The translations under genes were made by a program, and so were the position numbers. From contig OZ220703.1 of NCBI GenBank assembly GCA_965116535.1, positions 2,385,464 through 2,449,463 on the forward strand: a stretch of DNA of 64,000 nt. Reading direction: 5' to 3'. The notes under the pieces are model-generated. The model searched no databases, was not told where the DNA came from, and was given only the letters and a program-made list of their open reading frames with translations. Numbering within the stretch: the stretch's first letter is position 1; every line of letters starts with the position of its first letter. This DNA is from Acidimicrobiales bacterium. Lineage in GTDB: Bacteria > Actinomycetota > Acidimicrobiia > Acidimicrobiales > Bin134. Shown one piece after another: positions 1-64,000 of the stretch.

Positions 1-882
1 GGCAGGCTTGCCGCCCAGCGACTCAGCCAGGCCGTCGTAGCGCCCCCCACCGCCCACCGCGTTTTGGGCCGATGTCAATGAGCCAGCCACAAACTCCCAG
101 GTGGAATGGGTGTAGTAGTCGAGCCCCCGCACCAGGCGAGGATCGATCTCATAGGCCACCCCCAGAGCGTCCAACCCAGCCTGCACTCTCTCGAAGTGGG
201 TGCCGGCCTCATCGGAGAGGCCATCGGTGATGAGGGGGGCGTTAGCCACCGCGGCCACGGTGCGCTCCCGCTTGGAGTCCAGCACCCGCAGCGGATGATC
301 GGCGGCGTTGGCCCGGTCGGCCTCGTCCAACTCCCCCACCCGCTGGCCTAGCCAGGCGGCCAGCCGATCGGCGTAGGCCTGTCGATCGCCGGGGCTGCCC
401 ATGGAGTTGAGCCGCAGCGAGAGTTGGCCCAATCCGAGCGCCCGATAAAAGTCGTGCTGGAGGGCGATCACCTCCACATCCAGGTCGGGATCGGCCGAGC
501 CGATGGCCTCGGCCCCCACTTGGTGGTGCTGGCGGAACCGCCCGGCCTGGGGCTCCTCGTAGCGGAAGCAGGGGGTGAGGTACCACACCTTCCAGGGCAC
601 GGTGGGCCGGTGCTGGTTGAAGGCCCGAACCACCGACGCGGTGCCCTCCGGGCGCAGGGCCATGTGGCGCTCGCCCTTGTCGAAAAAGTCGTACATCTCC
701 TTGCGGACAACCTCGGTGCCCTCGCCCAAGCGCTGGAACACCCCGATTTCCTCGAACATGGGGTTCTGCACCAGCCCGTACCCAGCCCGTCCGAACACCT
801 CGGCAAACACGGCCACCAGCGCCTGCCACCGATCCGACTCCGGCGGCAGGATGTCGCGCGTCCCCTTCGGCGCTTGGAACAT
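1..882 (-). CDS. hisS: histidine--tRNA ligase, N-terminal part (3' end runs off the window start)
   Basis: Absent from the ORF track because there is no stop in the window. My reverse translation from the ATG at 882-880 gives MFQAPKGTRDILPPESDRWQ...MALRPEGTASVVRAF...CFRYEEPQAGRFRQHHQVG, which are class-II HisRS motifs. The frame is open to base 1 (294 codons). Confidence 0.85.
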   Translation of the reverse strand, partial: MFQAPKGTRDILPPESDRWQALVAVFAEVFGRAGYGLVQNPMFEEIGVFQRLGEGTEVVRKEMYDFFDKGERHMALRPEGTASVVRAFNQHRPTVPWKVWYLTPCFRYEEPQAGRFRQHHQVGAEAIGSADPDLDVEVIALQHDFYRALGLGQLSLRLNSMGSPGDRQAYADRLAAWLGQRVGELDEADRANAADHPLRVLDSKRERTVAAVANAPLITDGLSDEAGTHFERVQAGLDALGVAYEIDPRLVRGLDYYTHSTWEFVAGSLTSAQNAVGGGGRYDGLAESLGGKPA

Positions 883-961
883 GTCAGCCACAAAGCCCGA
901 TGCTACCGGCGCGCAGTGACACTCCCCATCCCCATTGATCCACTGATCGAGTCATGTACCG

Positions 962-1411
962 CTACAGCCCGGTGGCCAACCGTCGAATTGGGATGGCGAG
1001 GCGGCGGGCAGCGTCGACCAGAGGCTTGTTGTCATCGGCCGCAGCCAGACAGATTTCCGCTCCGAGATGGCGAGCAGCAGCCACGGCTTCCAGCGAAAGC
1101 AGGTTGAGGCGAATTTCTCGGGAAGCCATCTCGCCCATTGGCCAACCGACCTCGCGCAGCGACACCAGCTCGATGGTGGGCGGAAGCTCAATCACAGAGG
1201 CAATGACGTCGGATGCAACCGCAGCATCGATTCCGCCCAGGCGACGCGACAGCGATCCCACCACGGCTTGATTCGCCAGTGCCCGACACAGCCTGTGGTA
1301 CCACAACCCCGTGGTGGCAATAGCGCTCCCCATAGGACGAAGCCCCTCGGGCTCGTCGTCGAGGAGCACGCTCAACAGAATGTGATCGTCGACGAGGACG
1401 GTCTCAGTCAC
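962..1411 (-). CDS. PIN-domain-like toxin (VapC-like)
   Basis: 149-aa ORF with N-terminal VLVDDHILLSVL and C-terminal acidic LAAADDN. It overlaps the upstream small antitoxin ORF by 4 bp, the classic toxin-antitoxin arrangement. Confidence 0.55.
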   Translation of the reverse strand: MTETVLVDDHILLSVLLDDEPEGLRPMGSAIATTGLWYHRLCRALANQAVVGSLSRRLGGIDAAVASDVIASVIELPPTIELVSLREVGWPMGEMASREIRLNLLSLEAVAAARHLGAEICLAAADDNKPLVDAARRLAIPIRRLATGL

Positions 1412-1650
1412 GCGAGATCAGGCTCGTCGGCCGCAACTTGGCCAACCAATGATCTGTATCCCCCAGCTTCCTCGACGGACTCTCGAATCAACGACCGCAA
1501 CCCTCCCCGACCTGCGGGAACGACAACGAGGGCCGCACCTAGATCAGCGATCTCCACCGCGCCTCCGTCGGCGAGGTTCCAGCGACGACGGGCTTCAGCC
1601 GGCAGCGCCATCTGGCCTCTTTCCGAAACTCGATACTGCACAACTGCCAC
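1408..1650 (-). CDS. AbrB/MazE/SpoVT-type antitoxin
   Basis: 80 aa. YRVSERGQMALPAEARRRWNLADGGAVEI fits the swapped-hairpin AbrB-like DNA-binding pattern. It overlaps the PIN ORF by 4 bp. Confidence 0.6.
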   Translation of the reverse strand: MAVVQYRVSERGQMALPAEARRRWNLADGGAVEIADLGAALVVVPAGRGGLRSLIRESVEEAGGYRSLVGQVAADEPDLA

Positions 1651-1718
1651 CCGGCCAGTTTACAAGGGAACCTGGTGATCTTACAAAGTTGCTTTGCAAT
1701 GCTCACGGCCCAAGCCGA

Positions 1719-3929
1719 TCAGCCCGTGGCGGTGGGGATGACTCGGTAGGCGTTGTAGACCGATTCGATGCCTCGGATGGTGCGAAGGAGGGCGTCGAGA
1801 TGGCTGGCGTCGCTCAGCTCGAAGTCGAACCGCATGACCGAGATCTGGTCGGCACCGGTGCGGGTCTCGCAGGCCAGGATGTTGACCGATCCGGTGGACA
1901 GGGCATTGGCCACGTCTCGCAGCAGCCGGGTGCGGTCGAACGCCTTGACCTCGATGGTCACGCTGTAGGCGCCGCTGCGTTCGGCGCTCCAGTCCACGTC
2001 TATGAGCCGGTCGCCCTGCTCGATTGACAGCGAAGCGGCATTGGCGCACTCGGCGCGATGCACCGATACCCCCCGGCCCCGGGTGACGAAGCCGATGATC
2101 TCGTCGGGGGGAACCGGTTTGCAGCAGCGGGCCAGGTTTACCAGCACGTCGTCGAGGCCCTCTACCTCAACCGGCTGGTCGGTGCGCCGGGGCAACACCG
2201 AGGGCGACGAGACCGCGGCCAGATCATCGTCGAGCTCCTCTTCCGCGGCCGGCTCCACCCTCATTCCGGCCACCCGCTCGGCCACCGCCTTGGCCGACAC
2301 ATGGCGCTCCCCCACCGCGGCGAACAAGGTGTCGAGGTCTCGGTAGTTCATGTCGGTGGCCGCGTGCAGCAGCTCTTGGCCGGAGAGGATCTTGGCCACC
2401 GGCAACCGCTCGCGGCGCAAGGCGGCGGCCACCGCGTCGCGGCCGGCCTTCACGGCGTCTTCCCGCCGGGCCTGGGCGAACCACTGGCGGATCTTGTTGC
2501 GGGCCCGATGGGAGGCCACCAAGCCGAGCCAGTCGCGCGACGGCCCCTTGTCGGCCACCTTGGAAGTGAAGATCTCCACCATGTCGCCGGGCCGCAGCTC
2601 TCGATCCAGAGGGACGAGCTGGCCGTTGACCCGGGCCCCGATGCAGGCGTGACCCACCTCGGTATGGATGGAGTAGGCGAAGTCGATGGGAATCGCCCCC
2701 ATGGGCAGCGACACCACGTCGCCCTTGGGGGTGAACACCTGCACTTCGTCGTGGTCGAGGTCGGTCTTGAGGTTGCTCAGGAACTCGACGGCGTCGGAGG
2801 TCTCCTGCTGCCAGTCGATGATGCGGCCCAACCAGGCCAGATCGTCGGTGGTGGCCCCCTCCTTGTAGTCCCAGTGGGCGGCCACTCCCTGCTCGGCCCG
2901 GGCGTGCATCTCGTTGGTGCGTAGCTGGACCTCCAGCGACTTGCCCCCCGGCCCGACCACCGTGGTGTGCAGCGACTGGTAGAGGTTGAACTTGGGCATG
3001 GCGATGTAGTCCTTGAACCGCCCCTGCACTGGCTTCCAGGTGGCGTGGATAGACCCCAAAGCGGCGTAGCAGTCCCGTACCGAGTCGACGATCACCCGCA
3101 TGCCCACCAAGTCGTAGATCTCGTCGAAGCTGCGATCTTTGGTCATCATCTTCTCGTAGATGCTCCAAAGGTGCTTGGGCCGACCGGTCACCTGAGCGGG
3201 AATCCCCAGTTCGGCCAGGCGGGCTTCCACGCTGGAGAGCACCTGGGTGAGATACAGATCGCGCTCGGGCGCCCGGGTGGCCACCATGCGATCGATCTCG
3301 GCGTAGCGCTTGGGGTGCAATGCGGCGAACGCCAAGTCTTCGAGCTGGAGCTTCATGTCCTGCATGCCCAGGCGGTTGGCCAGCGGGGCGTAGATGTCGA
3401 TGGTCTCCCGGGCCACCCGATGCTGCTTTTCCAGCGGCAGCGCGGCCAGCGTGCGCATGTTGTGGAGCCGGTCGGAGAGCTTCACCACCAGCACCCGCAG
3501 GTCCTTGGCGATGGCCACCAGCATCTTGCGCATGGAGGCGGCCTGCTCCTCCTCCTGGGTGTTGAACTTGAGCCGGTCGAGCCGGGTCACGCTGTCGACG
3601 ATCGAGGCCACCTCGCTTCCGAAATGCTGCTCCACCTCGCCCAGGTTCATGGCGGTGTCCTCTATGGCGTCGTGCAGCAGTGCGGCGATCACCGAGACGT
3701 CGTCGAGCCCCAGCTCGACCACGATGTGGGCCACGGCCAGAGGATGGGTCACGTAGGGTTCGCCCGACTTGCGCAACTGCCCGGCGTGAGCCTGCTCGGC
3801 GAGGCGATAGGCGGTGTCGATGCGGTCGGCGGTGTGGTTGGGATGGCGTTCGAGATAGGCGGTGAGCAACGGACCCACGTCTTGGCCGGGCTGATCCGTC
3901 CAGGGCGACGGCCGATCGGTCAGCGTCAT
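1719..3929 (-). CDS. relA: bifunctional (p)ppGpp synthetase/hydrolase RelA/SpoT
   Basis: 736 aa. It has an HD hydrolase motif (HDAIEDT), a RelA/SpoT synthetase region, and TGS and ACT-like C-terminal regions. The start overlaps the apt stop by 4 bp. Confidence 0.95.
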
Positions 3930-4468
3930 CCGTCACCCCCAAAGCAGAACAGCGAGATCACCGGACAGTTGGCGTCGACTCCAATTTTCTCGCGACCACT
4001 CAGAAATCCCAACTCGATTAGGAACCCCACCCCGGCCACCGCCGCACCCCCGGAGCTGACCAGTTCTACCGCAGCCGACGCCGTTCCCCCCGTGGCCAGC
4101 ACATCGTCGACGATGAGCACCCGCTGGCCGGGGGACATAGCGTCGGTGTGGGCCTCCAGGGATGCGGTGCCGTACTCCAGCTCATAGTCCACTGCCCGGG
4201 TGTCGTAGGGCAGCTTGCCCGGCTTGCGAACGGGCACGAACCCCAATCCGAGTCGGTAGGCCACCGCCGCGCCCAAGATGAATCCCCGGGCCTCCACCCC
4301 CACCACTCGGTCGGCCGGGGTGTCGCTGAAGCGGTCGGCCAGCTCATCAGCGGCCCACCGGAAGGCGTCGGCATCATCAAGCAGCGGCGTGATGTCTTTG
4401 AACATGATCCCTGGCGTGGGGAAATCAGGGATATCCCGAATGAGGCTCTCAGGCCATTGAGATTCCAC
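3926..4468 (-). CDS. apt: adenine phosphoribosyltransferase
   Basis: The C-terminal 180 aa of the 322-aa track ORF reads [21 protein letters not shown]...[14 protein letters not shown] (PRPP-binding motif). I chose the GTG start at 4468 because the longer ORF would overlap the neighbouring PIN gene. Confidence 0.85.
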
Positions 4469-4508
4469 TGCCTCCAACCCTACCCGTCCGCTCCCACCGG
4501 GCTCCCCT

Positions 4509-4901
4509 TCAGGCTGGCCGGCCCAAGACCTCGAGGCCGCGTTGGGTTGCGGATGCTGCGAGGCGGGTGTCGAAGGTGGCAATGGCGCGTGCGTTGTAGC
4601 TGAGTGCGGTATCGAGAACGATGACATCGGGCAACCGCAACCCGGTCTCGGCCCGCAGCGCCGCCCATCGTTCTGGTGCAGCCGCATCGACGTCGGTAAC
4701 GACAAATGAAGCCCGCAGCCCCTCAGCCGCGTCGTCGAGCACCCCGAGTTGGGCTGGCGCGACCAGGCATTCGGCCAAGGTGACGGGGTGCAGGAGTGCG
4801 TCTTCTTCGGCGATGTCCCGATTGATCGCTGCCGCTTTGAGGTGATGCCCATCGCCGGGATCGCGCAGCGCCACAATCCAACTGGCGTCGGCAACGATCA
4901 C
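4509..4901 (-). CDS. vapC: PIN-domain toxin VapC
   Basis: 130 aa with [12 protein letters not shown] at the N-terminus, a conserved-looking acidic residue pattern, and ...VLDTAL...ATFD. It overlaps the upstream antitoxin ORF by 4 bp. Confidence 0.7.
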
Positions 4902-5137
4902 GCGGGCCAGTCCTGGGATCGGTCATAGAGCGGCGAAGAGCCGGGCAGGGAGCCCACCAACGACGCCCGGGCTTCAGCGCGCGATGACGGTGACCGGCCG
5001 CTTTGAACCCAGTCCAGCATGATGAGCTTGATCAGCTCGGCTCGGGGCGCACCCGGCCACTTCGCAGACGCCTCATCGAGGACTTCGGTGACCTCGTCGG
5101 TCTCGGTCACTGAATGGCGAGGGCGGGTAGTCGGCAC
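4898..5137 (-). CDS. putative VapB-type antitoxin
   Basis: 79-aa ORF directly upstream of the PIN gene and overlapping it. The assignment rests on position and size only. Confidence 0.5.
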   Translation of the reverse strand: MPTTRPRHSVTETDEVTEVLDEASAKWPGAPRAELIKLIMLDWVQSGRSPSSRAEARASLVGSLPGSSPLYDRSQDWPA

Positions 5138-5180
5138 CGCTCAAGTGTAGCACCAGGTGCAGCACCACCCACCCATCGGA

Positions 5181-5200
5181 TTTCGGCGGTGGCGCCGAAA
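5181..5200 (-). terminator. hairpin downstream of secF (tttcggcg-gtgg-cgccgaaa)
   Basis: Perfect 8-bp inverted repeat with a 4-nt loop, 4 nt after the secF stop (5205-5207). There is no clear U-tract. Confidence 0.35.
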
Positions 5201-5204
5201 CCGC

Positions 5205-6308
5205 CTAGCGGCGCTTGCGCTTGCGGGGGCGGGGGGGAATGGTGGTGCCGGCCTGCGGGGGGCGACGAGTGGGGCGATCCGCTGACGGAGCAGGACGAGA
5301 CGGCGACGGGCCCACCGCTACCTCTTCGACCTCGTGGACCGAGGTGCCCCGAGACTGGGCCCGGGCCTCAAGGCGCTCCCTCAGCTCGGCGTACTCGGGT
5401 TGGCGCTCCTTCATCCAGGCGGCGGCCGGAGCGGCCACGAACAGCGACGAGTAGGTGCCCACCAAAAGGCCGATGAGCAGGGCCACCGCGAACTCGGCCA
5501 AGGTGACCGCCCCCAGCACCAGCGTGCCGATGACCAGCATCGACAGCACCGGCAACACCGAGGTGATGGTGGTGTTCACCGAGCGCAGCAGCACGGTATT
5601 GAGCGCGGTGTTCATGATCCGGGTGTAGGTGGCCCGCCCCACCAGCACCGAGCGCCGCTGGTAGTCGCGGTTCTTGTCGAACACCACCAGGGTGTCGTAC
5701 AGGGAGTAACCCATGATGGTGAGGAAGGCGATGACGGTGGCCGGGGTCACCTCAAGTTGGAACAGGGAGTAGATGCCCACGGTGATGACGATGTCGTGGG
5801 CCACCGCCAACAGGGCGGCCAGGGCCATACGCCATTCCTGGGTCAGCGTGATGTAGATGGCCACCACGATGAAGAACACGATCAGCGCCCTGATGGCCTT
5901 GTCGGTAATCTCATCGCCCCACGACGCGCTGATGGAGTTGAAGCTGATGTCGTTGAGGCTCTGGCCGGTGAGGTTGGCCAAAGCCAGCGACACCCCGGCG
6001 ACGCTGGAGGCGTTGGTGGCGTCCAGCTCGGCCCGAACCCGCAGCACATCGCCGCCCACAAATTGGATCTTGGCGTCGGCCTGGCCCACACCCCGCAAGG
6101 CGTCGCGCACTTCGGCGGTTGACACATCGGGGGCCGAGGCCTCCCAAACGGTGCCGCCCTCGAACTCGATGCCCAGGTTGACCCCCCGCACCAGCAAGGC
6201 GATGACGCTGATGAGGATCAGGGCCGCCGACACCTTCAGGGTGGTCTTCCACAGCTCGGGGAAGTCCAACTGGGTCTGGTTGCGCCACAAGCGCTGGAGA
6301 CGGCTCAT
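5205..6308 (-). CDS. secF: protein translocase subunit SecF
   Basis: 367 aa with a multi-TM SecD/SecF C-terminal domain. It overlaps secD by 4 bp. Confidence 0.9.
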   Translation of the reverse strand: MSRLQRLWRNQTQLDFPELWKTTLKVSAALILISVIALLVRGVNLGIEFEGGTVWEASAPDVSTAEVRDALRGVGQADAKIQFVGGDVLRVRAELDATNASSVAGVSLALANLTGQSLNDISFNSISASWGDEITDKAIRALIVFFIVVAIYITLTQEWRMALAALLAVAHDIVITVGIYSLFQLEVTPATVIAFLTIMGYSLYDTLVVFDKNRDYQRRSVLVGRATYTRIMNTALNTVLLRSVNTTITSVLPVLSMLVIGTLVLGAVTLAEFAVALLIGLLVGTYSSLFVAAPAAAWMKERQPEYAELRERLEARAQSRGTSVHEVEEVAVGPSPSRPAPSADRPTRRPPQAGTTIPPRPRKRKRR

Positions 6309-7831
6309 GACCCGCTACCTCCGGCCGGCATGGCCTCTTCCCTGGTGGGCAGGCCGATGCGGTGGGGATGAGCCATCAAAGAGGGAGACCGGGACATCAA
6401 CTGAGCGCAGGGCCGCAGGAAGAAGTAGGTGGCCACCAAGTCGAGCACCGAGGCCAAGCCCAGCATGAGGGCGAAGCCCCGCACCGAGCCGGCCGAGAGC
6501 CAGTACAAGATGACCGCGGCGATCAGCGAGGCGAAGTTGGCCCTGAAGATGGTGCGGTACGCGGCCGGGAAGGACAATTCCAGCGAGGAGCGCAGCGCTC
6601 GACCGGTGGCCACGTCTTCTTTGAGGTGCTCGAAGTAGACCACGTTGGAGTCGAGCGACACACCGATCGACACAATGAGGCCGGTGACCCCGGCCAGGGT
6701 CAGAGCCAGATCCTGGGTCTCGCCCAGCCAGGCCACGATCACCCACAGCAAGGTGGCCGACACTCCCAGGCTCAACATGGCGATGAGGCCCAACAGGCGG
6801 TACATGCCGACCATGAACAAGAACACCAGCGCCAGCCCCACGATGCCGGCTATGACCCCGGCCCGCAGGGCGTCGCCCCCGATGGTGGCCGACACGGCCC
6901 GGCTGGTGCTGTCGCTTTGGGGGTCGGTGGGGTCTTGGAACTCGATAGGCAGGGCGCCGTAGCGCAGCACCAGGGCCAGGTCGTCGGCCTCCTCTTCGGA
7001 GAAGTTGCCGGAGATGATCCCGCTGCCGCCAAATCTGGCCTCGTTCACCACCGGGGCTGACTTCACCGTGCCGTCCACCACAATGGCGATCTGGGCGGTG
7101 GGGCAGAATTCGGTTAGCTGATTGCACGCAGCCGCAATCTCGTCGAACTTGTCGGCGCCCTCTTCGCCGCCCTTGAGGTTGAACTCCACCACATACTCGT
7201 TGGTGAACCCCCGGTCGGCGCTGGAGAGGCCCGCGCCGGTAAGGGTGGACGGGCCCAGCAGGTAGCGCCCCGAGCCATCTTGGTGGGGCAAAACCACGAA
7301 CCGATCGAGCACATCCTCGGCCGGTGTCGAAGTCTCCAGTGAGTTGTAGTCGATCCCCAGCGGGCAGGGGGCTAGGCCCCGTTGGTCGAGCTCGGGAACG
7401 GGCAGAACCGGCGGCGGCGGGGCCTCGGCGCCCGATTCAGTGTCGGGGAAGACGGTCGGCTCAGCGGCGAGCGGCGCGCACACCGGGCGGAAGCGCAGCT
7501 CGGCAGTCTGGCCCACGATGTCGATGGCCCGACGCTGATCGCTGATGCCGGGAAGCTGGACAACCACCCGGCCGCCCTGGCGGGTGACGTCGGGCTCGGC
7601 CACTCCCAGACCGTCGATGCGGTCGCGGATGATCTCGACCGCGATGTCCAGATCGCCCTCGCCGATGGCCACCGGGCGGTCGGGGTCGTCCACCGGCACC
7701 AACACCACCTCTACCCCGCCCTTGAGGTCGAGCCCGAGGAGGGGCCGGTTGCCCACGGCCAGCGACGCCGCCAGCAGCCCCGCGGCCGCGGCCACGATGA
7801 GGGCAAGGGAAACCAGCGATCGGCGGCTCAT
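6305..7831 (-). CDS. secD: protein translocase subunit SecD
   Basis: 508 aa with an N-terminal TM, GLDLKGGVEVVL, a periplasmic domain and a C-terminal 5-TM bundle. Confidence 0.9.
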   Translation of the reverse strand: MSRRSLVSLALIVAAAAGLLAASLAVGNRPLLGLDLKGGVEVVLVPVDDPDRPVAIGEGDLDIAVEIIRDRIDGLGVAEPDVTRQGGRVVVQLPGISDQRRAIDIVGQTAELRFRPVCAPLAAEPTVFPDTESGAEAPPPPVLPVPELDQRGLAPCPLGIDYNSLETSTPAEDVLDRFVVLPHQDGSGRYLLGPSTLTGAGLSSADRGFTNEYVVEFNLKGGEEGADKFDEIAAACNQLTEFCPTAQIAIVVDGTVKSAPVVNEARFGGSGIISGNFSEEEADDLALVLRYGALPIEFQDPTDPQSDSTSRAVSATIGGDALRAGVIAGIVGLALVFLFMVGMYRLLGLIAMLSLGVSATLLWVIVAWLGETQDLALTLAGVTGLIVSIGVSLDSNVVYFEHLKEDVATGRALRSSLELSFPAAYRTIFRANFASLIAAVILYWLSAGSVRGFALMLGLASVLDLVATYFFLRPCAQLMSRSPSLMAHPHRIGLPTREEAMPAGGSGS

Positions 7832-7849
7832 TGACGCTGGGGAATGCGA

Positions 7850-8155
7850 CTAGTCGCCGCTCATCAGAGGGCCCTGGCCCTCTTCGCCATCGGCGTCGAA
7901 GTCGGAATACACGACCTTGTTGGCGATGGTTTCCCGGCTGATCTTGATCTCGACGCCATCGGATATCTCGATGAACACGGTGCCGCCGTCAAAATCGGTG
8001 ATCATCCCGTACAGGCCTGACGCGGTGATCACTTCGTCGCCCACATCCAGGGACTCAAGCAGCTCGCGGTGCTGGCGCGCTTTGCGCTGCTGGGGGCGCA
8101 CCATGAAGAAGTACATGGCGACGAACATCAAAAGCAGAAGCGGGAGGATCTCCAA
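7850..8155 (-). CDS. yajC: preprotein translocase subunit YajC
   Basis: 101 aa reading MFVAMYFFMVRPQQRKARQHRELLESLDVGDEVITASGLYG, the typical YajC pattern. Confidence 0.85.
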   Translation of the reverse strand: MEILPLLLLMFVAMYFFMVRPQQRKARQHRELLESLDVGDEVITASGLYGMITDFDGGTVFIEISDGVEIKISRETIANKVVYSDFDADGEEGQGPLMSGD

Positions 8156-8230
8156 GGCTCAGAATCCTACCGGAAGCCTTGGCTGGGAGACGACTCGGCG
8201 GGGCCGCCCCGACCGGCGAGGATCAGCGGA

Positions 8231-9340
8231 TCAACCCCACGCCTCGGCCACCCGTTGACGCAGATCGCCCAGCGTGCCGTCGACAATGGCGCTTTGGGCG
8301 CTATCCATCAGGGCCAGCAGCCAAGCCACGTTGTGGAGGGTGAGCAGCCGGGCGGCCGACGGCTCGTCCACGTTGAACAGATGGCGGATATAGGCCCGGG
8401 AGTGGCGGGCGATCGGGCTGGCCGGGAACTGGGGGTCTACGGGGCGGTCGTCGGTGGCGAACGAGGCGTTGGTGATGTTGAGGCGGCCCTGGCCGGTGAG
8501 GGCGGTGCCGTGGCGGGCCAGCCGGGTGGGCAGCACGCAGTCGAACATGTCCACCCCCAGCGCCACGCACTCCATCAGCCCGACCGGATCACCCAGGCCC
8601 ATGAAGTAGCGGGGCTGATCGGCGGGCAGCCGGGGTACGGTGGCGGCCAGTGCGGCCAGCATCTGGTGCTGGGGCTCCCCCACCGACAGCCCCCCCACCG
8701 CGTAGCCGTCGAAGCCCACCTCGATGGTGCGCGCCGCGCTCTCGGCCCGCAAGCCGGGGTCTAGTCCGCCCTGGACGATGCCGAATTGGCTGGCGCCGGC
8801 TTGGTGGCCGCCCTGTTCCAGAAAGCGGCGGCGGGCCCGAGCCGCCCAGGCCGCGGTGCGATCCACGGCCTGGCGCTGGACGGGGGCGGGGGCACCCGAT
8901 GGCGGGCAGACGTCGAAGGCCATCTGGATGTCTGACCCGAGCTGGAGCTGCACGTCCACCACCCGCTCGGCGGTGAAGCGATGGGTGGAGCCGTCGTAGG
9001 TGGACTGGAACGTGGCGCCGTCGTCGTCCACCTTGGGGTCGAGGGAGAACACCTGGTAGCCGCCTGAGTCGGTGAGCACGTGTCCCGACCAGCCGGTGAA
9101 CCCGTGGACGCCGCCCATGCTCTGGACAATGTCGGGGCCGGGTCTCATCATCAGGTGATAGGTGTTGGCCAGCACCACCGGAGGATTGAGGGCTTCGAGG
9201 TCGGCGGTGTCGAGGGTGCGGACTGCGGCCCGGGTGCCCACCGGCATGAAGCACGGGGTGGTGAACGAGCCCCTCGGGGTGGTGATGCGCCCCTTGCGGG
9301 CCTGCCCGTGGTGGGCCAACACGTCGAATTGGAGGGTCAC
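8231..9340 (-). CDS. tgt: tRNA-guanine(34) transglycosylase (queuine tRNA-ribosyltransferase)
   Basis: TPCFMPVGTRAAVRTL...VLANTYHLMMRPG...LTDSGGYQVFSL...GLSVGEP match Tgt. I prefer the GTG at 9340, which forms a GTGA overlap with the queA stop. The track ORF extends to 9442. Confidence 0.9.
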   Translation of the reverse strand: MTLQFDVLAHHGQARKGRITTPRGSFTTPCFMPVGTRAAVRTLDTADLEALNPPVVLANTYHLMMRPGPDIVQSMGGVHGFTGWSGHVLTDSGGYQVFSLDPKVDDDGATFQSTYDGSTHRFTAERVVDVQLQLGSDIQMAFDVCPPSGAPAPVQRQAVDRTAAWAARARRRFLEQGGHQAGASQFGIVQGGLDPGLRAESAARTIEVGFDGYAVGGLSVGEPQHQMLAALAATVPRLPADQPRYFMGLGDPVGLMECVALGVDMFDCVLPTRLARHGTALTGQGRLNITNASFATDDRPVDPQFPASPIARHSRAYIRHLFNVDEPSAARLLTLHNVAWLLALMDSAQSAIVDGTLGDLRQRVAEAWG

Positions 9341-10353
9341 TGGCCTGGATTCTGGCGTGATTCGCGGTTGCAGAACATGGCGTCTCCGAGGGACAGGAAA
9401 CGGTAGCCCTCGGCCAAGGCGGTGGCGTAGAGATTCTGCCAACGGGGACCGATAAAGGCAGCCAACAGGGCCAGAAGGCTGGAGCGGGGAAGGTGGAAGT
9501 TGGTGAGCAGCGCATCTACCACCGCGAATTGGTGCCCCGGCGCAATGAACAGATCGGTCTGGGCACAGGCCGATCCGGAGGCCGCGGCCGACTCCAGGGC
9601 CCGCACCACCGTGGTTCCCACCGCCACCACCCGCTCAGCCCGGACGCAGGCGGCCAGCGTGTCCTCGGGGATCCGGTAGGTCTCGGTGTGCATCACGTGG
9701 TCGTGCAGGTTGTCGGCCATCACCGGGGTGAACGTGGCCGTGCCCACGGCCAACTCCAGCTCGCACACGCTGGCCCCGGCTGCCCGGCAGCGGTCCAACA
9801 CCTCGTCGGTGAGGTGGAGTCCCGCAGTGGGGGCGGCGGCCGACACCGGCCGGTCGGCATAGACCGTTTGGTAGCGCTCGAGGTCGGATAGCTCCTCGGT
9901 GACATAAGGGGGCAGGGGAACCTCCCCGGCTTGGTCCATCAGCGCACTGGGATCTCCGGTGGGCCTCACCCAGCGCCGGCCGTCGTCGCTGATCCGCTCC
10001 CCCACCTCCATCACCGGCTGGTCGTCAAACCACAGCTCAGTGCCCGGTGGCACCCGGCGGCCGGGCCGCACGAGACCACTCCACCAGCCGTTGTCTTCCG
10101 GCTCCAGCAACAGCACCTCCACCCGGCCCCCGGTGGCCTTGTGGAGCCTCAGTCGGGCGGGCATGACCCGGCTGTTGTTCACCACCAGCACGTCGCCGGG
10201 GCTCAGCAATTCGGGCAAGTCACGGGTGAGGCGGTGCTCGGGGGGTGCCGTTGGACCTCGGTCCACCAGCAGTCGAGAGCTGTCCCGGGGCTCGGCTGGC
10301 TGCTGGGCGATTGCGGCTTCGGGCAGCTCGTAATGAAGCTCCTCAGTCCGCAT
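9337..10353 (-). CDS. queA: S-adenosylmethionine:tRNA ribosyltransferase-isomerase
   Basis: 338 aa reading MRTEELHYELPEAAIAQQPAEPRDSSRLLV...TNFHLPRSSLL, as in QueA. Confidence 0.9.
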   Translation of the reverse strand: MRTEELHYELPEAAIAQQPAEPRDSSRLLVDRGPTAPPEHRLTRDLPELLSPGDVLVVNNSRVMPARLRLHKATGGRVEVLLLEPEDNGWWSGLVRPGRRVPPGTELWFDDQPVMEVGERISDDGRRWVRPTGDPSALMDQAGEVPLPPYVTEELSDLERYQTVYADRPVSAAAPTAGLHLTDEVLDRCRAAGASVCELELAVGTATFTPVMADNLHDHVMHTETYRIPEDTLAACVRAERVVAVGTTVVRALESAAASGSACAQTDLFIAPGHQFAVVDALLTNFHLPRSSLLALLAAFIGPRWQNLYATALAEGYRFLSLGDAMFCNRESRQNPGQ

Positions 10354-10431
10354 ATGGAGTTTCTACCCGACAAGTGGTGTGTCTTGGGTTTATCCCGAAA
10401 ACTGTCGCACCAGCCCGGTAGTTTGGGGGCA

Positions 10432-10929
10432 ATGCTGGTTATGGGAATCGACCCCGGCCTGTCGCGCTGCGGCTACGGCGTAGTCCGCCAAAAGGGCCGC
10501 GTCACCGAGGCGGTGGCCGCCGGAATCATCCGCACAAACAAGGATGATCCTGTTCCCCAACGGCTGTATGAGCTCCACGCTGAGCTGGTGGATCTGCTCA
10601 ACGACTACCACCCCGATGCGGTGGCCATCGAGCAAGTGCTGTTCCAGGTGAACGTCCGCACCGCCATGGGGGTGGGCCAGGCCAGCGGAGTGGCCATGGC
10701 CGCGGGTGTGGGAGCGGGGGCCGAGGTCTTCGAGTACTCGCCCACCCAGATCAAAAAGGCGATCACCGGCTGGGGCGGCGCCGACAAAGAGCAGATAGGC
10801 CAGATGGTGCAGACCTTGTTGGGCCTGCCGGAGCTTCTGAAGCCGGCCGACGCCGCCGATGCGGTGGCCGTGGCGCTCTGCCACCTGGCCCACGCTCCTG
10901 CCCGGTCTCACGTCCAGGCCTCAGCGTGA
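10432..10929 (+). CDS. ruvC: crossover junction endodeoxyribonuclease RuvC
   Basis: The C-terminal 165 aa of the track ORF 9931..10929 reads MLVMGIDPGLSRCGYGVV..., the RuvC catalytic N-terminus. The upstream extension is antisense to queA. An alternative ATG lies at 10441. Confidence 0.85.
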   Translation: MLVMGIDPGLSRCGYGVVRQKGRVTEAVAAGIIRTNKDDPVPQRLYELHAELVDLLNDYHPDAVAIEQVLFQVNVRTAMGVGQASGVAMAAGVGAGAEVFEYSPTQIKKAITGWGGADKEQIGQMVQTLLGLPELLKPADAADAVAVALCHLAHAPARSHVQASA

Positions 10930-11525
10930 TCGGGCTGCTGCGAGGCACGCTGGCCCTGCGGGATGGGGATGAGGTCATGGTGGAGACCGCCGGAGTCGGC
11001 TATCGGGTCACCGTTTCCCCCGACACCGCCGCTGGTTTGGGCGAGCCGGGACGAGAGGCGGTTCTGCACATCCACCATCACATCCGCGAAGACGCGCAGA
11101 CTCTCTACGGCTTTCCCAGCCACGAGGAGCGGCGCATCTTCGAGGGCCTCATTTCGGCTCACGGAGTGGGTCCGGCGCTGGCTATGGCCATTCTCTCGGT
11201 ACACAGCCCTGTTGAATTGGCCGGGATTTTGGCCAGCGACGACATAGATGCCTTGTGCCTCGTCCCCGGCGTGGGCAAGAAGACTGCCGCCCGGCTGCTG
11301 GTGGAGCTCAAGGCCCGGCTCGATATCGGCGACGTGACCACTGCGGTTGCATCCGGCGAACCGGTTGACGGACCAGCCGATGCCCGAAGCGAAGTTCGCC
11401 AGGCTCTGGCCGAACTCGGCTACGGCGTCGACGAGGTGAGAGACGCAATCTCGTCGCTCCCCGCCGGCGAAGACGCCGCCGACCTGCTCAAGACCGCCCT
11501 CCGGCGACTGGCCACCCGGACATGA
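10926..11525 (+). CDS. ruvA: Holliday junction branch migration complex subunit RuvA
   Basis: 199 aa reading MIGLLRGTL...GVGYRV...[12 protein letters not shown]. It overlaps both ruvC and ruvB by 4 bp. Confidence 0.9.
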
Positions 11526-12556
11526 GCGAGCGATTGGAACTGCTCAAAGGGACCCCGGATCCCGAGGAGGCGGTGGCCGAAGCCGGGTTGAGGCCCACCC
11601 GGCTCGATGAGTTTGTCGGGCAAGGAGAGTTGAAGGAGCACCTCCACATCATCTTGAGCGCGGCCCGGGCCCGATCGCAGCCCGCCGACCATCTGCTTTT
11701 TGCTGGTCCCCCCGGTTTGGGCAAGACCACGCTGGCCCACATCGTGGCCAATGAAATGGAAGCCGGGTTGCACATCACCTCGGGCCCCGCGCTGGAGCGG
11801 GCCGGTGATCTGGCCGCCATTCTCACCAAGCTGGAAGACGGCGACGTGCTGTTCATCGACGAGATCCACCGGTTGCCCCGCATGGTCGAGGAGGTGATGT
11901 ACCCGGCCATGGAGGATTTCAACATCGACATCGTGCTGGGCAAGGGGCCGGCAGCCCGATCGATCCGCTTGGAGCTGTCCCGGTTCACCCTGGTGGGGGC
12001 CACCACCCGCACCGGGCTCATCACTGGGCCGCTTCGCGACCGGTTCGGCCTGGTGTCGCGGCTCGACTACTACGCCACCGCCGATTTGGAGGCGATCGTG
12101 GTTCGAGCCGCGGCCATACTCGGCATCCAGATCGACCCACAGGGCGCGGCCGAGATCGCCTGTCGGGCCCGTGGCACCCCCCGCATTGCCAACCGGCTGC
12201 TGCGCCGGGTGCGCGACTATGCCGAGGTGAGGGCCGATGGTGCCATCGACCAGGCCACTGCGGCCGCGGGGCTTAACCTGTTCAGTGTCGACCAGGCCGG
12301 GCTAGACAAAATCGACCGGGCCATCCTGTCGGCTCTGTGCGAGCGATTCGGCGGTGGCCCGGTGGGGCTGTCCACCCTGGCCATCAGCGTCAGCGAGCCG
12401 GCCGAGACGGTGGAAGACGTATACGAGCCGTTCCTCATCCAACAGGGCCTGCTGATGCGCACCCCCCGGGGCCGAGTGGCCACCCCCACCGCCTGGCAGC
12501 ATTTGGGTCTAGCACCGCCCCCCAGCGCCTCAGATCAATCCAACCTTTTTGACTGA
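11522..12556 (+). CDS. ruvB: Holliday junction DNA helicase RuvB
   Basis: 344 aa with Walker [12 protein letters not shown], and LFIDEIHRL. Confidence 0.95.
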
Positions 12557-12574
12557 GGACTCCAGTCCCGAGCC

Positions 12575-13324
12575 TCAGCTGGCGGCGGCTTGGAGGATTT
12601 CGTCGGGGATGTCGAAGTTGGCGTAGACGTCTTGGACGTCGTCGTGGTCGTCGAGGGCGTCGATGAGGCGGAGCACGGCCCGGGCGGATTCGGCGCTGTC
12701 CACGCCCACTACCGAGGTGGGCAGCATGGTGGAGGCCGCCGACACGAAGGCAATCTCCACCTCAGCCAAGGCATCGCGCATGGCCGTTAGGTGGGAGGGA
12801 TCGCAGGTGAGCCGCCAGGTGTCCCCCTCGTCGGCCAAGTCCTCGCCGCCGGCGTCGAGGGCGGCCAGCATCAGCTCGTCCTCGTCTACCGAGCGGTCGA
12901 GGATCACCACCCCTTTGCGCTCAAATTGCCAGGCCACCGCGCCGGGCTCGGCCAGCGATCCCCCGTTGCGGGTGAACAGCGTACGCACCTCCGAGCTGGT
13001 GCGGTTGCGGTTGTCGGTGAGCGTCTCCACATACAGGGCCACGCCGCCGGGGGCATAGCCCTCATAGAACACCGACTCGTAGGAGACCCCTTCCAGCTCG
13101 CCGGTGCCCCGTTTGATGGCCCGCTCGATGGTGTCGAGCGGCACCGAGTTGTCCCTGGCCTTCTGGTACATGGTGCGAAGGGTGGGGTTGGCGTCGATGT
13201 CGCCGCCGCCCTCGCGAGCGGCCACCTCCACCTGGCGGATGAGCTTGGCAAACAGCTTGCCCCTCCGCTTGTCGGCCGCCCCTTTGCGGTGCTTGATGGT
13301 GGCCCACTTCGAGTGTCCCGACAT
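12575..13324 (-). CDS. yebC: YebC/PmpR (TACO1) family transcriptional regulator
   Basis: 249 aa starting MSGHSKWATIKHRKGAADKRRGKLFAKL. Confidence 0.9.
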   Translation of the reverse strand: MSGHSKWATIKHRKGAADKRRGKLFAKLIRQVEVAAREGGGDIDANPTLRTMYQKARDNSVPLDTIERAIKRGTGELEGVSYESVFYEGYAPGGVALYVETLTDNRNRTSSEVRTLFTRNGGSLAEPGAVAWQFERKGVVILDRSVDEDELMLAALDAGGEDLADEGDTWRLTCDPSHLTAMRDALAEVEIAFVSAASTMLPTSVVGVDSAESARAVLRLIDALDDHDDVQDVYANFDIPDEILQAAAS

Positions 13325-13336
13325 GGCTGCTCTCCC

Positions 13337-13903
13337 CTACTCCTGTTCCAAAAACCAGCGGTGGATGCGGTCGTCGTCGGCCAGCTCAGGGTGGAACGAC
13401 GACACCGCCGCCGAGCCTTGGCGGCACAGCACCGGCACTCCGTCCAATTCGGCCAGAACCTCCACGCCCGCCCCCGCCGATTCGACCACCGGTGCTCGGA
13501 TGAACACACCGGGGAACGCCGATTCCCAATCCTCGACATCGACCGACGCGCTGAACGACTCCGATTGGCGGCCATAGCCGTTGCGGCGCACCGACACGTC
13601 CACGGCCCCGAAGCAGCGCTGGCCGGGATAGCCGTCGACAACCTCGGAGGCCAAAAGGATGAGCCCGGCACAGGTTCCCAGCACCGGCAGGCCGCGGGCC
13701 AGGCGGTCGGCCAGCGGGTCGGCGAGGCCGTTGGCGTCGAGCAGCTTGGAGATGGCGGTGGACTCTCCGCCGGGAATCACCAAGCGGTCGATTTCGGCCA
13801 GTTCCTCAGCGGTGCGAACTTGAACCGCGGCCACACCAAGCCGGTTCAAGACCTGCTCATGCAGCCCGAATGCCCCCTGAAGAGCCAGAACCCCGACCTT
13901 CAT
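13337..13903 (-). CDS. pdxT: pyridoxal 5'-phosphate synthase glutaminase subunit PdxT
   Basis: 188 aa reading MKVGVLALQGAF...PGGESTA...GTCAG..., a class I glutamine amidotransferase. Confidence 0.9.
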   Translation of the reverse strand: MKVGVLALQGAFGLHEQVLNRLGVAAVQVRTAEELAEIDRLVIPGGESTAISKLLDANGLADPLADRLARGLPVLGTCAGLILLASEVVDGYPGQRCFGAVDVSVRRNGYGRQSESFSASVDVEDWESAFPGVFIRAPVVESAGAGVEVLAELDGVPVLCRQGSAAVSSFHPELADDDRIHRWFLEQE

Positions 13904-14008
13904 TTGCGGGTTCCCCGTCGCTTAGGGGCCGACAACCCCTCCCCGACCTTCACCCGGGGGCTCCGGGTCTCGGGGTGACGCCTCGATCTGCTGCACGATC
14001 AGCCGCTG

Positions 14009-14908
14009 CTACCAGCCGCGGTCGGCCAGCCGGGTTTCCAGGCCGTCGATCTCCAAGCCGGGCATGGGCTCGCCCAAGCCGCGGCTGACTTTGGCCAGGA
14101 TGTGGGCATCGCGATAGTTGGTGGCCGCCTCCACGATGGCTTTGGCCCGTGGTGCCGGGTCGGACGACTTGAAGATGCCCGAGCCCACGAACACGGCCTC
14201 GGCGCCGAGCTGCATGACCAGCCCGGCATCGGCGGGGGTCGAGATGCCACCGGCGCAGAACATCGGCACCGGCAGCCAGCCGGTCTCGGCCACCTCCCGA
14301 ACCAGAGGCAGCGGGGCCCGGAGCTGCTTGGCCCAGTCGAACAGCTCGGCCGAATCGGCCTGGGTGATCTTGCGGATGTCGCCGATGATCGAGCGGAGAT
14401 GGCGGACGGCCTCAACAATGTTGCCGGTGCCGGCCTCGCCCTTGGAGCGGATCATGCACGCGCCCTCTGAGATGCGCCTCAGCGCCTCGCCCAAATTGGT
14501 GGCCCCGCACACGAACGGCACGGTGAACGCCCACTTGTCGATGTGGTGGGCCTCATCGGCGGGGGTCAGCACCTCGCTCTCGTCGATGTAGTCCACATCC
14601 AGGGCTTCCAGGATCTGGGCCTCCACGAAGTGGCCGATCCGGGCCTTGGCCATGACCGGGATGGTCACCGCCTCCTGGATGCCGGTGATCATCTCGGGAT
14701 CGCTCATGCGGGACACCCCGCCGTCGCGGCGGATGTCGGCGGGAACCCGTTCCAATGCCATAACCGCCACCGCCCCGGCGTCTTCGGCGATCTTGGCCTG
14801 CTCGGGGGTGACCACGTCCATGATCACGCCGCCCTTGAGCATTTCGGCCAGCCCTCGCTTGACCAATGTGGTCCCGGTTTCGCGGCCTGACATCGACTCA
14901 GCGGTCAT
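14009..14908 (-). CDS. pdxS: pyridoxal 5'-phosphate synthase lyase subunit PdxS
   Basis: 299 aa with [35 protein letters not shown]... Confidence 0.95.
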
Positions 14909-14957
14909 GGTTGCAGTCTATGACTTCGAGCATCGAAACCGCGATGTCAGTTATTGG

Positions 14958-16286
14958 CTAGCGATTCTTGAGCAGGTGCTCGGCGTAATCCTCCACCATC
15001 ACCAACACATCTCCACCCGGCAGGGCGATGAAGGTTTGACCGGGGGTGAGCCGAACCGGGTTGCCGTCGGCGCCGGTCACCTGCCATGGCTGGCCGGCCG
15101 ACGCTCTGGTCCACTGGCCTCGGATCAGATGACCGTTTGTGAATACCAGGGCAACGCCGCCGTTGGCGTCAACGGTGATGGCCTCCGGACTCCGGGGATC
15201 AGATGCGCTGCCGGTATAGCGGGTTTGGAGCACTACCACGTTGGCCGGCGCCACCTGAGCGGGGTCGATGTCGGGGTCGGGGGTGCCGTCGGGACGGCGG
15301 GGCAAGTCCACATGGGGGGTTCCGTCTTGCCAGCGGGCCCAACCGGCCAGCTCGTCGTCCCACACAAACTGAGCCAGCAGGCCGAGGCCGCCGCTGCCGC
15401 TCAGGTAGCGGATCTCCACGCCGGGCACCGGCTGAGCGTCGGCGGGGAGGCTCTCGCCTGCTTGGCGGTACTCGAACAGCGGCTCGGGCGCTTCCAGTCG
15501 GCTGGGAGCAGCATTCCAGATGGCAGTGCTGGTGGTGTACAGGTTCCAGGGCGGCACCCGATCCCTAACCCGCCAGTAGTCGTCGGGCAGGTTGTCCCAG
15601 CGCAGCTCATAGAGCTTGCCGTCGGCCTGGCCCTGGGAAATCTCCCGGAGCACGCCCGGATTGGCGCCGGAGTGGCCGAATATCGGCTGGCCGAAATTGG
15701 CCAGGATGTTGGGGTCGGAGCTGCGGGCCGACCGGACCGGGCCCAGCGGATCGGCCTTCTGGCTGTGGTAGATGGCGATCAAGCGGGTGATCCCCTCCAC
15801 CCGGGCCTCGATGAGCATGTCGGCCTCGTTGATGCCAGTCTGCGGACGGCCCACGCTGCTGGTGCCGATCTTCACCGCCAGGGCGGGCCGATTCATGATG
15901 GAGGGATCGTCGAGCGGTTCTCCGGTGAGCGGCTCGGTGGGGACCGGTGGAGAGGTGGGGGTGGCCGGAGCGGGATCGGGGGCCCCGTCGCCTTCTGGTG
16001 CCGGAGACGCCGGAGCATCGGGGTCGGGACTGGCCGATTCGGTGCCGTCGGGCTCAGGGTCGGACGGCGTGGCAGTGGCCCCGTCTGGGGTTTCCGACGC
16101 CCCGTCTCCAGTGGGTGCGCCGGTGGCCTCAGAGACCGGCGCGGAGGTGCCTGTTCCCGCGGCCCCGGAGTCGGGTTCACCCTCGTTTGAGCCGCCGCAA
16201 GCTGCGGCTACCAGCACCGCGGCCAGCAGCACAACGGCCGTTCTCGCGCGCCAAGATGCGCGCCAACCAGCGGACATGGTTCCCAT
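14958..16286 (-). CDS. DUF3048-type secreted lipoprotein
   Basis: It has a signal peptide and lipobox (VLLAAVLVAAACGG), a P/E/D/T-rich linker, then RPQTGINEADMLIEARVEGITRLIAIYHS, typical of DUF3048. The start at 16286 forms a TGATG junction with the upstream gene. An alternative start is at 16277, and the track ORF runs to 16373. Confidence 0.7.
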   Translation of the reverse strand: MGTMSAGWRASWRARTAVVLLAAVLVAAACGGSNEGEPDSGAAGTGTSAPVSEATGAPTGDGASETPDGATATPSDPEPDGTESASPDPDAPASPAPEGDGAPDPAPATPTSPPVPTEPLTGEPLDDPSIMNRPALAVKIGTSSVGRPQTGINEADMLIEARVEGITRLIAIYHSQKADPLGPVRSARSSDPNILANFGQPIFGHSGANPGVLREISQGQADGKLYELRWDNLPDDYWRVRDRVPPWNLYTTSTAIWNAAPSRLEAPEPLFEYRQAGESLPADAQPVPGVEIRYLSGSGGLGLLAQFVWDDELAGWARWQDGTPHVDLPRRPDGTPDPDIDPAQVAPANVVVLQTRYTGSASDPRSPEAITVDANGGVALVFTNGHLIRGQWTRASAGQPWQVTGADGNPVRLTPGQTFIALPGGDVLVMVEDYAEHLLKNR

Positions 16287-17041
16287 CAGAGTTCGTTCAG
16301 CGCAGCGATGCGGGTTTCCAGCCGGGGATGGCGGGAAGCGTCGGCGATACCCCAATCGGGCTCGTCGATCCACATGTGCAACGCAGCCACTGTGGCCGAT
16401 GGTACTTCAGCGGTTTGGCCCGAAAGTGTCATCAGCGCAGACAGCAGGCCGGGTGGATACCGGGTGAGCGAGACCGCTTCGAAGTCGGCTCTCAGACTCC
16501 GACCAGCCGGCAGCACCCGGCCCATCACCCGGCTGCGCAGCCAGCCGACTGCCCCCAGCGGCCAGGCCAAAAGGACTCCGGCCAGCGTCTCGAAGGCGGC
16601 ATCGCCCCGGCGGATGCGGCACAGGTGATGGGCCAGCAATCCTTCCAGCTCGATGCGCTCGAGCTGCTCGACCGCGCCGACAGTGACCACGATGGCGGCA
16701 CGAGCGGGGGTGCGGGCCACGGCCAGGGCATTGATGGTGTCTGATTGGATGATCCGCAGCTCGGGAGTGGGAATGCCGTGGTTCACGCACAGGCCCTCTA
16801 CCACATTGGCGAGGTTCTCCCCGGAGGCGCCGTGGGGGGTTCGGCTGCCGGTAAGGCGCAGCAGCAACCGCCAGGCGGTCAGGCGCGCCCCGACAAGGGC
16901 GACTGCGCCCGCGACAACGGCGATGATGACAGCAGCAAGCCAGTACACGCCGACCAGCACGAGAACAATCAGAACTATCGCCCCGACCACCGAGCCCAGA
17001 ATGCCGACAGCAGCTGCGGATCGACTTCGGCTTGAACTCAC
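16286..17041 (-). CDS. membrane-anchored M48/HtpX-like protein with degenerate zinc motif
   Basis: 251 aa with an N-terminal TM pair. The layout is M48-like (NALAV...VTVGAVEQLERIELEGLLAHHLCRIRRGD), but HExxH is replaced by HHLCR. Confidence 0.55.
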   Translation of the reverse strand: MSSSRSRSAAAVGILGSVVGAIVLIVLVLVGVYWLAAVIIAVVAGAVALVGARLTAWRLLLRLTGSRTPHGASGENLANVVEGLCVNHGIPTPELRIIQSDTINALAVARTPARAAIVVTVGAVEQLERIELEGLLAHHLCRIRRGDAAFETLAGVLLAWPLGAVGWLRSRVMGRVLPAGRSLRADFEAVSLTRYPPGLLSALMTLSGQTAEVPSATVAALHMWIDEPDWGIADASRHPRLETRIAALNEL

Positions 17042-18168
17042 TCGGCCTCCCCGCGTTGGCCGCTCTCTTGTTGTTGAGGCTTCGGGGGGCGGACCCGGCG
17101 GCGGGCGGCCAAGTCGGCATAGATCTCGACGTAGCGGCTGGCCAGCTTGTCCATGGAGAACTGCTGGGCCCGTTCCAACCCTGATTCCACCAGAGTGTTC
17201 GCCGTGTCGGTATCGAAGAGCACTCGCTTGAGGGCCGCGGCCAGTGCGGCGGCGTCACCGGGCTCCGAGAGCAGCGCGTCTTGTGAGGGACGGGCCACGA
17301 TGGCGTAGGCGTCCAGATCGGAGGCCACGATCGGAGTTCGAGCCGCCATGGCTTCCAGCAGCACCACTCCGAACGACTCGCCGAACAGAGACGGGGCACA
17401 GAACACGTCGGCGCCCAGCAAGCGGGCCTGCTTCTCGGCGTCGGAGATCCGGCCCAGCCACTCCACACGGAGGTCGTTGCCGGCCTGCGCCTTCAGAGCA
17501 TCGGTTTCGGGGCCGTCGCCTCCCACCCACAGCCGAACTTCGCCGGGCAGGTATTGGAGGGCGTCGAGGAGTATGCCCAATCCCTTGCGGGGCTCGTGGC
17601 GGCCCACGAAGAAGATGGTGGGATTAGACGCAATTATCGGCTCGGCTGAGGGGGCATCCAGCTCGACCCCGTTGAAGACCAGCTCGTAGCGGCCGCCGAG
17701 TTGATCCTCGGCCAGGCGACGGGCGTCCTCGGACACCGCGCAGCGATGGTCTAAGCGATTGGCCACCGCCTGCACAATCGGGCGCAGAAACTGGTACGCG
17801 GTGCTGTGGCCAGCCCGGTGAAACGTGCCCAAAAGCGGTGCCGACTTCATCACTGCGGCCGTGTTGGTGGGGCCGGGGGCGATCGGCTCGTGGAGGTGGA
17901 GCACGTCGAAGTGCTCGTCGCGCAGCACCCGGATGGTGCGAAGCTGGGCCGGAGGGTCGGGGGCCAGGGGGGCAATGGAGCCGTTGGCCGCCGTGGGGAG
18001 GCTGTTGCCCAGCGGCGTGACCGACTCGTCGGGCGGAGGGCCGTCGCACGGGGCCAGCACCCGGGCTTCCACCCCCATGCGGCGCAGCGAGCGGGCCAGC
18101 CCCATCACCTGTCCCTGGACGCCTCCAGGGATGGTGAGGGAGTAAGGGCAAACGAGCCCGACCCTCAT
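17038..18168 (-). CDS. pimA: GT4 glycosyltransferase, phosphatidylinositol mannosyltransferase-like
   Basis: 376 aa with a GT-B fold pattern (ESFGVVLLEAMA). It is in synteny with the acyltransferase and pgsA, as in mycobacteria. Confidence 0.8.
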   Translation of the reverse strand: MRVGLVCPYSLTIPGGVQGQVMGLARSLRRMGVEARVLAPCDGPPPDESVTPLGNSLPTAANGSIAPLAPDPPAQLRTIRVLRDEHFDVLHLHEPIAPGPTNTAAVMKSAPLLGTFHRAGHSTAYQFLRPIVQAVANRLDHRCAVSEDARRLAEDQLGGRYELVFNGVELDAPSAEPIIASNPTIFFVGRHEPRKGLGILLDALQYLPGEVRLWVGGDGPETDALKAQAGNDLRVEWLGRISDAEKQARLLGADVFCAPSLFGESFGVVLLEAMAARTPIVASDLDAYAIVARPSQDALLSEPGDAAALAAALKRVLFDTDTANTLVESGLERAQQFSMDKLASRYVEIYADLAARRRVRPPKPQQQESGQRGEAE

Positions 18169-19181
18169 CCGGGCACTCTTTGTTTGCTGGAATCTTGGAG
18201 GGATTCATCGCTGCCGGGACGGCTTTTGCCCCTTCGCTGCTGGCGGAAACTCTCTAGGGCTGCTTCATCGCTTGGCCAGTTGGGCTGCATGAGGTGCCAC
18301 TGCTCGGGAGCGGAGCGGATCAGGTTCTCCAAGGCCAGGGCCAGATCCTGGGTGACCCGGGTGACATCGGCTCGCAAACGGCCCTGCCGCTCGGCGGGAA
18401 TTGGAGGCAGCACGACACCTCGATGGTTGGGCCCGTCTTGGTAGACCGCGGTGGGCAGAATGGCGGCCCCAGTTCGCAGGGCGAGGGTGGCCGGGCCGCC
18501 GGGCAGCAGCGTGCGCTCGCCGAAGAACTCCACCTCTACTCCCCCGCGGCCAACCTGTCTGTCGGCGAGCAGGCATACCACCTGCCCAGACCGCAGCGAC
18601 TTGATGAGCACCGAGACTGCGTCGGGACCCAGAGCCACAATGTCGATGCCGATGCGGCGGCGTTCCTCCACCATCCAATCGAACAGACGAGCCGGTTTGA
18701 GCGGCTCGACCACGGAGATCACCGGGTAGCCGGGGATGCGGGCCATCCATGTCCCCGCCCATTCCCAGCCCCCGAGGTGGGGTAGGGCCAGTATCGGGGC
18801 GGTGCCGGTGTCGATGGCCTCTTGGATGTGGTGAAACCCCTGGTGGCTGAATCCGGCTGCGACCTCGGCATCGTCCAGATCGCCGAGGCGGGCGCCGTCG
18901 AACCAGTACCGGGCGTACGACTCGAAGGAGGCTTGCACGGCCTGGGCCAGCGCCTCGCCCTGCAACTCGGGGCCGCACACCCTCTGGAGGCGGCGCTCGG
19001 TGATGAAGCGGCGCTCAGGCAGCAGCCGGTAGGCGCTGCGGCTGATAGCCCGGGTGAGGGCGGCTCCCACCGGTTGCGGCAGCCGGCGGGCCAAGGCCGC
19101 GCCGCTGCGGTACAGCACCACGTCGGCCGATAGCCGGCGGGTTCGATGTATCGGTGCAGCCGCCTCGGCAGTGTCGGTCAT
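18165..19181 (-). CDS. lysophospholipid/PIM acyltransferase (HtrB/LpxL family)
   Basis: 338 aa with an LpxL-like layout. It overlaps pimA by 4 bp and sits in the mycobacterial PatA position. Confidence 0.7.
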   Translation of the reverse strand: MTDTAEAAAPIHRTRRLSADVVLYRSGAALARRLPQPVGAALTRAISRSAYRLLPERRFITERRLQRVCGPELQGEALAQAVQASFESYARYWFDGARLGDLDDAEVAAGFSHQGFHHIQEAIDTGTAPILALPHLGGWEWAGTWMARIPGYPVISVVEPLKPARLFDWMVEERRRIGIDIVALGPDAVSVLIKSLRSGQVVCLLADRQVGRGGVEVEFFGERTLLPGGPATLALRTGAAILPTAVYQDGPNHRGVVLPPIPAERQGRLRADVTRVTQDLALALENLIRSAPEQWHLMQPNWPSDEAALESFRQQRRGKSRPGSDESLQDSSKQRVPG

Positions 19182-19253
19182 ACGTCGTTGTCCGTCATTT
19201 GGAGGATTCAGTCATACGGCGTAGTCCATCATTCGGCATTGCCAGTCATACGG
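19177..19253. repeat. three copies of GTCATACG(G) at an exact 34-bp period
   Basis: Copies start at 19177, 19211 and 19245. The first contains the acyltransferase ATG and the third contains the pgsA TGA. Confidence 0.8.
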
Positions 19254-19839
19254 AGTGAATGGAGTCGGCCTGGCGCCAGACCTTGGCAAACCGATAGACG
19301 GCGGTGGCCGCAGTGAGTACCAGCATGGCCCACAGTATGGGAATCATCACGAAGCTGAATGCCAATCCTGCGCCGAGAACGAAGAACCGCTCAGCCCGCT
19401 CCATGAGGCCGCCCTTGGCGTCGAGCCCCAGCGACTCGGCCTTGGCCCGCTGATAGGAGACCAGCGAGGTCACCGCCATGAGCGCCAGCGGCAGCATGAA
19501 GATGCGACCGGGCTCAGTGGACCCCAAATACCAGGCGAAGCCCGCTATCAGAAGGGCGTCGCAGGCCCGGTCGCTGACCGAGTCGAAGAAAGCGCCCCGG
19601 ACCGAGCTGGAACCCGCCGCCTTGGCGATGGGCCCGTCGAGGGCGTCGGCCAGACCGGTGAGGATCAAAAAGACCAGGCCGAGGATGAGCTCGCCCCGGC
19701 CGATAACCACCGCGGCCACGGTGGCCATGGCTATGCCGAACGCGGTAACCACATCGGCGCTCACGCCCAACCGGCAGAGGACGGCACCGATGGGATCCAG
19801 CCCACGATTGACCGCCGAGCGCCAATTGCCGTCGAACAT
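19246..19839 (-). CDS. pgsA: CDP-alcohol phosphatidyltransferase (phosphatidylinositol phosphate synthase-like)
   Basis: 197 aa with the motif DALDGPIAKAAGSSSVRGAFFDSVSDRACD. Confidence 0.85.
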   Translation of the reverse strand: MFDGNWRSAVNRGLDPIGAVLCRLGVSADVVTAFGIAMATVAAVVIGRGELILGLVFLILTGLADALDGPIAKAAGSSSVRGAFFDSVSDRACDALLIAGFAWYLGSTEPGRIFMLPLALMAVTSLVSYQRAKAESLGLDAKGGLMERAERFFVLGAGLAFSFVMIPILWAMLVLTAATAVYRFAKVWRQADSIHSV

Positions 19840-19858
19840 GTGGTTTTAACTCTACTTG

Positions 19859-20353
19859 TCAGATGTTTCCGAGGTCAGCCCAGTCTTCGGGATTGGGCTG
19901 CACGAGCTGGTCGATCACCTCGCCGGTGATGCCGTCCACGAACACCAGTCCCCGCTGGTCGGGCTGGGGCTCGTTGGAGTAGAGCAGGATGCGCCAGGTG
20001 GGTCGGCTGAACCAGCCCCGCCACCCCATTTGGGCCGATGCATGGCCCACGGGAAAGCCCACCGCGCCCACGGCGATCACCAACGCGTCCGACTCGTCGA
20101 TCTTCAGCTCTTTCCCGCACACGAACCCGTATGCGGCAAAGACGGCCAAGGCGATGGCCGCGCCCAAGAGCCCCCCGTTGACCAGAGGGCTGTTGGAGGC
20201 AACCGCCCAGACCACGGTGCAAACCACCGCAGCCGACAAGTAGATGATGGCCGGAATCCGGCGGCGGCTGTTGTTGGGGAACAGGTAGGGACCGACGTAC
20301 TCGCTGACGTTCAGCTCTTGTGGCAGCTCGTCGGTGATCTCGGCGTCGGACAT
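19859..20353 (-). CDS. hypothetical two-TM membrane protein
   Basis: ATG at 20353 (MSDAEITDELPQEL...). The longer track ORF, to 20560, runs through the tRNA-like element and is rejected. Confidence 0.5.
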   Translation of the reverse strand: MSDAEITDELPQELNVSEYVGPYLFPNNSRRRIPAIIYLSAAVVCTVVWAVASNSPLVNGGLLGAAIALAVFAAYGFVCGKELKIDESDALVIAVGAVGFPVGHASAQMGWRGWFSRPTWRILLYSNEPQPDQRGLVFVDGITGEVIDQLVQPNPEDWADLGNI

Positions 20354-20439
20354 CGCCTCGCTCTCGGGAATGCTGGTTTCGGCGTCGGACACCCTCGGCA
20401 AACTAGGTGGTGCAATGCATCGGGGCAACATAGGATGAA

Positions 20440-20515
20440 GGATGGAGCTAGAGGGAATCGAACCCTCCCGGCGGGGTGCTAAGGCCGGCCGGCCCGACCA
20501 CGGGTAGCCCCATCC
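20440..20515 (-). ncRNA. tRNA(Ala)-like cloverleaf, non-canonical (possible pseudo-tRNA or novel tRNA-like RNA)
   Basis: The minus strand reads GGAU-GGGGCUA-CCCGUGGUCGGG-CCGGCCGGCCUUAGCACCCCGCCGG-GAGGGUUCGAUUCCCUC-UAGCUCC-A-UCC. The acceptor GGGGCUA/UAGCUCC has G3:U70 and A73. The T-arm is canonical with loop UUCGAUU, and the D-like arm has a GG loop. The UUAGCAC loop resembles the tRNA-Ala anticodon loop, but the anticodon stem is not canonical. The core 69 nt span 20443-20511. Confidence 0.45.
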
Positions 20516-20516
20516 T

Positions 20517-20579
20517 GGAGGAAGCAACGCTTCACTCCTCGGGCCGTACCGGGCCTGCATGGCGGGTCCGGTACGGCCC
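20517..20579. other. two adjacent strong hairpins (9 bp with one bulge, and a perfect 12 bp)
   Basis: 20517-20538 is ggaggaagc-aac-gcttcactcc. In 20541-20579, gggccgtaccgg pairs with ccggtacggccc around a 15-nt loop. Only 1-2 nt linkers separate the hairpins from each other and from the tRNA-like element. Confidence 0.7.
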
Positions 20580-20583
20580 AGTT

Positions 20584-20605
20584 CAGCATATACGGAGATA
20601 TACTG
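20584..20605. promoter_or_regulatory. A/T-rich imperfect palindrome in the divergent thrS upstream region
   Basis: cagcatat-acggag-atatactg has 8-bp arms with one mismatch. It lies in the only A/T-rich stretch, 20580-20640, just upstream of the thrS ATG at 20653. Confidence 0.35.
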
Positions 20606-20652
20606 AAAACAAATGACGACGAAATTGCATGAACATCTAGGGTTGTCCGGGT

Positions 20653-22641
20653 ATGGCTGAGATCAGCGTCCTTCTCCCCGACGGCAGCACACGCACGATT
20701 CCCTCAGGGGCTACCGCAGGCGACCTCGCTGCTGACATCGGCCCCGGACTAGCCAAGGCCGCCCTCATCGCCACTGTCGACGACGTCGAGGTGGATTTGA
20801 GCAATCCCCTTGCCGACGGCCAGCAAGTTTCGATCATCACCGCTGACAGCGACGCCGGCCTGGAGACGCTGCGCCACTCCACGGCCCATGTGCTGGCCCA
20901 AGCGGTGCTGGAGATGTACCCCGGGGCCACCTACGCGGTAGGCCCGCCCATTCAAGACGGCTTCTACTACGACTTCGACCTGCCCGACGGGGCCACCATC
21001 AGCGACGACGACCTCGAGACCATCGAGGCTCGGATGCGGGAGATCATCGAAGCCGACCAGCCCTTCGAGCGCCACGAAGTGTCGGCTGCCGAAGGGCTCG
21101 AGCTCTTTGCCGACCACCCCTACAAGCGGGAGATCATCGAAACGGTGGCCCTGGCCACTGGTGCTGACGGCTCTGGGCAGCCCGCCGACGAGCTGGCCGA
21201 TGAGGTGGCCGGCGACGGCCAGATCAGCTACTACCGCAACTCGGATTCCTTCATCGATTTGTGCCGCGGCCCCCACGTTCCCTCCACCGGCCGCCTGGGG
21301 CACTTCAAGCTGATGAGCGTGGCCGGGGCCTACTGGCGGCGCGACGCCGGCCGCCCCTCATTGCAGCGCATCTACGGCACGGCTTGGGCTTCCCGCAAGG
21401 ATCTGGCTGCCCACCTGCACCGGTTGGCCGAGGCTGAAAAGCGGGACCACCGCCGCCTGGCCCGTGAGCTCGACTTGTTGTCGTGGCCCACGGAGCTGGG
21501 ACCGGGGCTGGCGGTATGGCACCCCAAAGGCGCGGCGGTGCGCCGCATCATCGAGGACTACAGCCGAAACCGGCACGACGAGGGTGGCTATCAGTCGGTG
21601 GTCACCCCCCACATTGCCCGCTCGGAGCTGTGGGAGACCAGCGGCCATCTGGACTTCTACCGGGAGTCCATGTACCCGGCCATGGAGTTGGACGGATCCT
21701 CCTACCACCTCAAGCCGATGAACTGCCCCTTCCACGTGCTGATCTACAAGAGCAGCCAGCGATCCTATCGCGACCTGCCCATCCGCATGTTCGAGCTGGG
21801 CACGGTGTACCGCTACGAGCTGTCAGGGGCGGTCCACGGACTGATGCGCTCCAGGGGATTCACTCAGGACGACAGCCACATTTTTGCCACCAGAGAGCAG
21901 GCCCCCGCCGAGATCGCCTCGCTGGTGGCCTTTGTGTTGTCGGTGCTGCGGGCGTTCGGCTTCGACTCCTTCGATTCCCGCTTGGCCACCCGCCCCCCGG
22001 AGAAGTCGATAGGTGACGACGCCGAGTGGGACCTAGCCACCGACGCCCTCCGCGATGCCTTGGTAACCGCGGAACTGGACTACGAGTTGGACGAGGGTGG
22101 CGGTGCCTTTTACGGGCCCAAGATCGACATCGACGTGCGAGACGCCATCGGGCGGAGCTGGCAGCTGTCCACCATCCAGGTGGACTTTCAACTCCCCGAG
22201 CGGTTCGGCCTCGAATATGTGGGCTCCGACGGCAACCGCCATCGCCCGGTGATGATCCACCGCGCGCTCATGGGATCGATCGAGCGTTTCTTCGGCGTTC
22301 TCATCGAGCACTACGGCGGTGCCTTCCCGGCCTGGTTGGCCCCGGTTCAAGCCGCCATATTGCCGGTGGCCGCCACCCACGCCGACTTTGCCGCCGAGGT
22401 GGAGGCCCGCCTCAGACAACAAGGCTTCCGGGTCGAAGTGGCGGAGGCCCAAGAGCCGTTGGGTCGGCGCATCCGAGCGGCCAAGCTCCAGAAGCTGCCT
22501 TATGTGCTGGTGGTGGGCGACGATGACGTGGCCCACGGCACTGTGGGGGTCAATGCCCGAGGCAGCGACGGCGACGAGCGGGGTGTGAGGCTGGAAGACT
22601 TCGCGGCCCGCCTGGGCGACGACGTGGACGCCCACCGCTAG
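20653..22641 (+). CDS. thrS: threonine--tRNA ligase
   Basis: 662 aa with a TGS domain at the N-terminus, an editing domain (HSTAHVLAQAV), a class II core and an anticodon-binding C-terminus. Confidence 0.95.
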   Translation: MAEISVLLPDGSTRTIPSGATAGDLAADIGPGLAKAALIATVDDVEVDLSNPLADGQQVSIITADSDAGLETLRHSTAHVLAQAVLEMYPGATYAVGPPIQDGFYYDFDLPDGATISDDDLETIEARMREIIEADQPFERHEVSAAEGLELFADHPYKREIIETVALATGADGSGQPADELADEVAGDGQISYYRNSDSFIDLCRGPHVPSTGRLGHFKLMSVAGAYWRRDAGRPSLQRIYGTAWASRKDLAAHLHRLAEAEKRDHRRLARELDLLSWPTELGPGLAVWHPKGAAVRRIIEDYSRNRHDEGGYQSVVTPHIARSELWETSGHLDFYRESMYPAMELDGSSYHLKPMNCPFHVLIYKSSQRSYRDLPIRMFELGTVYRYELSGAVHGLMRSRGFTQDDSHIFATREQAPAEIASLVAFVLSVLRAFGFDSFDSRLATRPPEKSIGDDAEWDLATDALRDALVTAELDYELDEGGGAFYGPKIDIDVRDAIGRSWQLSTIQVDFQLPERFGLEYVGSDGNRHRPVMIHRALMGSIERFFGVLIEHYGGAFPAWLAPVQAAILPVAATHADFAAEVEARLRQQGFRVEVAEAQEPLGRRIRAAKLQKLPYVLVVGDDDVAHGTVGVNARGSDGDERGVRLEDFAARLGDDVDAHR

Positions 22642-22688
22642 TGTCCAAATTGAGGGAAACCGACAATTCCCGATGAGAGGAGGGCCTG

Positions 22689-23192
22689 ATGCTGGAGCGC
22701 TTGTGGGCCCCATGGCGCAGCCGCTATGTGGCGGGACTTGGGGCTGATAACTCCGACTCGGGAGAGGGCACGCTGTTCGAGCGCATCTTGGCCGCTCCCG
22801 AACCAGATGAGGAGACCGGCATCTTGTGGCGGGGCGACACCTGCTTCGCGGTGCTCAACGCCCATCCCTACGGAAGCGGCCACTTGATGGTGGTCCCCAA
22901 TCGGGCGGTGGCCGACTTGGCCGATCTCACCGGTGCCGAGAGCGAGGAACTGTGGTCCGCGGTCCAGAATGCCGTGGCCGCCATCCGCCGGGCCTACAGC
23001 CCCGATGGAGTGAACGTGGGCCTCAATCTGGGTGCCGCCGCCGGTGCCGGCATTCCCGACCACCTCCACGTTCACTGCATGCCCCGCTGGCAGGGCGACA
23101 CCAACTTCATGACCACCGTGGCCGAGGCCCGAGTGCTCCCCGAGCCCCTGTCAGAGTCATGGTCCAAGCTGAAGGCTGCCTGGAGGGCTTAG
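22689..23192 (+). CDS. HIT family protein (Ap4A phosphorylase-like)
   Basis: 167 aa with the histidine triad HLHVHCMPRW. It occupies the same position next to thrS as in mycobacteria. Confidence 0.85.
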   Translation: MLERLWAPWRSRYVAGLGADNSDSGEGTLFERILAAPEPDEETGILWRGDTCFAVLNAHPYGSGHLMVVPNRAVADLADLTGAESEELWSAVQNAVAAIRRAYSPDGVNVGLNLGAAAGAGIPDHLHVHCMPRWQGDTNFMTTVAEARVLPEPLSESWSKLKAAWRA

Positions 23193-24349
23193 AGTCGGAC
23201 GCCCAGCAGGGCAGCGGCGGGGGCGATTCCGCCGGCTGAGGCGGCGTCGTCGATGACCGCTACCGCCGAGGGGGAATCCAAGTCGTCGTCCAGGCAGGCC
23301 CGCACCTGATTTAGGACGGCCGGGGCTGAATCGGGGCTGCTGGCCGCCGCCTGCCAGGATTCGAGCCGTTCGGCGGCGGTGGGCATGACCGCATCGTCCC
23401 ACTCCCAGGAATCCCGGTAGTGGTGGGCCACGATGGCCAGGCGGATGGCCCGGGGGTCGTACTCCTTCAACAGGTCGGATACGAACACTAGGTTGCCCAG
23501 CGACTTGGACATCTTTTCGCCGTCCATCCGCACCATGGCCTGGTGCATCCAGTGGCGCACGAACTGCGTTCCGGTGACCACCTCCGACTGGGCGGCCTCG
23601 CATTCGTGATGGGGGTAGACCAGATCGGTTCCTCCCCCGTGCAAGTCCACGGTCTCGCCCAGCTCCCGCATGGCCAGCGCCGAGCACTCGATGTGCCAAC
23701 CGGGGCGACCCGGACCCCACTTGGAGTCCCAGGCGGGCTCATCGGGAGCGGACTTCTGCCACAGCACGAAGTCCAAGGGGTCGCGTTTGTTGGGATCGTC
23801 GGGATTGCCCCCATGCTCGGCGGCCAGAGCCAGCATGGCGTCTCGGTCCAGGTGGCTGACCTGGCCGAAGCGGTCGAATGAGGAGATCTCGAAGTACACC
23901 GACCCGCCCGACTGGTAGGCGTGGCCCTGGTCGAGCACCAGGCCGATCATCTTGCGGATGTCGGCGATCGCCGATGTGGCCCGGGGCTCCGACCAGCACG
24001 GCAGCATGTCCAAGGCCTCCATGTCGGAGTCGAACCGGGCGGTCTCGGCCGCGGCCAGATCCAGATAGTGGACGCCGATCTGCCGGGCCTTGCGGAGGAT
24101 GTCGTCGTCGACGTCGGTGATGTTGCGCACGCAGCGGGTTTCGTGGCCCCGGTCGCGCAGACGCCGTTGGAGCACGTCGTAGGCCACGTAAGTGGCGGCA
24201 TGGCCCAGGTGGGTGGCGTCGTAGGGGGTGATGCCGCAGGTGTACATGGTTACCACCGGCCCCGGCTCGAACGGCACCACTGCCTGACGAGCAGTGTCGT
24301 GGAGGCGCATTGGACCACCGGGGTCGGCGCCGGCAGGCGGGGGCGGCAT
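23189..24349 (-). CDS. mshC: L-cysteine:1D-myo-inositol 2-amino-2-deoxy-alpha-D-glucopyranoside ligase (mycothiol ligase)
   Basis: It has a CysRS-like catalytic core (TMYTCGITPYDATHLGHA, KMSKSLGN) but no anticodon-binding domain. The C-terminus DDDLDSP...ALLGVRL resembles MshC. An alternative start is at 24310. Confidence 0.8.
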   Translation of the reverse strand: MPPPPAGADPGGPMRLHDTARQAVVPFEPGPVVTMYTCGITPYDATHLGHAATYVAYDVLQRRLRDRGHETRCVRNITDVDDDILRKARQIGVHYLDLAAAETARFDSDMEALDMLPCWSEPRATSAIADIRKMIGLVLDQGHAYQSGGSVYFEISSFDRFGQVSHLDRDAMLALAAEHGGNPDDPNKRDPLDFVLWQKSAPDEPAWDSKWGPGRPGWHIECSALAMRELGETVDLHGGGTDLVYPHHECEAAQSEVVTGTQFVRHWMHQAMVRMDGEKMSKSLGNLVFVSDLLKEYDPRAIRLAIVAHHYRDSWEWDDAVMPTAAERLESWQAAASSPDSAPAVLNQVRACLDDDLDSPSAVAVIDDAASAGGIAPAAALLGVRL

Positions 24350-24352
24350 GGC

Positions 24353-25018
24353 TCAGCCGCCTTCGAGGCCAGTCCCGGTGAAGCGGACCGCCACCCGGGC
24401 CCTGTAGCGGACGTTGAGGTGCAGCAGTACCGCGGTGAAAGCCTCGATGGCGGTGGCGCACGACAGCGGGCCGGCGTCGAGGGCTCGAACACCGGGGAGC
24501 TTGTCCATTATCTCCATGGTGGTGGCGGTGGCCTCGGGGTGATCCGAGCACACCAGCACATCGCAGTCCACCCAATGTTTCAGATCGCCCAGATTGTGGG
24601 CCGGCACATGTTGGAGGGCGGCCGACACCAGGGCTTGGGGAACCGCCGCTTGCACCGCGGCGGCAATCGAGCCTCGGGACGGCACCAGCGGCTGGAACTC
24701 CCGTCCCATCTTGGTGAGGGCATTGGCCATGCTGATTACCACCTTGCCGGCCAACTCGTCGGCCACGGTGGCCGCAGTGGCCGCAGCTGCATCCCACGGG
24801 GTGGCCACCACCACCACATCGCAGGCCGCGGCGCCGGGATTGGCCGCGCCGGACAGGGAGAGCTCATGGTCGGGCCATTCGGCCAACAGGCCTTCGCAGA
24901 TCTCGGCGGCCCGCTCGGCCGAGCGCGACCCAACCACAGTTTCGATGCCCACCGATGCCAGCCGCACGGCCAGAGCGCGGCCCGCCGGTCCTGTGCCTCC
25001 GAGAATCCCAATCCGCAT
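24353..25018 (-). CDS. NADPH-dependent F420 reductase (NpdG/Fno-like)
   Basis: It starts at the ATG at 25018 with MRIGILGGTGPAGRALAVRLA, a Rossmann motif. The track ORF extension to 25129 lies in the intergenic repeat region. Confidence 0.75.
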   Translation of the reverse strand: MRIGILGGTGPAGRALAVRLASVGIETVVGSRSAERAAEICEGLLAEWPDHELSLSGAANPGAAACDVVVVATPWDAAAATAATVADELAGKVVISMANALTKMGREFQPLVPSRGSIAAAVQAAVPQALVSAALQHVPAHNLGDLKHWVDCDVLVCSDHPEATATTMEIMDKLPGVRALDAGPLSCATAIEAFTAVLLHLNVRYRARVAVRFTGTGLEGG

Positions 25019-25043
25019 CGGTCTAACGGTATAGGAGGGGTAC

Positions 25044-25100
25044 TCCCGATCCCACATAGGACCGTGGAGAGGCGTGTTCCCGATCCCACATAGGACCGTG
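25044..25100. repeat. two identical 23-bp direct repeats (tcccgatcccacataggaccgtg), 34 bp apart
   Basis: The exact copies are at 25044-25066 and 25078-25100, in the divergent intergenic region between the F420 reductase gene and fabI. Confidence 0.85.
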
Positions 25101-25134
25101 AAATCCACTCCGGCGCGAGTAGCCTGCAACGATC

Positions 25135-25902
25135 ATGGGACTCCTCGATGGGAAACGGATTCTGGTCACCGGAGTGCTGACCGATGCCTCAATCGCCTTT
25201 GGAATTGCGTCGGTGGCCGCCGCTGAGGGTGCCGAGTTGGTACTGACCGGCGCGGGTCGGGGCCTCAGCCTCACCGAGCGAACCGCTCGCAAGCTTCCGG
25301 GCCCACCGCCAGTGCTGGCCTTCGACGTTACCGAGCCCGACCACACCGCCGCCCTGCGAGATGAGTTGGCCAACCGGTGGGGGTCGGTGGACGGCGCCGT
25401 ACACGCCATCGGGTTCGCCCCCGAGGTGTGTCTGGGCGACGACTTCATGGCCGCCGGTTGGGACGACGTGAAGGTCGCCCTGGAGATCTCGGCCTATTCG
25501 CTCAAGACTCTGGCCGAGGTGGTGGTGCCGCTCATGGACGACGGCGGTTCGATCGTGGGACTCGATTTCGACGCCACCGTGGCCTGGCCCTTCTACAACT
25601 GGATGGGGGTGGCCAAGGCGGCCTTCGAGTCCACTGCCCGCTATCTGGCCCGCTCGTTGGGCGAGCAGGGCATTCGGGTGAACCTGGTGGCCGCGGGCCC
25701 GGTGCGCACCATGGCCGCCCGCTCTATTCCCGGCTTCGAGGTGTTCGAGGACTCCTGGGCAGGACGAGCCCCGTTGGGCTGGGACGTCAAGGACAGCTCG
25801 GCGGTGGCCAAGGCCGCGGTCGCGCTCTTGTCAGACTGGTTCCCGATGACCACCGGCGAGATGATCCACGTCGACGGCGGCCATCACGCGATGGGCGCCT
25901 GA
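25135..25902 (+). CDS. fabI: enoyl-[acyl-carrier-protein] reductase (NADH), FabI/InhA-type
   Basis: 255 aa reading MGLLDGKRILVTGVLTDASIAFGIA..., an SDR fold with the FabI/InhA N-terminal signature. Confidence 0.85.
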   Translation: MGLLDGKRILVTGVLTDASIAFGIASVAAAEGAELVLTGAGRGLSLTERTARKLPGPPPVLAFDVTEPDHTAALRDELANRWGSVDGAVHAIGFAPEVCLGDDFMAAGWDDVKVALEISAYSLKTLAEVVVPLMDDGGSIVGLDFDATVAWPFYNWMGVAKAAFESTARYLARSLGEQGIRVNLVAAGPVRTMAARSIPGFEVFEDSWAGRAPLGWDVKDSSAVAKAAVALLSDWFPMTTGEMIHVDGGHHAMGA

Positions 25903-25905
25903 GCC

Positions 25906-26814
25906 TCAGTCCTCGGCCAGAGGATGGACGAAGTCGTCGGCGAAACGGTTGATGGCGTCGCGGTAAGCAGTTGCGTTCTCCAGTAGCCCACCACGCTGGT
26001 CGGTGCTGACATCGAGGAGGGTGGCCCAAGGAAGGGCGAACAGGCCAGTGACTCCCAACTCCTCGGACGCTCGGCGATAGAGGTCTACGGAGGGGGGCTC
26101 GTAGAAGCCGGTGATGATCTCGAAGGGCTCGTCGGCCCGGCCTTCCTCGGCCAGCATGGTGCGCAGGCGGGAAAGGATGTCGGCCAGCGTGTCCCAGTCG
26201 TAGGCATTGCCGATCCACCCGTCGGCATGGCGGGCCGCTCGGCGCAGCGCCGGACCGGAATGGCCGCCGGTGTAGATGGGGATGGGCTCATCGGGCGCCG
26301 GTCCCATCATCATGGCCGGGATGTCGTAGTACTCGCCGTGGAACTCCACCCAACCCGGCTTCCACAGCTCTCGTAGAGCCTCGATCATCTCGTTGGTGCG
26401 GGGGCCGCGGTTGTCGAAGTCTTGGCCCATCTGCTCGAACTCCTCGCGCATCCAGCCCGCGGCCATGCCCAGCGCCACCCGGTTGCCAGAGATCACCGCG
26501 GCGGTGGACACCTGCTTGGCCACCGAGAGGATGGGGCGATTGGGGGCGATGAATATGTTGTTGGAGAAGTGCAGGCGCTCGGTGGCGCCGATCATGGCCC
26601 CGATGGTGACCCAGCTGTCGGGCCAGGAGGTCTCGGGGTCCCAAATGGGCCGGCCGTCCTCATAGGGCGAGTACGGGTACGGGCTCTCGAGATCCTGGGG
26701 ATAGAAGATGTGATCCGAAAGGAGCATCCCGTGGTATCCGGCTTCATCAACCAATCGGGCAATGGGCACCAGCTCGGTGCTCTTCATGAATGCGGTCACA
26801 CACCAGAATTTCAT
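25906..26814 (-). CDS. LLM-class (luciferase-like) F420-dependent oxidoreductase
   Basis: ATG at 26814 gives MKFWCVTAFMKSTELVPIARLVDEAGYHGMLLSDH..., the luciferase-like monooxygenase pattern. Confidence 0.7.
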   Translation of the reverse strand: MKFWCVTAFMKSTELVPIARLVDEAGYHGMLLSDHIFYPQDLESPYPYSPYEDGRPIWDPETSWPDSWVTIGAMIGATERLHFSNNIFIAPNRPILSVAKQVSTAAVISGNRVALGMAAGWMREEFEQMGQDFDNRGPRTNEMIEALRELWKPGWVEFHGEYYDIPAMMMGPAPDEPIPIYTGGHSGPALRRAARHADGWIGNAYDWDTLADILSRLRTMLAEEGRADEPFEIITGFYEPPSVDLYRRASEELGVTGLFALPWATLLDVSTDQRGGLLENATAYRDAINRFADDFVHPLAED

Positions 26815-26821
26815 GTCGCCA

Positions 26822-27877
26822 TTATGGCCCCTGGGCGCGGTCGGTCTCATCGAAGAGGTCGCCCACCAGCACTTCCAGCACATCCTCCAGGGTGACCAGG
26901 CCGATAGTGCGTCGGCGAGAGCCTTGTCTCACGACAGCTAGGTGGCGCCGGCTGCCCTGCATCAGCGCCAGGGCCCCCTCCAGCGAAGTCTCCTCTTCGA
27001 TGGAGGGAACAACCCGGATCAAGTCGTCACCGAGGGGCTGGGTTGTGGGCGTGCCGGTGGTGTCGAGAAGGTCTTTGGCGTGAACGAACCCCACCACCTG
27101 GTCTATCGAGCCATCCCGGACGAGGATCCGGGAATGGCCGCTGGCGTTCATCACGTCGAGCACTTCAGCCAGCGTGGCCGCTCTCTCCACCGCAACAATT
27201 CGATCGCGGGGCACCATCACGGTGCGCACCGGACGAGCGGCCAGTTCCAGCGCGCTGGACAACAGCGATCGGTCGAATTCGTCTAAGAATCCCTCAGCAG
27301 CCGAGTGTTCCACCAGGGCGGCGAACTCTTGGGGAGTGCGCGCAGTGGGCAGCTCGTCAACAGGCTCCACTCCGCTCATCCGAACCAGACCCCTACTGAT
27401 GCTGTTCAACAGCCCGATGAGCGGGCCAAAGACCAGGGCGTACAGACGGTTTACCGGAGCCAGCCACATGGCGGTGCGCTCCGCCCCGGCCAAGGCAATG
27501 TTCTTGGGGACCATCTCTCCCAGAACCATGTGCAGGTAGACCACCAAGGTGAGCGAAACCGCGAACGAGATGGTGTGCAGCACCCCGGAGGGCAGATGCA
27601 CGAACGATTCCACCGCCCGCTCGATGAGGCGGGCCACGGCGGGCTCGGCCACAAATCCCAACCCCAGCGACGCCATGGTGATGCCCAGCTGGGCGCCAGC
27701 CAATTGGCGGTTGAGGTCGCTCATCGCCGCCAGCGTCATCCGAGCCCGTCGATTGCCGGCTTCGGCCAACGGCTCCAGGCGGGAACGACGGGCCGCGATC
27801 AACGCGAACTCAACCGCCACGAATCCAGCGTTGGCCAACAGGAGCACCACCGCGACGCCGATGTACAGCGCAGTCAT
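26822..27877 (-). CDS. CNNM/DUF21 + CBS-pair membrane protein (hemolysin/CorC-like)
   Basis: 351 aa with an N-terminal 4-TM DUF21 followed by CBS domains. It overlaps the paralog upstream by 4 bp. Confidence 0.8.
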   Translation of the reverse strand: MTALYIGVAVVLLLANAGFVAVEFALIAARRSRLEPLAEAGNRRARMTLAAMSDLNRQLAGAQLGITMASLGLGFVAEPAVARLIERAVESFVHLPSGVLHTISFAVSLTLVVYLHMVLGEMVPKNIALAGAERTAMWLAPVNRLYALVFGPLIGLLNSISRGLVRMSGVEPVDELPTARTPQEFAALVEHSAAEGFLDEFDRSLLSSALELAARPVRTVMVPRDRIVAVERAATLAEVLDVMNASGHSRILVRDGSIDQVVGFVHAKDLLDTTGTPTTQPLGDDLIRVVPSIEEETSLEGALALMQGSRRHLAVVRQGSRRRTIGLVTLEDVLEVLVGDLFDETDRAQGP

Positions 27878-29190
27878 CGGCTCGCCTCCGGGGCGCTTGG
27901 GGCCACTTGGCGCAGGCGCACGGTGTCGATGCGGTGCCTATCGACCGACTCGATCAGGAATTCCCATCCTTGAAACCGGAACACCTCTCCAGCGGTGGGG
28001 ATGCGCTGGAGGTGGTCGCTGATAAAGCCGGCCAGGGTCTCGTAGTCGCCGTCGGGCACTCGGAGGCCGGTCATATCCTCCAGCTCATCGGGGTGGATCC
28101 CAGCCTGCACCACCAGCTCGCCGGCGTCTCGGGCCACCGCAGGAGGCTCGGTGTCGTCGTGTTCGTCGGCGATCTCGCCCACGATCTCCTCCACCAGGTC
28201 TTCCTGGGTGACGATGCCCGCGGTGCCGCCGTGCTCGTCCATGACCACGGCCAGCGGACTGCGCTGGGATCTCATGTCCAGCAGCAAGGAGCGCAGGTTC
28301 CGTGTTTCAGGCACGATGAGCGGTGCCCGCATGATTTGGGTGACCGGGGTGTCGGCCCACTGCTCGGAGGGCACTTCGTACACGTTCTTGACCAGTGCCA
28401 CTCCCATCACGTCGTCGATATCGGCCCCGATAACCGGGAATCGGGAGAACCCGGTCTGGCCCGAGAGCGCCACCAGTTCGGCCACCGACTGATGGTGCTC
28501 GATGGCACTCACCGAAACCCGGGGAACCAGCACGTCGGCGGCGTCCCGTTCGGCAAAGCGGATAGCCCGCGTCAGCAGGCGGGCTCTTGCCGGCCGCATC
28601 GATCCTTCTTGACCCGAGGACCGGATCAGCCAGGCCAGCTCCTCGCGTGAGCGGGCCTCGCTGAGTTCCGCGGCAGGCTTGATGCCCAATCGGATCACGA
28701 TCCAATTGGCCGAGCCGTCCAAGAGGCGTATGAACGGCCCAGCGACGGCGGCAAAGCCCCTCATGGGAGCGGCCAAGCGCATCGAAGTGGGCAGGGGGCG
28801 GGCGATGGCCAGGGTCTTGGGCACCAGCTCCCCCAGCACCATCTGAACCACCACGGCAATGGCCAGCGCCGCAGCGATGGACAGTCCCTCGGCGGCGCCG
28901 CCGGCGATGCGATCAGCCACTGGCTCCAAGGCAGCGGCGATGGATGGGCGGGCGATGAAGCCCAACGCCAAAGACGTGACGGTGATGCCGAACTGCGCCC
29001 CGGAAAGCTGAAAGGAGAGGGATTTGAGCAGCGAAAGGGTAGATCGAGCGGCCCGCCGCCCCTTGGCGGCCAACTGCTCGATGCGAATGCGGTCCACCGC
29101 TACCAGGGCGAACTCGACGGCCACGAACACCGCGTTGGCTGCAATCAACAGTGCGGCGGCCACGAGGCCCAGGATCGTTGTTGCGTCCAT
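27874..29190 (-). CDS. CNNM/DUF21 + CBS + CorC_HlyC membrane protein
   Basis: 438 aa with DUF21, a CBS pair and a C-terminal transporter-associated domain. Confidence 0.8.
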   Translation of the reverse strand: MDATTILGLVAAALLIAANAVFVAVEFALVAVDRIRIEQLAAKGRRAARSTLSLLKSLSFQLSGAQFGITVTSLALGFIARPSIAAALEPVADRIAGGAAEGLSIAAALAIAVVVQMVLGELVPKTLAIARPLPTSMRLAAPMRGFAAVAGPFIRLLDGSANWIVIRLGIKPAAELSEARSREELAWLIRSSGQEGSMRPARARLLTRAIRFAERDAADVLVPRVSVSAIEHHQSVAELVALSGQTGFSRFPVIGADIDDVMGVALVKNVYEVPSEQWADTPVTQIMRAPLIVPETRNLRSLLLDMRSQRSPLAVVMDEHGGTAGIVTQEDLVEEIVGEIADEHDDTEPPAVARDAGELVVQAGIHPDELEDMTGLRVPDGDYETLAGFISDHLQRIPTAGEVFRFQGWEFLIESVDRHRIDTVRLRQVAPSAPEASR

Positions 29191-29240
29191 CAGCGACCGT
29201 TTTTCCTGGTCATGGCTTGGCAGCGGCCATGTTCTTTAGA

Positions 29241-29261
29241 GAGACTAAACATGTGAGTCTC
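29241..29261. promoter_or_regulatory. inverted repeat GAGACT-n9-AGTCTC over the marR start (candidate MarR operator)
   Basis: Perfect 6-bp arms at 29241-29246 and 29256-29261. The repeat spans the GTG start at 29253. Confidence 0.35.
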
Positions 29262-29708
29262 AAACAATCGCCTTCCACCGTGGCGCTGGAAGCGGCTCGG
29301 GCAGCGACGCGTCTGGCCCGCCAAGTGGCGGTAGCGCTGGGAAACCTGGACTTGTCACCCTCCCAGTATCGCCTGCTGCTGTTCCTTTCGGAAGGAAACG
29401 CGGCCGCTTCGGCTGTGGCCGGGCGGTTGGCAGTGAGCCGCCCCAGCGTGACCGCGCTGGCCGACGGGTTGGAAAAGCGGGGTTTGCTGCAACGCAAGTC
29501 CGACCCGGCCGACCGTCGCAAAGTGGCCCATGAGCTGACCGAGGCCGGACGGGAGGCGCTGGCCGCAGCCGACGCCGCAGTGGCCGAGCGGATCTCAGGT
29601 ATCGCCGCCCACCTCGATGAGCACCAGACCCATGAAGCCGTGGGCGGGCTAGCCCTCTGGAATGAGGCGCTCAACCGGCACCGCGCCGCCTTGGAGGCTC
29701 GCCCGTGA
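29253..29708 (+). CDS. MarR family transcriptional regulator
   Basis: GTG at 29253. The winged-helix core reads LSPSQYRLLLFLSEGNAAASAVAGRLAVSRPSVTALADGLEKRGLLQRKSDPADRRK. Confidence 0.75.
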   Translation: MSLKQSPSTVALEAARAATRLARQVAVALGNLDLSPSQYRLLLFLSEGNAAASAVAGRLAVSRPSVTALADGLEKRGLLQRKSDPADRRKVAHELTEAGREALAAADAAVAERISGIAAHLDEHQTHEAVGGLALWNEALNRHRAALEARP

Positions 29709-29739
29709 CTGTGGTCAAGGTCGGGGCAGAGGTGAACCG

Positions 29740-31667
<1,928 letters not shown>

Positions 31668-31668
<1 letters not shown>

Positions 31669-33566
31669 TGGGCTGGGGAGGATACTTCGGGGGCCCTCAG
31701 GCCCAGAGCGCGGCCCGCGACGCCGGGCTCCCTCACGCCGGCGTGCCCGGCAACCTGCGAGTGCAGGTGGAGGAGGTGCTGAAGAAGGAGCCGGAGTACC
31801 CCCCGGTGAATGTCGACTTCAGCCACCGCCAGCCCGCCGAACCTCCGCTTACCTTGCGCACGATGCTGTGGCCGTTCCGGCGCCAGTTGGCGGTGGCGCT
31901 ACTGCTGGTGATGATCGAGTCGGCCATGATGCAGTCGGGCCCGCTGTTGGCCCAGATCGGCATCGACAGCGGCGTCCGGTCGGGCAACGTCCGGGTGCTC
32001 TTGGTGGTGGCCGCGGTGTTCTTGAGCACGGTGGTGGCCCATGCGTTCAGCTCGTCTCTGCGCATCCGCTATACGGGCAAGCTGGGCGAGCGGCTGATGT
32101 ACGCCCTGCGGATGCGAGTGTTCTCCCATTACCAGCGGCTGTCGCTGGACTTCTTCACCAGGGAGAAGGCGGGCGTTTTGATGACCCGCATGACCAGCGA
32201 CATCGAGGCCTTGACCGTGCTGTTCCAAGAGGGCATGGTGAACTTCGCAGTGCAAACGCTGGTGCTCATGGTGATCACCGGCATCTTGTTCTACCTGAAC
32301 CCGCTGCTGGCGGTGCTGACCCTGGTGATAGTGGTGCCGGGCACGTTCCTGCTCAGCATCTGGTTCAGGAGGGTGTCCAACCTGTACTACGGGCTGGTTC
32401 GAGACCGCATCGCCGATGTGCTGGCCGACTTGCAGGAGAGCCTGGCCGGCATCCGGGTGATCACGGCCCACAACCGCCGACGCCACAACGTGGTGAACCA
32501 CACCAACGTGGTGGGGCGCCACAAAGACGCCAACTTGGCCGGTGTGAAGGCGGCGTCGATCTATGCCCCCACCACTGAGGCCATAGTGATCATCGGCCAG
32601 GCCCTGTTGGTGGTGATCGGCGGGACCATGGTGATCAACGGGAGCCTTACTCCCGGTGAGCTCACCGCCTTCGTGCTGTATCTGACCTTCTTCTTTGCCC
32701 CCATCCAGCAGCTTGTGCAGCTTTACAACGGCTATCAGCAGGGGCAGGCTTCGGCCAAGAAGCTGCGCGAGGTGCTGATGAACGAGCCCTCGGTAATCGA
32801 GGCCCCCGATGCGGTTGACCTGCCCCCCATCGAGGGCGAGATCACGCTCGAACAGGTGAGCTTCGGCTATGAGGACGACACCCCGGTGCTGCACGACGTG
32901 AGCCTGCGGCTGGCGCCGGGCGAGAGCCTGGCGGTGGTGGGGCCCACCGGGGCGGGCAAGTCCACGGTGGCCAAGCTCATCGCCCGGTTCTACGACCCCC
33001 AGCAGGGAACGGTCTGCATCGATGGCTGCGACCTGCGCTCCGTGACGCTGGCGTCATTGCGCAGGCAACTGGGTGTGGTGCCCCAGGAGCCGTTTTTGTT
33101 CTACGGCTCGATTCGGGACAACGTGGCCTTCGCCCGGCCTGAGGCATCGATGGCCGAGGTATTGGAGGCCTGCCGGGTGGTGGGGCTGACCGAGCTGTTG
33201 GAGCGGCTGCCCGACGACGTGAACACTCAGGTCCACGAACGGGGGGCGTCGCTGTCGGCCGGCGAGCGACAGCTTCTGGCGCTGGCCCGGGCATTTCTGG
33301 CCCGACCCCGGGTGCTGGTGCTGGACGAGGCCACGTCGAACTTGGACCTGCGGTCGGAGTCCAAGATTGAGGCCGCCCTTGATGTGGTGCTGGACGGGCG
33401 GACCGCCATCATCATCGCCCATCGGCTGGCCACCGCCATGCGGGCCGACCGAATCGCGGTGGTGGAAGACGGCCGGATCACCGAGATCGGCACCCACGAC
33501 GAGTTGGTGGCCCAAGGCGGCCATTACGCCGAGATGTACGCCACCTGGATGGCCCACGCCAACTGA
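31668..33566 (+). CDS. ABC exporter, fused permease/ATPase (partner half-transporter)
   Basis: 632 aa with GPTGAGKST, LSAGERQLLALAR and LVLDEATS. Its start overlaps the stop of the previous gene. Confidence 0.85.
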
Positions 33567-33571
33567 CCACC

Positions 33572-34369
33572 ATGGGCAGCCGGGGGCAGACTTTGGCGCT
33601 GCGGTTGGCCGGGGTGGGTTTCACCCGCGACCAGCGGCCGATCCTCTCCGACGTGGACTGGGAGGTGGCGTGCGACCAGCGCTGGGTGGTGCTGGGGGCC
33701 AACGGCAGCGGCAAGACCTCGCTGTTGCGGATCGCCGCGCTGTACGAGCACCCCACTACGGGGACAGTTGAAGTGCTGGGCAACCGGCTGGGCCAAGTGG
33801 ACGTGCGCCGAATGCGGCACCAGGTGGGGTTCGTGTCGCCCGCTCTGGCCCAAATGCTGCGGCCCAATCTGAAGGCGGTCGACGTGGTGATGACCGCCCG
33901 CCACGGGGCGTTGGAGCCGTGGTGGCACGAATACACCGACTCCGATCGAGAGCGGGCCGTGCGGTTGCTGGAACAGGTGGGAGCGGGGGGACTGGGCGAC
34001 CGCACCATCGCCACCTTGTCGTCGGGCGAGCGCCAGCGGGTGCAGATTGCCCGCAGCCTGATGACCGACCCCGGCCTGGTGCTGCTGGACGAGCCCGCCT
34101 CCACCCTGGACTTGGGCGGCCGGGAGATGCTGGTGGCCGACCTCACCCGCCTGGCCACCAACCCCGTCGCCCCTCCCCTGGTGATGGTCACCCACCGCAC
34201 CGAGGAAATCCCCGCCGGCTTCACCCACGGTCTGCTACTGCGGGACGGCCGGGTTCTGGCCCAAGGCCCTCTGGAGGACGTGCTGACCTCCGAATCCCTG
34301 TCGGCTTGCTTCGACCTCCCCCTGGAACTAGAGCACCGCAACGGCCGCTGGCACTCCCAAGCTCGTTGA
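33572..34369 (+). CDS. stand-alone ABC ATP-binding protein
   Basis: 265 aa with GANGSGKTS, LSSGERQRVQIARSL and LLDEPAS. Confidence 0.8.
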   Translation: MGSRGQTLALRLAGVGFTRDQRPILSDVDWEVACDQRWVVLGANGSGKTSLLRIAALYEHPTTGTVEVLGNRLGQVDVRRMRHQVGFVSPALAQMLRPNLKAVDVVMTARHGALEPWWHEYTDSDRERAVRLLEQVGAGGLGDRTIATLSSGERQRVQIARSLMTDPGLVLLDEPASTLDLGGREMLVADLTRLATNPVAPPLVMVTHRTEEIPAGFTHGLLLRDGRVLAQGPLEDVLTSESLSACFDLPLELEHRNGRWHSQAR

Positions 34370-34395
34370 TTCTACTGACACGCTGCCGATATAAT
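34366..34395 (+). promoter_or_regulatory. sigma-70-type promoter candidate (TTGATT - 18 bp - TATAAT)
   Basis: A perfect TATAAT lies at 34390-34395 with a -35-like TTGATT at 34366-34371. The RBS GAGGAG at 34429-34434 is 5 nt upstream of the ATG at 34440. Confidence 0.5.
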
Positions 34396-34439
34396 CGCCT
34401 CAAACTTCCCCCATGTGCTGAGTCCTTTGAGGAGAACTC

Positions 34440-34901
34440 ATGGAACAAGCCCTACTCGCCATGCAGGGGATCACCATTACCCTGATTTTCTACCTAGACC
34501 GCGTCCGCCGCGCCGACAACGCTCAGATTCGGAGGGACATGAATGAGAACACTGCCCAGATCCGAGGAGAGATGCGGGACGGCAACGTCCAGATCCGCCA
34601 GGAAACGAGCGACGGTTTCAAGGAAGCGCGTGCCGAAAATGGCAAGCTCCGCGACCACATGAACGACGGTTTCAAGGAAGCGCGTGCCGAAAATGGCCAG
34701 TTCCTTGACGACATGAACGACGGTTTCAAGGAAGCGCGTGCCGAAAATGGCAAGCTCCGCGACGACATGAACGACGGCTTCAAGCAGGTTCACACCCGGC
34801 TCGACAAGCTCACCGATGTCGTCATGGACCTGTGCCGCAGAGTGGGCCGGATAGAAGGCCGGACCGAGGCGTCGGAGAGAAAGCCCGACACTGCTCAATA
34901 G
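34440..34901 (+). CDS. single-pass membrane protein with 18-aa tandem repeats (MNDGFKEARAENGKLRDD)
   Basis: 153 aa with a strong RBS and an N-terminal hydrophobic helix (LLAMQGITITLIFYL). The in-frame 54-bp repeats are followed by a C-terminal RVGRIEGRT motif. Confidence 0.6.
   Translation: MEQALLAMQGITITLIFYLDRVRRADNAQIRRDMNENTAQIRGEMRDGNVQIRQETSDGFKEARAENGKLRDHMNDGFKEARAENGQFLDDMNDGFKEARAENGKLRDDMNDGFKQVHTRLDKLTDVVMDLCRRVGRIEGRTEASERKPDTAQ
34611..34784 (+). repeat. 54-bp tandem repeat, 3 full copies plus a partial 4th
   Basis: Copies are at 34611-34664, 34665-34718 and 34719-34772, with a partial copy from 34773. Copies 1 and 3 differ at a single base. The period equals 18 codons. Confidence 0.9.
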
Positions 34902-34962
34902 CTGTGGCCCCCGGGGGAAGCATCTCCGCGAAACTGTCACTGCTGCGAGGTAACTTCGATAG

Positions 34963-36351
34963 GTGGATTCCGCGCGGCGTCGGCAACCAACGGCGACCTC
35001 AAATTTCGGGGTGAGCCGACGGGAGGGGCATGATTCCTCCGCGTTCTACAACCGGTTTCCGGTGCCGGAGATCAGCGAGGACGATGAGGTTTCCCCTCCG
35101 GCCTGCATAGACCGACTCTGGGTGGGCGATGCCCGCAAGATGGACCTGACTGGTGACATTGCCGGCAACTCAGTGGCGCTGGTGGTGACCTCCCCGCCTT
35201 ATTTCGTGGGCAAGGAATACGAGGAAGCAGTCGGCCAAGGCCACATCCCCGCCGACTATGTGGACTTCCTCGCCATGCTGGAAGAAGTGTTCGCCGAATG
35301 CGCACGCAAGCTGGAACCTGGCGGGCGCATTGCCGTGAACGTGGCCAACCTGGGCCGCCGCCCGTATCGATCCCTGTCGGCCGACGTGACCTCCATACTC
35401 CAAGACCGACTCGGATTGCTGCTGCGAGGCGAGATCATCTGGCACAAGGCCCGGGGTGCAGGAGGCAACTGCGCCTGGGGAAGCTTCCAACAGCCGAGCA
35501 ACCCAGTGGTTCGCGATCTCACCGAGAGAGTGGTCATCGCCTCCAAGGGGCGATTCGACCGAGCGCTGCCCGCCGCCGAGCGGGCAGCCCAGGGACTGCC
35601 GTCGGAGGGCACCATCTCGGTGGACGAGTTCATGGAGGCCACCACCGACGTGTGGGAGATTCCCGCTGAGTCGGCCACCAGGGTCGGCCATCCTGCGCCA
35701 TTCCCGGTGGAACTGCCCCTGCGGTTGATCGAGCTCTACACCTACCGGGGTGATCTAGTGCTCGATCCATTCATGGGTGCCGGGTCGACGGCAGTGGCTG
35801 CGGTTCGAACCGGGAGGCACTTTGTCGGATTCGACACCGATCCCGAGTACGTTTCCGTTGCCGAGCAGCGCATTGCCGAAGAGCGGGAACGGCCAAACGC
35901 CGCTAGGGTTGACCACTCTTCCAGGCCAGATGTGGGCAAGGCGAGGGATTTGGCCCGAGAAGTGCTGGTTTCCAGCGGCTTTCAAGACATCGGCGAGAAA
36001 GTCCGCCGTTCTTGCGGAATCGAGGTCGATTTCAAGGCCGTAGATCAGCAAGGGCAGACCTGGCTATTCGACGTGGCCTGTGCGTTCAGCATCACCCAAC
36101 GGCCGGGGCTTCGCCGTACAGACACGCTATGGAGGGCCCTGGGCAGGGCGGCTGTGCTGCACTCAACTGAGCCGGAGGCCCGGTTGGTGCTGTTGACCAC
36201 CGATCGTCCTGCACCAAACAGCGCAGGACATCGAGCGCTTGAAGCAGTCACCGGGGATGGCAAACCGGTCTACGAAGTGATCGAGATGCTCGACCTCGGC
36301 GACGTGCAGCGTCTCGCCGCTTTGGCCCACTCGGGCCAACACGATGCTTGA
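34963..36351 (+). CDS. beta-class N4/N6 DNA methyltransferase (SPPY motif) with an extra ~135-aa C-terminal domain
   Basis: 462 aa. Motif IV VVTSPPYFVGKEYEE precedes motif I LDPFMGAGSTAVAA, which is the beta-class order. After ...EYVSVAEQRIAEERER there is an additional uncharacterised domain. Confidence 0.8.
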   Translation: MDSARRRQPTATSNFGVSRREGHDSSAFYNRFPVPEISEDDEVSPPACIDRLWVGDARKMDLTGDIAGNSVALVVTSPPYFVGKEYEEAVGQGHIPADYVDFLAMLEEVFAECARKLEPGGRIAVNVANLGRRPYRSLSADVTSILQDRLGLLLRGEIIWHKARGAGGNCAWGSFQQPSNPVVRDLTERVVIASKGRFDRALPAAERAAQGLPSEGTISVDEFMEATTDVWEIPAESATRVGHPAPFPVELPLRLIELYTYRGDLVLDPFMGAGSTAVAAVRTGRHFVGFDTDPEYVSVAEQRIAEERERPNAARVDHSSRPDVGKARDLAREVLVSSGFQDIGEKVRRSCGIEVDFKAVDQQGQTWLFDVACAFSITQRPGLRRTDTLWRALGRAAVLHSTEPEARLVLLTTDRPAPNSAGHRALEAVTGDGKPVYEVIEMLDLGDVQRLAALAHSGQHDA

Positions 36352-36429
36352 TTGCCAGCAATCGGAAACCAAATGTAAGGTGGCAGCAAATCTTCCCCCT
36401 TTGACCCCTTTCGTTGAAGGAAATGGAAC

Positions 36430-36762
36430 ATGCAAGCTGCGTTCGTAACGCTCATTGGAGTGATGGGTGCCGGAATTATCTCTGTGTTCATCCAGTCCAT
36501 GCGCATGATGGGCACCAAGGTGGACCGCCTCGAGTCAGCTGTCGAAAAGGTCCTTAACGGGTTGCACGCCCTGGATATCAAGTTCACCGGCCTTTCTGGC
36601 GAGGTTCAGGCCTTGGACGCCAAAGTCACCGGCCTTTCTGGCGAGGTTCAGGCCTTGGACGCCAAAGTCACCGGCCTTACTGGCGAGGTTCAGGCCCAAG
36701 GTGAGCGCTTAGCCCGGATCGAGACCCATTTGAATATCGATCCCCCGGCAGAAGCCGCTTAG
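36430..36762 (+). CDS. single-pass membrane protein with 14-aa tandem repeats (TGLSGEVQALDAKV)
   Basis: 110 aa with RBS GAAGGAAA at 36416-36423 and an N-terminal TM (FVTLIGVMGAGIISVFI). The in-frame 42-bp repeats are followed by a C-terminal RLARIETHL motif. Confidence 0.6.
   Translation: MQAAFVTLIGVMGAGIISVFIQSMRMMGTKVDRLESAVEKVLNGLHALDIKFTGLSGEVQALDAKVTGLSGEVQALDAKVTGLTGEVQAQGERLARIETHLNIDPPAEAA
36586..36697 (+). repeat. 42-bp tandem repeat, 2 identical copies plus a diverged 3rd
   Basis: 36586-36627 and 36628-36669 are identical. The third copy, from 36670, diverges after about 27 nt. The period equals 14 codons. Confidence 0.9.
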
Positions 36763-36814
36763 AGAATCAGGCCTGCCCGACGACGGCGTCAAATTCCTGG
36801 GCCTTCTGAATCTC
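36762..36814. terminator. imperfect long hairpin between convergent genes
   Basis: gagaatcaggcc ... ggccttctgaatctc encloses an inner gacg-acgg-cgtc hairpin. It lies between the stop of the repeat-protein gene (36762) and the stop of the permease gene (36815). Confidence 0.35.
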
Positions 36815-37771
36815 CTATAGGGAGATAACTTGGCCGCCTTGTTGGGTGGCTTGCCAGCGGAGGGCTTTGCGCTCGGCGAAGCCGATGCCGCCGTTCATGA
36901 TCAGCGCGATCAGCGCCAGGATGAACACGATGGCGAAGGTGTCGCCGTAGGAGAGCTGGTTGGCCGCGGTGATGAGACGCTGGCCTAGGCCGCGCCGGGC
37001 CGAGAAGATCTCGCCGAACACCACCGCCAGCACCGAGATCACCGCCGCTAGCCGCAGCGCGCCGAACACCGCCGGCGTGATGCCGGGCAGCGTGACCTTG
37101 GTAAAGAGCTGGCGTTGGGACGCACCCATGGTGCGGGCCACCAGGTCCAAGTCGGGATCAACCAGCGCCACTGCGGCCTGGGTGGGCACCTGCACGATGA
37201 AGAACACGATGATCACGGCCAAGACCACCTTGGAGGTCTCGCCCACGCCGTACACGATCAGGATCAGCGGCAAAAAGGCGATCTTGGGCATGGCGTTGAT
37301 GATGACGATGAAGGGTCCCATGGTCTTGGCCACCCGCCGGAAGCGCCCGAGGACGATGCCGACGAGGAGCCCAAGAACTGAGCCGATGGCGAATCCGAAC
37401 AATGCCTCTTTCACCGTGACCCAGAGGTCCTGCCAGAACAGCTTCTCGTGGTAAATCTGGGTGAAGTATTCCCAGGTTTCTCCCGGACTGGCCCGAAATG
37501 TCTCGGGCACGTCTGGGAAGGGTGTGATACCGGCAATCGAAAACGCGTCCCAGCCATTCCAGACAACTTCGTAGTGCCACAGGGCCCAGATTCCGAACAA
37601 GATCGCGATCCGCAAGATCTGGACCGGGATGTCGAGACGGCGAAGCCGGTAGGCCCAAATGGACTCCTCGGGAATCAGAGCCTCTACCTCTTCCTGGCTG
37701 AGGGCGTCGGCCAACCTGATCTGGTCGGCCATGTCGGCTTCCCGGGGCTCGTCTACGTCAGACGATCTCAC
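36815..37771 (-). CDS. ABC transporter permease, NitT/TauT (nitrate/sulfonate/bicarbonate) family
   Basis: 318 aa with a BPD_transp_1-like 6-TM core. Confidence 0.85.
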   Translation of the reverse strand: MRSSDVDEPREADMADQIRLADALSQEEVEALIPEESIWAYRLRRLDIPVQILRIAILFGIWALWHYEVVWNGWDAFSIAGITPFPDVPETFRASPGETWEYFTQIYHEKLFWQDLWVTVKEALFGFAIGSVLGLLVGIVLGRFRRVAKTMGPFIVIINAMPKIAFLPLILIVYGVGETSKVVLAVIIVFFIVQVPTQAAVALVDPDLDLVARTMGASQRQLFTKVTLPGITPAVFGALRLAAVISVLAVVFGEIFSARRGLGQRLITAANQLSYGDTFAIVFILALIALIMNGGIGFAERKALRWQATQQGGQVISL

Positions 37772-38534
37772 CGCGCAACTCCTCCCAAATCTTGTGCTCG
37801 GTCTCCCGGAACACTGGGTCGAAGCGGAGTTCGTCGATCACCCGGGGCCGGGCCAGATCGACCATGGTGTCCGACTTGATTCGGCCGGGGCGGGCGGTCA
37901 TCACCACCACCCGGTCGGCCAATAGCACGGCCTCTTCCAGGTCGTGGGTCACGAAGATGACCGTCTTATGGGTCTCGTACCAGAGTTCCAGGAACTCGGC
38001 CTGGACGGTGAGACGGGTCTGGGCGTCGAGGGCGCCAAAGGGCTCGTCCATGAGCCACAAGTCGGGGTCGATGGCCAGGGTGCGGGCGATGGCCACCCGC
38101 TGGCGCATGCCCTGGCTGAGCTGGGACGGGAACGAGTCGGCGAAGCCCTCCAAGCGCAGCTTGGCCAGGAGCGCCATGGCCCGCTCCCGCCGCTCTCCCC
38201 GGGGCACGCCCCTGAACTCAAGCCCAAGCTCGACATTGCGGCGAGCGGTTCGCCACGGGCTCAAACCAGAGCGGGCCAGCATGTAGCCGATGTCGTCGCT
38301 GGGGCCGTCGATTTCTTTGCCGTGGCGCATAACCGATCCCCGGGTGGCGCCGATGATCCCGGCCAGCATGTTCAATATGGTGGTCTTGCCGCAGCCGCTA
38401 GGGCCGACCACGGCCACAAACTGGCCAGCGGGAATGGAGAGATTGATGTCCTGGACGGCGAGCACCGGCTCGTCTTTAGGGTGATCCCCCCCAAATATGA
38501 GGGTGACATCTCTGAGACTGACTGCTGGACTCAC
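37758..38534 (-). CDS. ABC transporter ATP-binding protein, SsuB/TauB-like
   Basis: 258 aa with GPSGCGKTT, LSQGMRQRVAIAR and WLMDEPFGALD. The start is a GTG preceded by GGTGGAG. Confidence 0.9.
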   Translation of the reverse strand: MSPAVSLRDVTLIFGGDHPKDEPVLAVQDINLSIPAGQFVAVVGPSGCGKTTILNMLAGIIGATRGSVMRHGKEIDGPSDDIGYMLARSGLSPWRTARRNVELGLEFRGVPRGERRERAMALLAKLRLEGFADSFPSQLSQGMRQRVAIARTLAIDPDLWLMDEPFGALDAQTRLTVQAEFLELWYETHKTVIFVTHDLEEAVLLADRVVVMTARPGRIKSDTMVDLARPRVIDELRFDPVFRETEHKIWEELRGEIV

Positions 38535-38615
38535 GACTCCACCATTCGGACACCTTAGTCAGCCCCTCCGGTCGGGCGACCTGATCACAGGCCGCCCGAC
38601 CAGTAGAGGGGTGTG

Positions 38616-40769
38616 TTATGGGGAAACCGTGAAGTCGTCGAAGTCCTGGGCCTCTTCGAGGATGCCCCGGCCCACGGCGTAATCCACGTTGTTCTGGAGC
38701 CGGGCGGGCTGGAGCGCACCGTTGAGCGACAAGCTCCCGATGTTAGAATCGAGGACGGTCTCGGCCACTGCACCTTCCAAGCTGAGGAATTCTCGCATGT
38801 AGGCCAAGACCGCTTCACGGTTGGCGGGATTGCGCATGAAGTCCATGGCTTGGCGGGATGCCCTGGCGAATATGGCCACCGTGTTGGGGTTCTCCTCGGC
38901 GAACTGCCGAGAAGTGGTGTTGACCAACGACGGCCAGTCGAGCTCGGTCGGACCGTCCCCGGCTCGCAGGGCGAACGGGGCGTACCCGATGTCGTCGACC
39001 GCGGCCTGGCTCAAGCCGGGCTCGAAGGTAATGGCCCAGTCCACCTCGCCGGACGACAGGGCAGCCAGTGTGGTGCCCGACAAGCCGGTAGCGATGTAGG
39101 TGGCGCCGTCGGGATCAAGACCAGCGGAGTCGACCAGCTGACGGGCGATCTGCTCGGCGGCCGCGCCGCGGGCCACCACGCCGACGTTGGTGCCCTCAAG
39201 CTCTTCCATGGCGCACTGCCAGTCGCCCTGTTCGCAATCGATCGGCCCGAAATTGTTGGACACCACGATGTCGAAGAAGTGCTTGTCCACCAACTGCTGG
39301 AACATCACCACGTCGAAACCGGCGTTGCGGATACCCAGCATGTTGTCGGGCGTATTGCCCACAAACTGGACCTCACCGGCAATCAGCGCGGCGGCATTGG
39401 CCGGACCGGAGTGGCACTGGACGAATTCGCCGGTGACTCCTTGGTCGGAGAGGTAGCCCTCCTCAACCGCGATGTGGGCGATCATGCCGTTGAACGAAGG
39501 CGCCTGGCAGATGTTGACGGTCGTCGCCTCCGGCACCAGCGCTGGCGGCAGGATGACATCGATGCCCGGGCCCACCGCAAATTCGCCGAATTCCTGGGCC
39601 GCGCCGAGGATGCCTCGGCCCACGGCGTAGTTGACGTTGTTCTCGATCCGAACCTGGTCGAGTTCGGCAGTAACAGTCATAGAGCCGATGTTGTTGTCGA
39701 AGACGATCTCGGCCATGTCTGCCTCGAGGCCCAGATAGCCAAGCATCTCTTCGATGACGGCATCTCGGTTGTCCGGATTGCGCAACCACTCCATGGCTTC
39801 GAGAATTGCGGCCCGGTATTGCAAGACAGTGTTGGGGTTGGCATCCCAATAGGCCCGAGAAGTGATCATCACCGCCGACGGCCAGTCCAGTTCGGGCGGA
39901 CCATCGCCGCCCCGGAGCCGGAAGGGGGCGTAGCCGATGTCCTCGACTTCGGCCGTACTCAAGCCGGGCTCGAATGTGATGGCCCAGTCCACCTCGTCGG
40001 ATGACAATGCGGCCAACGTGGTACCGGCTAGGCCGGTGGCGATGTATGTGGTGTCGTCGGGGTCGTACCCGGCGGAGTCCAAGAGCTGCCGGGCGATTTG
40101 CTCAGCGGCGGCGCCTCGGGCCACCACGCCCACTCGGGTGCCGTTCAGCACGGCCATCACGCATTCCCAGTCACCCTGCGGGCAGTCGATCTCGCCGAAG
40201 CCGTTGGACACCACGATGTCGAAGAAATGGTTGTCGACGATCTGGGCGAACATCACCACGTCGAAATCGGCGTTGCGGATGCCCAGCATGTTGTCGGGGG
40301 TGTTCAGCGCGATATCGACCTGGCCGGAGACCAGCGCCGCGGCCTGGGCCGGGCCGGAGTGGCAGGCCACGAAGTCGATCTCGAAACCCCGGTTTTCGGC
40401 AAAGCCACGATTGGCCATCACCTTGGCGTAGATCTGAGTGAACGACGGCGCGTCGCACACAGTGACCACGGTGTCCTCAGGTGGCCCGATCTCCTCCATG
40501 ACCACGGCGTCATCTGCGGGCCCATCGCCTGGATCGTCTGCGGCTCCGTCGCCGGAGTCGTCCGCCATATCGTCCGCCATATCGTCACTGGAGTCGTCCG
40601 CCATGTCATCACCGGAGTCGTCTGCGGCTCCGTCGCCGGAGTCGTCCGTAGTCTCCGACGGGCCGTCGCTTACGCCGGGGTCGTCATCGTCATTGCCACA
40701 CGCCGTGGCAACCAGCGCAAACGCCAGCAAAATGGCGAGAAGTGAATACAACCAGGAACGTGCTTTCAT
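38616..40769 (-). CDS. lipoprotein substrate-binding protein with two tandem SsuA/NMT1-like domains
   Basis: The ATG at 40769 is preceded by GAGGGGGA. It has a lipobox (LVATACG) and an acidic D/G/A/S-rich linker. Two homologous ~315-aa halves follow, with DNA motifs repeating at a 948-bp offset (39261 vs 40209). Confidence 0.8.
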   Translation of the reverse strand: MKARSWLYSLLAILLAFALVATACGNDDDDPGVSDGPSETTDDSGDGAADDSGDDMADDSSDDMADDMADDSGDGAADDPGDGPADDAVVMEEIGPPEDTVVTVCDAPSFTQIYAKVMANRGFAENRGFEIDFVACHSGPAQAAALVSGQVDIALNTPDNMLGIRNADFDVVMFAQIVDNHFFDIVVSNGFGEIDCPQGDWECVMAVLNGTRVGVVARGAAAEQIARQLLDSAGYDPDDTTYIATGLAGTTLAALSSDEVDWAITFEPGLSTAEVEDIGYAPFRLRGGDGPPELDWPSAVMITSRAYWDANPNTVLQYRAAILEAMEWLRNPDNRDAVIEEMLGYLGLEADMAEIVFDNNIGSMTVTAELDQVRIENNVNYAVGRGILGAAQEFGEFAVGPGIDVILPPALVPEATTVNICQAPSFNGMIAHIAVEEGYLSDQGVTGEFVQCHSGPANAAALIAGEVQFVGNTPDNMLGIRNAGFDVVMFQQLVDKHFFDIVVSNNFGPIDCEQGDWQCAMEELEGTNVGVVARGAAAEQIARQLVDSAGLDPDGATYIATGLSGTTLAALSSGEVDWAITFEPGLSQAAVDDIGYAPFALRAGDGPTELDWPSLVNTTSRQFAEENPNTVAIFARASRQAMDFMRNPANREAVLAYMREFLSLEGAVAETVLDSNIGSLSLNGALQPARLQNNVDYAVGRGILEEAQDFDDFTVSP

Positions 40770-40877
40770 TGATCCCCCTCGGGTCCGCGCGAATCGACGC
40801 CGTTCAGGGCGATAGTTCAGCACTAATCAATTGGAGGCGCAAGAAATAGCGGACTGAGCGCCGCTACTCTGCGGACC

Positions 40878-42362
40878 ATGCCGGAAGCGAAGCCGCCCAA
40901 CATCTTGCTGTTGGTCTCCGACCAGGAACGCCAGCGGGATTGGCTCCCTCGTGGAGTGCCGCTGCCCGCCCGCCAGCGATTGTTGGATCAGTCGCTGGAG
41001 TTCCGCCGCCACTACACCCACACCTCGCCGTGCTCGCCGTCTCGGGCCACCCTGTTCACCGGGCTCCACATGGACGAGCACGGGGTGACCGAGAACTCCA
41101 GTTACCCCAACAACACCCAGCTCTCCACCGACATCCCCACCCTGGGCACCCGGCTGCGGGAAGCCGGCTATCGCACCGCCTACAAGGGCAAATGGCACCT
41201 TGAAGCCGCCGCCGAACCTGACATGGAGGCCTACGGCTTCTCGGATTGGACCGGCAACGACATGGCCTTCTGGGGGCTGCCGGGCAGCGGCACCGAATTC
41301 GACGAGCCCATCGCCGCCGATTCGGCCGCCTGGCTGCGCGACCAGCGCGACACCACCCAGCCGTGGTTCTTGACCGTGGGCTTGGTGAATCCCCACGACA
41401 TCATGTGGTTCCCGCTGGACCAGCCCTGGTTCTGGGAGCAAGAACCCGACTACGTGGCCCAGAGCCGGGAAAAGCTGGACCGGCGCAAGTGGGGCCGGGC
41501 CACCAACCTGCCCGCCTTCACCCCTGAGATCGAGCGGTGGTGTACCGAGCTGCCCGAGAACTTCAGCGACGATCTGCACACCAAGCCCGAGGTGCACCGC
41601 CGGTGGTTGCTGGAAATGGAGCGCACCAGCACCCCGGGCCCGATGGACCCCGGCGACCGCGACCTGTGGCTGCGCCAACTCGACTACTACGTGAAGCTCC
41701 ACCAGCTCAGCGACCACTGCCTGGCGGTGATCTTGGCCGCGCTGGACGACATCCACCAGTGGGACAACACGGTGGTGGTGTTCACCTCCGACCACGGCGA
41801 CCAGTGCGGCTCGCACGGGCTGCGGTCCAAGGGGCCGTGGAACTACGAGGAGACCATGCGGATCCCGCTGTACCTGTCGGCGCCGGGGCTGACCACCGCA
41901 GGAACGGCCACCGAATCGCTCACCTGCCACACCGACTTGGCCGCCACCATTCTGGAACTGGCCGGGGTGGATTCTTCTGATCTGCCCGGCCAGAGCCTCG
42001 CCCCGCTGTTCGACGACCAGTCGTCGGTGGTTCGCGACCACATCCTGTTCGCCCAGCGGTGGCCGTGGTACATGGGGGTGGAGAAGGTGCGCTACGCCTC
42101 ATCCGGGGTATTCGACGGGCGTCACAAGTACTGCCGCTACTACGGCATCGGCGGCGGGGTCAGCAATTTCGGCGTATCGCTAGGCGACTCAATGCTGTTC
42201 GGGCCCGATGCCGACTTCGACGACCACGATCACGAGTGGTACGACCACGATGACGATCCGCATGAGCTGGTGAATCTGGCGAATGACCGCAGTCGGCGTG
42301 GTGAGTTGCGGGAGCGGTTTGAAGCGTTGAGGGAATTGGAAGCTGCGGAATACGGGGTTTGA
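40878..42362 (+). CDS. sulfatase (formylglycine-dependent), no signal peptide
   Basis: 494 aa with NILLLVSDQ and the FGly motif CSPSRATLFTG. Confidence 0.85.
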   Translation: MPEAKPPNILLLVSDQERQRDWLPRGVPLPARQRLLDQSLEFRRHYTHTSPCSPSRATLFTGLHMDEHGVTENSSYPNNTQLSTDIPTLGTRLREAGYRTAYKGKWHLEAAAEPDMEAYGFSDWTGNDMAFWGLPGSGTEFDEPIAADSAAWLRDQRDTTQPWFLTVGLVNPHDIMWFPLDQPWFWEQEPDYVAQSREKLDRRKWGRATNLPAFTPEIERWCTELPENFSDDLHTKPEVHRRWLLEMERTSTPGPMDPGDRDLWLRQLDYYVKLHQLSDHCLAVILAALDDIHQWDNTVVVFTSDHGDQCGSHGLRSKGPWNYEETMRIPLYLSAPGLTTAGTATESLTCHTDLAATILELAGVDSSDLPGQSLAPLFDDQSSVVRDHILFAQRWPWYMGVEKVRYASSGVFDGRHKYCRYYGIGGGVSNFGVSLGDSMLFGPDADFDDHDHEWYDHDDDPHELVNLANDRSRRGELRERFEALRELEAAEYGV

Positions 42363-42416
42363 CCATCCCCCGGTGTGCGGCGGACTGTTGCTAATGGGGT
42401 CGTGGCGGCGGGTCCT
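42363..42416. repeat. REP-like intergenic element, partial copy (5' module only)
   Basis: ccatcccccggtgtgcggcggactgttgctaatggggtcgtggcggcgggtcct aligns with 44788-44841. Confidence 0.7.
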
Positions 42417-44739
42417 ATTCGAGCGCCATACCGATTTCGCGGTATTCGTCTAGGCGGACTTCGTCGGTGTCGGGGGCGGGGGGGCCGGGGGTGTAGATCA
42501 CCTGGTGGAGGGTGCCGGTGTAGGGGAAGGCGCCGTGGCGCTGGTAGAGCCGCCATGACACCGGGGATCGGCGGTTGATGCCGGCGTCGATGCCCTGCCA
42601 GGGCAAAAAACCGTACATCTGAGGGATGTCGGTAAGGGTTGTCCCCTCCCTCCCATCAGCGCTCAGTGTGACATTCCAGATGCGGCCGCCGGGGGCCTGC
42701 ACGTCTACCACGATCTGTTGGCACTCCCCCGCCAGCGCCATAGGGTCGGCGACCAGGTAGTGGCCTCCGCTGTTCACCTCAAAGTGCAGGGCGCCGTCTT
42801 CGATGTAGAGCACGTAGCCCGCGGCCTGGCTGCCGTGAGCCACCAGCACGCCTTGGTCGCCGGGACGGTGGTGCAGATCGACGGTGATGGTGAAGTTGCC
42901 GTTGGCGATGATCCGCGACGACCGCACCCGCTCCACGGTGGGCGACCCGGGCAGAATCCGCAGCACCCGGGTGAGCTTTTCGTGCTCGGGCGGCTTGACG
43001 ATTCGGAACAGCCCGGCGTGGTCGTCGAGGGGGAAGACCTGGTTGAGCCACGCAGCTTCCTCCCAGCCCTCGATCATCTCGGCCAGCTTCTCCGGCTCGG
43101 CTTCGGCCAAGTCGAATCGCTCGTTGAAGTCTTCTTCGAGGTTGAACAGCTCCCAGCGGTCGGCGCTGAACGGAGTCTGGAACTCGTGGAACACCGCCGT
43201 TGACCAGCCGTCGCGGTAGAAGCCCCGGTGGCCGATGCACTCTATGTACTGCTCGGTGTGATCAGAGGGGGCGTCGGGATCGTTGAGCGAGGCGGCGAAC
43301 GACACCCCGTTTAGGTCGGCCGAATCCTGCCCGTTGCGCTGGGTGGGCACGTCCAGGTCGAGCATCTCGGCCAGGGTGGGCAGCAGGTCGGTGATGTGGG
43401 TGTACTGGTGGCGCAGCTCCCCGCCGATGCCCGAGAGGCGGGCCGGCCAGGAGACCACGAATGGCACCGAGTGGCCGCCCCGGTGAGCCGTGATTTTGTA
43501 GAGGCGGAAGGGGGTATTGCAGGCCATGGCCCAGCCTCGTGGGTAGTGGGGCCAGGTGGTGGGGCCACCGATCTCGTCGTTCTCAAGAGCCTCCAACTCG
43601 AACTCGCTCACGTCGGGGGAGGGCCTGGCGCCGGTGCCGCTGTGGGAGAAATACGAGGTGCTTCCCTGGGCCCGGCCCTCTCGGGACGCGCCGTTGTCGC
43701 TAGTGAAGACAAAGACGGTGTTGTCGATCTGGCCGAGGGCATCGAGCTCGGCTGAGATGCGGGCCACGCTCTCATCGACCGACTCCACCATGGCGGCGTA
43801 CACCTCCATGTAGCGGGCCATCACTCGACGGTCGGGCTCGGGGTAGCTGTCCCAGGCCCGCACATCCTCGTTGGGCTCGGGATTGCGGGGCGGGAGCTCG
43901 GCATCGGGAGGAACCACGCCCAGCTCCTTTTGGCGGGCGAGGCGCTCTTCGCGGAGCTGGTCCCAGCCCTTGTCGTAGTTGCCCCGGTGACGGGCGATGT
44001 CCTCAGCCTTGGCGTGCAGCGGGGCGTGGACGGCACCGTGGGCGTAGTACAAGAACAGCGGCTTGTCGGGGTCGGTGGTCTTGACCTCCCGGATCATGCG
44101 GCAGGCCCGGTCGGTGAGGTCGTCGGTGAGGTAGTAACCCTCGGGATACTGGTCGATGTGGACGGGGTTGTTGCCCTCGAAGAGCTGGTGGGGGAAGTGG
44201 AAGTCGGTGAGGGCCTCCAAGAACCCGTAGAACTGGTCGAAGCCCCGCTGAAGCGGCCACGAATGGGTGTCGCCGGCAATCGACAGGTCGGCCTCCCGGC
44301 ACAGGTGCCACTTGCCCACCGCCATGGTGGCGTAGCCATGGGCGCTCAGGATCTCGGCTAGGGAGGACTGGTTGCGGGGCAGCTCACTGGCGTAGCCGGG
44401 AAAGCCGGGGTCGGTGTTGGCGGTGAACCCCATGCCCGCCGCGTGGGCATTGAGCCCGGTCAACAGCGCTGCTCTTGTAGGTGAGCACAGTGGGGTGACG
44501 TGGAAGTTGGTGTAGCGCACGCCGCTGTCGGCCAATGCGTCGATGGCCGGGGTGGGGATCTCCGAGCCGTAGCAGCCCAAATCGGAATAGCCCAGGTCGT
44601 CGGCCAACACGATGACGATGTTGGGGGCGTCGGGAGCGGGCGTGGGGCGGGGCGGCCACCATGATTCTGACGTGGAGATGACTCGTCCGATCTTGCCCCC
44701 GAAACCGGGATAATGCTCCTGCTGGCGCTGATCTGTCAT
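42415..44739 (-). CDS. arylsulfatase with C-terminal LamG/concanavalin-like domain (AtsA-like)
   Basis: The ATG at 44739 is preceded by AGGGGGA and gives [13 protein letters not shown].... It carries [13 protein letters not shown] and the FGly motif [11 protein letters not shown]. The length is about 774 aa. Confidence 0.85.
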   Translation of the reverse strand: MTDQRQQEHYPGFGGKIGRVISTSESWWPPRPTPAPDAPNIVIVLADDLGYSDLGCYGSEIPTPAIDALADSGVRYTNFHVTPLCSPTRAALLTGLNAHAAGMGFTANTDPGFPGYASELPRNQSSLAEILSAHGYATMAVGKWHLCREADLSIAGDTHSWPLQRGFDQFYGFLEALTDFHFPHQLFEGNNPVHIDQYPEGYYLTDDLTDRACRMIREVKTTDPDKPLFLYYAHGAVHAPLHAKAEDIARHRGNYDKGWDQLREERLARQKELGVVPPDAELPPRNPEPNEDVRAWDSYPEPDRRVMARYMEVYAAMVESVDESVARISAELDALGQIDNTVFVFTSDNGASREGRAQGSTSYFSHSGTGARPSPDVSEFELEALENDEIGGPTTWPHYPRGWAMACNTPFRLYKITAHRGGHSVPFVVSWPARLSGIGGELRHQYTHITDLLPTLAEMLDLDVPTQRNGQDSADLNGVSFAASLNDPDAPSDHTEQYIECIGHRGFYRDGWSTAVFHEFQTPFSADRWELFNLEEDFNERFDLAEAEPEKLAEMIEGWEEAAWLNQVFPLDDHAGLFRIVKPPEHEKLTRVLRILPGSPTVERVRSSRIIANGNFTITVDLHHRPGDQGVLVAHGSQAAGYVLYIEDGALHFEVNSGGHYLVADPMALAGECQQIVVDVQAPGGRIWNVTLSADGREGTTLTDIPQMYGFLPWQGIDAGINRRSPVSWRLYQRHGAFPYTGTLHQVIYTPGPPAPDTDEVRLDEYREIGMALE

Positions 44740-44787
44740 CTGTCCCCCTTGGTCGGCTGGCAGGTTAGTGCTTGCCTCTGGGGTCGA

Positions 44788-44911
44788 CCATCCTCCGGCG
44801 GGGCGGCGGGCTGTTTTGTTGGGGTCGTGGTGGCGGGTCCTGTCCCGGCCCAGCCCGCCGTCCTCGCAGAGCTGCGGGCGGCGGGCGCCCTGAGCCGGGC
44901 CACCCCCCACC
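44788..44911. repeat. REP-like structured GC-rich intergenic element (full copy with internally duplicated 5' module)
   Basis: It shares ggtggcgggtcctgtcccggcccagcccgccgtcctcg...cgggcggcgggcgccctgagccgggccaccccccacc with 59727-59823. Confidence 0.85.
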
Positions 44912-44965
44912 ACGACCCATTTTGTGGGCCGCCGCCCCGCCTATCTTGGGGCCCGCTCCTCTTTC

Positions 44966-47284
44966 TTATTCTAGGGCCATGCCGATTTCGCGGAGTTCGG
45001 CGAGGCGGACTTCTTCGGTGTCGGGGGCGGGGGGGCCGGGGACGTAGGTCACCTGGTGGATGATGCCGGTGTAGGGGAAGGAGCCGTGGCGCTGGTGGAG
45101 CTGCCATGACACTGGTGATCGGCGGTCCACGCCCACGTCGATGCCCTCCCAGGGGATGAAGCCGTAGATCTGGGGGACGTCTGCGGCGGTGATGCCGGTT
45201 TGGCCGTCGGCGCTCACGTTGATGTTCCAGATGCGACCGCCGGGGGCTTGTACGTCCAGAACGATCTGTTGGCACTCCCCCGGCAGCGCCATGGGGTCGA
45301 ACACCATGGGCTGGCCGCCGCTGTTCACCTCGAAGTGCAGGGCGCCGTCTTCGATGTACAGCACATAGCCCGACGCCTGTCCGCCGTGGGCCACCAGCAC
45401 GCCCTGGTCGCCCGGTTGGTGGTGCAGATCGACGGTGACGGTGAAATTGCCACCCGAAATGACCCGGGAGGCCCGGTAGCGCTCCACGGTGGGGGTGCCG
45501 GGCAGGAGCCGCAGCTCTCGGGTGAGCAGCTCGTGCTCGGCCGGTCGGAGCAGGCGGTACAGCCCGGTGCCCTCGTCGAGGGGAAAGACCCGGTTGCGCC
45601 AGGCGGCCTCCTCCCAGGCTTCCACCAACTCGGCCAGCTTCTCAGGCTCGGCCTCGGCCAGGTCGTTCCGCTCGTTGATGTCCTCGGCCAGGTTGAACAG
45701 CTCCCAGCGGTCGGTGCTGAACGGGGTCATAAACTCGTGGAACGCAGCCGCCCCCCAGCCGTCGCGGTAGTAGGCCCGGTGGCCGATGCACTCGTAGTAC
45801 TGCTCGGTGCGGTCGGAAGGGGCATTGGGGTCGTCCAACGTGGCGGCGAACGACACCCCGTCGGGAGCCTCGGAGGCCAGCCCGTGGCGCTGGGTGGGAA
45901 TGTCCAGGTCCAAGAACTCGGCCAGAGTGGGCAGCAGGTCGATGATGTGGGCGTACTGGTGGCGCAGCTCACCGCCGACGGCTGCGGTGCGGGCCGGCCA
46001 CGACAGCACGAACGGCACCGAGTGGCCGCCCCGATAAGAGGTGATCTTGTAGAGCCGGAAGGGGGTATTGCAGGCCATGGCCCAACCCCGGGGGTAGTGG
46101 GGCCAGGTGGTGGGTCCGCCGATGGCGTCGAGGGCGTCCATCTCCTCGTCGCCCACCGCGGCCGACGACATCGCTCCCGGGTTGCTGTAGGTGAAATACG
46201 AGATGGTTCCCTGGGCCCGGCCCTCGCGGGACGCCCCGTTGTCGCTGGTGAACACGAAGATGGTGTTGTCGAGCTGGCCGATGGCATCGAGTTCGGAGCG
46301 AATGCGGGCCACGCTGTCGTCGATGGACTCGACCATGGCGGCGTACACCTCCATGTAGCGGGCCATGACCCGGCGCTCGCCCTCTGGGTAGCTGTCCCAG
46401 GCGGCCACGTCCTCGTCGGGCTCGAAGTTTCGGGGCGGGAGCTCGGTGCCCGGCGGCACCACCCCCAGCTCGATCTGGCGGGCCAAGCGCTCCTCGCGGA
46501 GCTGGTCCCAGCCCTTGTCGTAGTTGCCCCGGTGGCGGGCGATGTCGTCGGCCTTGGCGTGCAGCGGGGCGTGGACGGCCCCGTGGGCGTAGTACAAGAA
46601 GAACGGCTTGTCGGGGTCGGTGGCCTTCACCTCCCGGATCATGCGGCAGGCCCGGTCGGTGAGGTCGTCGGTGAGGTAGTAGCCCTCGGGATACTCGGCG
46701 ATGTCGATGGGGCTGTTCCCCTCGTACATCAAATGGGGGTGGTGGAAGTTGGTGAGGGCCTCCATGAACCCATAGAACTGGTCGAAGCCCCGCTGGAGGG
46801 GCCACGAGTGGTTGTCGCCGGCGATGGAGAGGTCGGTCTCCTTGCACAAGTGCCACTTGCCCACCGCCATGGTGGCGTAGCCGCTGCCCTTGAGCATCTC
46901 GGCCAGCGTGCTCTGGTTGTGGGGCAGCTCACTGGCGTAGCCGGGGAAGCCGGGGTCGGCGTTGGCCACAAACCCCACGCCTACGTGATGAGAGTTGAGC
47001 CCGGTCAACAGCGCGGCCCGGGTGGGCGAGCACAGCGGGGTGACGTGGAAGTTGGTGTAGCGGACCCCGGTGGCGGCCAGCTCGTCGATGGCCGGGGTGG
47101 CGATCTCCGAGCCGTAGCAGCTCACGTCGGAGTAGCCCAGATCGTCGGCCAGCACCACCACGATGTTGGGGGCGCCGGCTGGCGGGGTCGGGCGGGGTGG
47201 CCACCATGACTCGGAGGTGGCCATGATCTTGCCTACCGTGCCCTCAAACCCGGGATAGTGCTCCTGCTGGCGCTGATCGGTCAT
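44966..47284 (-). CDS. arylsulfatase with C-terminal LamG-like domain, paralog of the 42415..44739 gene
   Basis: The ATG at 47284 is preceded by GGGAGGA. It has the same N-terminus [13 protein letters not shown], the [11 protein letters not shown] motif and a similar C-terminus (...REIGMALE). Confidence 0.85.
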
Positions 47285-47314
47285 GAATCCTCCCAGTGAT
47301 CCGCCGACACAATA

Positions 47315-47336
47315 CGGCACTTGCTACGAGGTGCCG
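47315..47336 (-). terminator. hairpin cggcac-n10-gtgccg downstream of the amidohydrolase gene
   Basis: 6-bp stem followed on the minus strand by UAUUGUGU, 23 nt after the stop at 47359. Confidence 0.35.
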
Positions 47337-47358
47337 CTCTTCCTCGAAGGGGTGGAGC

Positions 47359-48744
47359 TCAGGCCGGCTGGTAGTCCTCGAGGATCGTGCCCTTGAAGAA
47401 GCCGGGGTCGGCACCGGTGCAGAGCCGCACTGCGTTGTCGCACATGAAGGCCCGGAACTGGTCCTCGTCGAGCCAACCGTTTTCTACCTGCTCATAAGCC
47501 TCAGGCATCACGTCGACCATGTTGGCGACATCCCAGTGGGCGATGTCGGAGCTGAAGACGGCGTTCAGGGGGACGCCCCCCGGCAACTCAGGGTCGAAGG
47601 CCAGCCGGGTAAGGGGGTCGTCGGCCTCGCACCCGAACCAACAGGTGGAGGAGATCTGGCGGATCACATCGTCGGGACCAGTGATGCCGGCAGCCTCGAA
47701 GTCGTTCACCACATCGGGAGTACGGAAGAAGTCGGCGAACTGGGCGCCGAATCCAGGCTCGGGATTGAGCCGCCCGGCATGCTCGGCCAGTAGCTGGTCG
47801 AAGCGGTCGGGTTCGAAGGCGTCGGGGTCGTAGGCGGGCAGACCCTCAGGGCCGCGCTTGTGGTAGTGGCCGATCATGTCGTGAACCAACTGCACCGCCC
47901 AGGTTGTGCCCCCTTCCAAGAAGTTGAGCCGCAGGTCGGGGAATCGGTGGAGCACGCCGCCGAACAGGAGCGACTTAAGGGTGGTCTCGCTGGCCCCGGC
48001 GAAATTGCCCATGTGGTTGTAGGAGAAGTTGGTTATGGAGCGCCGTCCGCTCCATCCCATCGACCCGGAGTGGAAACCAGCCACAACGCCCAGCTCCACC
48101 AGCCGCTGCCACAGCGGGTCGTAGTCGTAGGCGCTGTCGAGGCCCAGCGAGTCGATCCAGGTGCCCCCGCCGTCGAGCTCTCGCACTGCGAAGCCGCCCA
48201 GCATCACCACCTTGAAGCCCAAGTCGACCACGGCGTGGTCCAACTCGTCCACCGCCTCTTGGGGGGTTGTAGTGGGAATGGTGGCCACCGGTACCAGCCG
48301 GTCGCCGAAGCCTTCGTACACGTCGGCGGTGTAGCGGTTCCAGGCCCGGCACAGCCCCCGGCGGATCTCGTCGTTGCGCTGGCTGGGAACCACCAGCCCC
48401 CACGTCGGGTAGCAGACGGCCAGGTCCAAGCCCAGCTCGTCGAGTCGGCGATACATGAGCGATGGTGCCATGGCCGCAGCCAGATCGTCGGTGTTGGCGA
48501 ATGGCACGCCCCACCACGTCTGGCGGAAAGGCCGCACTCGGGGGCGGTCTTGGGGGGCCACTCCAGCCCAGTGGGGGCTTCCGTCGAAGGTCCCTGTGGC
48601 CCACAGCGCATTCAACCCTTCGCTGATGCCCTCGTCTCGCACATAGCGGTCGAGGTCGGGCCAGTGCTCCCAGTAGTGGCCGTCGCTGTCCACCACTGGG
48701 TGGTCGATCCGCTCCCTGACATCGCTGGGTGACATCTCGCTCAT
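47359..48744 (-). CDS. amidohydrolase-2 family metal-dependent hydrolase
   Basis: 461 aa with N-terminal HPVVDSDGHYWE and a TIM-barrel amidohydrolase pattern. Confidence 0.7.
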   Translation of the reverse strand: MSEMSPSDVRERIDHPVVDSDGHYWEHWPDLDRYVRDEGISEGLNALWATGTFDGSPHWAGVAPQDRPRVRPFRQTWWGVPFANTDDLAAAMAPSLMYRRLDELGLDLAVCYPTWGLVVPSQRNDEIRRGLCRAWNRYTADVYEGFGDRLVPVATIPTTTPQEAVDELDHAVVDLGFKVVMLGGFAVRELDGGGTWIDSLGLDSAYDYDPLWQRLVELGVVAGFHSGSMGWSGRRSITNFSYNHMGNFAGASETTLKSLLFGGVLHRFPDLRLNFLEGGTTWAVQLVHDMIGHYHKRGPEGLPAYDPDAFEPDRFDQLLAEHAGRLNPEPGFGAQFADFFRTPDVVNDFEAAGITGPDDVIRQISSTCWFGCEADDPLTRLAFDPELPGGVPLNAVFSSDIAHWDVANMVDVMPEAYEQVENGWLDEDQFRAFMCDNAVRLCTGADPGFFKGTILEDYQPA

Positions 48745-48800
48745 GGGCTGAGGCTAGTGATATGGCCGTAGGGTGTGCCGGTGATGAGAGGGGAAGCGAC

Positions 48801-49811
48801 ATGAGCGGTGAGCGAAACCGGCGGTGGATATTGCGGGCTCGCCCGCAGGGCGACATCACCGCTGACGACCTGGAGTTGACCGAGCTGGCTGTGCCCGAGC
48901 CGGGTGAGGGCGAGCTGCTGGTGCGGAACACCTTTCTGTCGATGGACCCCACCCACCGGATCTGGATGAGCGACATCGACGCCTACATGCCCCCCATCGA
49001 GGTGGGTGACCCCATGCGGGGTCGGGCGTGGGGCACGGTGATCGAGTCTCGTCATCCGGAGTTCCAGCTCGGCGATGTGGTCACCGGCGGGCATATCTGG
49101 GAGGAGTACACAGTGCTGGACCGGGCCGAGCGCATCCCCATGGAACTGGGGCTGCCGCTGGTGGCGTTCACCAGCGTTCTCGGCCCCACCGGCATGACCG
49201 CCTACTGGAGCTTGCTCGACATCGGCGAGCCCCGCCCGGGCGACACCCTGGTGGTGTCGGCGGCGGCCGGGGCCACCGGCTCGGTGGCGGGCCAGATCGG
49301 CAAGATCGTGGGCTGCCGGGTGGTGGGAGTGGCCGGTGGGCCGGAGAAGTGCCGGTTTGTGACCGAGGAATTGGGCTTCGACGCCTGCGTGGACCATCGG
49401 GCCGGCAATCTGGACGAGCAGTTCCGGGCGGCGTGTCCCGACGGCATCGACGTGGACTTCGAGAACGTGGGCGGCGAGGTGATGGATGCCGTTCTGGGCC
49501 AGGTGAACAACCACGCCCGGGTGGTGTTGTGCGGGCTGATCTCCACCTACAACGCGGAGGGCGACTGGTGGTCGCCTCGTTTGTTCCGCAATATCTTGTT
49601 CCGGCGCTTGAAGGTGCAGGGCGTGATCATCACCGACTACTTCCACCGCTTCGGCGAGGCGCTCCCCATCCTGGCCCAGTGGGTACGCGACGGTCGCATC
49701 CGCTACCGGGTGGACGTGGTGGACGGTATCGAGAATGTCCCCCAGGCGTTGGCTCGGCTCTTCGAGGGCCGAAACATCGGCAAGCAGCTTGTGAAAGTCT
49801 CAGCCGACTAG
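48801..49811 (+). CDS. NADP-dependent medium-chain oxidoreductase (YncB / alkenal reductase-like)
   Basis: ATG at 48801 with LLVRNTFLSMDPTHRIWM and the Rossmann motif VSAAAGATGSVAGQIGK. Confidence 0.8.
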   Translation: MSGERNRRWILRARPQGDITADDLELTELAVPEPGEGELLVRNTFLSMDPTHRIWMSDIDAYMPPIEVGDPMRGRAWGTVIESRHPEFQLGDVVTGGHIWEEYTVLDRAERIPMELGLPLVAFTSVLGPTGMTAYWSLLDIGEPRPGDTLVVSAAAGATGSVAGQIGKIVGCRVVGVAGGPEKCRFVTEELGFDACVDHRAGNLDEQFRAACPDGIDVDFENVGGEVMDAVLGQVNNHARVVLCGLISTYNAEGDWWSPRLFRNILFRRLKVQGVIITDYFHRFGEALPILAQWVRDGRIRYRVDVVDGIENVPQALARLFEGRNIGKQLVKVSAD

Positions 49812-49812
49812 C

Positions 49813-50286
49813 GTGCCAGCCATGACTCCTGAGGACTTGGTTGAGATTGAGGCCATTCGCCAGCTCAAGGCCCGGTATTTCCGGTTGATGGACCAAAAGC
49901 GCTGGGACGAGTGGGAAGACGTATTCTGCGACGACGTGGTGATCTCCACTCCCGACGACACCGGGGAAGACTCCGACATCACCGGCAACAAGGCCTTCCG
50001 GGTGTACTTGGAGCCCATCTTGGCCCCGATCATCACCACCCACCACGGCCACATGAGCGAGATCAGCATCGACGGGCCCGACACCGCGTCGGGGGTGTGG
50101 TCGATGGAGGATCATCTCGACTGGCCGCCGGAGAGCGGTGTGGGGCAGATGTGGGGTACTGGGTGGTACGAGGAGACTTATCGCAAGGGTGATGATGGGC
50201 AGTGGCGGATTGCCACGTTGCGGTTGCGGAGGCAGCGGATTCAGGTAGAGGGGAATCGGGTTTTTCCGGTCGAGCGGCCCGGGTAG
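49813..50286 (+). CDS. SnoaL-like / NTF2-fold protein
   Basis: 157 aa with EIEAIRQLKARYFRLMDQKRWDEWEDVF, typical of SnoaL_4. Confidence 0.65.
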   Translation: MPAMTPEDLVEIEAIRQLKARYFRLMDQKRWDEWEDVFCDDVVISTPDDTGEDSDITGNKAFRVYLEPILAPIITTHHGHMSEISIDGPDTASGVWSMEDHLDWPPESGVGQMWGTGWYEETYRKGDDGQWRIATLRLRRQRIQVEGNRVFPVERPG

Positions 50287-50291
50287 TTGGT

Positions 50292-50410
50292 TCCACCGGC
50301 GGGGTGGCGGGTCTGTCTGTACCATCCACCGGGGTCGGCGGGTCCTGTCACCGGAAGCGGCCTAGCCGTCGGTGCGGCCAGGTCCGCCACCGGTGCCACC
50401 CCCCGACCCC
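50292..50410. repeat. REP-like element, diverged copy
   Basis: It contains ccaccggcggggtggcgggtctgtc, ccatccaccggggtcggcgggtcctgtc and a terminal gccaccccccgacccc around a GC-rich hairpin (caccgg...ccggtg). Confidence 0.6.
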
Positions 50411-51060
50411 TACGGTTGGGGGACCACCACCAGGACTACCCCCTCGTACACAGAGAGTTGAGGAGAGGGGTTGGTGGCGCGGTTGCTGATGCCGCGCGAG
50501 GTAAGGGGATCGAGGAGTTCGTTGTTGAGCGGCCAGGCGAGGCCGGTGGTGGTTACTCGGGCGGGGCCGCCCAGGGCGAATAGGGAGACGGTGGCGCCGG
50601 GTTCTACGGTCAGTTTTCGATTGTGGTGAACCACTACTGCTTGGGCGTTGCCCAGCCAGGCTTCGATTTCTATGCCGGACCATTGGGGGGAGGCGAGGAT
50701 GGCTAGGTTGCCAAATAGGTGGTCTAGGCGGCCGCCGGCGGCGCCGATGACGATGACCCGGTCGGCTAGGCGGGCGGCTAGCTCAAGGGCGAGTTCCAGG
50801 TCGGTCTGGTCTTTGTCGGCGGGGTGGCGCTCGATGCGGGTGCCGGACTGCTCGGCGGCGGCCAGGGCTTCGGGAGTCACCGAGTCCATGTCGCCTACTG
50901 CTACGGCCACGGCCAGTCCGGCGGCATGGGCATGATCTAGTCCGGCGTCGGCGGCTACTACTACTGGGTCGGCGGGGAGGCGGGCGATCTCTTCGGGGGT
51001 GGGGGGGTCGCCGCCGGCTACGACGACCACGGTGACCGCTGCCGACTCGGACTCGGGCAT
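50410..51060 (-). CDS. thiamine pyrophosphokinase
   Basis: This is the C-terminal 216 aa of the 496-aa track ORF. It carries GDMDS and ADKDQTDLELAL motifs. The ATG at 51060 forms an ATGA overlap with the upstream stop. Confidence 0.7.
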   Translation of the reverse strand: MPESESAAVTVVVVAGGDPPTPEEIARLPADPVVVAADAGLDHAHAAGLAVAVAVGDMDSVTPEALAAAEQSGTRIERHPADKDQTDLELALELAARLADRVIVIGAAGGRLDHLFGNLAILASPQWSGIEIEAWLGNAQAVVVHHNRKLTVEPGATVSLFALGGPARVTTTGLAWPLNNELLDPLTSRGISNRATNPSPQLSVYEGVVLVVVPQP

Positions 51061-52106
51061 CAGAACGGGCGGGTGATGGCTCGGGTGGGGCCGAAGTTGT
51101 GGAGGCCGCCGGCGTGGAGGTTGCCCAGGCCTCCGGCGCACATCACGATCACGTCGGAGGGGTGCTCCACGATGTAGGCGGTGCCGTCGGGGCTGATCCG
51201 GTCGCGCTCGCCCAGCCAATTCTTGTGAGTCTCGGGGAACTGGTCGACTTGGTGGCAGGCGTTTTGCCACAGGGCATCTTGCACGTCTTCGATGGTGGGG
51301 TAGGCGGCAGCCAGCATGTCGGCCCAGGGCGGGGGCACCACCACCATGACCTCGGCGCCCCAATGGGAGATGTAGGCGTTGGTGCCCACATAGGCCAGCG
51401 ACTGGCCGATGACCCAGGCCAGCGATTGGCCGTCGTCGGCGGCGATGTCGGCGATGTCCATGGTGCCGATGGTGCCGTAGACGGTGACCGCATCGCCGCT
51501 CACCCCCCGGCGCTCGGCCAGCGGCGGCCACGGGGAACGCTCCTCCCACTCCCCCATCACCAGGCCCACCACCCGGGCCGGTTGGCCCAACACGCACTTG
51601 GAGGTCTCCCCGGCCACCTGGCCGCCCACGTTGCGCATGACCAGCCGGATGGCCCGACCGATAGCCGGTCCACCCCCGGCTGCACCGCCGAAGCAGCCGG
51701 CCTGGTAGGGCAGATCCAGCCGGTCTCGGGCCGGACCGTTCACAAACAGGCAGGGCACCACCGAGCTGGTGGTGGTGTTGAGGGCAAACAGGTCGAACGG
51801 TCGCTCGGCCATGGCCTCCAGTGCGCCCATCATCAGCGGCATGGCCTCGGGGGCGGCCCCGGCCATGCAGGCGTTGACGGCCAGCTTCTCCACCGTGCAC
51901 CAGGCGTTGGCCGGCGGAACCTCCAACAGCACTGAGTCGGCGGGGCGGTCAGCGGCAGCAATGAATCGGGCCACCCGCTCGGGGGTGGGCGGGATCAAGG
52001 GCAGGCCGTCACCCCAGCCCCTATCGGTGGCCCAGGCCATGAACTCGGCCGGGTCGTCGGGGGCCTCGACCTGCCCATCGGGAATGGTGCCGCCGTCAGA
52101 GGCCAT
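51060..52106 (-). CDS. uncharacterised conserved protein (348 aa)
   Basis: Clean ORF with no family I can name (WGDGLPLIPPTPERV..., NTTTSSVVPCLFVNGP). It is coupled to both flanking genes through TAG|ATG and ATGA junctions. Confidence 0.6.
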   Translation of the reverse strand: MASDGGTIPDGQVEAPDDPAEFMAWATDRGWGDGLPLIPPTPERVARFIAAADRPADSVLLEVPPANAWCTVEKLAVNACMAGAAPEAMPLMMGALEAMAERPFDLFALNTTTSSVVPCLFVNGPARDRLDLPYQAGCFGGAAGGGPAIGRAIRLVMRNVGGQVAGETSKCVLGQPARVVGLVMGEWEERSPWPPLAERRGVSGDAVTVYGTIGTMDIADIAADDGQSLAWVIGQSLAYVGTNAYISHWGAEVMVVVPPPWADMLAAAYPTIEDVQDALWQNACHQVDQFPETHKNWLGERDRISPDGTAYIVEHPSDVIVMCAGGLGNLHAGGLHNFGPTRAITRPF

Positions 52107-52640
52107 CTACGAGGGCACTCCCAGTGAATCCAACAGCGGCTGCCAGAAGTCGTGAGCGATCTTGCGCACTTCCGGTTCGGGACGGGTGTCCAGCGGATAG
52201 GGCAGCACGCACAGCCGCAGGCCGGGCCGCTCCATGTTGCGGGCCATGATCTCGGCCAACGGCACGAACTCCTCGGTTACGACGGCGACCGCCGTCTTGC
52301 CCTGGGCCGCCACTGCAACTGCGTCGTGGACGGTCCAGGACGTGCAGCTGCCTCAATTGCCCAAGCCGACGATGGCGATATCCACGTCGGTGGCGAAGCT
52401 GTCCAGCTCCTCCAGCACCGCGTCCTCAAGCTTGACGTCTTGGCGGGACTCCGAGCACCACGGCACCACCTCGGCCCCGGCCGCCTCCAGCTTGCGGGTC
52501 CACTCATCGGTGGTCCACAAGAATGAGCGCCAGGTGAGGTCGTAGCGGATGCCCACCCGCTTGCCGGTCAGCGGACCGGCATCGGGACCCTGATCCGGGT
52601 CCACCGCCGGCGGAGCAGCCGTCGGATCCAATACCAACAT
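52107..52640 (-). CDS. UGSC-motif selenoprotein (in-frame UGA at 52355-52353 read as Sec)
   Basis: Track ORFs 52353..52640 and 52107..52313 are in the same frame, separated by one TGA. The joined 177-codon product reads ...DIAIVGLGN-U-GSCTSWTVHDAVAVAAQGKTAVAVV.... Confidence 0.7.
52319..52347 (-). promoter_or_regulatory. candidate bacterial SECIS stem-loop
   Basis: The RNA CUGCACGUCCUGGACCGUCCACGACGCAG starts after a 5-nt spacer following the UGA. It forms roughly 11 bp (CUG/CAG, CGUC/GACG, UGGA/UCCA) with a small apical loop. This was folded by hand only. Confidence 0.4.
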
Positions 52641-52687
52641 GGGTGCAGACTACCGGCCGGTGCCGCTAGTGGCGGTTTGAGAAAGGA

Positions 52688-53497
52688 CTAGTGGCCGGTG
52701 AAATCGGGGGGGCGGCCCTCTTGGCGGGACGCGGCCCACTCCCGGAAGTCAGCCGAGCGGGACGACAGCTCCATGGCAAACGCCTCTTCGCTCAAGTGGG
52801 CTTCCAGGCTGCGTTCTCGGCCCCGCTGGACAAGAGTCTTGGTCAGCCCGACGGCCACGGTGGCCGATGAGGCCAACCGACCGACCAAAGCGGCTACCTC
52901 GGCATCAACGCGGTTTGGGGGCACAGTCCGATAGATGAGACCCCATTCGGCTGCCTCTGCTCCGGAAATCTCTTCCCCCAGCATCAACATGCCCTTGGCT
53001 CGGGCCACACCAGCCAGCCGAGGCAGAAGCCAGGATGTTCCGCTGTCGGGGGTGATACCCATGGCGGTGAACGGCGCTCGCAGGCGGGCGTCGTCAGCGG
53101 CTACTGCGAAGTCCGAGGCCAGCACCAGGCTGAGGCCCAGGCCCACCGCCCATCCCCGCACCGCGCACACGATGGGCACCTGCACCTCCAGCATCACCGG
53201 GATGAGCCGGTTCACCAGATAGGGCATGCGCCGGGAGATGCTGCCCGGCCGGGGCCGGTTTCCGTCGCCAGCTCGACCGGCCAAGTCGAAGCCGCTGCAA
53301 AAGTTGTCGCCGTTGGCGTTGAGCAAGACCGCCCTGATCTCCTCGTCGGCGCTGGCCGCTTCCAGAGTGTCGATCAGGGCCAACACGATGTCGTCGGTCA
53401 GGGCATTGCGGCGCTGGGGTCGGTCAAGGGTGAGGGTCAAAACCGGCGGCGCCGAGACCACTTGCAGCCCTTCGGGCGGCGTCGGATAGGGCTTCAT
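52688..53497 (-). CDS. enoyl-CoA hydratase/isomerase (crotonase) family protein
   Basis: 269 aa with LTLDRPQRRNAL...FCSGFDL.... Confidence 0.85.
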   Translation of the reverse strand: MKPYPTPPEGLQVVSAPPVLTLTLDRPQRRNALTDDIVLALIDTLEAASADEEIRAVLLNANGDNFCSGFDLAGRAGDGNRPRPGSISRRMPYLVNRLIPVMLEVQVPIVCAVRGWAVGLGLSLVLASDFAVAADDARLRAPFTAMGITPDSGTSWLLPRLAGVARAKGMLMLGEEISGAEAAEWGLIYRTVPPNRVDAEVAALVGRLASSATVAVGLTKTLVQRGRERSLEAHLSEEAFAMELSSRSADFREWAASRQEGRPPDFTGH

Positions 53498-53519
53498 GCC
53501 CGGCCCAGGCTAGCCAGTA

Positions 53520-54308
53520 TCAGCTAGGTACAAGATCGGCGGCCCCGAATATAACCGAGAACCTCACGCACCAGATCACCACCGTGGAGTAGAGGTCGAG
53601 GTCGAGATCGCGGGGGATCTCGTAGTTCTGCGACCCGACGTTCCCCTTCAGATCGCCAAGGTCGACATACACGTCGGTGAACTGGCCAACGGGGGCGTCG
53701 GGGGGCGCCGCGCTCAGATAGACGTTCAAGTCGGGGCCGTTGTCAGTCCTGAAGTCCTCGAACCTCAGGAATCGCTGGCCAGTGCCGTCGCCGAGCACCT
53801 CAACCGTTCCGCGGGTGGGGTGGCTTCGGCTGATGAACTCGCCGGTTGCCTCCACCCTTACTTCGGGCATCGGAGGCATCGTCTCCTCGACCGGTTGCTC
53901 CTCGGGCATGCCCAGTTCTTCCATCGCCTCGTCCATCTTGGCGATGAGCTCCTCCGACAACTCGTCGCCCGGCATGGGGCCTGTGGCCAGCGCGGGGGCG
54001 GCAGTACCGGAGTCGGGTGCCGAAGCTGCCGCCTCCGCTTCCGGGGTACCGGGGTCGCCCTCGGCGGATTCGGGGTCGACTGGTTCGTCAGCCGGGGTGC
54101 CAGCCACCGCGCCGCTGTCGAACACCGGGCCAGCCTCTTCAACCTTGTCGTCTATGAAGTAGGTCTGGAAGGCGAACCAGAAGAACACCAACCAGATCAA
54201 CACACCCAGTAGGGCGGCCAACACCACGGCGAGGAGCACCTTGGCTCGGATCGACAGTGCCTTCAACCAACCCCACAAGCGGGATATCAACCGTTTCATA
54301 CCCCTCAA
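53520..54308 (-). CDS. membrane-anchored DM13 domain protein
   Basis: 262 aa with an N-terminal TM, an acidic/proline linker and a C-terminal GEFISRSHPTRGTVEVLGDG...FRTDNGPDLNVYLS (DM13 pattern). Confidence 0.6.
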   Translation of the reverse strand: MRGMKRLISRLWGWLKALSIRAKVLLAVVLAALLGVLIWLVFFWFAFQTYFIDDKVEEAGPVFDSGAVAGTPADEPVDPESAEGDPGTPEAEAAASAPDSGTAAPALATGPMPGDELSEELIAKMDEAMEELGMPEEQPVEETMPPMPEVRVEATGEFISRSHPTRGTVEVLGDGTGQRFLRFEDFRTDNGPDLNVYLSAAPPDAPVGQFTDVYVDLGDLKGNVGSQNYEIPRDLDLDLYSTVVIWCVRFSVIFGAADLVPS

Positions 54309-54392
54309 TGTACGGGGAGAAATCCCAAATCACAGGTGATGGCCCTCTCCAACGACCGGGCATTTCTGTGACTGCCGCGACAGACTGGCGAG

Positions 54393-55202
54393 ATGGGCTA
54401 CGAGACGCTGATCGTGGAGCGCGAGGGACGGGTTGGATGGCTGATCAACAACCGTCCCGACCAGCTCAACGCCATGAACTCCCAGATGCGGGAGGAGTTC
54501 GCCGACGCCTGGCTGGAGCTGGACCGAGACCCCGAGGTGCGGGTCATCGTCCACACCGGAGAGGGTCGGGCCTTCCAGACCGGGGTGGATGTGGTGGAGC
54601 TGGCCACCGACGGTCAGGGCATGGAGCGCTACCGGGAGTCGGTGGAGAACTTCGACCTGCACTTCACCTCGTGGCACCAGAAGGTGCGCAAGCCGGTGAT
54701 CACCGCGGTCAACGGCATCTGCTGCGGGGGCGGGTTCCACTGGGTGGCCGACGCCGACATCGTGATCGCCGCCTCCGACGTCCAGTTCTTCGACCCCCAC
54801 GTTTCGGTAGGGCAGGTCGTGGCGCTGGAGGCCATCGCGCTGTTGAAGAAGATGCCCGCCGAGACGGTGATGCGCATGGCGTTGATGGGCGCCCACGAGC
54901 GGATGGGCGCCCAACGGGCCTACGAGCTGGGCATGATCAGCGAGATCGTCGATCCGCCCGAGCGCCTGCGGGAGCGAGCCAGTGAGATCGCCGAAGCCAT
55001 CGCCCGCAACTCCCCTTCAGCCATGGCCGCCACCAAAAAGGCCCTGTGGGACGCCATGGAGCACGGCCTCACCGAGGCCAGCAAGACCGGCGCCTTCCAC
55101 ATGACCGGCATATGGGGCCACCCCGACCAAGTGGAGGGCCCCGCCGCCTTCGCCGAAAAGCGCGAGCCCCAATGGGCACCCCTAGACCCTGATCAAGCTT
55201 GA
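54393..55202 (+). CDS. enoyl-CoA hydratase/isomerase family protein
   Basis: 269 aa with LINNRPDQLNAM...AFQTGVDV...NGICCGGG. Confidence 0.85.
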   Translation: MGYETLIVEREGRVGWLINNRPDQLNAMNSQMREEFADAWLELDRDPEVRVIVHTGEGRAFQTGVDVVELATDGQGMERYRESVENFDLHFTSWHQKVRKPVITAVNGICCGGGFHWVADADIVIAASDVQFFDPHVSVGQVVALEAIALLKKMPAETVMRMALMGAHERMGAQRAYELGMISEIVDPPERLRERASEIAEAIARNSPSAMAATKKALWDAMEHGLTEASKTGAFHMTGIWGHPDQVEGPAAFAEKREPQWAPLDPDQA

Positions 55203-55220
55203 GGAGCGCCTATCCGGAAA

Positions 55221-55574
55221 TCAGTAGCGCTCGAAGCGGGCGTTGAGCTTTGACATGTCGTCGTGGTCAGTGGTGAGGATGAATGTGCCCAAACCCTCTG
55301 CGACCACAGTGAGGTGGGCGTCAACCACGTCAGAAGTGCGGGATTCGCCGAGTCTGAGTCCCACGCTCACTGACTCGTCGAGGGAGTGGATCTCGAAGTA
55401 GCGCAGGGCGCGAGACAAGTTTGCCTGTCTTGCCGGCTCACGCCAGACCTGGGCTAGCACGGGATGGGTTGTGTGCAGGTCATCGCCGCGCTCGGCAGCC
55501 CGCTTGATCAGAGCCCACAATCGGGAGTTGAGATTCTCGCTGTCGAGGATCAGCGGGCCAGCATCAACGATCAA
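55221..55574 (-). CDS. vapC: PIN-domain toxin VapC
   Basis: The TTG start at 55574 overlaps the antitoxin TGA (TTGA). The product reads (M)IVDAGPLI...DAHLTVVAEGLG..ILTTDHDDM. Confidence 0.65.
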   Translation of the reverse strand: MIVDAGPLILDSENLNSRLWALIKRAAERGDDLHTTHPVLAQVWREPARQANLSRALRYFEIHSLDESVSVGLRLGESRTSDVVDAHLTVVAEGLGTFILTTDHDDMSKLNARFERY

Positions 55575-55816
55575 CGATTCACGCCCTGGCGGTCGAGTAC
55601 GGCATCGGCCCACTGGAGATGCTCAGGGCTGATGGGGCCCTCCTCCGCCTCCCACGAAGCGATCAAATCGAGCATTGCGTGGCTGCGGCGGCGGCGCTTT
55701 ACTTCAGCGAGCAAAGACCGCTTGATGGCCAACGTCTTGGTGCCGTCCATGGCCACCAGTTCGGCAAGAGCCGCCTCCATCTCATCATCGAAGTTGATAG
55801 TTGTCTTGAGAGCCAT
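55571..55816 (-). CDS. vapB: VapB-type antitoxin
   Basis: 81 aa starting MALKTTINFDDEMEAAL, as in VapB-family antitoxins. Confidence 0.65.
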   Translation of the reverse strand: MALKTTINFDDEMEAALAELVAMDGTKTLAIKRSLLAEVKRRRRSHAMLDLIASWEAEEGPISPEHLQWADAVLDRQGVNR

Positions 55817-55973
55817 ATAGATACAGTATTTTACCCTTATAAGTATGGCAACTAGGTTTGTGGGCGAATCGTCGTCCGCTACTCCAATCAGGCCACTCAG
55901 CGGGCTAGGTCAGCTTCCACCAAGAAATGAATACGTGGAAGGCACCAAAGGAGCCTGCTAAGGATAAGTACCC

Positions 55974-56771
55974 ATGGGAACGATTGTCATCACCGGATCA
56001 GCAGGCGGAATCGGCCAGGCCACCAGGGAGCGGCTCGCCCTCGACGGCCATGAGGTGATCGGAGTGGACATACGCGACGCCGAGGTCATCGCCGACCTGT
56101 CCACTCCTGAAGGACGCACCGAAATGGTTGGCGCAGTGGCCGCCGCCAGTGGTGGGCGGATCGACGGCCTCGTGGCCGGCGCGGGGATCACCGGCCCTGA
56201 TCCCGAGCAGGTGGTGTCAATCAACTACTTCGGGGCCGTGGCCACCGTGGAGGGTCTGCGCCCCTTGCTGGCCCAGGGCACCGACGCCTCGGCCGTGGCC
56301 ATCAGCTCCAACTCCAGCACCACGCTGGTGTCCCTGCCCGATGGGCTAGTGGAGGCCTGTCTGGACTACAACGAGGCCCAAGCCCGAGAGCTGGCCGGCT
56401 CCGATCCCGGCACCGCCTATGCCACCAGCAAGCTGGCCCTGGCCCGCTGGATCCGCCGCACCGCCATCGGCGCCGACTGGATCGGCTCGGGCATCCGGCT
56501 GAATGCGGTGGCCCCCGGGCTCATCGACACCCCGTTGGTTGCCGACAACCTCGACATGATCATGAACCTGGGCGACGTCTACCCCATCCCGATTGGACGA
56601 CCCGGGCGCGCTGCCGAGGTGGCCAACCTTTTGGCCTTCCTGCTGTCGCCCGACGCCAGCTTGTTCTGCGGCTCGGTGGTGTTCATGGACGGCGGCAGCG
56701 ACGCCGCCCTCAACGCCGACGCCTGGCCTGCCACCAACACCACCGCCGAACGCTGGCCGATCGGGGACTGA
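55974..56771 (+). CDS. SDR family oxidoreductase
   Basis: 265 aa with ITGSAGGIG and YATSKLAL (the YxxxK motif). Confidence 0.85.
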   Translation: MGTIVITGSAGGIGQATRERLALDGHEVIGVDIRDAEVIADLSTPEGRTEMVGAVAAASGGRIDGLVAGAGITGPDPEQVVSINYFGAVATVEGLRPLLAQGTDASAVAISSNSSTTLVSLPDGLVEACLDYNEAQARELAGSDPGTAYATSKLALARWIRRTAIGADWIGSGIRLNAVAPGLIDTPLVADNLDMIMNLGDVYPIPIGRPGRAAEVANLLAFLLSPDASLFCGSVVFMDGGSDAALNADAWPATNTTAERWPIGD

Positions 56772-56797
56772 CCGCCCTTAGTCGGAGCTTTGGCGTA

Positions 56798-58501
56798 CTA
56801 CTTCCCGCGCTGGCGCTTTTGGATGCGGGCCCACTCGTCTCTGAGGCCGACGGTGCGGTGGAAGAGGTCGGGGGTCTCGGGGTCGCGGGCGAAGTAGCCG
56901 AGGCGCTCGAACTGGACCACCTGGCCGGGGGCGATGTCGGCCATGGCCGGCTCGAACTTGGCTCCCTCGATGAGCTTGGCCGAGTCGGGGTCGAGCGAGT
57001 CCATGGGGTCGGATCCGTCGGCACCGGGGTAGGGGTCAGAGAACAGGCGCTCGTAGAGCACGGCCTTACCGTCCACAGCCTGGGTGGCCGAAACCCAGTG
57101 GATGGTGGCCTTTACCTTGCGGCCGTCGGGGGCCTTACCGGAGCCGGTTTCGGGGTCGTAGGTGCAGCGCACCTCAGTGGCGTTGCCTTCGGCGTCGGTG
57201 TCGACGCCGGTGCAGGTCACGAAGTAGCCCGACCGAAGCCTCACCTCCCGGCCCGGGGCCAGCCGGTAGAACTTGGGGGGCGGGTCGAGCATGAAATCGT
57301 CCCGCTCGATGTAGAGCTCTCTTGAGAACGGCACCTGCCTGGCGCCCGCGGAGGGGTCCTCGGGATTGTTGCCCGCCTCCCGCATCTCCACTTGGCCCTC
57401 GGGGTAGTTCTCGATCACCAGGCGCAGCGGGTTGAGCACCGCCATCCGGCGCTGAGCGGTCTCGTTTAGCTCACGACGCACGAACGACTCCAGCAGCTCC
57501 ACCTCTACGGTGCCATCCACCCGGGCCACACCGATGTGGCGGCAGAACTCCCGTATGGCCTGGGGTGGGAAGCCGCGGCGTCGCAAGCCTCGCAAAGTGG
57601 GCATGCGGGGGTCGTCCCAGCCGTGCACATGGCCATCGCCCACCAACTGCAACATGCGGCGTTTGGACAACACCGCGTGGGTGACGTTCAAGCGGGCGAA
57701 CTCGGTTTGGCGGGGGCGGTCGCCGGGAAGGTCGAGATGGTCCAAGAACCAGTCGTACAGGGGGCGGTGGGCGTCGAACTCCAGTGTGCAGATGGAGTTG
57801 GTCACCCCCTCCACCGCATCGCTCTGGCCGTGGGCCCAGTCGTAGGTGGGATAGATACACCACCGGTCGCCGGTGCGGTGGTGGCTGGCGTGGCGAATCC
57901 GGTATAGCACCGGGTCGCGCATCAGCATGTTCTCATGGGCCATGTCGATGCGGGCCCGCAGCACCCGCTCGCCATCGCCGAACTCGCCGGCTGCCATCCG
58001 CTGGAACAAATCGAGGTTTTCTTCAGGGGTGCGATTGCGCCACGGGCTGTTGGTGCCCGGTTCGGTGAAGCTGCCCCGGTTCTCGGAAATGGCCTCGACG
58101 TCCTGGTCGTCTACATAGGCCAACCCGGCCCGGATCAAGTCTTCGGCCCACTGGTAGAGCTGCTCGAAGTAGTCGGAGGCGTACAGGGTGCCCCGGTCAG
58201 ACTCGTAGCCCAGCCAGGCGATGTCCTCCTCGATGGCGGCCACGAAGTCGGCCCGCTCCGTCTCGGGGTTGGTGTCGTCGAACCGCAAGTTGCAGGTGCC
58301 GTCGAACTCGGCGGCCAGATCGAAGTTCAAACAGATCGACTTGGCGTGGCCGATGTGGAGATAGCCGTTGGGCTCGGGCGGGAACCGGGTCTGCACCCGA
58401 CCGCCGTAGGTGCCCTCCGCGATGTCCTGGCGGATCAGGTTGCGGATGAAGTCGCTGCGCTCGCCGGGCTCATCTCCTCCCGGGTTCCCGGCATTGCTCA
58501 T
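56798..58501 (-). CDS. glnS: glutamine--tRNA ligase
   Basis: ATG at 58501. TRFPPEPNGYLHIGHAKSICLNF...CNLRFDDTNP closely follows the E. coli GlnRS pattern. Confidence 0.85.
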   Translation of the reverse strand: MSNAGNPGGDEPGERSDFIRNLIRQDIAEGTYGGRVQTRFPPEPNGYLHIGHAKSICLNFDLAAEFDGTCNLRFDDTNPETERADFVAAIEEDIAWLGYESDRGTLYASDYFEQLYQWAEDLIRAGLAYVDDQDVEAISENRGSFTEPGTNSPWRNRTPEENLDLFQRMAAGEFGDGERVLRARIDMAHENMLMRDPVLYRIRHASHHRTGDRWCIYPTYDWAHGQSDAVEGVTNSICTLEFDAHRPLYDWFLDHLDLPGDRPRQTEFARLNVTHAVLSKRRMLQLVGDGHVHGWDDPRMPTLRGLRRRGFPPQAIREFCRHIGVARVDGTVEVELLESFVRRELNETAQRRMAVLNPLRLVIENYPEGQVEMREAGNNPEDPSAGARQVPFSRELYIERDDFMLDPPPKFYRLAPGREVRLRSGYFVTCTGVDTDAEGNATEVRCTYDPETGSGKAPDGRKVKATIHWVSATQAVDGKAVLYERLFSDPYPGADGSDPMDSLDPDSAKLIEGAKFEPAMADIAPGQVVQFERLGYFARDPETPDLFHRTVGLRDEWARIQKRQRGK

Positions 58502-58572
58502 GTCCACCATCCTTGACCGATTTTGGGCCGACCGGCAACGCATTATGCGCTCGGATGGCGCGAGACTGGTGC

Positions 58573-59715
58573 ATGGCCTATTCGATCATCGATGTCGACA
58601 CCCACATAACCGAGCCGGCCGACACCTGGACCAGCCGGGTGTCCGCCCGCCACCGCGACCGCGTTCCCCGGGTGGAGGTGGCCGAGGGCCGGGAGGTGTG
58701 GCTGCTGGGTGACGAGCGCATCGGCGCAGTGGGTCCGACGGCCCCCGCCGGGTGGAAGAACCCCATGCCCGACTCCCCGGCCGGCTATGCCGAGGTGCAT
58801 CCTGCGGCCTACGACGCCCAGGCCCGCCTGGAGCTAATGGACCAGCGCGGGGTGTGGGCCGAGGTGCTGTACCCCAACGTGGGAGGGTTTGGCGCCCAGA
58901 AGTTCTTGTCTATCGAAGACGCCGAGCTCAAGTACGAGTGCGTCCGGGCCTACAACGACTTCCTCTCGGAGTGGTGCAGCGCCGATGACCAGCGGCTCAT
59001 CCCGTCGATGGCCACGCCGTTTTGGGATGTGGACAATGCGGTGGCTGAGGTGCAGCGGTGCGCGGCGAAGGGCTACCGGTCGGTGAACTTCACCGGCGAA
59101 CCCCAGGTGTTCGGCCTGCCCTATCTGGGCGAGTCCCACTGGGATCCGTTCTGGTCGGCGGTGTGCGACTGCGACATGGTGGTGTCGTTCCACATCGGCA
59201 GCGGCGAGTTCAATTGGGACCGTACTCGGGTGGAGCGGCGGGGCTTCGCCGAGGCATACGCCCTGCAATCGGTGGATCTGTTCACCAAGAACGGCATCCA
59301 GGTATGCGACCTGCTGCTGTCAGGAGTGCTCCCCCGCTTCCCCAAGCTGAAGGTGGTGTCGGTGGAGTCGGGCATCGGCTGGTTGCCCTTCATGCTCGAG
59401 GCGGTCGACAACCAGTTCGTCGAAGGCGGCGGCATGAATGATCGGCCGGAGTTCGACAGGCTGCCTAGCGAGTACTTCACCGGGCAGGTGTTCACCACGT
59501 TCTGGTTCGAGGAGTCCGCACCGCAAGACATGCTGGGCGGCCGCATCCCGCTCGACAACGTGTTGTTCGAGACTGACTTCCCCCACCCCACCTGCCTTTA
59601 CGACAATGTGGAGGAGAAGATCGCCGCCAGCATCGGCCACCTCTCTCCCGAGGCTCAGCGCCAGCTCCTGTGGGGCAACGCCGAGAAGCTGTACCGGGTC
59701 GAGGCGCCCGCCTAG
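58573..59715 (+). CDS. amidohydrolase-2 family hydrolase
   Basis: ATG at 58573 gives MAYSIIDVDTHITEPADTW..., an amidohydrolase_2 pattern. Confidence 0.7.
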   Translation: MAYSIIDVDTHITEPADTWTSRVSARHRDRVPRVEVAEGREVWLLGDERIGAVGPTAPAGWKNPMPDSPAGYAEVHPAAYDAQARLELMDQRGVWAEVLYPNVGGFGAQKFLSIEDAELKYECVRAYNDFLSEWCSADDQRLIPSMATPFWDVDNAVAEVQRCAAKGYRSVNFTGEPQVFGLPYLGESHWDPFWSAVCDCDMVVSFHIGSGEFNWDRTRVERRGFAEAYALQSVDLFTKNGIQVCDLLLSGVLPRFPKLKVVSVESGIGWLPFMLEAVDNQFVEGGGMNDRPEFDRLPSEYFTGQVFTTFWFEESAPQDMLGGRIPLDNVLFETDFPHPTCLYDNVEEKIAASIGHLSPEAQRQLLWGNAEKLYRVEAPA

Positions 59716-59726
59716 GGGTAACGTCA

Positions 59727-59823
59727 CCATCCTCCGGCGGGGTGGCGGGTCCTGTCCCGGCCCAGCCCGCCGTCCTCGATGAACTCCGGGCGGCGGGCGC
59801 CCTGAGCCGGGCCACCCCCCACC
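59727..59823. repeat. REP-like structured GC-rich intergenic element (full copy)
   Basis: Near-identical core to 44826-44911. An imperfect hairpin of about 16 bp spans 59756-59811. Confidence 0.85.
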
Positions 59824-59911
59824 CCGCCTTGTTGTTGGGCTCGACCCGCTGCCCTCTCGTTGCACACTCGACCCTCTTGCACCTCCTCTTGTTGCAGGGA
59901 TATAGGTAACA

Positions 59912-61357
59912 ATGTCGGCCATGAGTGAGCAGTGGGATCGACAGGCTGATGTAGTGGTCTTGGGGATGGGGGCGGCGGGGTGCGCTGCTGCTATCGCCGC
60001 GGCCGATGAGGGGGCGTCGGTCATCTTGTTGGAGAAGATGCCCGAGGGCCGCGAGGGCGGCAACACCCGCATCTCCGGGGGTATTTGGTACAACAGCCTT
60101 GACCGCGACGGGATGGCCACCTACCTGCGGTCGCTGTGTGGGCCGTACACGCTGCCCGAAGAGATCATCGAAGTGTGGGCAGACGAGACCTACAAGAACA
60201 CCGAGTGGTTGGAGAGCTTAGGGGTAACCCCCGGCGTCCACGCCGACTACAAGCCCGAGTACCCCGAACTGCCTGGGGCGGAGTTCTACGGCGGCTACCT
60301 AGGGGTCAATGGAGAGATGGGCCAGCAACTCTTGTGGAAGGCCCTCTCGGCGGTTGTGCGTGATCGGGGGGTAGAGGTGCTGCTGGACAGCCCGGCCAAT
60401 GAGCTGGTGACCGACGATGACGGCGCGGTGGTCGGAGTGGCGGCCACCTCGGGAGGCCAACCCCTGCGAGTGGGCGCCCGTCGGGGCGTGGTATTGGCCA
60501 CCGGCGGCTTTGAGAACAACCCGGACATGGTGCGGGACTACTTGCAGCTCCCCGGCTCTCCGGTGTGGGGTTCGCCGGCCGGTACTGGCGACGGCATCAA
60601 GATGGCCCAGAAGGTGGGGGCCGATCTGTGGCACATGGACAACATGATGGCCGCCCTCGGCTTTGCCGCCGAGGGGTTCGAGGCCGGTATGTACGTGATG
60701 TTCATCTACTCCATGGGGTTCATCTGCGTGGGCAACGACGGCCGTCGGTCCCACAACGAGATGCCGCCCCAAGGCCACGGCCACGCCCTGATCGATGGCG
60801 ACTACGAGCTGTTCCAGCGGCGGCCCGTGCATGTGATCTTCGACGAGGCCACCCGGCGGGCCGGGCCCATCTCACCGCCGCGGGAAATATTGCCGGTGGG
60901 TTGGAATCTCCTCATGGAGGGCTACGACTGGAGCCCCGACAACTCAGCCGAAATCGAGAAGGGCTGGATCCAACAGGCCAACACTCCCGCTGAACTGGCC
61001 GCAATCCTGGGGATCGACCCCGACGGATTGGATGCTGCGGTGGCCTCATGGAACGACGCCTGCACGGCCGGACACGATCCGCTGGGCCGCCCTGCGGCCA
61101 CCCTCGCCCCGCTGGCCACGCCCCCCTACTACGGGTTCACCTCGGCCCCGCTGCTGGGCTGGACCAACGGCGGCCCCCGCCGCAACGAGAAGGCCCAAGT
61201 GCTCGATCCCTTCGGCGAGGCCATCGGCCGCCTCTACGCCGCCGGCACGGTCAGCTCCACCTACAGCCGCTGTAAAGACGGCGGCTTCCACATCGGCGAC
61301 GCCCTTGCCTTCGGCCGGGTGGCCGGCCGCAACGCCGCCGCGGAGGCGCCTCAATAG
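59912..61357 (+). CDS. FAD-dependent oxidoreductase (FAD_binding_2; KstD / fumarate-reductase flavoprotein-like)
   Basis: 481 aa with the dinucleotide motif DVVVLGMGAAGCAAA and VLATGGFENN. Confidence 0.8.
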   Translation: MSAMSEQWDRQADVVVLGMGAAGCAAAIAAADEGASVILLEKMPEGREGGNTRISGGIWYNSLDRDGMATYLRSLCGPYTLPEEIIEVWADETYKNTEWLESLGVTPGVHADYKPEYPELPGAEFYGGYLGVNGEMGQQLLWKALSAVVRDRGVEVLLDSPANELVTDDDGAVVGVAATSGGQPLRVGARRGVVLATGGFENNPDMVRDYLQLPGSPVWGSPAGTGDGIKMAQKVGADLWHMDNMMAALGFAAEGFEAGMYVMFIYSMGFICVGNDGRRSHNEMPPQGHGHALIDGDYELFQRRPVHVIFDEATRRAGPISPPREILPVGWNLLMEGYDWSPDNSAEIEKGWIQQANTPAELAAILGIDPDGLDAAVASWNDACTAGHDPLGRPAATLAPLATPPYYGFTSAPLLGWTNGGPRRNEKAQVLDPFGEAIGRLYAAGTVSSTYSRCKDGGFHIGDALAFGRVAGRNAAAEAPQ

Positions 61358-61758
61358 GCCCAGGAGCGCCAGGCCGCGATGTCTAAGGCGATGACCGGGC
61401 CGGGAGGGCGAGTGTCTTGGTATTGGGGGTATTTGTCGGCCAGCAGGTCGAGGGCGTGGTCGCGCTCGTCGCCATCGACTAGCACTCGGGCGGTGCCGTC
61501 CACCCGGATCCACCACAGCTGCGACCAGTCGTCGTCATAGCAGTCGACCAGCAGGCAGGCCGCGGGGTTGGCAGCCAGGTTGTCCAGGCGGCGCAGGGCC
61601 AGGGTGGACTTGGGTTTGGCGTCTACCGCCGAATACACCACATCGCCCTTGAGGAAGAAGCAGCACGGCACCGCATGGGGCTGGCGTTCCTCGGTGACGG
61701 TGCAGAGCACGCCGGAGCGGGCCTCCCCCACCCGTCGCCGCATCTCCCCGCTGTCCAT
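61351..61758 (-). CDS. PPOX-class (pyridoxamine 5'-phosphate oxidase-like) probable F420-dependent enzyme
   Basis: 135 aa with a split-barrel pattern (GVLCTVTEERQPHAVPCCF). Confidence 0.6.
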   Translation of the reverse strand: MDSGEMRRRVGEARSGVLCTVTEERQPHAVPCCFFLKGDVVYSAVDAKPKSTLALRRLDNLAANPAACLLVDCYDDDWSQLWWIRVDGTARVLVDGDERDHALDLLADKYPQYQDTRPPGPVIALDIAAWRSWAY

Positions 61759-61848
61759 CCCTGCACTCTAGGAACCCGGCAGAAGCCACGGGGAACGAAG
61801 TGCTTTCTGAATGAGCAGCGCCAAGAGGTGCAAGACAAGTAGAACACT

Positions 61849-62739
61849 GTGGTGGTCCGCCTGGCCCGATCGGAGTCGTTCGCCCCCGAGCCGCTGTTCA
61901 TGGTGGGGGCGGTTTCGCAATATTTGGGCGCGGCGGTGGCCGTGCATTTGTTCGACGAGATTGCCCCCGCGGGAGTGGCGCTGGTGAGGGTGCTGGGGGC
62001 GGCGATGATGATCATCGTGCTGCGCCGCTCATGGCAGCGTCGGTGGAAGGCTAGCGACCTGGCGTGGGCCTCGGCCTTCGGGATGGCGCTGGCGGCTATG
62101 AACCTGTCGATATACCTGTCTATTGACGAGTTGCCGCTGGGCAATGCGGTGGCCATCGAGTTCACTGGCCCGATCCTGGTGGCTGCCGTGGGCACCCGCA
62201 CCCTTCGCTCTGGGTCTGCGCTGTTGTTGGCGGCGGGGGGCGTGGTGGTGCTGGCCGGGGTTGAGGCCGAGGGCACCATGCGGGGGGTGGGATTCGCCCT
62301 TTTGGCCGGAATGTTCTGGGCCGGATACATCGTGCTCGGCCACCGGGTGGCCCGGGGACCGGCGGCGGTGGACGGGTTGGGCCTGGGAATGCTGGCTGGT
62401 GCAGCGGCCATCAGTGCATTCGGCGCACCTGAGTTGGGGCCGGCCTTCGATTCCCCGTTGCTGCTGCTGTTGGCCCTGGTCACCGGGCTGCTGTCCAACG
62501 TGGTCCCCTACTGGATCGACCAGTTGGTGATGATGCGCATTACCCAACACCGCTTTGCCCTATTGCAAGCGCTGCTCCCAGCCACGGCGGTGCTGGTGGG
62601 TTTGGCCGTGCTGATTCAGGTGCCCAGCGTTCGAGAACTGCTTGGCATTGCCTTGGTGATCGCCGCTATCTTGCTCAGCCGTTCCGTGAAGGGACCCGGC
62701 GGCTCTGCGGCTGGGAAGGGCGGACGGGCGACGGATTAG
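61849..62739 (+). CDS. EamA/DMT family transporter (RhtA-like)
   Basis: 296 aa with 10 predicted TM segments and two EamA halves. Confidence 0.8.
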   Translation: MVVRLARSESFAPEPLFMVGAVSQYLGAAVAVHLFDEIAPAGVALVRVLGAAMMIIVLRRSWQRRWKASDLAWASAFGMALAAMNLSIYLSIDELPLGNAVAIEFTGPILVAAVGTRTLRSGSALLLAAGGVVVLAGVEAEGTMRGVGFALLAGMFWAGYIVLGHRVARGPAAVDGLGLGMLAGAAAISAFGAPELGPAFDSPLLLLLALVTGLLSNVVPYWIDQLVMMRITQHRFALLQALLPATAVLVGLAVLIQVPSVRELLGIALVIAAILLSRSVKGPGGSAAGKGGRATD

Positions 62740-62797
62740 TCGAGATTGATCGCGAGATCGATCTCCCCATTCAGTCTGGACACCCAAAAGGCCCAAT

Positions 62798-63214
62798 ATG
62801 CGCCCCCTACGCCTGTTCGGTTTCATGGCCCTGTTTGCGCTCATCTCTATAGCCGCCGAGGACCGTATCGACAGCTCCGACGTCCACGATGTGGAGCAGT
62901 GGCGGCCCTTGGTGGCCGAGATTTTCCCGGCCGACGAAGTGGACGACGTTCTCTCAGTGATGACTTGTGAATCTCACGGCAATCCCAACGCCCGCTACAT
63001 GGAGGAGTGGGGCCTGGAATCGGTGGGGCTCATGCAGATCAACGAGGGCTGGCTTACCGGTTGGAGCCGGCCAGAATGGTCGATTCTCTCCCACAACGGG
63101 CAACCGGTGGACCTGACCGATCCGGCGACCAACTTGCAAGCGGCCAAATTCGTCCGGTTCTTTGAAGACACCACCGGCCTAGATCCCTGGTCGCAGTGGG
63201 CTTGCCAGCCATAG
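62798..63214 (+). CDS. secreted lysozyme-like / SLT-type transglycosylase
   Basis: 138 aa with a signal peptide, then VMTCESHGNPNA...GLMQIN, consistent with a catalytic Glu context. Confidence 0.65.
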   Translation: MRPLRLFGFMALFALISIAAEDRIDSSDVHDVEQWRPLVAEIFPADEVDDVLSVMTCESHGNPNARYMEEWGLESVGLMQINEGWLTGWSRPEWSILSHNGQPVDLTDPATNLQAAKFVRFFEDTTGLDPWSQWACQP

Positions 63215-63309
63215 GCGGGGCTTGAGCCAGCACCCTGCGGTGCTGTGGCGATGAGCATCGGGGGGTGCTGTCAATGGCGGGAATTGGCCCCGGCAAGTAG
63301 AACTCGGAG

Positions 63310-64000
63310 GTGGCCCGCCTGCCTCGGCCAGAGTCCATCGCCCCCGAACCGCTGTACATGGTGGGCGCGGTTTCGCAGTATGTGGGCGTCGCGATAGCGG
63401 TGAACCTGTTCGACGACATCTCCCCAGAGGGAGTGGCGCTGCTACGGGTGCTGGGCGGTGCGGTGATGATCATCCTGCTTCGCCGGGCTTGGCAGCGCCG
63501 CTGGAAGGCCCGCGACTTGGCCTGGGCTGCGGCCTTCGGCTCCTCGCTGGCGGCCATGAACCTGACGATTTACCTGTCCTTCGACTACCTGCCCATCGGC
63601 AACACAATTGCCATCGGGTTCACCGGTCCCATCTTGGTGGCGGCAGTGGGAACCCGCACCCTTCGCACCGCGGCCGCTCTGCCGCTGGCCGCAGGCGGCG
63701 TGGTGGTGCTGGCCGGGGTCGAGGCCGAGGGCACCATGCGGGGGGTGGCGTTCGCCCTGTTGTCGGCGGTGTTTTGGGCGGGCTACGTGGTACTGGGCCA
63801 CCGGGTGGCCCACGGCCCGGTGGCAGTAGACGGGCTGGGGATCGGGATGCTGGTCGGCGCCGCTGCAATCAGCGCTTTTGGGGCGTCGGATGTGGCGGGG
63901 GCGCTGGACTCACCGGTGCTCATGATCTTGGGCCTCACCACCGGGTTGTTGTCCAACGTGATCCCCTACTGGATCGACCAACTGGTGATGAAGCGAATCA
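63310..64000 (+). CDS. EamA/DMT family transporter, paralog of 61849..62739 (3' end off window)
   Basis: Not in the ORF track because there is no stop in the window. The GTG at 63310 gives VARLPRPESIAPEPLYMVGAVSQYVG..., collinear with the first copy at DNA level, including about 10 bp upstream (caagtagaac). Confidence 0.75.
   Translation, partial: MARLPRPESIAPEPLYMVGAVSQYVGVAIAVNLFDDISPEGVALLRVLGGAVMIILLRRAWQRRWKARDLAWAAAFGSSLAAMNLTIYLSFDYLPIGNTIAIGFTGPILVAAVGTRTLRTAAALPLAAGGVVVLAGVEAEGTMRGVAFALLSAVFWAGYVVLGHRVAHGPVAVDGLGIGMLVGAAAISAFGASDVAGALDSPVLMILGLTTGLLSNVIPYWIDQLVMKRI

Follow-up and report, generated by a model that had tools for sequence, protein, structure and literature searches.

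The window, by which we mean the whole 64,000-nt stretch of Acidimicrobiales DNA analysed here, contains a junction at which the thrS and HIT genes on one strand diverge from a membrane-protein gene and the cluster that this gene opens on the other (Table 1). The initial annotation described the site as a pgsA/thrS divergent region, and this stands on the thrS side; pgsA, however, is not the immediate neighbour, since the membrane-protein gene intervenes and pgsA comes next. The membrane protein has 6490 homologues, and all of the named ones belong to Acidimicrobiia. An open reading frame of 233 aa, considered as an N-terminal extension of this protein through the tRNA-like element described below, was rejected, as the homologues begin at the GTG at 20392 and the added stretch shows no protein-level conservation. 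A six-frame peptide query for spurious reading frames over any other copies of the element found no match in the protein collection, which is weak evidence against further copies.

Table 1. Features of the thrS/membrane-protein junction (positions within the window).
Feature	Position	Strand	Evidence and remarks
Inverted segment: thrS (20653-22641) and HIT gene (22689-23192)	20653-23192	+	Pfam
Whole lineage-specific insertion, ~209 nt	20415-20623	-	AT-rich segment, hairpin 1, hairpin 2, tRNA-like element, short tail
AT-rich palindromic segment	20580-20623	.	-10-like boxes on both strands, read from sequence
Hairpin 1, 16 pairs	20541-20579	-	RNAalifold: one compensatory pair, U:A to C:G
Hairpin 2, 8 pairs, same strand as the element and upstream of it	20517-20538	-	RNAalifold (four genomes): one compensatory pair, G:C to A:U
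tRNA-like element, G1 to discriminator A73, 69 nt	20443-20511	-	Sequence, fold and compensatory pairs in the consensus cloverleaf
Acceptor stem, 5' strand GGGGCUA	20505-20511	-	Pairs with UAGCUCC (20444-20450), including G3:U70
D-like hairpin CCCG-UGGU-CGGG	20493-20504	-	Directly 3' of the acceptor strand, without residues 8-9; unchanged in 5/5 copies
Anticodon-like arm	20468-20492	-	Stem CCGGCCGG / CCCGCCGG with C-C mismatch; 9-nt loop CCUUAGCAC
T arm GAGGG-UUCGAUU-CCCUC	20451-20467	-	Stem unchanged across copies; loop varies only at R57 (G/A) and Y60 (U/C)
3' trailer UCC	20440-20442	-	CCU or CCG in L003b, L007 and L015
Spacer to start codon, 50 nt	20393-20442	-	Sequence
Membrane-protein gene, 177 aa, conserved, no Pfam match	19859-20392	-	First gene of the pgsA/acyltransferase/pimA cluster

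This gene arrangement is unusual. In 75 of the 80 genome loci compared, a cysS/mshC-like gene, thrS, the HIT gene, the membrane-protein gene and pgsA all lie on one strand, and thrS-HIT is inverted only in the window, L003, L007 (OZ242339.1), L015 (OY760141.1) and L022 (NZ_OZ242338.1). The earlier placement of the site at a breakpoint of a thrS-HIT inversion, made relative to mycobacterial gene order, is thus borne out against the ancestral order within Acidimicrobiia itself. At the other inversion junction, the stop codons of the HIT and cysS/mshC-like genes overlap. The insertion that fills the first junction is missing in every locus with the ancestral gene order and also in L022, whose intergenic region aligns with that of L007 and of L015 on either side of a 207-nt gap. 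The tRNA-like element is found only in inverted loci, at the same site in L003 (as two tandem copies), L007, L015 and L083, and nowhere else among the loci searched; L083, an independent Logan assembly, is identical in sequence to the window element. The genome of sequencing run SRR23561550 matches the window. A further set of loci (P0001, P0002, P0004, P0005 and P0007) added only this identical copy (L083), the others having the ancestral gene order. Where the inversion occurs is discordant with the gene tree, and L005, with its ancestral order, is ~95% identical to L003, so that recombination moves the region. The carriers are four lineages only, which exchange DNA by recombination, and tree-based arguments are therefore weakened.

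Read on the minus strand, the element has the form GGGGCUA-CCCGUGGUCGGG-CCGGCCGGCCUUAGCACCCCGCCGG-GAGGGUUCGAUUCCCUC-UAGCUCC-A, followed by UCC, with segments of 7+12+25+17+7+1 = 69 nt. The cloverleaf is its minimum-free-energy fold (-44 kcal/mol for 85 nt, z = -2.7), and together sequence and fold confirm what was originally proposed, namely a tRNA-Ala-like cloverleaf with G3:U70, A73 and a textbook T arm. The finer points of that description also hold: residues 8-9 are missing, the D-like arm is as given in Table 1, there is no variable loop, and UUAGCAC sits within a large loop. The acceptor has seven pairs in 5/5 copies, and its pair 6:67 is U:A in the window and L003 and A:U in L007 and L015, a compensatory change. 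The D-like hairpin abuts A7, and its 4-nt UGGU loop is unlike a canonical D arm, which has residues 8-9 and, on a stem of 3-4 bp, a loop of 8-11 nt with G18 and G19. As for the anticodon-like pairing, the large loop suggested by the initial annotation stands, but the stem is better drawn with 8 bp and one C-C mismatch closing a loop of 9 nt, an arrangement backed by compensatory changes (in L015 the inner G:C pairs have become C:G, and in L003b they are re-paired); both L003 copies have ACUUGACAC as their loop. The proposed extension of the acceptor helix to 11 bp (GGAUGGGGCUA/UAGCUCCAUCC) can be drawn in the window and is not kept across copies, where U(-1):A73 alone is conserved. CC is encoded after A73 in three copies. 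In the modelled fold, the acceptor/T-arm stack, the GG loop facing the T loop and the conserved U at -1 would supply the structural prerequisites for RNase P and RNase Z.

The AT-rich segment carries the -10-like boxes TATGCT (20585-20590, minus strand) and TATACT (20599-20604, plus strand); because a strict sigma-70 scan found no promoter site, a promoter in this segment is something we infer from these boxes. Hairpin 1 has no repeat elsewhere in the window, and no terminator-like site was found between the element and the downstream gene, which begins 50 nt after A73. The spacer contains TTGCCC (20423-20428), a 17-nt gap, TAGTTT (20400-20405), 7 nt and then the GTG, and a TANNNT motif 6-7 nt before the GTG also occurs in ancestral-order loci. 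The window spacer cannot be aligned with that of L007 or L015, where it is 81 nt long. A remnant of the HIT-gene 3' end in the spacer was considered and rejected, as just ~25-30 nt before the GTG align above shuffled controls.

Between the window and L007, the tRNA mimic differs at 4 of 71 sites (5.6%), whereas fourfold-degenerate sites of thrS differ at a rate of about 0.30, or ~30% (binomial P ~5e-7). The flanking segments inside the same insertion have diverged by 20-31%, with differences at 14/51 sites in the AT-rich segment, 8/40 in hairpin 1 and 8/26 in hairpin 2 plus linker (mimic versus remainder of the insertion, Fisher's test, 4e-4). All differences among the five copies lie in the anticodon-like arm, save pair 6:67 and two T-loop positions, while G3:U70, A73, G1:C72, G2:C71 and G4:C69 are unchanged in 5/5. 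The tandem copies in L003 have identical upper halves and anticodon-like arms that differ at 5 positions, and the sequence of the anticodon-like loop depends on the lineage (CUUAGCA in some, CUUGACA in another). Between the two lineage groups, sequence conservation stops at the 3' end of the element. As judged from these alignments, strong purifying selection acts on the acceptor, D-like and T parts, drift is confined to the anticodon-like arm, and the element is no chance fold, nor is it a pseudogene in decay. The suggestion that it is a decayed tRNA-Ala is thus not supported, given 4/71 differences against ~30% under neutrality and purifying selection on the upper parts. A possible lack of conservation in relatives had also been raised; the element proves to be conserved in them, with compensatory changes. 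Given the rapid evolution of the anticodon-like arm and a loop that varies between lineages, the element does not decode.

Both ARAGORN and Rfam, at its gathering thresholds, leave the element uncalled. ARAGORN called no tRNA and no tmRNA in the window and reported no gene for the element in the window, L003, L007 or L015, all five copies being rejected; it also found no tRNA when run on the window, 25 loci of the 'Ca. Poriferisocius' clade and other syntenic loci. In an Rfam scan of the element, no family reached its gathering score, and a genuine tRNA or tmRNA gene was rejected on these two negative results. Below threshold, the tmRNA model (RF00023) aligned both ends in a local scan with 23.5 bits (E = 1e-7 for 451 nt; gathering score 47), and the mascRNA-menRNA model (RF01684) gave 24.9 bits without reaching its gathering score of 42.5. 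A model of our own (R1), built from the five copies (window, two from L003, L007 and L015), scored 106.6 bits on the window element in the sense direction versus 23 bits antisense and had no match outside this site over the window plus 86 loci (~580 kb). Allowing up to 3 mismatches, no second copy was found in the 64 kb of the window. A dispersed repeat, MITE or REP was therefore rejected, there being one copy in the 64-kb window and none outside this site in the ~580 kb scanned. A plus-strand role as a thrS leader was likewise rejected: read that way, the G:U pairs turn into A-C mismatches, the minus strand is the one with the T-loop consensus, and antisense scores 23 against 107 bits. An element-specific pattern found no further copy in viral contigs and only two chance matches in metagenome contigs (L081 and L082, without a complementary acceptor), and blastn against phage and plasmid records gave no match. 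In the literature, we found nothing on such an element or on RNAs of 'Ca. Poriferisocius'.

Several known RNAs resemble the element in part. With canonical bacterial tRNA-Ala, it shares the acceptor GGGGCUA/UAGCUCC, G3:U70, A73 and the T-loop consensus; unlike tRNA-Ala, it lacks residues 8-9, a 5-bp anticodon stem with 7-nt loop, a conserved NGC anticodon and a variable loop, and its D loop has 4 nt. The tRNA-like domain of tmRNA (RF00023) has in common with it the G3:U70 acceptor, A73, a GGGUUCGAUUCCC-type T arm, GG at 12-14 nt from the 5' end, and a T arm that directly follows a long helix without a variable loop. The element differs from tmRNA in having no mRNA-like domain, tag reading frame or pseudoknots, with only 25 nt from the D-like hairpin to the T arm, and in having a D-like hairpin instead of an open D-analogue loop, without the GAC/GGAC junction motif. 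With mascRNA and the MEN-beta RNA, it shares a compact cloverleaf without 8-9 linker or variable loop and, by analogy, a place inside a longer transcript from which RNase P and RNase Z would excise it; mascRNA, however, is a vertebrate RNA at the 3' end of long non-coding RNAs and has no alanine identity. The tRNA-like elements of Haloferax volcanii and the RNase P sites in E. coli operon mRNAs, cut within mRNAs by RNase P and tRNase Z, would be counterparts in position and role of what is proposed below, a tRNA-shaped processing module close to an mRNA 5' end, although they have no sequence kinship with the window element.

The closest layout is found in phages. Two compact (D-arm-reduced) phage tRNA-Ala(UGC) genes on IMG/VR contigs (L146 and L156), one of which sits in an array of 22 tRNAs, have the same 69-nt 7/12/25/17/7/1 layout. 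In a gapless frame, the acceptor (7/7 pairs), the D-like hairpin (4/4) and the T stem (5/5) coincide, and the acceptor GGGGCAA/UUGCUCC is common to these genes, L007 and L015. In the phage genes a Watson-Crick anticodon stem carries a 7-nt CUUGCAA loop, and ARAGORN calls them as tRNA-Ala; the window element lies on a chromosome, and its 9-nt loop and mismatched stem contain no Ala anticodon. Once the positions that every tRNA-Ala constrains are set aside, the D-like and anticodon regions agree at only 9-10 of 37 positions, too few to show common descent with the phage genes. This comparison replaced a phage-set model, which was dropped as MAFFT aligned the D-like and anticodon helices inconsistently. 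Model R1 scored 49 bits on L144 and 42 bits on L140, versus 24-35 for canonical phage tRNA-Ala, among matches preselected by a fixed acceptor/T-arm pattern. Compact Ala-acceptor tRNA-like genes that escape standard tRNA finders occur in phage contigs. Compact Ala-acceptor RNAs seen here include L140, L144, L154 and L163-L166. Elements of 77-79 nt (such as L106, L127 and L145) resemble the tRNA-like domain of tmRNA alone.

It is well supported that the element imitates the upper half of tRNA-Ala, in a single copy and in particular lineages only, that its segment layout is exactly that of compact phage tRNA-Ala genes, that it arrived within the insertion at the junction of the recent thrS-HIT inversion in some genomes of the sponge-associated 'Ca. 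Poriferisocius', that with its 9-nt loop, mismatches and non-conserved 'anticodon' it no longer decodes, and that selection keeps its acceptor stem, D-like hairpin and T arm nearly invariant. What it does is a matter of more tentative interpretation. The reading that we favour, though at somewhat less than even odds, is that a compact tRNA-Ala gene was captured, lost decoding and was retained in the leader of the membrane-protein/pgsA/PIM operon, where RNase P and RNase Z would process it as a tRNA mimic. The AT-rich segment would drive minus-strand transcription, and the transcript would start at hairpin 1 and run through hairpin 2 and the mimic into the membrane-protein/pgsA/acyltransferase/pimA operon without a terminator between them. 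The acceptor/T-arm half of a tRNA is the recognition region for RNase P, RNase Z, the CCA-adding enzyme and AlaRS, and a U at -1 is favoured by bacterial RNase P. RNase P would thus be expected to cleave at G1, with its conserved U at -1, and RNase Z or an exonuclease to cleave after A73. From these two proposed cleavages would follow a role as tRNA-type punctuation, which would free the structured leader and set a processed 5' end of the operon mRNA, an operon that may have lost its earlier read-through from thrS-HIT through the inversion. The excised 69-nt RNA, with all AlaRS identity elements, of which G3:U70 is the main determinant, may also be completed with CCA and alanylated. Several observations count against this leader model. 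Its promoter was read by eye where the strict scan is negative; the operon can be expressed without the insertion, since L022 is inverted yet insertion-free; and the spacer has a promoter-like motif of its own, placed for a leaderless transcript, with TANNNT at the same distance in ancestral loci. Processing alone, moreover, requires neither G3:U70 nor near-invariant stem sequences, and the comparable compact Ala-acceptor RNAs of phages do not precede an operon of this kind.

The invariant AlaRS identity elements (G3:U70, A73, G1:C72, G2:C71 and G4:C69 in 5/5) and the CC encoded after A73 in three copies would be accounted for by a stand-alone small RNA gene, whose 69-nt, CCA-tailed, Ala-charged and non-decoding product would act in trans, for example as a non-ribosomal alanyl donor, a decoy for binders of the tRNA/tmRNA upper half, or a regulator of AlaRS or of tRNA-processing enzymes. 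The L003 tandem copies, which with their identical upper halves and differing anticodon-like arms resemble tRNA gene arrays, speak for such a gene, as do conservation ending exactly at the 3' end of the element, a register shared with the tmRNA tRNA-like domain and mascRNA, and phage genomes that carry compact Ala-acceptor RNAs on their own. It has, however, no terminator of its own and no partner gene nearby; a link to lipid or cell-wall aminoacylation, as first suggested, is not borne out, since the same neighbours occur in 80 loci without the element and a Pfam scan of the six neighbouring genes matched no aminoacyl-tRNA transferase family. The element is also dispensable, being absent from most congeners and from L022, and we consider a stand-alone RNA a real possibility but on the unlikely side. 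Rather unlikely, too, is a broader version, in which a domesticated compact phage-type tRNA-Ala would be a non-decoding, Ala-accepting mimic acting in trans, a minimal and tag-less counterpart of the tmRNA domain that would form part of a wider, undescribed class of compact Ala acceptors in phages and hosts, with the compact RNAs and the 77-79-nt elements named above as examples.

A phage-type tRNA-gene fragment could have been caught as non-functional filler in the repair of the inversion break and then have spread recently by recombination, which would explain its apparent conservation; the exact junction location, its absence from one inverted genome, the movement of the region by recombination and the degenerate anticodon arm all fit. 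Recent transfer would, however, have kept the entire insertion alike, which the diverged flanks contradict, and the compensatory stem changes and the intact upper halves of both L003 copies are also at odds with it, making filler distinctly improbable. For a DNA-level att or recombination site, or its remnant, of a tRNA-targeting integrative element that also caused the inversion, one can cite the rearrangement junction, the tandem duplication in L003 and look-alike elements near the ends of some phage contigs. But att remnants keep the 3' part only, and here both acceptor strands are present, which also makes the truncated duplicate considered earlier unlikely; the other junction, with its overlapping stop codons, has no second copy, phage and plasmid records give no match, and the G:U pairs and compensatory changes point to selection on RNA. 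The junction flanks in the window, L003, L007 and L015 consist of thrS, HIT, the membrane-protein gene and pgsA, with no extra integrase or phage-like gene noticed among them. We regard an att site as very improbable. The same low probability attaches to a still-decoding compact tRNA, charged with Ala and reading a rare or four-base codon through its enlarged loop. ARAGORN does accept phage tRNAs of the same layout as tRNA-Ala(UGC), including the one in the 22-tRNA array, and the loop retains CUU...CA, resembling an anticodon loop with U33. In the mimic, however, the loop is 9 nt long and sits on a stem with C-C or A-C mismatches, position 37 is C in a 7-nt frame, and ARAGORN rejects all five copies; the central bases, which vary by lineage (UAG versus UGA, or AGC versus GAC in the other frame), argue strongly against decoding.

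Non-decoding tRNA-shaped RNAs are well documented in eukaryotes and viruses, mascRNA and the viral tRNA-like structures among them; in bacterial chromosomes, to our knowledge, they have rarely been documented apart from tmRNA and Y RNAs. If the element is a processing signal only, it would be a tidy but modest example of promoter/leader capture after a rearrangement. It is also a young and datable case, whose sister genomes display the ancestral state as well as the inversion and the insertion. Selection has drawn a clean line between the upper half, which is conserved, and the anticodon arm, which is free to change, and its predicted users are thus enzymes that read only the acceptor and T arm, namely RNase P, RNase Z, the CCA-adding enzyme and AlaRS.

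Read on its minus strand, the element has the sequence GGGGCUA CCCGUGGUCGGG CCGGCCGGCCUUAGCACCCCGCCGG GAGGGUUCGAUUCCCUC UAGCUCC A, followed by UCC, and RNAfold returns the same four-arm cloverleaf that the initial annotation had described, accurately. The element is tRNA-shaped but not a standard tRNA, and the usual finders miss it: across the 64-kb window ARAGORN calls neither a tRNA nor a tmRNA, and none of the Rfam families scores at its gathering threshold. When 451 nt are scanned permissively, Rfam yields just two matches, both weak, one to both ends of the tmRNA model (23.5 bits against a gathering score of 47) and one to mascRNA (24.9 against 42.5). We thus reject tRNA-Ala, since the D arm and anticodon arm lie outside its definition and the finders refuse the element; tmRNA, since the mRNA-like domain is absent; and mascRNA, in view of the sub-threshold score and the wrong biological context. 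The remnant of an att site, an origin raised in the initial annotation, is unlikely as well, since the element retains both strands of the acceptor and no integrase or prophage was seen among the flanking genes; for the DNA examined, a dispersed repeat is excluded. The description that fits best is a compact tRNA-Ala-type gene in which the decoding half has been freed from constraint and the upper half (acceptor stem, D-like hairpin and T arm) is maintained.

The element lies between thrS, which is accompanied by a HIT gene, both divergent and upstream, and a membrane-protein gene that is followed by pgsA, a lipid A-type acyltransferase and a GT4 glycosyltransferase (Pfam). Homologues of the membrane protein assign the window to Acidimicrobiia, with the sponge symbiont 'Candidatus Poriferisocius' as nearest named relatives. 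We compared 80 syntenic loci, one per species, and in 75 of them a cysS/mshC-like gene, thrS, HIT, the membrane-protein gene and pgsA follow one another on a single strand with hardly any intergenic space. The inverted order is restricted to the window and four related loci (L003, L007, L015 and L022); the thrS-HIT inversion reported in the initial annotation is thus real, and recent within the genus. At its other junction in the window, HIT and the cysS/mshC-like gene converge with overlapping stop codons (TTAG/CTAA) and zero intergenic DNA between them, and the latter gene has been shortened by its final two codons compared with ancestral loci. The window's membrane protein bears an N-terminal, repeat-like extension of 13 residues (VSDAETSIPESEA before MSDAEITDELP), which is missing in L007, L015 and L022 and variable between species. 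Furthermore, a TANNNT motif stands 6-7 nt before the membrane-protein GTG in ancestral and inverted loci; in the former the HIT stop codon forms part of it (TAGCCT), and in the window it reads TAGTTT, with TTGCCC 17 nt upstream. This placement suggests a leaderless transcript, independent of upstream read-through.

In blastn searches and in scans with a covariance model trained on the copies, the element turns up in the window, L003, L007, L015 and L083 and nowhere else; L083 is an independent Logan assembly from the window's species, and its element is identical. L003 carries two tandem copies with an 81-nt period. Every element-bearing locus is inverted, and the element sits each time between thrS and the membrane-protein gene. 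The covariance model detects no further copies in the other ~580 kb of loci examined, a specific-pattern search of IMG/VR and JGI metagenome contigs did not find the element, nor did phage and plasmid records contain it, and a six-frame peptide query against the protein collection returned nothing. The element forms part of a lineage-specific insertion, a 207-nt block in L007 and L015. L022, which is inverted, is missing this block, and its intergenic sequence matches L007 and L015 on either side of the gap; it would represent either a clean deletion of the insertion or the pre-insertion condition. The L083 contig (SRR23561550) ends within hairpin 1, probably because the long palindrome interrupts the assembly graph.

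Features of the locus and of related phage RNAs (differences are window versus L007)
Feature	Locus	Position (strand)	Differences	Remark
Membrane-protein gene, 177 aa	window	19859-20392 (-)		downstream of element, same strand; no Pfam match
N-terminal extension	window	20353-20392 (-)
TANNNT site	window	20400-20428 (-)
TANNNT site	L001, L005, L007, L015, L022	near 3001
Insertion	window	about 20415-20623
Part 1, AT-rich palindromic segment	window		14/51	-10-like boxes on both strands
Part 2, hairpin 1	window	20541-20579	8/40
Part 3, hairpin 2	window	20517-20538	8/26	differences include linker
Part 4, tRNA-like element	window	20511 to 20443 (-)	4/71
Part 5, short tail	window
thrS	window	20653-22641		divergent, upstream of element; Pfam
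HIT/cysS-mshC-like junction	window	23189-23192
Tandem element copies	L003	2815-2884, 2896-2965
Gap site	L022	about 2898-3004
Contig end	L083	1-10
tmRNA-TLD-like RNA	L106	7347-7424 (+)
tmRNA-TLD-like RNA	L145	6991-7069 (+)
tmRNA-TLD-like RNA	L155	1054-1130 (+)
tmRNA-TLD-like RNA	L148	2101-2178 (+)
tmRNA-TLD-like RNA	L149	14351-14427 (+)		same sequence as L160 612-688
tmRNA-TLD-like RNA	L127	1633-1709 (-)
tmRNA-TLD-like RNA	L157	2164-2239 (-)
Compact Ala-acceptor tRNA-like genes	L154	12201-12269 (-), 12282-12348 (-)
Compact Ala-acceptor tRNA-like gene	L165	3315-3382 (-)

As the neutral yardstick we took the fourfold-degenerate sites of thrS, at which the window diverges from L003, L007 or L015 by 0.29-0.33. 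At that rate the few differences in the element have a binomial P of ~5e-7, and the element is also distinct from the rest of the insertion (Fisher's test, 4e-4). Of its four differences from L007, two belong to acceptor pair 6:67, one on each strand, where one group has U:A and the other A:U; another, G to A, affects position 57 of the T loop, and the last falls in the 3' trailer, directly past A73. Other variation among the five copies falls within the distal anticodon-like arm. Its inner pairs switch from G:C to C:G in L015, and in the second L003 copy they are restored by re-pairing; three lineages have the loop CCUUAGCAC, against ACUUGACAC in both L003 copies. These two copies differ from each other at five positions, all within this arm, their acceptor, D-like and T parts being identical. 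The cloverleaf is conserved in relatives, with compensatory changes in its stems, and alignable sequence between the two lineage groups stops at its 3' end. The upstream hairpins 1 and 2, on the other hand, evolve at a near-neutral rate, with pairing preserved by one compensatory change each. On the plus strand, G3:U70 and a G:U pair of the second L003 copy would turn into A-C mismatches, and the covariance score falls from 107 bits in sense to 23 bits in antisense; it is thus the minus strand that is selected as RNA.

The element has look-alikes in phages. Viral contigs scanned for the 3' half gave chiefly canonical phage tRNA-Ala(UGC) genes and tmRNA 3' ends, along with a few compact forms; two further viral scans, demanding the Ala acceptor and GG only 3-5 nt past it, gave 26 phage loci with 59-79-nt Ala-acceptor RNAs in which a short hairpin directly follows the acceptor. 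Two of these loci, L146 and L156, are called tRNA-Ala(UGC) by ARAGORN, which puts the anticodon at position 30; the L156 gene sits within a 22-tRNA array. Their layout is exactly that of the window element (7+12+25+17+7+1 = 69 nt), and the acceptor, D-like and T helices coincide in a gapless frame. Others, among them L140 and L144, whose phage contig also encodes RecT and a methyltransferase, receive no ARAGORN call and have the same weak Rfam matches to tmRNA and mascRNA as the window element. With L144, L140 and L104 added, compensatory changes appear in the D-like and long stems, although this alignment is model-fitted and the added phage sequences are pattern-chosen. Outside the constrained parts, the window element and the compact phage tRNA-Ala are identical at 9-10 of 37 positions, which is chance level. 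What the comparison establishes is thus an architecture in common, not descent from one ancestor.

Phage contigs also hold 76-79-nt RNAs that resemble a lone tmRNA tRNA-like domain without a tag reading frame, with a GGGGC.A acceptor, a GG..UCGA-type 5' segment, a loop-capped long helix, a T arm and the Ala acceptor 3' strand; ARAGORN calls none of them. The compact genes of L154 and L165, uncalled or mis-called by ARAGORN, have the 7-nt loops CUCUAGA (anticodon CUA, amber), CUUAAAA and GUUUAGA, and may be tRNAs of alanine identity that serve in suppression or recoding.

In the thrS tree, which is star-like, the inverted loci fail to group as a clade. L003, which is inverted and has the insertion, and L005, which retains the ancestral order, share about 95% identity over thrS and the membrane-protein, pgsA and downstream genes, with much lower similarity (81-88%) in HIT. 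That the rearranged allele departs from the gene tree, and that two such similar loci are differently ordered, implies reshuffling of the region by recombination between lineages. The contrast within the insertion, 5.6% versus 20-31% divergence, is independent of the tree.

RNase P, RNase Z, the CCA-adding enzyme, AlaRS and EF-Tu read no more of a tRNA than its acceptor/T-arm half and elbow. On the strand it shares with the membrane-protein gene, the element precedes the start of that gene by 50 nt in the window and by 81 nt in L007 and L015, with no terminator-like site between the two; the AT-rich, -10-like segment is directly upstream of hairpin 1, and the element is limited to genomes whose operon is cut off from thrS-HIT. 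From these features, and starting from the conservation of the element as a structured minus-strand RNA, we tentatively propose that the insertion would provide a putative promoter and structured leader for the membrane-protein/pgsA operon, and that RNase P and RNase Z would excise the tRNA mimic, giving the operon mRNA a processed 5' end. This is the reading we prefer, although we hold it to be somewhat short of an even chance.

Its main competitor, that the excised and probably alanylated 69-nt RNA would itself be a trans-acting product, seems rather unlikely but draws on everything that counts against a promoter and leader: L022 does without the insertion, the spacer bears its own promoter-like motif positioned for a leaderless transcript, and processing leaves unexplained both the invariant full AlaRS identity set and the upkeep of both L003 copies. 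Neutral filler DNA we consider improbable, and the remaining readings more so still.

The finding is real and not ordinary, and its scope is narrow: the element is young, is confined to a few species, and could turn out to be just a tRNA-type processing signal that was captured. What gives it interest is the existence of phage look-alikes together with the clean split in selective constraint.

Follow-up and report, generated by a model that had tools for sequence, protein, structure and literature searches.

A UGSC selenoprotein gene and its unnamed 348-aa partner as a conserved two-gene module, joined in one lineage by a thiamine diphosphokinase gene

Among described systems, the glycine and D-proline reductases offer an analogy to the locus analysed here. 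These enzymes combine a U-x-x-C selenoprotein, GrdB or PrdB, with a larger subunit that handles the substrate, the pyruvoyl proprotein GrdE or PrdA, and the two are coupled genetically. The likeness is one of logic only; the pair of proteins described below gave no match to PF07355 or PF09338, and no grd or prd genes are located near the pair. For the UGSC selenoproteins themselves, a 'UGSC/Unknown_1' fusion was mentioned in passing in 2008 (PMC2398784, Figure S1A), and UGSC function is still given as unknown in reviews of 2022 and 2026. In searches of 1.8–5.8 billion proteins, nearly all multi-domain UGSC proteins are fused to the family of the 348-aa protein considered here, a distribution which suggests that 'Unknown_1' is probably this same family. 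The passing mention of 2008 does not extend to the finding that the genes, where unfused, are almost always neighbours, nor to fusions in the reverse order, the family size or the genomic contexts.

We have followed up an earlier note on a 64,000-nt stretch of an Acidimicrobiales bacterium genome (assembly GCA_965116535.1, contig OZ220703.1; the window), in which a UGSC selenoprotein, an unassigned 348-aa protein and a thiamine pyrophosphokinase were described as a tightly coupled operon. The UGSC/348-aa pair in the window is a member of a known, uncharacterised module, and no homologue of known function was found for either protein.

Gene packing and selenocysteine recoding in the window

The three genes lie tightly packed on the minus strand, as had been described, with the UGSC-family selenoprotein gene at 52107..52640 (177 codons plus a TAG stop), the gene for the 348-aa partner protein at 51060..52106 and a thiamine diphosphokinase gene encoding 216 aa at 50410..51060. 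The UGSC stop TAG (52109-52107) directly precedes the partner ATG at 52106, in agreement with the original description. At the second junction, the reported overlap of the partner TGA with the kinase ATG at 51060 is also present, although not in the reported form, ATGA; the sequence reads TTC-TGA-TGC, the stop TGA (51062-51060) and the start ATG (51060-51058) sharing a single base (TGATG). In their packing, the selenoprotein, 348-aa and kinase genes resemble a single unit with coupled translation. On the same strand, an enoyl-CoA hydratase/isomerase-family gene (52688..53497; PF00378, E 1.6e-43) is located 47 nt upstream of the UGSC gene and may be transcribed together with it. Upstream of the hydratase gene in turn, at a distance of 22 nt, lies a gene for a DM13-domain protein (53520..54308, minus strand; PF10517, E 1.2e-23), whose product carries an N-terminal hydrophobic stretch. 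Downstream of the kinase, the unit is ended by a convergent SnoaL-like gene on the plus strand (49813..50286; PF13577, E 1.5e-25).

The identification of the first gene as a UGSC selenoprotein was borne out by family match and in-frame TGA. With cysteine substituted for selenocysteine, the protein matches the Pfam family PF24696 'UGSC' at 106.7 bits (E 1.8e-30, cut-off 25) and does so nearly end to end, residues 3-173 corresponding to model positions 2-170 of 172. The match to NCBIfam NF041046, at 68.9 bits, is below the equivalog cut-off of 125 and restricted to model positions 45-145, the protein covering only the C-terminal two-thirds of the model. By this partial, sub-cut-off match, the window's UGSC falls in another branch of the family.

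The redox motif, Sec96-Gly-Ser-Cys99, is contained within GLGN-U-GSC-TS at codons 92-101, in the context IVGLGN-U-GSCTSW, and codon 96 is an in-frame TGA (52353..52355, minus strand) that would be translated as selenocysteine. Across loci the site is kept as TGA or TGY: of 83 genome loci with homologues, 75 have an in-frame TGA at the Sec position and 7 have cysteine there, the cysteine forms occurring in Nocardia, Halieaceae and Sphingobium. In metagenomes, the TGA pattern corresponds to a UGSC gene in 117 of 120 stretches matching a G-L-G-N-U-G-S-C-T nucleotide pattern. On the evidence of the sequences, the UGSC gene is a selenoprotein gene in which TGA is recoded to selenocysteine. A candidate bacterial SECIS hairpin is located within the coding sequence at 52291..52348 (minus strand), ∼5 nt past the UGA (a 4-nt gap), with a minimum free energy of -31 kcal/mol and z = -1.78 relative to shuffled sequences. 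Comparable hairpins are predicted at the same site in diverse UGSC homologues with differing stem sequences, and RNAalifold analysis of covariation on an ungapped alignment gave no consensus structure. tRNA genes were not found within the 64-kb window.

UGSC and the 348-aa protein across genomes

UGSC and the 348-aa protein are near-obligate neighbours in both directions. When loci were located via the 348-aa protein, 83 of 84 had UGSC as the immediate upstream neighbour, in the same orientation, and these spanned Acidimicrobiia, Myxococcota, Spirochaetaceae, Nocardia, Halieaceae and Sphingobium. In an independent, reverse test via the Sec motif, a 348-family ORF follows 76 of the 80 UGSC genes on metagenome stretches with at least 700 nt downstream, the partner being missing downstream in about 5% of UGSC genes (L148, L158, L181 and L193). 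The 348-aa family is large: it has >2,000 homologues, forms no fewer than 4,855 clusters when grouped at 50% identity, and is found in at least 576 GTDB species.

Fusion of the two proteins is observed in both orders. Full-length cysteine-type fusions carry UGSC followed by the 348-domain (P0151, P0188, P0202, P0226 and P0245), many gene calls of 410-450 aa begin just past the Sec codon, and the order is reversed in P0180 and P0197. The AlphaFold2 model of the fused protein P0188 (549 residues with a disordered linker) has a pLDDT of 89.2 and a pTM of 0.88, scores which we take to imply a defined packing between the modelled UGSC and 348 domains. A fold search with the fused model returned only generic flavodoxin-like, Rossmann-like and FtsZ matches. 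AlphaFold modelling of a fused homologue predicts a flavodoxin-like alpha/beta domain for UGSC, in contrast to the thioredoxin-like fold guessed in 2008. As judged from gene order and fusion, the conserved unit is the UGSC/348-aa pair only, widespread and often fused.

That unrelated genes merely happen to lie together, without any function in common, would be compatible with the scan of the unit for promoters and terminators, in which no signal was assignable, and with the lineage-specific adjacency of the kinase. As an explanation of the whole locus it is scarcely credible, however, as it is ruled out for the UGSC/348-aa pair by the counts of 83/84 and 76/80 across phyla and by the fusions in both orders. 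Incidental juxtaposition is thus refuted for the pair and is the default reading for the kinase.

Lineage restriction of the thiamine diphosphokinase gene

The third gene had been called a thiamine pyrophosphokinase, an identification which stands. Its product matches the thiamine diphosphokinase model TIGR01378 at 146.6 bits (cut-off 76.4), carries the catalytic and B1-binding Pfam domains (PF04263, E 3.2e-25, and PF04265, E 1e-9) and contains the GDMDS and DKDQTD motifs. It is a clear and ordinary member of TIGR01378 (ThiN/TPK), only its coupling to the pair being lineage-specific. The kinase gene is downstream of the pair in 21 of 22 Ca. Poriferisocius-like loci, a clade of a sponge-associated lineage delimited by 348-aa proteins at least 86% identical, and the 22nd locus (L023) ends within the 348-aa gene. 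The full order of UGSC, 348-aa and kinase genes is present in 20 clade loci, each from the genome of a different GTDB species; in L081 the sequence is cut within the 348-aa gene, before the UGSC gene, and the kinase is still downstream. With this recurrence, the layout seen in the window is not due to chance. The enoyl-CoA hydratase-family cluster is likewise present in 21 loci of the window's clade, and the SnoaL-like gene is convergent downstream in 21 clade loci. The SnoaL gene was considered as an ancestral downstream neighbour of the pair and rejected, as its orthologues are confined to the clade.

Beyond the clade, the more distant loci, about 58 in number, all lack the kinase beside the pair. 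In the metagenome loci it is found beside the pair on one contig only, which is of the same clade. Conservation of the three-gene adjacency, when checked as gene neighbourhood across genomes, held among close relatives only. Other thiamine genes do not recur near the pair.

The three genes could serve a single pathway: the selenoprotein and the 348-aa protein would process a compound related to thiamine, for example through reduction of an oxidised or disulfide form, and the kinase would activate the product. The abutting and overlapping stop and start codons, which fit translational coupling, and the three-gene order kept in the 20 clade loci and L081 are consistent with such a pathway. We consider it very improbable, however, as the confinement of the kinase to Ca. 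Poriferisocius-like loci, and its absence from all of the distant and the non-clade metagenome loci, leaves the pathway unsupported; in addition, no further thiamine gene recurs beside the pair, and neither the spread of the pair over at least 576 species nor its fusions depend on the kinase. On this distribution, the thiamine kinase is a passenger, a lineage-specific insertion at the end of the unit in Ca. Poriferisocius-like Acidimicrobiia, and the link to thiamine metabolism arises by accident from the local gene order; the kinase would be co-expressed through translational coupling and take no part in the chemistry of the module. The link from selenoprotein through the 348-aa protein to the kinase, to which the earlier note had drawn attention, is upheld in its UGSC/348-aa part by two-way adjacency and fusion, whereas its thiamine-activation part falls with the clade-only kinase. 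For the window itself, the outcome is mostly deflationary.

The partner family and the possible chemistry of the pair

The motifs WGDGLPLIPPTPERV, NTTTSSVVPCLFVNGP and GGAAGGGPAIGR were confirmed in the 348-aa protein, and its placement outside any curated family withstood each of the searches. Neither Pfam nor NCBIfam has a model that the protein matches at E <= 0.1, and when 40 diverse family members were scanned at E <= 10, UGSC, on the fused part, was the sole recurring family. PDB sequence and profile searches gave no real match, and a Foldseek search of the PDB with the AlphaFold2 model of the 348-aa protein (pLDDT 83.5, pTM 0.87) gave no convincing fold match, TM-scores being below 0.3.

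The conservation of the 348-domain is enzyme-like. In both subfamilies it reaches 90% or more at residues D33, N78, T112, T113, R151, R154, N159, E186 and W193; H331 never varies within the window's subfamily, and its conservation in the other is 87%. The family lacks a universal cysteine. Cys138 is present in 99% of the window's subfamily and in 56% of the fused subfamily, in which Val (21%) and Ala (16%) are also found. A pyruvoyl proprotein of the GrdE/PrdA type was considered for the 348-aa protein and rejected, as Cys138, the cleavage candidate, is not universal, a third of the fused subfamily having Val or Ala in its place. Cysteine is abundant in most proteins of the window's subfamily (positions 7, 70, 93, 115, 138, 212 and 324), and the window's own protein has lost most of these residues. 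An Fe-S enzyme was rejected for the family generally, on the lack of a universal cysteine and on this loss.

The best of the weak PDB folds are those of class I fumarate hydratase, at E about 1e-3 and a probability of at most 0.84, and of barbiturase/cyanuric acid hydrolase. The substrates of these enzymes are small carboxylates or rings, and the Foldseek alignment spans nearly the whole 348-aa model, with TM-scores of 0.20-0.29 and rmsd of 13-17 Å. Such folds would fit a non-redox carboxylate enzyme, a hydro-lyase, isomerase or hydrolase, to which UGSC is an accessory with a regulatory, protective or structural role. Consistent with this, some fusions lacking the Sec/Cys motif retain the conserved residues of the 348-domain, and the universal residues of that domain are polar or charged and include no Cys. 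We nevertheless regard a non-redox enzyme as unlikely. The TM-scores reach 0.24-0.29 only, hhalign comparison with E. coli FumA gives a probability of 0.1, and the three cluster-binding cysteines of class I fumarase are without a universal counterpart in the 348-family. Moreover, Sec is kept in about 90% of loci (75/83 genome loci), which would be costly for a non-catalytic residue. Identity of the 348-aa protein with class I fumarase itself was rejected on the hhalign result and the absence of a conserved Cys triad.

In Nocardia and some Acidimicrobiia, the cysteine-type UGSC adds an N-terminal NifU/Nfu-like domain with C-A-x-C, and the G-x-C-G-S-C sequence resembles the C-x-x-C loop of Nfu. 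These features, and the abundance of cysteine in most 348 proteins of the window's subfamily, could reflect a role of the pair in sulfur, selenium or iron-sulfur trafficking, in which UGSC would be the carrier or scaffold, with the 348-aa protein as its acceptor or donor. Such a role appears quite improbable, as the NifU match reaches 18 bits against a Pfam cut-off of 27 and occurs in few lineages only, the window's 348-aa protein has lost most of the cysteines concerned, and the neighbours of the pair are catabolic enzymes, with no Fe-S or selenium-metabolism genes among them.

We regard the chances as evenly balanced that UGSC and the 348-aa protein form a two-subunit selenol/thiol enzyme, with the kinase outside its chemistry. 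In such an enzyme, which would be a single polypeptide in many organisms, the 348-aa protein would be the substrate-binding, catalytic body, and the small UGSC subunit, of flavodoxin-like fold, would supply a Sec-x-x-Cys centre at a helix N-terminus. This centre would attack or reduce the bound substrate and end as a selenenylsulfide, to be re-reduced by a thioredoxin-type system; by analogy with the glycine and proline reductases, an end state re-reduced by a thiol system is expected for UGSC. The conserved residues and the gene context suggest that the substrate is probably a carboxylate, which would be a small anionic metabolite of organic-acid or sugar-acid catabolism. We infer, on this scheme, a physical complex, redox catalysis, a carboxylate substrate and thioredoxin-type recycling. 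The redox motif is lost in some full-length fusions (SGVY in P0226, CGTS in P0305 and CGGS in P0313), and redox chemistry therefore cannot be common to the whole family; among 10 proteins, loss of the UGSC motif was not tied to loss of partner Cys84 or Cys183. In a single protein, read on two contigs, the 348-domain is fused to a thioredoxin-reductase-like flavoprotein with CAVC and is encoded beside a Sec-UGSC gene; no thioredoxin-reductase-like gene recurs in the other loci.

A more specific proposal, doubtful at present and put forward tentatively, is that the pair represents a previously unrecognised class of two-subunit selenoenzyme, with a body fold that has no solved relative, performing a selenol-dependent and probably reductive carboxylate transformation. 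If true, this new class would explain the ranking of UGSC among the most abundant selenoproteins of aquatic metagenomes. The near-constant presence of one unnamed partner would change UGSC from a 'small redox protein' to 'one subunit of a specific enzyme', and the handles gained are the conserved residues, the gene contexts and the culturable cysteine versions, the last of which, in cultured Nocardia, Sphingobium and Haliea, would make the chemistry directly testable.

The gene context of the pair is predominantly catabolic. An SMP-30/gluconolactonase-like gene is divergent upstream of the pair in 38 of 104 loci, and downstream a D-2-hydroxyacid dehydrogenase (26/81) or a Gfo/Idh/MocA oxidoreductase (12/81) is observed, with CoA-transferase III, acyl-CoA ligase, hydratase and dehydrogenase genes also near the pair. 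The commonest neighbour reaches at most about 37% of loci, and much of the recurrence may represent shared synteny within Acidimicrobiia. Betaproteobacterial modules are located among genes for TctC/Bug binding proteins, MmgE/PrpD and HpcH, TctC being near the pair in three betaproteobacterial loci only.

Organization and conservation of the UGSC/348-aa pair

The UGSC, 348-aa and thiamine diphosphokinase genes follow one another in the same orientation on the minus strand of the window, and both the three-gene layout and the gene identities proposed in the earlier note are borne out by coordinates and by Pfam and NCBIfam matches. The UGSC gene (52640-52107, minus strand) carries an in-frame TGA as codon 96 (52355-52353) within IVGLGN-U-GSCTSW. 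Its product, searched with the Sec replaced by Cys, matches Pfam PF24696 'UGSC' along its entire length (106.7 bits, E 1.8e-30), and it scores 68.9 bits against NCBIfam NF041046, below the equivalog cut-off of 125, which places it in a branch of the family other than that modelled by NCBI. A hairpin is predicted ~5 nt past the UGSC UGA (4-nt gap; -31 kcal/mol, z = -1.78), and no tRNA gene is present in the 64-kb window. The UGSC stop TAG (52109-52107) abuts the ATG at 52106 of the 348-aa ORF (52106-51060, minus strand), whose TGA (51062-51060) has one base in common with the kinase ATG (51060-51058, minus strand), this junction reading TGATG rather than the ATGA previously described. The 216-aa kinase matches TIGR01378 (146.6 bits, cut-off 76.4) and both Pfam TPK domains.

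Adjacency of the first two genes was assessed in two independent directions. Six-frame translations of 84 loci found via the 348-aa protein, with TGA read through, were searched with a UGSC profile, and a UGSC ORF was observed immediately upstream of the 348-aa gene on the same strand in 83, the sole exception being a contig that ends inside the 348-aa gene; the motif codon was TGA in 75 and Cys in 7. Conversely, metagenome contigs were scanned with a degenerate nucleotide pattern for G-L-G-N-U-G-S-C-T, and 117 of the 120 matching stretches proved to be UGSC genes. Where at least 700 nt of downstream sequence was available, a 348-family ORF followed immediately in 76 of 80 stretches, the other four UGSC genes being followed by dehydrogenase-type or unrelated genes.

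The kinase behaves differently. It is immediately downstream of the 348-aa gene in 21 loci, each from a different species representative and all from the Ca. Poriferisocius-like clade, with 348-aa proteins at least 86% identical to that of the window, whereas at about 58 more distant loci the kinase was never found in this position; the sole metagenome contig that carries it is a member of the same clade. Three-gene adjacency is thus not conserved beyond close relatives. Elsewhere, among the 81 loci with enough downstream sequence, the next gene is a D-isomer 2-hydroxyacid dehydrogenase in 26 and a Gfo/Idh/MocA oxidoreductase in 12, and no recurring thiamine gene was found near the pair. The conserved unit is therefore the UGSC/348-aa pair, not the trio, and the kinase is a lineage-specific passenger, for which the codon overlap makes co-expression with the pair likely within the clade. 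The earlier interpretation was half right: the coupling of selenoprotein and 348-aa protein is real and strong, in both directions of search and in fusions, while the proposed thiamine pathway link is local only and without support.

Fusions of the two proteins

About one quarter of the best 150 representatives of the 348-family carry an N-terminal extension, consisting of either a whole Cys-type UGSC domain or the UGSC portion after the Sec codon, the latter being selenoprotein fusions cut by the gene caller. The same architecture is found in most of the best 120 homologues of one such UGSC/348-domain fusion, P0188. Two reverse-order fusions, P0180 and P0197, place the 348-domain ahead of the N-terminal half of UGSC; their gene calls reach position 92 of the UGSC model (172 positions) and stop there, a little short of the expected place of the Sec/Cys motif, so both were probably cut at an in-frame TGA. 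Zhang & Gladyshev (2008; PMC2398784) mentioned a 'UGSC/Unknown_1 fusion', in which 'Unknown_1' is very probably the 348-aa family, and later reviews still list UGSC function as unknown.

Additional domains are also joined to the module. The 695-aa protein P0256 (L205:5226-7313; same gene at L206:1053-3140), a single protein read on two contigs and encoded directly after a Sec-type UGSC gene, combines a 348-domain with a C-terminal thioredoxin-reductase-like flavoprotein (Pyr_redox_2, E 6e-41; CAVC motif), a single case which suggests a possible electron source for the module. In Nocardia and some Acidimicrobiia, Cys-type UGSC genes (L074:5085-5951, L076:5106-5972, L077:5189-6001, L084:5149-7020) encode a further ~95-aa domain at the N-terminus, which has a C-A-x-C motif and weakly resembles NifU/Nfu (Pfam NifU 18 bits against a cut-off of 27); at L084 a single ORF comprises this domain, UGSC and the 348-domain.

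Fold and distribution of the 348-aa family

The window protein shares 93-95% identity with its counterparts in Ca. Poriferisocius and related Acidimicrobiales MAGs. A collection of 5.8 billion proteins yielded more than 2,000 homologues, every one annotated 'hypothetical', and searching 1.84 billion cluster representatives with a profile returned 4,855 at E <= 1e-3, 960 of them at E <= 1e-30. A relative is encoded in at least 576 GTDB species genomes, with hosts including Acidimicrobiia, other Actinomycetota, Myxococcota, Spirochaetaceae, Nocardia, Halieaceae and Sphingobium. Neither Pfam-A nor NCBIfam has a model that matched the protein at E <= 0.1, PDB sequences gave no real match by single sequence or profile, and among 40 diverse relatives at E <= 10 the sole recurring Pfam family was UGSC, on the fused part. 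AlphaFold2 modelled the protein with confidence (pLDDT 83.5, pTM 0.87), and Foldseek against PDB yielded no convincing solved relative, the top matches being class I fumarate hydratases (E about 1e-3, TM 0.24-0.29), with barbiturase and cyanuric acid hydrolase ranking next. A relationship to class I fumarases was rejected, as the family aligned with E. coli FumA at an hhalign probability of 0.1.

A fused homologue of 549 residues is modelled as one confident body (pLDDT 89.2, pTM 0.88) in which the linker alone is disordered, which we take as support for a predicted, defined interface between UGSC and the 348-domain. In this model UGSC appears as an alpha/beta domain with five strands, similar to flavodoxin-like and Rossmann-like folds, with lumazine synthase, RpiB and a flavodoxin domain among the matches, a predicted fold different from the thioredoxin-like one guessed in 2008. 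The U-G-S-C motif is located between a strand and the next helix, and a profile search aligned it with the P-loop position of ArsA-type ATPases.

Possible function and genomic context

A redox centre that forms a selenenylsulfide typically has Sec three residues ahead of Cys at the N-terminus of a helix. In the 348-domain, Asp33, Asn78, Thr112, Thr113, Arg151, Arg154, Asn159, Glu186 and Trp193, together with structural Gly and Pro, are at least 90% conserved in both subfamilies; His331 shows no variation in the window's subfamily and is conserved at 87% in the other. There is no Cys common to all members of both subfamilies; Cys84 and Cys183 mark the mostly fused one and Cys138 that of the window. 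In the window protein and its clade the N-terminal CGPxGC segment is missing, as are most of the Cys residues conserved elsewhere in their subfamily (positions 7, 93, 115, 212, 324). Conservation of this kind resembles that of an enzyme pocket binding a small anionic ligand rather than that of a metal-cluster site.

Gene context points to organic-acid or sugar-acid catabolism. The commonest gene just upstream of the pair is a divergent SMP-30/gluconolactonase-like gene (38/104), and other recurrent neighbours encode lactonase, hydroxyacid and sugar dehydrogenases, xylose-isomerase-like TIM barrel proteins, CoA-transferase III and acyl-CoA enzymes. In Betaproteobacteria the module is found amid TctC/Bug binding-protein arrays, MmgE/PrpD and HpcH; of two such contigs (L207:4502-13232; L209:498-10233), one holds three UGSC + 348-domain modules with a TctC/Bug gene beside each, and in the other a fused selenoprotein module is surrounded by six TctC genes, MmgE/PrpD and HpcH/HpaI.

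Fold, conserved residues and gene context favour a reading in which the pair would form a selenol/thiol-dependent enzyme of two subunits with a carboxylate metabolite as its substrate, and we give this reading about an even chance. The main rival, a non-redox 348-aa enzyme with UGSC as an accessory subunit, draws support from the full-length fusions P0226 (GWSGVYTIW), P0305 (GDCGTSTSM) and P0313 (GDCGGSTSW), in which the redox motif is degenerate and the conserved 348-domain residues are retained; these may be non-redox paralogues. The window locus is an ordinary member of a widespread module, noticed before and never characterised, and the significance lies in the class rather than in this locus: the 348-aa protein is the obligate partner of an abundant selenoprotein, has no solved fold relative, and is now testable in culturable hosts with Cys forms.

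Around the trio, an enoyl-CoA hydratase-family gene (minus strand) lies 47 nt upstream of the UGSC gene, and 22 nt further upstream is a gene for a DM13 ('electron transfer') protein with a hydrophobic N-terminal stretch (53520-54308, minus strand), which may share a transcription unit with UGSC. Two small ORFs of 81 and 130 aa at 55221-55816 (minus strand) overlap by 43 nt in a toxin-antitoxin-like layout, neither with a Pfam match at E <= 0.001. A convergent SnoaL-like gene lies downstream of the kinase, and genes for a 784-aa sulfatase, an Amidohydro_2 protein and a zinc-type NADP oxidoreductase (44966-49811) flank the trio as a catabolic neighbourhood.
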